The notes beneath the pieces are model-generated. The model ran no database searches, was not told the origin of the DNA, and was given only the letters and a program-made list of their open reading frames with translations. Shown here one piece after another: positions 1 through 64,000 of a stretch of 64,000 bases of DNA. The position numbers were made by a program, and so were the translations under genes. The stretch's first letter is position 1. The number at the start of each line of letters is the position of its first letter. This DNA is from Octopus vulgaris (Eukaryota). The stretch covers positions 45,012,001-45,076,000 of the forward strand of contig OX597828.1 in NCBI GenBank assembly GCA_951406725.2, written 5' to 3'.

Positions 1-54
1 TGACTAAGCCCTCATTGAAGGTTTTTAACTATGACTTGAAAAGAAGGGAGTATA

Positions 55-478
55 GGTGCAGGAGTGGGTGTGTGGTAAGAAGCTTGCTTCCCAACCACAT
101 GGTTCTGGGTTCAGTCCCACTGTGTGGTACCTTTAGCAAGTATCTTCTACTAAAGTCTCAGGCCGAATAAAGCCTTGTGAGTGGATTTGGTAGACAGAAA
201 CTGAAAGAAGCCCATTGTATATGCACACACAAACACGCACACACACACATACACATATATGTGTATGTATATATTGTGTGTCTGTGTTTGTCCCCCCACT
301 CCATTATCGCTTGACAACCGATGCTGGCTTGTTTACATCCCTGTAACATATTGGTTTGGCAAAATAGACCGATAGAAAAAGTACTTGGCTTACAAAGAAC
401 AAGTCTTGAGTTGATTTGTTTGACTAAAGGCGGTGCTCCCGCATGGCCACAGTCAAATGACTGAAACAAATAAAATAG
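55..478 (+). mobile_element. tRNA-derived SINE (family A)
   Basis: A/B-box head (gtgtggtaag...gggttcagtccc), internal (TG)n, 3' tail ggcggtgctcc.gcatggcc.cagtcaaatgactgaaacaa; more than 15 copies in the window. Confidence 0.8.
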
Positions 479-639
479 TAATAGAGTAATGGGGACAGAA
501 AAGTTACAGTTGAGGGTGGTGAACAGCATTGCTTGATGGTTCTTCACACAACTTTTTTGGTTATAATTTCCTATAAAGATTGTTCTGAAGTGTTTAAGAG
601 ATTTTAGTTAGTTCTGGGATGGTTTATATTGCTTTCGAT

Positions 640-924
640 CAGTGTTTCTCAACCATTTCTAACCTATGGATCCCTTTGGTTTCTATTTTACTCAGATGGA
701 CTCTCCCAACCATTCGATGTTAAAAAAAAAAAACGAAATCATATATTTTAACAATTGAGTATTATTGGGAATTATTATACAAAAGAAATTGTTAAAATAT
801 TTTGTGTGTCGTTGATTTATAACCAATTTATTGCAGATGAATTTTAACAACAAAATCTTACATGGGACTCCCCACCCACCCATCCTCGCCCAAGGATCAC
901 ATGGACCCTGGTTGAGAACCACTA
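640..924. mobile_element. hAT (Charlie-like) MITE
   Basis: TIRs cagtgtttctcaacc / ggttgagaaccact; internal sequence shared with 29404-29753. Confidence 0.7.
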
Positions 925-1492
925 CCTTAGAAGATTGTCCCCTGTTTTTGTAAATTTTAAATTTATTTTTTTCAATTTTTATATATATATTATTCTCTTT
1001 CTCTTCAACACACACAATTGTACACAAACACACACACACACATTCACACATATACATATATATTACGATTTTACCTGAAACACCCACTGTTTACACACTT
1101 CATTTTTATAATGAGAAAGAGCAGACTACTACTACTACTACTACTCTTATTTATTTCCATTGACAGGAATTTTGGAGGTGCTAAAATGAAGAGGTACCAC
1201 TTTTATGGGGAATTCAGCAACTTAAAATAACCTACTGCAATGGAGAGAGAAACTAAATATAATGGTTTCAGTTTTTGGCACGAGGCCATCAAGTTACAAT
1301 GTCCCCAATTATCTAACTGGTATTTCTTTTAACGACCCTGAGAGGATGAAAGGCAAAGTTGACCGCAGTGGAATTTGAACTCAGAACATAAAGACGGACG
1401 AAATGCAGTTAAGCATTTTGCCTAGTGGTCTAACAATCCGCCAGCTTGCTGTTTTAATGATAATAATAATAATAATAATAATAGTAGTAGTA

Positions 1493-1540
<48 letters not shown>

Positions 1541-1859
1541 GTAGTAGTAGTAATAATAATAATAATAATGTTCATAAGACTATATAGAGTATATATTCAA
1601 TGAAATAAACAACCACCAAGAGGCCTTGTAACCTAACAGAAGCATACAACTCACATTACACGCACAGCACACAATACAAGCACTAATACAACAAAAGACT
1701 GCAACCAGACCCTATAACAAACGAACTGACTCAATACAATGCTGGGAAGAGTTTGCACAATAACAAAAAACAAAGACACAATGCTACACACAACCCAGCA
1801 ACATGAAGGTGTAGCAGATGATGCAGTGGAAATTTACCTGAAACTACCAAATTTTGAAT

Positions 1860-2312
<453 letters not shown>

Positions 2313-2542
2313 GAATAATACGGATTTCTTTTTAGTTTTTGGCACAAGGCCAGTAATTTTGAGGGCAGGGGCAAGTCAATTACTCTGACCCTGCTTCTCA
2401 ACTGTTACTTGATTTGCTAACCCTGAAAGAATGAAAGCAAAGATCAGTCTTTATGGAACTGAGAGACCGACCCATAAAGAAACAGAAGCGATGTCACAAG
2501 CATTTTTATCTGGAGATGTAATGATTGTGTCAGCTCAACATT

Positions 2543-2579
<37 letters not shown>

Positions 2580-2694
2580 TAATGTCACAATACTAATAAT
2601 AGCAATTACATTGATAATAAAATATTAACAATAATAAAAATAATATTAAAATATTTCATACAATATTTATATATTTATTTACATATTTTTGTCC

Positions 2695-2740
<46 letters not shown>

Positions 2741-3052
2741 GATTATTAAATGATATACTGATTTCTTACATAGCCTCAAATTTATACAAGAATGGCGGGG
2801 GAGGGAGGATGGAAGAAGACCGCATGGCTTACATGTTGTTCTCAATAGATATTAGTGACATACAAGAAATGTAATTGCACCAGTAGGATTTGAAACTGTT
2901 TCCGGATTTGAAATCAACAAAACAGTGCAACTCATATGCATCCACATTTAGATCTGCACACACATCAAAATAATAAAAATCCAAACATATGCATATATAT
3001 ATGAAGTTAATCCAAGCATGAAAACACAAAGAGTAAACACAAAGCGAGGACG

Positions 3053-3085
<33 letters not shown>

Positions 3086-3772
3086 ATATATATATGTATA
3101 TATATATATATATGTATGTATGTATGTATGTATGAGTATATGTATATATATGTATATTTATATATATGCACACACATTCATATATATATGTATGTATATA
3201 TATATATGTGTGTGTGTGCATGTTTGTATGTGTAATTTAATGTACATAGTATAGAGAATTATGCTACTAACAGTTTCTTGCTCTGGAAATGTGCATCTAA
3301 GCAGGGTTTTATAGCATGCCTTATGTCTCCAAGCAATCTGCGGGCTCTGAGCACATGGTCTACTGAAAGGGAACATAACTCTTATTTTCTCTCTTTTCTT
3401 TTCTTTTTCACTTTTCCTTCACCCTTCTAATCTTTGCATCTACCTTCTTTTCCATTTTTACTCATGATTTCTCTTGTAGCAGCATCTTGATTTGCAAACT
3501 AAATAGACCATGTGCTCAGAGCATGACATTTGTTTGCTGACACAATGTGTGTTATAAGACCTACCTAGATCCACATCTCCAAGATCCACACCTCCAAAGC
3601 TATCTTTTATTCTGTGTTTATTAAAAGATATTTATTTCTCACGAGAAGGAGTACTCTTTTGTTGATTTAACCTTAATAGATGAGTAAACTGTGTGCGTGT
3701 ATGCTTGTGTTTGAGTGTGTGTGTGAGAGAGAGGGAGAGAGAATGTGTGTGCATACATACATACATACATAC

Positions 3773-3818
<46 letters not shown>

Positions 3819-4177
3819 ATTCTTATTCTTGTATGAATATTCATCTGTATATATTATGTATAATATATATTGCAGTAAAAATGCTGCTGTTTTCATCTTG
3901 AGAAAGTTTTTCACATAGACAAAAAGCATAGAAGAGTATCAGTTGCAGAAAAAAAAGCTACTGTTATGGTTCTGTGCTTTTTAGCATTATAGGTCTATAT
4001 GAGAAGCTTTCTCAAAACAAATGACACAGTTTTGTGGCTTTCTACAGGATATCCATGTTACATGACATATACAGATACCTATTCTGAACTGAACCAGTAC
4101 TATTTCCCTTGCTAATAACACACACACACACACACACACAAACACACAAACACACACACACACACATAACATATATA

Positions 4178-5082
4178 GAGGGTGGGTGGAAAGTAACTAG
4201 GCATTAGAAATTGCTTATAGAATTTTTAGGAACACCGATGTCATGACAAAAACATCTTTTAAACAGACAACACAAATGGGGATTTTTTACTTCTTCATTG
4301 TCTTAAATCTTGTTTCTTATTTTCCAGATGGCCAGTCTCTTGAATGTTCATGAGTGAACTTAGATTACAGCATGCTATGAAGTGTGGAATTTCATTGTTT
4401 TGATTCAGAGATGGTGGCATTATTGGAAAGGTAAGCATGCAAGACTTCATTTGGAGACAATAAAAAGTTGTCTGCAAAGCTAATGGCTACGGGCTCTATG
4501 AATGATGCAAGAAGAAGGGGCCCTCCAACTCCAACCACATCCCAATCAGTGAAGAATATGGCAACAGTGCAGGAAATGTTTAATTACAGTCCACAAAAAT
4601 CAACACATCAAGCAGCTCATGAAAGTGGACTAACAAGACACACACTGTGTATGGTGTTACTTAAAGAATTGAATTTTTGCCAATGGAAACCCCATTATAT
4701 GCAGGAACTAAAACCTGTAGCCTGACCACAAAAGTTCAAAAGTCCAGAACTCCAAGAAGTCCAGATCTCACTCCATGAGATTTTTACCTTTGGGGTTACA
4801 CAAAAAAGGTGTACAAGACAAAACCTCACATACTGGATGATTTGGAGACATGGATTCGGGATGTTCTCAATGATATCTTAGATGATGTCCTTCACAAAAT
4901 TATTCATTCCATCCATGGCCATTCGAGGAAATGGATTGATGCCACCGGTACTTATGTTGAAATATGAAGATTTACTTTCATTTTCCCATCTAATAAAGAA
5001 CATGAATCATTTGTTTCAATAAATTTGTAAAAGGGATATGGATTTTATTACCATTTTTTTAATGCCTACTAACTTTGCACCC

Positions 5083-5088
<6 letters not shown>
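4178..5088 (+). mobile_element. Tc1/mariner DNA transposon relic (internally deleted)
   Basis: About 30-bp TIRs gagggtgggtg(g/c)aaagt..taggcatta; degenerate transposase with an HTH region and PRSPDLTP*DFYLWGY..KVY. Confidence 0.85.
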
Positions 5089-5158
<70 letters not shown>

Positions 5159-6266
5159 AACATTACACATATATATGTATATATATATATGTATGTATAT
5201 ATATGTATATATATATATATGTATATATGTATGTATATATATACATATATACATATATATGGATATATGTATGTGTATATATATATGCATATATATACAT
5301 ATATATATGTATGCATATATACATATATATATGTATATATATATATATATATATACTTATATATATGTATATAGATACATATATATAAATATGTATCTGT
5401 ATATATATATATATGTAAATGTATATAGTATATGTATATATATATATGTGTGTATATATATATATGTATATATATAATATACATATTATATATATACATA
5501 ATATATATATAAACACACACATTTATAAATAATAATATATATACTCATATGTATATATATACATATATATATATACATGTGAATGTGTGTATGTGTGAGT
5601 GCATATATGTGTGCATGCATGTGTGTGTGTGTGTGTTCGTGTGTGTGTGTGTATATATTTATTGGAGGCATTAACCTTTAAATAGACAAAATGAGATGTT
5701 TTGGCATACATGCATTTACCAATGAAATGAAACACAACTGTCACCGGCTAATGGCCTTGATTTAGCCCATTAGTTGTTTCATATTTTGATTCTTACCAAA
5801 CAACAACAATATTTTAAAATGTCACAGAAATATCTATAATTCAAGAAGCTTATGGATTTCAACATAGATCTCTTTTAAAGGAATATTTATTTTAACACAC
5901 AGACATTCATATGCACACACAAAATACACACTTACACACATATGTATGCATGTATGTATATATGTAGATAGATATATCAAACTATATATGTGCATATATA
6001 TAAGTGTATATATATATACATATATATATATGTAAATGCATATATACAAGTAAATATATATATGTGTATGTGTGTGTATATATATAGATATATACATACA
6101 TACATATATGTATATATATATATACACACATATATATATACATATATACACACACATGTGTATGTGTGTTTATGTGTGATTCAATATATACATGTAGGTA
6201 TATAACCATATAAATTTAAATAATTTAGAATCTGCATTTTTAAGTCATTTATTTATTATAACAATC

Positions 6267-6412
<146 letters not shown>

Positions 6413-6606
6413 CATAATAATAATAATCATAATGCAGTTTTATTATTATCATCAATAATATTTTCCCATTGTTTTTCTTTTTTTTTTTTTTTTGCATGTA
6501 TGTCCCTTCAGTTCTGAATCAGAATATAGAATTGACAACGAAAACATTTTTAACACATTTCTTTAATTTATATCATTTTACTTCTTTTTTTTTGTCAACA
6601 ACAGTC

Positions 6607-6656
<50 letters not shown>

Positions 6657-7220
6657 TAATAATAATAATAATAATAATAATGATGATGATGATGATAACA
6701 ATTATTATTATTATTACTGTTGTAATGATTATTATTATTATTACTATTATTATTTCTGATTTATGCACAAGGCCAGCAATTTTGAAAGGAGGTGGGAGTT
6801 TATTTGATTAAAATGACCCCAGTAATTGACTGGTACTTTAATTTATTTACCCAAAAAGGTTGAAAATCAAAGTTAAACTTAGCAAGGTTTGGAATCAGAA
6901 AATAAAATGACACAAGGTGTAACACATAGCATATTGTCTAATGTCCTAATAATTTTGTCAGGGTTGTCTACATCGGGCAAAGGCCATTAAGTTGGAAGGA
7001 AGCATTCATACAATTAGATCAAACCACTAGACTGGTACGTTATTTTATTGACCTCAGAGGGGATGAAAGGCAAAATTGGCCTTGCCAGAATTGAAACCGA
7101 AAACTAAAGGGACCTGACTAAATGCTACAAAGCATTTTGCCAGATGCTCCTCTAATGATTCAGTTAATCAAATGCTCTTATTATGTAATAATAATAATAA
7201 TAATAATATTAATAATAATG

Positions 7221-7272
<52 letters not shown>

Positions 7273-7888
7273 TAATAATAATATTAATAATAATAATGAT
7301 AATAATAACATCATCAACAACAACAACAGTGATAACAATAATATAAATAATAAATTGCATTGTAAGAAATATAGAACTGGACTGGAATGATAAAAGATGG
7401 AGAATGGTAAAGCTGAGAAAATCCTTTAAAAAAGGTAAAATTAGCAAAGGCAGGCAACTAGAATTTATGATGCCAAGATGTTCTCTTTGTGGAATTGGTA
7501 ATTTACAGAATTAACAAAAAAATAAGTACCCCAGACATTTTCATGCTTAGAAAGATTGAGTTAGTCGATGCAAGCTTGTATAATTTAGCTATTGAAATAT
7601 TATAAGAAAGATTGGGACAAGCAGGGGCGGGGCATTGGAGTGTAGAAGTAAATATAATATAAATACATATTGTATATTCATTAATATTTATTAAAGAGTG
7701 TGTATTCAAACTATATGCATTCTATACAGTTTATAAACAGCCAATTTTTATTTATTTTGCTCTATTTTTTTATTTGTTTTCTTTTTTAGCATTCAAATTT
7801 GTAAACCATTTTAATTGAAATTCAGTGAGTGTATGTGTCAATATATATATGTATATGTATATATGCATGTATGTATAATTATACGTAG

Positions 7889-7929
<41 letters not shown>

Positions 7930-8589
7930 TATATATACATATATATGTATATATGTATGCTCAGACACATTCATGTGCACATACGTTCACACATGCACAA
8001 ACACACACACAGAAATATATATATGTATACGCTCACACACATGCACACATATATAATATATACATATATGTATATATATACACACACACAAACACACATA
8101 TATACATATGTATGTATATATATATATACATATATATGTATATATATATACATATATATGTATATATCATATATATATATATATATATATGAAAAGAGTG
8201 GGATGGAATGAAAATTTCTAGTACTACTTAAAAAAGTGGGTTTTTTAGATTTTTCTTTTATATTACTTTATATGCCAAAAGAATATGGTGTAGAATTGGG
8301 AAAGCAATGTGATTTCCTGGAAATAAAAATTCTCTACTATTTTAGACATTTAGTTAAAAAGGATTTTTTTTGTTTTATTTTGGTTTGTTTTTAATTCATC
8401 TGGGGAATTTGCATCTTTTTGCACAATATCTGTTAATGTTACATCTTTTTGTACAATATTTGATAAAATCACATCTTTTTCTATTTTTTTAGCACAATAT
8501 ACATTGGAATCACACCTGTAAATTTTGTTAGAAACCGATTTCAAGTAGTTTCCATTCTTTTTTATTTTATAGGTTTGTATGTTTATATA

Positions 8590-8633
<44 letters not shown>

Positions 8634-8812
8634 CATACACACATATACATATATATATATATAAATATACACACACGCATATATATATATAGGTACATAT
8701 ATATGCATAAGTATGTATATGTAAGTCTATATGTATATGTATGTATGTATATACACATATGCATTTATATCTATATATATATTGATATATATGTATATAT
8801 ATCTTTATATCT

Positions 8813-8844
<32 letters not shown>

Positions 8845-8862
8845 GAATGTATGTGAGTGTAT

Positions 8863-8932
<70 letters not shown>

Positions 8933-9326
8933 GTATATATAAATATTTGAATCATCTTATACACCACTGTTTAATTATTGTGCATCTTTTGGTTGAGATA
9001 GTTGACTACTCTCAAAAATCTTCATTGTATTTCCGGCAGAAAAAAAAAATATAGAAAATTTTTTTCTAATTCCTTTTTTATTAATTCATTATTTTTCGTT
9101 TTGTTTTTTTTTGTATATTTTTTTTGTTCGTCTTGTTTGTTTTCAAATGTTCAGTTTCTTTTCTTTCTTTTTTTTTTGTATTTTTTTTAACACTTTCAAG
9201 AGCAAATTACATTGAAAGAAGGACTGAATAAAGAAATCAACAGCTGTTTATATTGCCAAGTATATGGTGCAAGTGACTCCAAAATGCCAGTCTTGGCAAT
9301 GCAACAGTGCAACAACAACAACAATA

Positions 9327-9396
<70 letters not shown>

Positions 9397-9419
9397 TAAT
9401 AATGATAATAATAATAATG

Positions 9420-9474
<55 letters not shown>

Positions 9475-9484
9475 TAATTATAAT

Positions 9485-9533
<49 letters not shown>

Positions 9534-9840
9534 TTTACGATAATAATACTAATGTTAGTAGTAGGAGAAGTAGTAGTAAGGGCTAATAATCCTTCTTCTT
9601 CTATAGGTTCACGGCCTGAAATTTTGGTGGGAGGGAGGGAGGGATCTAGTTGATTATATCGACCCCAGTGTTTGACTGGTATTTATTTTATTGACCTCGA
9701 AAGGATGACAGGTAAAGTTGACCTTGGTCGCGATTGAACACAAGACAAAGAACCAGCAAAAACATGGATAAGCATTTTGTCTGACACTCTAAAAGTTCTG
9801 TCAGCAGACCACCTGCCTAATAATAATAAAAATAATAATG

Positions 9841-9892
<52 letters not shown>

Positions 9893-10182
9893 TAACAATG
9901 ACAGCAACAACAAGAACAAAAACAAAAACAATGATTTCTAATATTGGTACATGGCCAGTAAGTTTCGAGGGAGGTGGGTAGTCGATAGCTTTGACCCCCA
10001 GTACTTCACTGGTACTCTATTTTATCAACTCCAAAAGGAGGTAAGGAAAAGTTGGCCTCTAAAGAATTTGAGCTCAGAATGTAAAAAAAAAAAGAAAACA
10101 GCACTAATAGCCCAAGGCATATTTTTCTGATACTCCAACAGCTCTGTGAATCCAATATGCACCCACCCAAATAATAATAATG

Positions 10183-10219
<37 letters not shown>

Positions 10220-10220
<1 letters not shown>

Positions 10221-10500
10221 CTGAGATCGCTAAGATGTAGCAGCTACGAGAGTCAGGCATAAAAGTTATCCCTATTGTTATCGGAGCATTGGGTTCAATA
10301 CCAGCCAATCTGAAGACACATCTAGTAACTTTAGAAATACCCTACAGACTAGGTGTATTGCAAAAATTGGCATTACTTGGAACTGCACACATATTGCATA
10401 AAGTACTGTCTGTCTGAGGTCCTTGTTGTGACTTGACAGACAATGCAAACCCCTGGTAGACACACTGTCAACAACTTCATGATATTGTATACTGTGCAAA
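10220..10500 (+). mobile_element. R4/Dong-like non-LTR retrotransposon 3' fragment inserted in (TAA)n
   Basis: KVIPIVIGALGSIP...LQKLALLGTAHILHKVL C-terminus; (TAA)n on both sides. Confidence 0.75.
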
Positions 10501-10505
10501 TAATA

Positions 10506-10635
<130 letters not shown>

Positions 10636-10640
10636 TGATG

Positions 10641-10699
<59 letters not shown>

Positions 10700-10855
10700 C
10701 CTTTCTAATATAGGCACAATGCCTGAAATTTTTGGAGAGGGGCCCAGTTGATTACATCCAACCCAGTACATGACTGGTACTTATTTTATTGATCCTAAAA
10801 GGATGAAAGGCAAAGTTGACCTGGGCAGAATTTGAACTCAGAATCTATTTGTCCA

Positions 10856-10920
<65 letters not shown>

Positions 10921-11218
10921 TAATAATAACAACGATAATCATAATAATAATTTCAAAGTTTGACGCAAGACCCTGCGATATCGGGGGATGGGGGGATGTG
11001 GAGAGTGAGTTAGTAGATCGAACTGACCCCAGTGTTCAACTGGTACATATTTTATTGAACTCCCCACCACCACCACCACCACCACCACCACCACACTAAA
11101 GGATGAAAGGCAAGGTCAGCATTAGCAGAATTGGAACTCAGAATGTGAAGATAGAGGCAATGGTGGTAAACATTCTGCTTGGTGTGCTAACGATTCTGCC
11201 ACCTTACCACCTTATTAT

Positions 11219-11291
<73 letters not shown>

Positions 11292-12455
11292 GTAATATAT
11301 TACATATTAATAACATCAAATAATAATACTAATTTTAAATAAACCAGAAACATAATTATTAATGATTCTAACAAATGTTGTGCAAAGTAAAAAACAAATT
11401 TTCTTTAAAAAATTATTAAATTAAAAAAATTCAATTAGTTTAATTTTATTGCTTAAAATATATATAATATTTTTAACAATTACATTTATTTTTGTTTTAG
11501 TTTTTTGCCACACACACACAGACACATACACACATTCACACACATACATATACACCCATACATATACATATATATATATATCTATATGTATATTATGCAT
11601 GTATGCATGCATATATATATATATATATATATATATGCATCTGTATATATTTTTGTAAAGACAAACACATAGATGCATATATGTAGACACACACAAACAC
11701 ACATACACATATACCTAAATGCATGTATATGAAAACACACACACACACACATATATATATACATGTGTTCATGTGTATTTGAGTGTGTATTCATGTATAT
11801 ATATATATATACACACACATACACATAAATATATACATACATGTATATATATCTATATACATGCATACATACATATATACATGAATCACCTTTTACTTAC
11901 ACTATTGAAAATAAATATATAACTATGTTCCAAATTAGCCTCTTTAATTTTGTGAATCTTTATATAAGACATTTGCTGCTTGCTTGGTACAATAAAGTTC
12001 CTATATCTCTTTATGTCAGTATAGCCAGACTATCTTGGACTCATCATCTGCATAAGTTATGTTGGCTCTGTTCTGCATTATTGTATATTGAGAGACCTTT
12101 GATTATGCAGACATATATTCTGATGATGAGGCTCAGACACTTTGGAAATATCATTTATACTTTTAGAATTTGTACTTTTAGAACATTCGTTTCTCAAACT
12201 GCAAATGTCATCTATGAAGATATGAGAAAACCTTAAAGACTCAGTTTGCTTTTCACTATGAGGTGTACACACACACATATACCTATATATGTATGTGTGT
12301 ATATATATTTATATATGTGTGTGTGTGTATATATATATATATATTTATGTATGTATAAATATATATATATATATATATGTATGTGTATATATATATATAT
12401 GTATATATATATATTTATAGATATATATTTACATATATATATATAAGCACATGTG

Positions 12456-12558
<103 letters not shown>

Positions 12559-12917
12559 ATGTATATATATATTTGTAAATTATCTCAATAGGTATTTCGC
12601 ATTTATAACAAAAATAATCATTTCGTGCAAAAACGATTAGCAAGAGGTATCAATAAAAATGAATAGAATCAGATTTAGTGTCACAATATATATAACAATA
12701 TATATATATAACACTCAAACATCTTCACGTGTGCATGCATGTATGTATGATTGTGTTTATATATATATATGAATAAATATATGTATAATTCAAATGTGTG
12801 TGTATATATGCATACACCCACATGCATGCATATACATATATATATATATATATATAAACCATATATATACATACATGCATATATATATATATATGTATAT
12901 ATATATACATGTGTATT

Positions 12918-12991
<74 letters not shown>

Positions 12992-13560
12992 GTATATATA
13001 TATATGTATATATAAACACCATTCTATTCATCATTACGTATATACATTTAAGATGACAGAAAGGTAATTGTACACAAAAAAAATTTGTGAATATATTTGT
13101 ATATAACAGACAGAAAAAATCCAACAGTAAGTATAGTAATTAACAAAAACAGGAAGTTAAGGCTGAGAGAATGATAGAAAAAGATTATATAGAAATAACA
13201 AAGAATGAAATTTTTCAGATATAAATATAAATAAAAATTTTTGTTTTGTCAAGTGAGAAAAAAATGTGGTGTGCATTTATATAAAGGTTCTTGTATTTTT
13301 ATTCTTTATAATTTATGTTAAATTGTTTTAATTATAATAATTTATTTTTGTTTATGTTAATATATGTTTATACAAATTTATTGACATTCCTTTTTTTCTT
13401 CATATATTTTTCTTCGTGTTCAATTGAATTTTTTTATTTCCTGCAGTTACAACTGATATTAGTTGTGTCCGAATGCAACTTCACAGTAAGGAATTTATAT
13501 ATATATATACACATACATATATAGATAATAGATGTGCATATAAATGTATGCATATATGTA

Positions 13561-13629
<69 letters not shown>

Positions 13630-13631
13630 GC

Positions 13632-13686
<55 letters not shown>

Positions 13687-13924
13687 AATATACATATGTA
13701 CACATACATGCATATATATATATATTACTTATACAAATATACATTCATATATATATGTAACACTTTTTCTATGGATATATATATATACATATACAGTGAT
13801 CAGTGTATCTTATTTCATGTGGATGTCCTATAAGGAAGCCACAATGCTCTCGTATATATATTAAGAAGGCATTCTCATTTAGATATATAGATGCAGTATT
13901 GAGACTTTCTTATACATACATATA

Positions 13925-13960
<36 letters not shown>

Positions 13961-14705
13961 AATACACACACACATATATATATGTATACTTATGTATGTG
14001 TACAAATATGGATATTTTGTAAATCATCAACTCGTGGTGATTGCTAGAAAAATTTTCTGTATAATCATACTTGAAGTCACAAATTATAACCATGAAATTA
14101 TTACCCACAAGAAATATGAAATTTCTACATCAACTATATGTATTATATATGTTCACCTGATTTACATAAATCCTTATACTTATACATGTATGTGTGTGTA
14201 TGTATGTATATATATCTATGTATGTATATGTATATTTGTATATGCATGTATATATGTATATGATGGTGTGCATGTATGTATGTGTTTGTCTATGTGTATC
14301 TATGTGTTTGTGTGTGGAGGGTTATCAGTCTGCGCTTGGAGAGTTGTATTTAAGTCATTGGTCAAGTAACGCATACATGTGGAGTAGGTCATTTATATAC
14401 GAAAGTGTAAATACTTATAGAAACATTTGAGTGCCATGTGCATTTAGGAAGTAAGTCATGTGACCTTTTTTTACAGCTGATGACAACAAATTCATCATCA
14501 TTATCATCATCATCATCATCATCGTTTAGCGTCCGTTTTCCATGCTAGCATGGGTTGGACTAGTGGGTTGAAATTATAAAGGGGAAATTTTTATACAGTT
14601 GCATGTGTATATGTATGCATGTACATATGTGTGTATGTGTGTATATATATATATATATATATTTATGTAGACTAAGTCATATATATTTACAAACATACAT
14701 GTATT

Positions 14706-14741
<36 letters not shown>

Positions 14742-15349
14742 CATATATATATATATATACATATATATGTGTATATATATATACATATATATATATATAC
14801 ATATATATATACATATATACATATATATATATATGTATATATATATATTTATATAATATATTATATATATTTATATATATATATACATATATATATACAT
14901 ATATATATACATACATATATATATATACATGTATATATATATATATATACATGTATATATTTGTGTTTTGTGATTATGTGTATGTGCCTTTGTGTATGTG
15001 TGTGTGTGTGTGTGTGTGTATTTTATACAGGCATATGATTGTGAAATGTGAAAGTGTATTTAAATGTGTAGCTTTGTGCGCATGCAGATTAGCAGCATAC
15101 CTTTTTAAATCTATTTTATGAAACTGTCATACATATGCATGTAAAATTTTACATATATATATGTGCTTAGGCATGCATTAATTACTGCTTATACATACAA
15201 ACATATATATATATATGTTTGTATGTATGTATATGCACACTATATATGTATTTATATACACATATTCACATATATATATATGTATATGTATATATGTTTG
15301 TTTATATATATATATATATATATATATATGTAGATAAATCTACATATGT

Positions 15350-15393
<44 letters not shown>

Positions 15394-15814
15394 GTAGATT
15401 TATCTCCCTATATATTGTATATACACAGAATTAATACATAAGCACATACACATACACATACACACATATATGTGTGTTTTTGTCTATATATTGTAATTAT
15501 GAGCACATATATAAGTTTGTATGCATATGTGTATGATTGTATATGTGTATATGTTTATATATATATATATATATGGTGTGTATATTACATATGTTTGTAC
15601 AAATTCTGTTATGTATTTATGTTTATGCATGTGTGTGTATATATATGTGTAAATATATGTGCTTGTATATATATATATATTTATACACACATATATACAT
15701 ATATATAAGTATATATATATATGTATATATGCATGTGTGTGTGAATATATATATATGTGTGTATATATATGTATGTGTATATAAATATTTATATATATGT
15801 ATGCATATGTATGA

Positions 15815-15851
<37 letters not shown>

Positions 15852-15982
15852 TGTATATGTACACATACATCCACAAATATGTATATATGCATATGAATGC
15901 ACACATGCTCTCACTTGCAATATCTGTGTGACACATATGTATGTATGAATGCACATAACCACAACATGTATAAACATTTCTT

Positions 15983-40035
<24,053 letters not shown>

Positions 40036-40313
40036 CTTTGGAGATAGTAAATAAAAAGAAAAAATAGGAAAAGGATCGCATTTAGTTACGACATACATAC
40101 AGTATAGCATAGATTACAATATGCTTGTTACACATTTTATTTATGTAATTATATGATATATATAATACATAGTCCATAATATAATACAAGATATAGTCCA
40201 TATATATAATACATAGTCCAACCCATGCTAGCATGGAAAGCGGACGTTAAATGATGATGATGATAGTACAGAGTATAAACTTTCACAAACATTATACTGT
40301 AACATTACAGACA

Positions 40314-40532
40314 TACAAAAGGGGCGCTGAAATCTTCCTGGCTTTAATGATATTGTGAAAGGCCTGGTTGGAGGCCCAAACTTCCAGGTTCCTTTACAGG
40401 GCTCAGAAAAACTGGAGGACCACTGCAATAAGTGTGTGAATCTGAGTGGGGTGATATGTGGAATAAAATCATAATTAACTCGTCCTCCTGAATTTCCTTT
40501 CACCCAAAACCAAAGAGCTTTCTTCACCTCAT
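40314..40532. mobile_element. mariner-derived MITE (degenerate)
   Basis: ggggcgctgaaatcttcctggcttt / aaagagctttcttcacctc imperfect TIRs. Confidence 0.5.
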
Positions 40533-40534
40533 AT

Positions 40535-40947
40535 ACTCTTTACTCTTTTACTTGTTTCAGTCATTTGACTGCGGCCATGCTGGAGCACCGCCTTTAATCG
40601 AGCAACTCGACCCCAGGACTTATTCTTTTGTAAGCCCAGTACTTATTCTATCGGTCTCTTTTGCCGAACCGCTAAGTAACGGGGACATAAACACACTAGC
40701 ATCAGTTGTCAAGCAATGCTAGGGGGGACAAACACAGACACACAAACACACACACGCATACATATATATATATATACATATATACGACGGGCTACTTTCA
40801 GTTTCCGTCAACCAAATCCACTCACAAGGCTTTGGTCGGACCGAGGCTATAGTAGAAGACACTTGCCCAAGGTGCCACGCAGTGGGACTGAACCCGGAAC
40901 CATGTGGTTGGTGAACAAGCTACTTACCACACAGCCACTCCTACACC
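40535..40947 (-). mobile_element. SINE family A, full length
   Basis: Matches the other copies; a further copy lies at 41096-41467. Confidence 0.85.
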
Positions 40948-41624
40948 TATACTGTAAGTTCAGCTATACATATTGTGTAATATATTAATTATGATACACC
41001 TGAGGACGTAGCATAAATTCTACATTATTTTGAAAGATTTTTTGGCATTTTGCATTCATGCAGACATGTAATTTATTTATTATCAAATATGATATTCTTT
41101 TATTTGTTTCAGTCATTTGACTGTGGTCATGATGGAGCACTGCCTTTAGTCAAAGGAATCAATCCCAGGACTTATTCTTTGTAAGCCTAGTCTCTTTTGC
41201 CAAACTGCTAAGTTATGGGTATGCAAACACAACATCGGTTGTCAAGCAATGGTGAAGGACAAACACAGATACATACATACACACACATATTTATATATAT
41301 ATATATATATATAAGAGGAGCTTCTTTCAGTTTCCATCGACCAAATCTACTCACGAGGCTTTGGTCAGCCAGAGGCTATAGTAGAAGACACTTGCCCAAG
41401 GTACCATGCAGTGGGACTGAACCCAGAACCATGTGGTTGGAAAGCAAGCTTCTTACCACACAGCCACAAAACAATTTGTTGTGATACTTGAATTCTCTTA
41501 TAAGACTTGATATGTATACATATGGTGCAGTATAAGCTATGGTACTCATATAATATAGTGTAAGTTATGATATTCATATTATAAAGTACTATTTATATCT
41601 TAGATGTTTTTGAAAACAACTTAC

Positions 41625-42075
41625 ACATGCAAGTGCTACCAGTCGAGAGCTCCACATACCAGAAGTCAGCAAGTGTATGGGGTCATCAGGAGAGAATGCG
41701 TGCTGTTTCGGGGCCCACCTCTTAATGGCATCAATGTGCACTGGCTCCCCTCACTGATATGAGGCCCCGCTTGCTAGATCAACTGGTTATCAAATAAGGC
41801 TCAATATTCTTCTAGCCATTGTTCATCGTCTCTTTTTAACCAAATCCAGTGGCTAACCTTTTCCACTGTAGTTTGGTCATGGTGGTATTGACTTTACGAT
41901 GAGTTAGGCCTAACGATAACAAGTCGCCTTACACTGTGTCCAACAAACCCTCTACATCCGACTTTGATGGGAAAATGCTCCACTTTCCAGCCTGCATCTT
42001 CATATTCCTTGAGGAGGTTTACATAACGGTCAATCTTTTGGCCCTGAGTGGTGTCCATGTTATCTTCATGAAGAA
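41625..42075 (-). mobile_element. HERO-like (RLE) non-LTR retrotransposon 3' fragment with 3' UTR
   Basis: RYVNLLKEYEDAGWKVEHFPIKVGCRGFVG, then after a frameshift QTTVEKVSHWIWLKRDDEQWLEEY* (stop 41801-41803). Confidence 0.75.
41677..41729 (-). ncRNA. Non-circularly permuted hammerhead motif (decayed) in a HERO-like 3' UTR
   Basis: GCCAUU-AAGAG..GUGGGCCCC-GAAA-CAGC..CUCUC-CUGAUGA-CCCCAU, about 70 nt after the ORF stop. Confidence 0.5.
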
Positions 42076-42498
42076 CCATAATAACATAATTTATTGTAAT
42101 CTTATATCTAATGATCATAATGCATGTATATACTATATATGTAACCAAAACTCTGAACAAACTTTTGAATCAATCTAATATGATAGCACAGTCCTAAACA
42201 TACTAATTTCATTATAGCCATGAGAATACTGATAACAGCAACAACATAGGAAGACTACAACAATAACAACAACATTGGCGGTGCCCCAGCATGGCCACAG
42301 CTCGTAAGCTGAAACTAGATAAAAAAAAATTTGTGTCAATTACAAAAGTAATAATGCAAACTACAACATTGTTTATATATGTATATATACACTTTTAATT
42401 AATTCTTGAAAATTTGATATTTTTGTTTTTTATTAAATTTTAAAATTAAATTAAAAGAAATTGCTTTGTTTCATTAATTAAAATGAAAATATGATCAC

Positions 42499-42513
42499 CT
42501 TTATTTCAGGCTG
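42499..42513 (-). CDS. Candidate 15-nt microexon (QPEIK) of NCKX
   Basis: Long pyrimidine tract followed by ttcag|CAGCCTGAAATAAAG|gtgatc; frame-preserving; the donor is weak. Confidence 0.3.
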
Positions 42514-42574
42514 CTGAACAGCAAGAATGAGAAAGCGAAGTAGAAGAGTAATAACAGCAGTGACAAGAGTATAT

Positions 42575-42995
42575 CACCAGGAGTATATCACCAGGAGTAC
42601 CAGGAATAGCAGCAAGTGTAGCAGCAGAAATGTCAGGAGTAACAGCAAGTGTAACAGCAGGAGTATCAGGAGTATCAGCAGGAGTGCCAGGAGTAACAAC
42701 AGGAGTATCAGCAGGAGTAACGGCAGGAGTATCAGCAGGAGTGACAGGAGTAACAGCAAGTGTAACAGCAGGAGTATCAGGAGTATCAGAAGGAGTGTCA
42801 GGAGTAACAACAGGTGTAACAGCAGGAGTATCAGGAGTATCAGCAGTAGTAAAGACAGGAGTATTAGGAGTATCAGCAGGAGTAATGGCAGGAGTATCAG
42901 GTGTATCAGCAGGAGTGACAGGAATAACAGCAAGTTTAACAGCAGGAGTAACAACAGGAGTATCAAGAGTAACAGCAGAGTATCAGCAGGAGTTG
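42575..42995. repeat. Degenerate 9/12-bp minisatellite (agcaggagt-atc/aac)
   Basis: Repeating caggagt units; produces spurious ORFs on both strands. Confidence 0.85.
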
Positions 42996-43249
42996 TTACA
43001 ATAACAACAATAAGAACGCCAGCAATAACCAAAAGGAAGAGAAAAAGAAATAAAAAAGAAAAAGAAGAAAAGAGAGAAAAACATGAGAAATCAGTGAGAG
43101 AGAGAGAAAGATGAAGAGAGAGATAGAAAGAGAGAGAGTGGGGTGAAAAGGAAAAGAGAGAGAGAGAGACATCAGAAAATGTATTTATTATTTGAAAATT
43201 AAGGTTTGAGAAGGGGAGAAGTTAAAGAAGAAAAAGAAGCAACAGTGAA

Positions 43250-43250
43250 T

Positions 43251-43292
<42 letters not shown>

Positions 43293-43665
43293 ATAACATA
43301 GGAAAAGAAGGAGAAGAAGAAGAAGAAGGAGGAGGAGAAGAAGAAGAAGCAAGAGGAGAAGGGGAAGAAGAAGAAGAAGGAGGAGGAGGAGGAGGAGAAG
43401 GAGAAGAAAAAGAAGAAGAAGGAGGAGAAAAAGAAGAAGAAGAAGAAATAGAAGGAGGAGGAGGAGGAGAAGAAGAAGAAGGAGGAGGAGGAGGAGGAGG
43501 AGAAGAAGAAGAAGGAGGAGGAGGAGGAGGAGGAGAAGAAGAAGAAGAAGAAGAAGAAGAAATAGAAGAAGGGGGAGGAGGAGGAGGAAGAAGAAGAAGA
43601 AGAAGAAGAAGAAGGAGAAATAGAAGGAGAAGAAGAAGGAGAAGAAGAAGAGGAAGAAGAAGAGA
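43250..43665. repeat. (GTA)n and (GAA/GGA)n polypurine tract
   Basis: Seen directly. Confidence 0.9.
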
Positions 43666-43921
43666 TACCCTAATGTCTAATATTAATATTCACAGCTACA
43701 CATCGCCACATTTACATAGGAAGTGCATGTAGAAGAATTGTTGCATGTGTGTGTGTGTGTGTGTGTTTCTCTTTTCCCAAGCCATATATTCATTTGCCCA
43801 TTTTTTTTTTACTTCCATTTATCTATGCTGGCATCAGTTAGTTGGATACTTATTTCAAACAGTACTTTTATGATTGGATGCTCATCCATTCACCAACCTT
43901 TAACTACTTTACAAGTATAGG

Positions 43922-43968
<47 letters not shown>

Positions 43969-45360
43969 TGTGTGTGTATGCATGTGTGCATGTATATATG
44001 TATGAATATATCTATGACTATCATCATCATCATCATTTAGCGTCTGTTTTCCATGCTAGCATGGGCTGGACGGTTCAACTGGGGTCTGTGAAGCCAGAAG
44101 GCTGCATCAGGCCCAGTCTGATCTGGCAGTGTTTCTACGGCTGGATGCCCTTCCTAACGCCAACCACTCCGCGAGTGTAGTGGGTGCTTTTTACGTGCCA
44201 CCTGCACAGGTGCCAGACGGAGCAGGCAAACGACCACGAACAGATGGTGCTTTTACGTGCCACTGGCACGGGGGCCAGGCGAGGCTGCCAACGGACACGA
44301 ACGGATGGTGCTTTTACGTGCCACTGGCACGGGGGCCAGGCGAGGCTGGCAATGGACACGAACAGATGGTACTTTTACGTGCCACCGGCATGGAGGCCAG
44401 TCGGGGCAGCGCTGGCAACGACCAAAAACGGATGTTGCTTTTTACGTGCCACCAGCACGGGGGCCAGGCGAGGCTGGCAACGGCCACGGAGTCAACAAGA
44501 GGGAGTACAGAGGACCATTTATTTGTAATCACCACAATTGTTTCCATGCAACATAGTTCTCTAGGTTTGTAGGTATTTAGTTATGTAACTAAAAGCCAGT
44601 GGGTGCCGGTGGCATGTGTAAAAAGATTCGAGCGAGGTCGTTGCCAGTATCGCCTGACTGGCCTCCCGTGCTGGTGGCACGTAAAAAGCACCCACTACAC
44701 TCTCAGAGTGGTCGGCATTAGGAAGGGCATCCAGCTGTAGAAACCCTGCCAGATCAAGATTGGAGCCTGGTGCAGCCATCTGGCTTGCCAGCCCTCAGTC
44801 AAAATCGTCCAACCCATGCTAGCGTGGAAAGTGGACGTTAAACGATGATGATGAGAGTGACAGGAGCAATATTAATACCAAAAGAGGCTGAAATCACATT
44901 ATCAGTTCGTCCCTGTAGCAGCAGTAGCAATGAATGTCTGACACCAGCAAGAGCTATGATGTACTTTTGTGCATTGTGAATCCATGTGAGGGATTTTCTC
45001 TCTTGTTAAATATTGCAGTATTTATGTGTTCTTACCCAACATCCACTTTTAAGTGGTGAATATTCTACCTTTTGGTGTAAAAATTGTTTCTATTGTTCTC
45101 TCTATATTTATATATATATTTTGATAAGCCATTGTCTTGCCATAGTGGACAGTACAGTTATTACAAGGGAGGTGATCATTGCTTCTTAAAATTCAGTTGG
45201 ATAAAAGTTTGAACTGGAAATTAAGGACTTATGAAGCAAAAGTGTCATAGAATTCACATTTAAATATTTTTTTGCATTTTTATTTTGAAATTCTTAATAA
45301 ATAAACAGAGGAAATCATGTATAGCATTATTTCATTCTTTTTCGAACACATAGAGTATAG

Positions 45361-45408
<48 letters not shown>

Positions 45409-45528
45409 TTAAATGTAAAATTTAAAATAAGGGTGAAAAATTGAGTATTAATTTGATTAATATCAATTTAAAACCAGTGGGCAAGGAAATAGAAAAATCT
45501 GAAGATTCAGAAAAATTATATTACATAC

Positions 45529-45759
45529 ATATAAGAGGGATGACCACTACGTGGACATCCATTATGCTAGAAGTAGATCCGCTGTGATCTTACCACTAAG
45601 AAAGGAATGTTCTCAAGAAAAATTTGTTTCATTTCATTTGTCATGCTCGCTTCCATTCTGGTGTTTGCTAAATTTTTCTTGAGAGCATTCCTTTCTTAGT
45701 GGTAAGATCATAGCAGATCTACTTCTAGTATAATGGATGTCCATGTAGTGGTCTTCCCT

Positions 45760-45766
<7 letters not shown>
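45529..45766. repeat. Inverted repeat, ~95-bp arms, beside (TA)n
   Basis: ataagagggatgaccactac...tcaagaaaaattt mirrored at 45670-45766. Confidence 0.85.
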
Positions 45767-45798
<32 letters not shown>

Positions 45799-46451
45799 AA
45801 AAATGAGATTAAAAAATCCTGGCAGATATCAATTAAGCACTCAGTATAAAGGAATAAGATTAAATTTCCAACAAGTAGATCACAGTAAATGTATTTAGAA
45901 TAGAAATCCCAGGTAAATCCTCATGTATGGCAGGTAATCCAATGATCCTTATGCAGAATTTTAAGAAATTCAGAATATTAATAACAATCAATAAGATGTA
46001 TGTAGAAAATCATATCTTTTTTTTTTAGATCACACCTTAAAAATCCAACAATTGTTTCAATTGCCTTAACATATACAGATATATATTCACACACACTTCT
46101 TCTTTTCCTATGCTGCTGCTGCTGCTACTACTACTATTACTACTATTAAACTTAATAATAATATGTACAAAAATTTATGCCAACACATTTTTAGCAGATA
46201 GATATACTCGTTTTCTACATTAGATATTTTTTTGTAGATTTCAACTATTTTTAATTCTTTTATTTGTTTCAGTCATTTGACTGCACACTACCTTAAGTCG
46301 AACAAATCGAACCCAGGACTCATTCTTTGTAAGCCTAGTACTTATTCTATCAGTCCCTTTTGCTGAACTGCTAAGTTACGGGCACATAAACACACCAGCA
46401 TCTGTTGTCAAGCAATGTTGCGGGGAAAAACACAGATGCACAAACATATAC

Positions 46452-46496
<45 letters not shown>

Positions 46497-46501
46497 CATA
46501 C

Positions 46502-46568
<67 letters not shown>

Positions 46569-47478
46569 ATATTTCGGAATGGTCATATTGCCAGTTTAGC
46601 CAATAATATAATATAAATAATATATATAGGCATTTATACATACATATATGTACATAATTGCATATATATGTATATACATATGCATATATGGGTAGAGGAC
46701 GTCAACAAGCATAAACAACATGAAAAACGAGAACATTAAATACTTCCATGTTTTTGTATTTCATTTTCTCGTTTTTCATGTTGTTTACGTATTTTGATGT
46801 CCTACACAAATATGTGCATGTATATATACATATATATGCATGTATTTACAGGTATGTATATATATATATATATGCATATATATATATATTATTTATATTA
46901 TTATATGATCGAACGCCATGCATCCATTTCCAAGTAAGTTTTATATATATATATATATACGACGGGCTTTTTTCAGTTTCCGTCTACCATATCCATTCAT
47001 GAGGTTTTGGTTGACCCAAACCTATAGTAGAAGACACTTGCCCAAGGTGTCATGCAAAAAATATGGAATTAGTGTGGTATTTTTTATATTTTATTTTTAT
47101 AAACTAATGACGTTGTTTTCAGTTGAATGAATGAATTTCTGAAGTTAAGTTTGGTTTGGGGTTTCATTTTGTTAGTATTTTTTAACAGCTGAAATGTTTT
47201 GAGATGTTCAATTAAAATTTCACCAATATGGCTTACCTTGACAATGTTGTGTTGACATATATTTTCATACCTATCATTATTAATTTTAATAATACTATGT
47301 ATATATATATATATATATACAACTCACCCAACAAAAAGTCACTACTTGAATGGACCATAAACAAAACTTGACTTAAACAGGATTCAAATAATCCTATCAG
47401 GTGATGCTATTAAGTTAGACATGGCCTGAACCAATCATTGGTCGAAACATATCTAAGTTTATCTAAGTTTATATATAT

Positions 47479-47510
<32 letters not shown>

Positions 47511-47613
47511 ATGAATACATGTATGTATATGCTAATGCAAGTGAAACAATTGTTGTATTTTTAAGGTGTGATCTAAACAAAGATATGATTTTCTTCGTAC
47601 ATATTATTGATTG

Positions 47614-47709
<96 letters not shown>

Positions 47710-48118
47710 GTTTGTATGCTTTGTGTGTGTGTGTGTACATATTTGTTGTTATAAACTATGCATTTCTATCTGAAAAATTCAGTTTTATTAATCCTATGCC
47801 TGATAGAAAATTTGAATAAATTTGCATAACAAATTTTGGGGAAATTTGTCATTCAACAACGAAAACTAATCATTTCCAAATATGGTAAATGAGTTGCAAC
47901 AGATCCTATTGACCTGGATTGAAATATCTGTGATTTCCAAAGATCATTGACATTCCACGAGGGAAATCATAGAATTACAATCCAACTGCAAGAAAATGTG
48001 ATTCTTGATTAAGCTGAAGAATATTGGTAGAAATTTGAATAAAATTTTGTAGTTTTTAACTTTTAAAAGACATAGAAAAAGGTGTTAGGGCTAGAATAGG
48101 ATAAGGAAAGATAAGCGA

Positions 48119-48166
<48 letters not shown>

Positions 48167-48252
48167 AAAAAAGGAAAAAAGGTGTGAAATTCAGATAAAC
48201 ATGTGTGAGATTACACATATATATATGTATATATATATATATATATATACAC

Positions 48253-48308
<56 letters not shown>

Positions 48309-48482
48309 GTATACATCTATATGTATTTACACACATGTGCATACTCCTTATGTATGTATGTATGTATGTATGTATGTATGTATGTATATATATATATATA
48401 CATATATATGAATGTATGTATATATGTATGTATATATATATATATGTATGTATGTATATATATATATATATATGTATTTATA

Positions 48483-48552
<70 letters not shown>

Positions 48553-48598
48553 CATATGCACATACAGGTTTACATTTATATATGTGTACAAACATATA

Positions 48599-48656
<58 letters not shown>

Positions 48657-48869
48657 TAAATAAATAGATAGATATATCATTGACATAACAATAAAATCAA
48701 GAGGTATGAGAGATGAATATGTATTTAGTTTTTTCATATCATTTCCATAGGAAGTCAAGTGGTTAAATAAATATGTGATAGCTGTATGGTTCTCTAAATC
48801 CATGTCTTTTACAACTCATTAATATGTGTGTGTTTCTGTGTTGTTGTGTGTGTGTAGATATGCATACAC

Positions 48870-48902
<33 letters not shown>

Positions 48903-49720
48903 CATACATATATATGTACACATACACAAATATACATGCATATATACATATATATATATACAAATACATATTTATGTCTAAGTCATTTCTCTCAATATCT
49001 ATCTATATATATGAATATACTCACACACACACAACACACGCGTTCATGCGTGCACACACCCATCACCATAATCAACATCATGTTTACCATTTTTCCATGC
49101 TTTTGCCATTTCCACACATGGTAATATTTTCCCATGAAATGGTTTGTGCACAGTAATTTAAATTACTGATATTCATATCCAATAATTATGTGTTTTTAAT
49201 GCAAGGAGGTACAAACACTTCCCTGCCATTCACACAAACATATAAACATGTCGATATAATCTGGTGGAATAAATTTCTATTCTGACCAGGAAACCCTGGG
49301 TAGCTGTATTTACAAGACATGTGGTTTTTTTATTTTAAGATTATCTTTACTTTCAAAGTTGATTGAGGGCTTTCTATACTTGTTGCAGCATTACTACATA
49401 ATACATTTATAAATATTTATATATGTGTGTATATGTATATATCTCTCTATCTATACATATATACATATACATATATATATGCATGTATGTGTATATATAT
49501 ATATATACACATGTATATATATGTGTGTTTGCACACGTGTATATATATATATTTATATATATATGAATTATTCACTGCAGCCCTTCGCTTCAGGAGTCTC
49601 TTAGCGCGCCAGAACCAAGACATTTGAAATTTTATTCCCGATGTAATCAGTAAGACTAAGCACGTGTCTGTCTTGACACAGAGAGCTGGGGTTAGTCTTG
49701 CGGTTTGCATCTCGAGGACC

Positions 49721-49798
49721 GAATGTACTGATGAAGTCACGGACACTTGAATTATGCAAGTAATTCTTTTGTTAAGACCGAAACCGAGGTATGCATTT
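49721..49798 (+). ncRNA. Type I hammerhead ribozyme candidate (Penelope-like)
   Basis: Stem I GAAUGUA/UGCAUUU (7 bp), CUGAUGA at 49728-49734, stem II GUC/GAC, GAAA at 49780-49783, mini stem III ACC-GA-GGU, GUA cleavage triplet. Confidence 0.65.
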
Positions 49799-50097
49799 AA
49801 GTCTGTTTTTTATTTAATTTTTCATATGTCCTGCCCACCAAATTTGGTTCTGGTGTTCGCTGAATTCTTCCTCTAGAGAATTTCCCTTGTAGTTTGATCG
49901 TTGATGATCTTCTTCTAGCATTCTGGCCGGCTACCTAGCAGGCCAGCCCTGCCAATATACACATATATTTGAATTTTCTCTGACTCCTCAGATTTTTTGA
50001 ATGCTGGACTACTGGTTTTAAATTGATATTAAAATTAATATTAATTTATCTCCCTCAATTTTTATATATTTATATATATATATGTGCGTTTGCATGC

Positions 50098-50132
<35 letters not shown>

Positions 50133-50395
50133 CATGATCACTGTGACCGACCAGGCTATCAGATGTTTTTACACATCGCTGGTCAGAATGCACTTCACAT
50201 TGTTTTAGCCTTCAAATGGCGCCACCCACTGCTGGAGCCTCATGGAGCTTTTAGGTGTTTTTGCTCAATAAACACGCACAATGCTCGGTCTGGGAATCGA
50301 AACTGTGATCCTCCAACCGTGAGTCCGCTGCCCTATCCACTGGGCCATTGCGCCTCCACATGTGTATATATATAAATGTATATATATATGTGTGT

Positions 50396-50432
<37 letters not shown>

Positions 50433-50949
50433 ATGTATGTATGTATGTATGTATTTATGTATTTATGTATGTATGGATGTATGAATGTACAACAAAAAAG
50501 AAAACTTGAAAATTTATTGGTAACACTCATTCACCATTACACATGTTTCATATGCTAATAGGATTTACAGACTCTTGTATGTTAAATAGGCATGTGAGGA
50601 ATTTCTTATTTGAGGTTTTCAGACACAGAAATTAAATAATGTTATTTAATTTCTCTCTTCATAGAATTTGTAATAGAAAATGTTTACATTTTTATATGAA
50701 ATGTAAAACTCTAAAGTTCCTATTAGCAAATGAGACATGTGTAATGTTAAATAAATAATACCAATAAAATTTCCAATTTCTTGTTTTGTTATACAATAAC
50801 TCTGCGAATAATATTTCTAGAATTTTCAACTCTTCAATGTACATTGCAGATATGTAGCAATAACATAAATAGCATATTGGATTGTAATAATGGCATAACC
50901 AAAAATTCCTAAAGAGGAAACAGCTGAGATTGTACCCTACCAACCTACC

Positions 50950-51019
<70 letters not shown>

Positions 51020-51200
51020 TGGAAGGTTTGGAGATGATGTACAGGTATTTTATATTAGAAGAAATGAGGTACTCAGAAATTTGGATGGTTTTATATTTAC
51101 AGATATATAATTGTATATTACATGCTTTTATACATCATATAACTTAGATCATGTATTAGCGCTTTCTCCCATTCTAGTGGGGTTTTCAAATCGAACTATG

Positions 51201-51241
<41 letters not shown>

Positions 51242-51435
51242 ATATATATGTGCATGTATGCAGGTGTACGTGTGTACATATGTATACACACACACATATA
51301 TATGATTATCAAAGTTGGGAGGTAAGTCCAGTTAGATATAAAGTCTCAGAAGAGGACCAAAGAACATAGAGTATTTCCAACAATTAATTAATCTTAATAC
51401 ATGATATACATATATGTGTGTTTGCATGTATGTAA

Positions 51436-51518
<83 letters not shown>

Positions 51519-52038
51519 TATATACATATATATATACAAATATATGTTTATATATGTACATATGTATTTATGTATGTATATATGTATGAATGTATGTATA
51601 TATGTACTTATGCATGTATGTATGTACATTTATGATGGGTCACTTAGTGACTGTCCACTATACTCACAAAGCTTTTGGTTTGCCTTGTGCTATAGTGGAA
51701 GACTGTTGTCCAAAATACTATATAGTAGGATTATAGACAAAACCATGTAATTAGGTGAACTTCTTAGGAACACAGGCATGCTTGCGTGCATTTATATATA
51801 CATATATATATATACATATACATTTATACACACATATATACGTATATATATATGGAAAAAAGTCAAGATAGAAAATGCTAAAATAATTTTATTAAAAATA
51901 TTTCAGTACCAGTTTCATCATTGAGATTTTTTCAACTGTAAGTATGGAAAACAATTAAATATTGGAAAAATTAAAAGAAAAGCTTTTTTAAAAGAAATTA
52001 ATTCAATTTTTCCAAAATTTAATTGTTTTCCATACTTA

Positions 52039-52074
52039 CAGTTGAAGAAGTCTCAATGACTGAAACCGGTACTG
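52039..52074 (+). ncRNA. Minimal type I hammerhead (C3U variant) within an inverted repeat
   Basis: CAG-UUGAAGA-AGUC-UCAAU-GACU-GAAA-CCGG-UA-CUG; a decayed mirror copy lies on the minus strand at ~51903-51940. Confidence 0.5.
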
Positions 52075-52585
52075 CATTTTCTATCTTGACTTTTTTTCCC
52101 ATATATATCAACTTGTGTGTTCCATTTCAACCTTCTACACACACACAAACACATACATATATATATATATATTTATATATGTATATATAAATGTATTGCA
52201 ATTAGAAAGTAAAATGTGTAAAAGACATTTATGAATTTAAAGACAAGAGGAAAACAACTATAAAAGACTGGAATAGTTACATAGTATTAAGTCAATATAT
52301 TCAAACAGAAAATATAAGCAGTAAAGATCTGGCGTGTCATACCAGGGTGTTATGATGATGGGAGCAACAACAGTGATGATGGTGATGACGATGATTGCGA
52401 CGACGACGACGATGGTGATGGTGATAGTGGTCATAGTTATGGTGTTGGTGGTGTTGGTGTTGTAGAAAAAGGAAAAGAGGAAAACACCACAAAATAATAT
52501 AGCGAAACACGAAGCCAAAGGGAAAATATAAAGTATATAAGTAAAAAGTGAATGTAGAATTTGAGAATTTTCCTGTATACATATT

Positions 52586-52823
52586 ACTCTTTTACTCTTT
52601 TATTTGTTTCCGTCATTTGACTGTGGCCATGCTGGAGCACCGCCTTTAGTCGAGCAAATCGACCCCAGGACTTATTCTTTGTAAGCCTAGTACTTATTCT
52701 ATCGGTCTCTTTTGCCAAATCGCTAAGTTACAGGGACAGAAACACACCAGCATCGGTTGTCAAGCGATGTTGGGGGGACAAACACAGACACACAAACATA
52801 TACACACATGCATACATAAATAC

Positions 52824-52880
<57 letters not shown>

Positions 52881-53045
52881 TACGACGACCTTCTTTCAGT
52901 TTCCGTCTACCAAATCCACTCACAAGGCTTTGGCTGGCTCGAGGTTATAGTGGAAGACACTTACCCAAGGTGCCATGCAGTGGGACTGAACCTGGAACCA
53001 TGTGGTTCGTTAGCAAGCTACTTAACACACAGCCACTCCTACACC
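52586..53045 (-). mobile_element. SINE family A, full length
   Basis: Matches the other copies. Confidence 0.85.
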
Positions 53046-53057
53046 TATATATATATA

Positions 53058-53282
53058 CAGTAATTTTTTTGGCTATTGCAGGTGTTACATTCCAAAACCC
53101 CTGCGATAGGTAAAAATCTATGAAGAACAAACAGTACTGTACTGTATATTTCATTTTATTATTTTTATAATTTGTATATATCTATTTTTTAGTGTAAGTG
53201 CAAAACAACACCACGGAGGAATCAACGTAAGCTTAAATAATAAACCATGATAGGTGAATCACAATATGGCGAGGGATTACTG
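53058..53282. mobile_element. Tigger/pogo-like MITE
   Basis: TA-flanked cagtaat... / ...gcgagggattactg ends. Confidence 0.6.
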
Positions 53283-54379
53283 TATATTATATTTATTATT
53301 TTATTATATTTAAATTTTTTATACTTTTTGGTTAGTTTAAAAAAAAAAATTAAAAGTTAAAAAATTTAAAAGCTTAAAAATTTTAAAATTTAAAAATTTG
53401 AAAATGTAAAAATATAAAAATTTATAAATATAAATTTTAAAATTTCAAATTTTAATAATTTAAATTTTAAATTTTATATATATATTGTATATTATATTAA
53501 TTATATTTATTTTTTTGTTTTTTATGTTTTGGTTTATGTCTATCACTGTTTAAGTTGCCTAATAGTGGTTTTATCTCTAATTTAATTTATATATATATAT
53601 ATATCTGCCTGTTTGTCTGTTTCTCTCACTCTCTCTCTCTATATAAAAAAAAAGTAAAGATACCTATTGGTCATGGATGACCATGGGATTGCACCAAGAA
53701 AGTTCTCCTCTGTGGCTCAAGTCTGAGAAAGGTTGTTTATGAAAGACTAGCAGTCATCCATGCATGCCAGTCTCCTCTCTCCATGCCACCGATGTTATCC
53801 AAGGGAAAGGCAAAGGCCGATACAGCTAGGCACCTGCGACATCGCAACTCATTTCTACAGCTGAGTGAACAGGAGCAACAGGAAATAAAGTGTCTTGCTC
53901 AAGCATGCAATGCACATATATATACACACACACACATATATATATATTTTATCTTTTACCTGGGGCACTGCCTTGAAATACTTTTAGTTGAATGAATCAA
54001 CCCTGGTACTTTTTAAAATGCTGATACTTATTCTGTTGTTCGTTTTGGTTGAACTGCTAAGTTATGGGGATTTAACCAAACCAACACTGGTTGTCAAGGA
54101 GTTGGTGGACAAACACAGGCACACATGCACACACACACATGCATGCTCACATACATGCACATACAAGACAGGCTTCTTTCAGCTTCCATCTGCCGAATCC
54201 CTGCACATGTCTGTGGTTAGACCAAGGCTATAGTAGAAGTCAAATACCCAGGGTTCCACACAGGGGTACTGAATCTGGAAACAATTCGGGAAGCAAATTT
54301 CTTGCGGCACAGCCAGGCCAGTGCCTACATATACACATATGAATATTGGTATACATACCAATATATATATATGTATGTG

Positions 54380-54428
<49 letters not shown>

Positions 54429-54438
54429 ACACATACAT

Positions 54439-54511
<73 letters not shown>

Positions 54512-55266
54512 CACACACATATATACGATGGGCTTTCAGTTTCCGTCTACCAAATCCACTCACAAGGCTTTGGTCGGCCCGAGGCTATAGTAGAAGACAC
54601 TTGCCCAAGGTGACATGCAGTGGGACTGAATCCAGAACCATGTGGTTGGTAAGCAAGCTACTTACCACACAGCCAATAAAATTTATGCCACATTTTGATG
54701 GACTGTAAATATTTATAAATTGCTTGTAATTTGAGAAAGGAAGATAATTTTTAGCGAATATTGAAGTTTAAAATTCAACTACTCAAAGGAATTATTCTAT
54801 TTTTTTAATTTTCATTTTATACACATATACTCTTTTATTACCCTGCGGTGTCAACCTGGGAATTACTTCACAGCAAGAATAGATTAAGGGCTCATGTTGA
54901 ATTTTATCGTATTATATTTAATATAGATTCAATATTTCCACATAAATGAGGAATTGAATAATTATGGAATATAGGAAACATCAATTTTTTGTTTGTTTTT
55001 TGCTTAGTTAAAAATTAAACATCTTTATAATAACAATGAACATATAAATGTAAAAAAAAAGTTTGCTTTCTGTTCTGTTATATTTTATATAAATTTGATT
55101 TTCCATATAAATTATGAATAAAATTTTGAAAAGAAATAAGAGAAAATTCTCAAATTTAGAGAGGAAAATTAAAAGAAGGGAAATCTTTGTAGCAATGATG
55201 AGGATAAATGTAAAACAGCAACCATCATGCAAAAACATTGGTGATAAAGATAAAAAAATGACTGAT

Positions 55267-55300
<34 letters not shown>

Positions 55301-55519
55301 GAAGAAGAAGAAGAAGAAGAAGAAGAATAATGATAATAATCTTTTCTACTCTAGGCACAAGGCCCAAAATTTTGTGGGAGGGGTCCAGTCGATTAGATTG
55401 ACCCCAGTACGCGACTGGTACCTAATTTATCGACCCCGAAAAGATGAAAGGCAAAGTCGACCTTGGCGGAATTTGAACTCAGAATGTAAAGATGCTAATG
55501 ATTCTTCCAGCTTTCTGCC

Positions 55520-55584
<65 letters not shown>

Positions 55585-55667
55585 TCTTTCTACTATAAGC
55601 CCAAGGCCTGAAAATTTGGGGGAGGGGCCAGTTGGGTAGACAGGCACAAGACCTGGAAGTGGCTTAT

Positions 55668-56120
55668 AGGTGCAGGTGTGACTGTGTGGTAAGTAGCTTG
55701 CTTGCCATCCATATGGTTCCGGGTTCAGTCCCATTGTGTAAGACCATGGGCAAGTGTCTTCTACAAAAGCCTCGGGCTGCCCAAATCCTTGTGAGTAAAT
55801 TTGGTAGACGGGATCTGAAAGGAGCCTGTCATATGTATGAATGTGTGTATGTGTGTGTCTGTGTGTGTGTGCGTGCAAGTGCGTGTATGTGTGTGTGTGT
55901 GTGTGTGTACGTTTCTGTGTCTATGATTGTTCCCCCTAGCATCACTTGACAACCTATGCTGGTGTGTTTACATCCCCATAACTTAGCGGTTCAGCAAAAG
56001 AGACCGATAGAATAAGTTACTAGGCTTACAAAGAATAAGTTCTGGGGTCAATTTCCTCAACTAAAGGCAGTGCTCCAGCATGCCTGCAGGCAAATGACTG
56101 AAACAAGTAAAAGAATAAAA
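55668..56120 (+). mobile_element. SINE family A
   Basis: Matches the other copies. Confidence 0.8.
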
Positions 56121-56465
56121 GAAAAAACGTGAGGAAAGTCGATTATATCAAACCCCAATATCCAGCTGGTACTTATTTTAAGTCAACTTTGGAGGCATTT
56201 GAACTGAGAATGTACAGCCAGATAAAAATGTTGCTAAGCATTTTGTCTGGTGTGCTAATGGTTTTGCCAGCTCATGATGATACACTGAATCTTGTACCTG
56301 ACTAGTACCTAACTCAATTAGACCCCTGGAGGGTGAAATGTTGATCTGAAACATGGCTGATTTGAGCTAAAAGAAAATAATGTTTATATTTATATCAAGG
56401 ACATACACACACAGACATGCATACTCACATTTAAACGCAGTCATGCCTATATATATTTACATATA

Positions 56466-56855
56466 GGCGTAGGAATGGCTGTGTGGTAAGTAGCTTGTTT
56501 AGCAACCACATGGTTCCGGGTTCAGTCCCACTGCATGGCACCTTAGGCAAGTGTCTTCAACTAGAGCCTCAAGTCGACCAAAGCCTTGTGAGTGGATTTT
56601 GTAGACGGAAACTGAAAGAAGTCCATCGTATATATATGTATGTGTATGTAAATGTTTGGGTGTCTGTGTTTGTCCCTGCAGCATCGCTTGACAACTTATG
56701 CTGGTGTGTTCACGTCACCGTAACTTAGTGGTTCAGCAAAAGACACCGATAGAATAAGTACTATGCTTACAAAGCGTAAGTCCTGGGGTCAATTTGCTCG
56801 ACTAAGAGTGGTGCTCCAGCATGGCCACAGTCAAATGACAGAAACAAGTAAAAGA
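56466..56855 (+). mobile_element. SINE family A
   Basis: Matches the other copies. Confidence 0.8.
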
Positions 56856-57565
56856 ATATATATTTGTGATATATATTTATACATTGGAATCTCTTAGTGA
56901 TGATTTGTTAAGAAAATTTAGTGTATGCTACCATTAGTCTCATTGCACCCAGACGAACAATCTAATCTTTGTGATTTATAATAATGATTAATGAATGTAT
57001 ATAACTAACAATCTCACAAGAGAAAATATGGTAGGAAGCATGCACAATAATCACCAATGACAATATATAAAAAAAAGGAAGGAATATTAAAAAGGATTAA
57101 CTGTGATAGGAAAAAAGCAACATACACACTAAAGGCGGTGCTCCAGCATGGCCTTAGCTGTTACAACCAAAAGCAAACTAAGGAACTAAAGAACTATAGA
57201 AGTGAAGAAGTGAAGAAGTGTTGAATTGAAGGATTCAAGAATGAAAGAAAGAAAAGAAATATAGATGTTGTAAAGAAAGAATTATGAATGATAGCGAAGA
57301 AAAAGAAATTCCTGATTAAATATACATACATACCATTCATTCAGTTATACATACATACATACATACATTCATGCCAACATATATGTTTGTGTCATGTATA
57401 TGCATATATGCTTCTGTCTGTGTATGTGTATATATATATATACATATGTATATATATATAAATATTATGTATTTATATATGTATATCATTGTTCATATAC
57501 ATAAACATATATACGTATGTATATACAAACAGACAGACATGCCGACAGATACACATGTATATACA

Positions 57566-57612
<47 letters not shown>

Positions 57613-58504
57613 GTGTGTGTGTGTATATGAATGTGTGTTTGTATATATATATATTAATATATATATACACATACACACACAGACATACATATATGCACAC
57701 ATACACACATGTATACATGTATATATATATATATGTATACATGCATACGTACATTCACACACACATAATTATGTACATACACGCACACACACATACATGA
57801 AAACATATGAATACAAAACACATGTTAAGGTGATATAAATATATATATAGAGAAGAACTTGAAGCCGAAATGTGAAGTGTCACCTTTAGATCTCTCTGGT
57901 TTTGGTAAGGCATTTGTGGGAGAGTAAAGAGAACATTGAAGAGGAATATAGGCAAAACATAATGTCAACATGTTATTTAGGAAGAATTCAAAGACTTTAA
58001 CATGAAAAACACATTTGGTTACATCATAAAGAATACGTTGTTTTCATTCAGGAAAAAGGAATAACACATTGTGTGTATGTGTGTGTGCATGGAATTTATG
58101 TATGTATATATATATTATGTATATATATTACATACATACATATATATATATATTTGTATATATATATTTGTATATATATATTTGTATATATATATTTAAA
58201 ATTTATAAGTTTAAATTACTTAAATAATTTATTAATTTTTAACTTTTATATTTTTAAATTAATTTTATGTATTGGCTTATGTTTTTCACTGTTTGATTTG
58301 CCTAATAGTGGTTTTATCTCTAATTTAATATAATATAATATAATATATTTATACTATAAAATTGGATTTAATCCCAAATCTAATTTTTCCCTTTAAGTTT
58401 GGATTTATTCCCTAATATTATTATTATATTATGTATATATAGAAATACGAAATGGCTGACGGTTAGTAAGGAGAGACACACAAATAAGAAAGAAGAAAGC
58501 AAAG

Positions 58505-58547
58505 GACCACTGATGCGGTCACAGGAGTGTGACGAAAGAACTCTGGC
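58505..58547 (+). ncRNA. Minimal type I hammerhead (A9C variant)
   Basis: CCA-CUGAUGC-G-GUCAC-AGGAGU-GUGAC-GAAA-GAAC-UC-UGG. Confidence 0.5.
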
Positions 58548-58668
58548 CGAAATAAGATTAAGTTTAGTGTAAAAAAAATAAATAACACTGAAGCAAAATA
58601 ACACCAAATATATAGTGCATGTGTTTTTATTGGCTAAACTGGCAAAATGACCAATCCAAAATACAATA

Positions 58669-58701
<33 letters not shown>

Positions 58702-60499
58702 TAATATGTCAACACATGAGAGAAAAGAACAGGACAATATATCAAATGAAGATAATTCCTAATCTTCTAATTATTCCATTTCCTTGAAAAATTTTCTCCC
58801 AGGCATTTACCCATTACAATTCATCTTGGGCTAACGACCCTTAATCTTTGTCTTCGTCGATAGTTTATTCTGTATGTCCACTCTGTCATTGTTTGATCAT
58901 TCGAAACACTAACTCTCCATAAATTTTATATTTTTAGAATTTCTGGATGCTGCTGTCTCATGAAGTTTCCCAATATTGTCCTTAAAAGCAAGAAATGAAA
59001 GTAATGAACAGTCCAACAACTGATGTGGAGTTATCTTCTGCTGGTATTTTGTCCGGTACTTATCACTCATGTGTTTGTGTATATTTCGCTTGTTGATTAT
59101 GTCCTGTATGCAATGTATATTTTTTATTTCACACACACACACACATCTCTTATGATAAAAGGCAGATTTTCTCTGCCTCCCAAACCGTTCGTTTTTTATA
59201 CAATTGTACAATATAGAATTTCTTCAATTGGAATTTACCTACGATTTTTACAAGTAGATTCCATTGGGTCATGGCATGTAAAGTTTTTTCTATTTGACCC
59301 CCAATTAAGCAAAAATTCGAGAAAAGTAAATATTTTACGATTTCCCTCTCTAATTTCAACTGCTTCACTCCTTCCATTACCACTACACTTTCTCCTCCTT
59401 TCTCTTTGCAAGTGTGCAACAATTAAAGTGAAAGTATTTATATCTCAAAAAAAATACAGAGCAAACAGAAACAAATAAATACATAACGATTTACTCCTCA
59501 CACAATTTCTTCAATTGGAGTTTACCTATGATTTTTCCAAGTACATCCATTCGGTCATGGCATATGAATTTCTTTCAATTTCACCCCCAATTAAGCAAAA
59601 ATTCGAGAAAACTCAATATTTTACAACTTCCCTTTCTCACTTCAAAGGCTTTACTCCGCCTATTACTCCCACTTTCTCTTTATACACATAGACACGCAAA
59701 CATATTCATATATGACAGTGTCAATTGTTGAAAGAAAATTGTTAGGTAAGGTGTGTATGTGTCTATTGCAGCGTTACTCATTTTTGCCAGCTGAGTGGAC
59801 TGGAGCAACGTGAAATGAAGTGTTTTGCTCAAGAACACAATGCATCGCCTGGTACAGGAATCGAAACCTCAATCTTACGATCGTGGTGCTGACACCCTAA
59901 CCGCCAAGCCACGCACCTCCATGCATTCATACATACATAACCTATATTCATTTAAAAAGGCTACAGTCTGGTTCGTATGAAAATCAGAAACTAAAAAACA
60001 TATCAAATGATAAATAATGGCACAAGAAGCAGAGAAGAGGCGGAGAAGGAACATCTATTTACTAAAACAATGTCACTAAGAGATTCAGTATCATTAAAAG
60101 CTAATTTAGATAAATACCATCAAAGAGTTGTTGCTAATTTTGATTTGGTTTATAGTGTGACTTTAATTTAATCAAGGATTTCTCACATCTAAAATTTGAT
60201 CAATAGATTAATCAGGAATTTGGCACAGTTGAAATTATTGGAAATATATGTCAAATAATTAAGTGCTTTTTTTTTTATCTTTGACAGACTCACAAACATA
60301 CAAACATATATTCAAGTATATAATCAAGTTGATTAGATAGTGTAACATACTAATGATGCAAATGTCATGGTTTCAAACCCTATACTGACCAGTGACAACT
60401 TTTAGTGGCATAATGGAAGTACACCAGCATCACCACACACACACGTGCTCACATACACTAATTACATGTATATGCACACATGCATGTATATGACTATAT

Positions 60500-60887
60500 A
60501 CTCTTTTACTCTTGTACTTCTTTCAGTCATTTGACTGCTGCCATGCTGGAGCACCGCCTTTAGTTGAGCAAATCGACTCCAGGACTTATTCTTTGTAAGC
60601 CTTGTACTTATTCTATTGGTCTCTTTTGCTGAACCGCTAAGTTATGGGGGCATAAACACACCAAGCGATGTTGGGGGGACAAACACAGACACACAAACAC
60701 ATACACATGCATACATACACATATACATATATATATATATGACGGGCTTCTTTCAGTTTCCGTATGCCAAATCAACTCGCAAGGCTTTGGTTGGTCAGAG
60801 GCTATAGTAGAAGACATTTGCCCAAGGTGCCACGCAGTGGGACTGAACCCAGAGCCACGTGGTTGGTAAGCAAGCCACTTCTGTGCC
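60500..60887 (-). mobile_element. SINE family A
   Basis: Matches the other copies. Confidence 0.8.
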
Positions 60888-61786
60888 TATATATACATTA
60901 TATATTATATATGTCTGCATGTATATAAATACAGACACACACACACACACATGCATAACGTATATACATTGTGTTTTTTCTTTGGAATCTTGGAATATTC
61001 CTACTCTTTCGAATGCCAACAAGAGCTATAAGAATCTTTTCTACTATAGGCAGAAGCCCGAAATTTCGAGGGAAAAGTAAGTCGAATATAATGACCCCTG
61101 TGCGATTTTCTTCACTACTTCAGGGAGTGACAACCCTGCCTGACATGATTCCCGAGTTCAGCTGGTTTAGGCTGACAGCTCCCAATATGGGCCCCTATCG
61201 AGGGTTACGGAAGGAGACAATCTTCAAAGGAATCCAAAGTCGAGCCCCGTAGGTGGTTTAGTGTTCAACTCGACACTCTTCCTGCAGCTCCTGCAACCAA
61301 GCTGGTGCCAAACATAATACTCTGCACTCCTTTGGACTACATCAGCAAGGTCGAGAGAGGAATCGATTGGGCAACCCAGGATTTTCTTACATGTAGCCCA
61401 TGGCCTGCACAAAACTGGAGAGGACATGAAATATAAAAACCATATGGCTATGGTAAAAGACACTGGCTTAAAGGGTTATGAGGTGGGGCTGAACCCAGTA
61501 CCATGTGGTTGGGAAGCAAGCTTCTTACCACACAACCATGCTGCACTTGAATGACATTGAAGGGTAGGTTTGATACACTGGAACCAGCTGGTTTGAGCAT
61601 CAAACAAGTAGGATATTCTGGCTGGATAGGAGATTAAATGCTAAAGGGTTAAACACAAATATAGTAATGGTTTGAAATTTTGGCATATGATCAGTAGTTT
61701 TTGAGACAAGAAATAAGTTAGAAAATTACCATTTTAAAATCTCACAACGTGAGATATTCAGCAACAGTACCTTGTATTAAAGGTTA

Positions 61787-62011
61787 TTTGCCAACATAAC
61801 ATGTCAGTTCTGGTTTAGGACTAATGTTGCTGTAATTTAGCCCCAGGAGACATCATCTCCAGCTGACTATACGACACGATCTGTGTCCTAATATTCTTCG
61901 AAAATATAAGGACACAGATCGTGTCGTATAGCCAGCTGGAGACGATGTCTCCTGGGGCTAAATTACAGCAACATTAGTCCTAAACCAGGACTGCCATATT
62001 ATGTTGGCAAA
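61787..62011. repeat. Near-perfect palindromic foldback element
   Basis: Arms of about 105 bp centred near 61899; sequence related to the 34120 arm. Confidence 0.88.
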
Positions 62012-62074
62012 CAATTTTTACTACAAGAAATAAGTTGATTAGATCAACCGAAGTACTTGACTGGTAGTTATTTT

Positions 62075-62505
62075 GGATCTTTTCGGTTTGAACAGCAGTT
62101 TTTAACAAAATTTCTAGGTAACAAAAAAATTTTTTAATTCGTTTACTGGTACAATGTGTTTATAAAACATCTTTTTCTCTTGGCTTTATTGAGAAAATTC
62201 TATAGTTTGTAAGATATTTGTTGTTTATTTTTTCAATTTCTGCACTTTCAACCAATCACTGACGTCCATTGAGGTAAACAACATTCTGTGCCGTATGAAT
62301 ATGTCCTTGTTTAAGAAACAGATTGGGTTTATTTACATTTGTGAAGAAAAAAAGATACCCTTCCCCCCACCCCTAACTCTAACCCTAACTAACCCTAACC
62401 CTAAAACAGATTGAAATGCAATAGATCGATACTAGGGTCATAATTATGGGTCACAATTTCATATGACACCGCTAGAAAAAACTGCCGTTCAAACCGAAAA
62501 GATCC
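62075..62505. mobile_element. MITE with ~29-bp TIRs and 8-bp TSD, carrying (CCCTAA)-like repeats
   Basis: TIR ggatcttttcggtttgaac(a/g)gcagttttt at both ends; TSD gttatttt (62067-62074 / 62506-62513); splits a family-B SINE. Confidence 0.88.
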
Positions 62506-63011
62506 GTTATTTTATCAACCCTGAGAGGACGAAAGACAAAGTCAACCTCAATGGAATTTGAACTCTGATTATAAAAACAGAGAAAATGCTATTAAGCAGC
62601 TTGTTTGTCACAATAATGATTGTACCACTCATTGATTTGAACTTGAGGATAATAATGCCTAAGCTACTTTGATAGATTTTGGGTTTTTTTCCAGTATTTT
62701 CAAATTGTAATTAATTGACGATAATGCATTTCTACAGAAATATGGTTACAAAAGGGTTAAAAGATAACAATTATTCAACTGTCTTCTATCAGGATTAGAA
62801 AACAGGGCCAGAAGTTCTGAGATTTTTAAGAAGTAAAGTTATCTATTTGTCTCCCTCGTACCAAATCAATCATTAGCGAAAGGATATGAGAAAAACACAG
62901 CTGCTCTCTCTCTCTCTACCAATTCTTTGGTGCTTCTACTGGAGATGACATATATGACCATGTATACATACATACATATATACATACATACATACACACA
63001 TACATACATGT

Positions 63012-63060
<49 letters not shown>

Positions 63061-63126
63061 TATAGATATATAGATATATATATACACAAACACAAACACA
63101 TATGTATATAAGTATACATACAAGTG

Positions 63127-63158
<32 letters not shown>

Positions 63159-63356
63159 AGTATATATATATACATATATAAGTATATATATTTATATATA
63201 TATATATATATACACACACATACATATACACATATGTATATTGTGTATATGTATATAACTATACATGTATCTATGTATATTTATGTATGTGTGTATATGT
63301 GCGTGTGTGTATGTATGCATGCATATATATATATATATATATATATATACATTCTT

Positions 63357-63406
<50 letters not shown>

Positions 63407-63629
63407 TAGGCATATACAGATATATATGCATGTACCTATACATATATGTACATATACCATAGAACACTTGAAAAGTGGTCGAGCCATATGGATATAAGAG
63501 ATATTAAACTCTGAAGACAAAATGATGTCTTGTCTTTGTGAGTGATTAAAACAAACTAAAGAATGTTCATGTGTAAGTGTATAAATATATTCATGCGTGT
63601 GTGTGTGTGTGTGTGTGTGTCTTTGCATG

Positions 63630-63674
<45 letters not shown>

Positions 63675-63749
63675 ACAAAGATATAGGTGTATAGAGAAAG
63701 AGAAAAAAAGAGCACTTACCAAAGAATGTAGCTTGCATAGGATTATGTA

Positions 63750-63787
<38 letters not shown>

Positions 63788-63818
63788 TAAATATATAATG
63801 TATATATGTATATGTATA

Positions 63819-63862
<44 letters not shown>

Positions 63863-63863
63863 G

Positions 63864-63932
<69 letters not shown>

Positions 63933-63938
63933 TATATA

Positions 63939-64000
<62 letters not shown>

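What the first reader, a model, noticed from the sequence alone, without database searches (positions are those of the whole stretch)
41677..41729. Second permuted hammerhead sits about 70 nt after the stop codon of a HERO-like RLE retrotransposon
Seen: on the minus strand the ORF ends ...VSHWIWLKRDDEQWLEEY* (41801). It is followed by GCCAUU-AAGAG / GUGGG..GAAA-CAGC / CUCUC-CUGAUGA-CCCCAU, the same C-B-A layout as at 32462 but with different stem sequences. The stem III mismatches (GCCAU/ACAGC) are what CpG decay of GCCGU/ACGGC would give. Flanks (ggggcc.ca upstream; ggagct..tggtagc downstream) are shared with the 32.3-32.56 kb fragment. Inference: a LINE family carries a rearranged hammerhead in its 3' UTR, unlike the 5' HDV-like ribozymes known from R2/RTE elements.
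Basis: partly seen in the sequence, partly recalled or inferred. Interest (0 to 1): 0.8.

Follow-up and report, generated by a model that had tools for sequence, protein, structure and literature searches.

The report
Split-stem hammerhead ribozyme in LINE retrotransposons
A family of animal jumping genes carries near its 3' end a conserved RNA fold with the complete hammerhead ribozyme core wired in an order we did not find in print, which likely cuts itself and is predicted to trim back-to-back copies into single-unit RNAs; the copy in this window is a decayed one.

Summary
The site is a decayed, 5'-truncated copy of a high-copy R2-group (HERO-like) LINE. Majority letters across the family restore the GUC triplet and stems I and III. 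Of 63 relatives found by protein alone, 50 carry a four-helix motif, against 0 of 120 viral control loci. Stems I and III covary. The bases before GAAA do not pair with the strand after CUGANGA; they pair with a strand about 20 nt upstream of the cut site (G10.1-C11.1 in 38 of 45; swap control 0/5000). A fourth helix, with a kink-turn consensus in 30 of 45, extends stem III. The fold reads as Eckert's type-SGC hammerhead circularly permuted and opened between A9 and G10.1, which that paper assumed uninterruptible. One family shows the U3-A8 core swap. At least 13 of 63 loci are head-to-tail tandems. Cleavage and its role are untested.

The parts
41608..42082 (-). 5'-truncated, decayed copy of a high-copy R2-group (HERO-like) non-LTR retrotransposon
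   Evidence: 4998, 4190, 357 and 2585 contigs laid in four runs; depth spans about 41608-42076; heterogeneous AT-rich loose ends at 41608-41610; protein match from 42082
41801..42082 (-). C-terminal remnant of the restriction-like endonuclease domain, frameshifted, stop codon 41803-41801
   Evidence: 90 hits; 41% to L038 over 94 aa; 35% over 51 aa to AAN12398.1
41744..41748 (-). upstream strand of stem II (positions 10.1-10.5), pairs with 41710-41714
   Evidence: 4 of 5 pairs in the window, 5 of 5 with family majority letters; covariation in relatives
41736..41742 (-). 5' strand of the fourth helix (IIIb), pairs with 41695-41701; followed by a 6-nt bulge (41730-41735) where most relatives have a kink-turn consensus
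   Evidence: 5 of 7 pairs in the window, 7 of 7 in the family majority
41719..41729 (-). block S: stem III strand 41729-41725, H17 at 41724, predicted cut between 41724 and 41723, stem I strand 41723-41719
   Evidence: stem III 3 of 5 in the window and 5 of 5 in the family; stem I 4 of 5 and 5 of 5; triplet AUU in the window, GUC in the family
41695..41718 (-). 4-nt linker, stem II strand 41714-41710, GAAA 41709-41706, stem III strand 41705-41702, IIIb strand 41701-41695
41683..41694 (-). stem I strand 41694-41690 and CUGAUGA 41689-41683, the 3' end of the predicted ribozyme
41608..41682 (-). 3' tail of the element, about 75 nt, with no poly(A) in this copy
   Evidence: 71% identity over 186 nt of 3' UTR to L038
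32323..32577 (+). second, approximately 250-bp 3' fragment from another subfamily, inserted in a SINE-like repeat; predicted ribozyme 32444-32507, cut after 32466
   Evidence: stems I 5/5, II 5/5, IIIb 8/8, III 4/5; the only strict-scan hit in the window, against 1 hit in 100 shuffled windows; empty-site copy at 53687-53747

Best explanation
HERO-like LINEs carry in their 3' UTR a conserved four-helix RNA with the complete hammerhead core, in which stem II takes its first strand from upstream of the cut site; it likely self-cleaves and is predicted to cut read-through transcripts of head-to-tail copies into unit-length RNAs whose two ends would re-pair and rejoin. Shown: the strand order (II' - IIIb' - III' - UH | I' - II'' - GAAA - III'' - IIIb'' - I'' - CUGANGA), covariation of all four helices, and frequent tandem junctions. 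Inferred: (1) the kink in stem III bends IIIb back so that the outer ends of I, II and IIIb meet, in place of the usual loop-loop contact; (2) the core cleaves after UH; (3) the two products stay held by about 16-17 base pairs, so a cut-to-cut unit RNA rebuilds the whole ribozyme across its own ends and can ligate to a circle or be copied across the nick; (4) reverse transcription starts at the tail end, which would explain why DNA copies keep an intact ribozyme and why running past one round gives tandems. The window copy is probably inactive.
For: Unbiased sampling: loci came from a protein search. 50 of 63 loci with at least 250 nt downstream score 16.5 or more of 20, against 0 of 120 viral loci that have both core words; 0 of 630 shuffles and 0 of 63 reverse strands. 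In 45 distinct cores (mean identity 0.56), with the triplet not forced: U16.1 in 43, position 17 C/U/A 18/14/13 and never G, the first two pairs of stems I and III 45 of 45. Upstream stem II: 38 of 45 score at least 4.5 of 5, against 3 of 45 for any downstream strand; G10.1-C11.1 38, G-U 2, C-G 1; 90.7% paired on a structure-blind MAFFT alignment, 0/500. L013, with an open 1165-aa frame, has U3 with A8; L008 and L011 have U3 with G8; C3-G8 to U3-A8 is a reported active covariation (PMC3088659, passage). Eckert's cleaving SGC-1 and SGC-3 constructs have an extra U between A9 and G10.1 (my reading of the oligos). Tandems: next copy's 5' start or ORF follows the tail in 13 of 63 long loci plus L055; of 7 located 5' starts, 5 have the core within 160 nt upstream. 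An R2 RT copying across non-continuous templates is known (reference title only).
Against: No cleavage assay and no informative RNA data. No natural or engineered hammerhead opened at A9|10.1 was found to prove the core works this way. CUGANGA and GAAA were required by most scans, so their invariance is partly by construction; the core-blind scan hit the exact core in 29 of 52 high scorers and one base off in 15. 50 of 63 long loci show no following copy. L010 is a tandem of two elements only 70% alike, and several others are 90-96% alike, which fits template jumping or insertion beside a copy better than rolling-circle copying. Tandems come from metagenome assemblies that can collapse repeats (L013 is a circular contig). 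L009 has a 5' start with no ribozyme upstream. No pile-up of 5' ends at the cut site was seen in the loose ends shown.
Confidence: 0.45

Rival explanations
1. Active ribozyme, linear route: the upstream copy's ribozyme makes the uncapped 5' end of the next unit, as the HDV-like ribozyme does for R2, and aids cap-independent translation, while the element's own 3' ribozyme stays uncut long enough to be copied.
For: The ribozyme lies about 50-150 nt before the next 5' start in most tandems. The first Met lies after the N-terminal zinc finger in 3 of 10 ORFs where the finger was located. L003 begins 1 nt after the predicted cut and is 92% identical to its 3' copy. Ribozyme cleavage can support translation initiation (PMC13725137, passages).
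Against: It predicts 5' repeats that begin at the cut; L001 and L016 begin 21 and 25 nt before it. It needs one ribozyme copy to cut and an identical one not to.
Confidence: 0.25
2. The fold is a non-catalytic or barely active scaffold that the element's protein recognises, like the structured R2 3' UTR, with the hammerhead core kept for shape.
For: It sits where LINE proteins bind their template (recalled). DNA copies retain it whole. The backbone is open at A9|10.1. Rfam gives no hammerhead hit.
Against: Position 17 is never G in 45, position 7 varies, G10.1-C11.1 is kept, and U3-A8 occurs in one family. That is the pattern expected of selection on catalysis.
Confidence: 0.15
3. Active ribozyme acting as a brake: slow cleavage removes or destabilises the template end unless the element's own protein binds first, enforcing cis preference or limiting activity.
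For: Most loci (50 of 63) show no following copy, so cleavage in monomer transcripts would separate the ORF from the tail. Natural SGC ribozymes are slow.
Against: The products stay paired by about 16-17 bp, so cutting alone would not release the tail. It does not explain the tandem junctions.
Confidence: 0.12
4. One reading: an ordinary type-SGC hammerhead whose stem II strand directly follows CUGANGA.
For: The pairing is 5 of 5 in the window copy. A loose descriptor with such a stem finds 30 of 63 loci.
Against: 10.1-11.1 in that register is G-C in 5 of 45 and a pyrimidine mismatch in 35. No covariation. One pair is broken in the family majority.
Confidence: 0.03

Closest known systems
Type-SGC hammerhead ribozymes (HRIMA-1 and variants; Eckert et al. 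2023, PMC10085705)
   Same: Order S-G-C, full core, short linker from stem I to stem II, and a fourth helix on the G-to-C linker. Joining an SGC's ends and opening it at A9|10.1 gives this layout (my inference).
   Different: In SGC the stem II strand follows CUGANGA; here it lies 5' of the cut site. SGC was reported from metatranscriptomes, with none in genomes of known organisms. Here it is in animal LINEs, often with a kink-turn consensus.
Hammerheads of Penelope-like elements and retrozymes
   Same: A hammerhead in the terminal repeat of a retroelement that forms tandems, with proposed monomer and circular RNA intermediates (PMC6765202, passages).
   Different: Those are mostly type I three-way junctions with very short stem III that cleave as dimers, in elements with other enzymes. 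This is a pseudoknotted four-helix form in an RT plus restriction-like endonuclease element.
HDV-like ribozyme of R2 elements
   Same: Same retroelement group (single ORF, RT, zinc finger, RLE); processes co-transcripts.
   Different: Different ribozyme class, located at the 5' end. This one is at the 3' end and survives whole in DNA copies.
HERO clade / Zebulon of Tetraodon (AAN12398.1, BAC82599.1, BAC82598.1; names recalled)
   Same: L001, which carries the motif, is 68% identical to AAN12398.1 over 1102 aa. A tandem-structured Tetraodon element was published in 2003 (Bouneau et al.; title only).
   Different: No ribozyme is reported for HERO in the searches made. The window's family is a distant branch: its nearest locus L038 is 39% identical to AAN12398.1.

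Membership tests
Hammerhead ribozyme | Core CUGANGA, GAAA, U16.1, H17 | tested here: met
   Present in the window; GUC in the family majority; U16.1 in 43 of 45 and G17 in 0 of 45
Hammerhead ribozyme | Helices I, II and III flanking the core, with G10.1-C11.1 | tested here: met
   All three covary; stem II uses an upstream strand
Hammerhead ribozyme | A9 joined to 10.1 directly or by at most 1-2 nt | tested here: not met
   Position 10.1 lies about 20 nt 5' of the cut and A9 is the 3' end of the fold; rule as stated in PMC10085705
Hammerhead ribozyme | C3-G8 tertiary pair | tested here: met
   C3 with G8 in most loci, U3 with A8 in L013, U3 with G8 in L008 and L011; a single compensatory event
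Hammerhead ribozyme | Match to an Rfam hammerhead model | tested here: not met
   No hammerhead hit up to E 10 at either window site
Hammerhead ribozyme | Site-specific self-cleavage after H17 | not testable with these tools
   No assay; the runs laid were contigs only
Type-SGC hammerhead | Block order S-G-C with a short I-to-II linker and a fourth helix | tested here: met
Type-SGC hammerhead | Block C includes the stem II strand 3' of CUGANGA | tested here: not met
   45.9% paired, 101/500; 419/5000
R2-group (RLE) non-LTR retrotransposon | Single ORF with RT, zinc finger and C-terminal restriction-like endonuclease | tested here: met
   Met in relatives: RVT_1 in 6 of 6 locus ORFs, zf-RVT in 4 of 6, best solved matches are R2 proteins. 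The window holds only the endonuclease end, which has no Pfam hit.
HERO clade | RT phylogeny with named HERO members against NeSL, R4, CRE and R2 | tested here: inconclusive
   No named outgroups were available. The C-terminal tree groups L001 with the two pufferfish proteins (100/99) but places L038 on a long branch. The HERO labels for those accessions are recalled.
HERO clade | No fixed target site | tested here: inconclusive
   Heterogeneous AT-rich 3' flanks in the window's family, but frequent insertion next to other copies in relatives
Kink-turn | 3-nt bulge followed by tandem G-A/A-G between two helices (consensus recalled) | tested here: met
   30 of 45 relatives. Not met at the two window sites or in L038 and L044, which have a 4-6 nt bulge on the other strand.

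The most novel reading that the evidence does not exclude
A hammerhead permutation outside the six proposed ones, opened inside the catalytic core and braced by a kink-turn, is a clade-wide part of HERO LINEs. It cuts and circularises their RNA, so that a restriction-endonuclease LINE replicates through a ribozyme-made circular template and builds its own tandem arrays.
Probability: 0.35. Interest if true: 0.92.

Novelty: new variant of a known kind. Interest (0 to 1): 0.82.

Why it matters
It would add a hammerhead topology that breaks the three-block rule used to enumerate all permutations. That would explain why descriptor and Rfam searches missed it although it sits in thousands of copies in animal genomes. 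It would move non-circularly permuted hammerheads from anonymous RNA replicons into a tractable retrotransposon, with fish relatives at 91-93% identity to L001 over its C-terminal 424 aa. It gives a testable reason for the tandem structure of these elements, and it bears on how R2-group proteins, now used for gene insertion, recognise and copy their templates. A hammerhead whose two halves stay paired after cutting is also of use in RNA engineering.

Tried and rejected
No whole genome was held. Rfam over the whole window returned microsatellite-driven miRNA hits in the 150 of 600 rows shown. The short-fragment protein search found nothing. The viral collection holds no relative of the protein. 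No RNA holder was listed on record, and the runs laid were contigs, so ends and expression could not be read. Alignment A1 was too divergent to search with. A helix between the linker and the tail, which I first proposed from the window's family, was not supported for the two distal tail segments (4618 and 368 of 5000; 94 of 5000 for the nearest, among 12 pairings tried). A closing helix between 5' flank and tail was not significant (1189 and 320 of 5000). The script crashed after printing; three loci misregistered there were re-registered. Stem I was off by one and was corrected. The scan missed both window sites because its spacing range was too narrow; widened. The model R1 hits to the two window sites are by construction. 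Named HERO sequences were not found in two papers' supplements (one file not searched). Bouneau 2003 is not held. One search used whole-word matching and is a weak negative. No target-site duplication was recognised at the finding's site.

Full report
OBSERVATION. Upstream lies the end of a restriction-like endonuclease domain. It is frameshifted, cut off at about 42082, and ends in TGA at 41803-41801. The 53-aa piece has no Pfam hit but finds 90 proteins among the representatives. No genome was held, so I laid public contigs on 41540-42140 at 80% likeness. Four of 24 listed runs were laid and gave 4998, 4190, 357 and 2585 contigs covering about 41608-42076. This is a high-copy family. Its majority letters restore stem III (3 of 5 to 5 of 5), stem I (4 of 5 to 5 of 5) and turn the triplet AUU into GUC. 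The variant table showed 40 rows and hid 47, so the family picture is incomplete. The window copy alone scores 14.5 of 20 on pairing, which 5 of 120 control loci reach.

WHAT IS KNOWN OF THE ORDER. SGC ribozymes cleave at 0.007-0.19 per min, and none was found in genomes of known organisms. The authors assumed that CUGANGA and its adjacent paired strands follow one another directly.

RELATIVES. I searched by protein only. An alignment of 12 endonuclease ends gave 80 loci, the best of 292 confirmed, from metagenome contigs, 3 from genome contigs and none from viral contigs. Of the 83, 63 have at least 250 nt after the match. A scan for all six block orders found SGC in 30 of 63, GSC in 2 and no others. 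Controls: 0 of 63 reverse strands, one CSG in 62 coding stretches, 0 of 630 shuffles. Without a stem II requirement, 51 of 63 have the GAAA...CUGANGA layout. In 45 distinct cores (mean identity 0.56; three re-registered), with the triplet not forced, position 16.1 is U in 43 and position 17 is C 18, U 14, A 13, G 0. The first four pairs of stem I hold in 43-45 of 45 and those of stem III in 42-45 of 45, with several pair types.

In the contiguous register 10.1-11.1 is G-C in only 5 of 45, and swapping strands between elements costs little (419 of 5000). The five bases before GAAA instead pair with a strand that starts 19-20 nt before U16.1 in most elements. That strand scores at least 4.5 of 5 in 38 of 45, against 3 of 45 for the best downstream strand, with 0 of 5000 swaps as good. 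The first pair is G-C 38, G-U 2, C-G 1, and pairs 2-5 each show 4-5 types. On a structure-blind MAFFT alignment of 47 sequences, the upstream helix is 90.7% paired (0/500; slid controls 26-51%), and the contiguous one 45.9% (101/500). Related sequences can beat shuffles, but the slid controls and compensatory changes support the helix. A fourth helix pairs the strand behind the upstream one with the G-to-C linker (0 of 5000; 80% paired). In 30 of 45 the joint to stem III matches the kink-turn consensus (consensus recalled). This branch (window sites, L038, L044) has a 4-6 nt bulge instead of the kink-turn. The 32.4 kb site fits with stems I 5/5, II 5/5 and IIIb 8/8 and is the only strict hit in the window, against 1 hit in 100 shuffled windows.

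SPECIFICITY. With the four-helix score, 50 of 63 loci reach 16.5 of 20 and 0 of 120 viral loci chosen for having both core words do. Of the other 13, ten lack the exact core in range: five have a single core change (L008, L011, L049, L056, L071), two end early (L023, L030), and L054, L057 and L074 show no motif. Three score low. A covariance model hit 27 of 38 loci not used to build it, all on the sense strand; some are close relatives of training sequences.

IS IT CATALYTIC? Untested. For: G is avoided at 17, position 7 is free, and G10.1-C11.1 is kept. L013, with an open 1165-aa frame, has U3 with A8, while L008 and L011 have U3 with G8. PMC3088659 (passages) reports U3-A8 as an active covariation of the C3-G8 pair. 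My reading of Eckert's oligos is that cleaving SGC-1 and SGC-3 carry an extra U between A9 and G10.1. A viroid hammerhead with an extra core nucleotide is also known (title only; position recalled as the same). Joining an SGC's ends and opening it at A9|10.1 gives the layout found here, with Eckert's required fourth helix as IIIb (inference). Against: I found no hammerhead actually opened at that bond, and most scans required the core words. The core-blind scan hit the exact core in 29 of 52 high scorers and one base off in 15. I put self-cleavage at about 0.8.

HOST ELEMENT. Full-length relatives have one ORF of 1100-1180 aa with RVT_1 and a zinc finger, and their best solved matches are R2 proteins. 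L001 is 68% identical to AAN12398.1 and 65% to BAC82598.1, and fish proteins are its top hits. I recall these accessions as Zebulon/HEROTn and HEROFr; no call names them so. PMC3636483 (passages) lists HEROFr, HEROTn and HERODr as non-site-specific R2-group elements. The window's nearest loci are L038 (71% over 186 nt of 3' UTR) and L044; L038 is 39% identical to AAN12398.1 and sits on a long branch. 'HERO-like' is fair; formal membership is open.

ROLE. The ribozyme survives whole in DNA, about 115 nt before the element's end here, so the copied RNA is uncut, rejoined or copied across the nick. The 5' product supplies one strand each of II, III and IIIb (16-17 bp), so the halves should stay together (inference). 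In 13 of 63 long loci, plus L055, the next copy's 5' start or ORF follows the tail. Of 7 located 5' starts, 5 have the core within 160 nt upstream, L025 has its own tail sequence (seen by eye) and L009 has neither. Dispersed 3' ends stop a few bases before that start, without poly(A), in L001, L003, L025 and L026. I therefore favour cut-to-cut unit RNAs that rejoin, as proposed for Penelope elements and retrozymes (PMC6765202, passages), at 0.45. Against it: L010's partners are 70% alike and others 90-96%, assemblies can collapse repeats, and most loci show no tandem. The linear R2-like route (0.25), a non-catalytic scaffold (0.15) and a brake (0.12) remain.

NOVELTY. Searches for HERO with hammerhead or ribozyme, for SGC after 2023, for non-circular permutation, for hammerheads in tandem retroelements and with kink-turns gave no report of this motif, judged from listings and abstract starts. 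PMC13725137, PMC6155905, PMC7650587, PMC2684134, PMC6274825 and bioRxiv 2026.07.22.740005 were seen as passages only. The library lacks most subscription papers, Repbase reports and Bouneau 2003 (title only), and bioRxiv supplements were closed, so a prior mention cannot be excluded. The scan's own index returned one unrelated note and nothing on this motif. Verdict: a real, conserved, probably catalytic new hammerhead variant in a LINE clade; this copy is decayed; interest 0.82.

Noticed in passing
window 27066-28235 (+): Remnant of another LINE reverse transcriptase, unrelated to the finding's element (23% to an RT ORF upstream in L054).
   Followed up: no
L028:2820-2900, L001:118-215 and other 5' UTRs: The 5' UTR of these elements starts with a small CUGG/CCAG hairpin and continues with repeated hairpins with purine-rich loops; several ORFs lack an AUG before the N-terminal zinc finger. 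Possibly a translation or protein-binding element.
   Followed up: partly
L037:1620-1650, L069:1940-1965, L057:1360-1375: L037 and L069 lack about 11 nt spanning the predicted cut site, between short direct repeats; L057 ends 6 nt after the cut. Could be slips of the RT at a nick, or ordinary deletions.
   Followed up: no
L018:2220-2317, L024:1941-2042: A branch with a 630-730 nt 3' UTR still has the ribozyme near the very end.
   Followed up: partly
L010:1-4900: Head-to-tail pair of two elements only 70% alike, each with its own ribozyme.
   Followed up: partly
L081-L083: Three bacterial genome records hold this eukaryote-type retrotransposon, two with the motif; probably contamination of the assemblies.
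   Followed up: no
window 32323-32577 with 53687-53747: The second fragment interrupts a SINE-like repeat at an AATT-like site; an uninterrupted copy of that repeat lies at 53687-53747.
   Followed up: partly
L074:1450-1800: A divergent endonuclease lineage (30% to AAN12398.1) lacks the motif, which may mark the edge of its distribution.
   Followed up: partly
window 42506-43114: Tandem minisatellite giving open, repetitive frames on both strands; probably non-coding.
   Followed up: no
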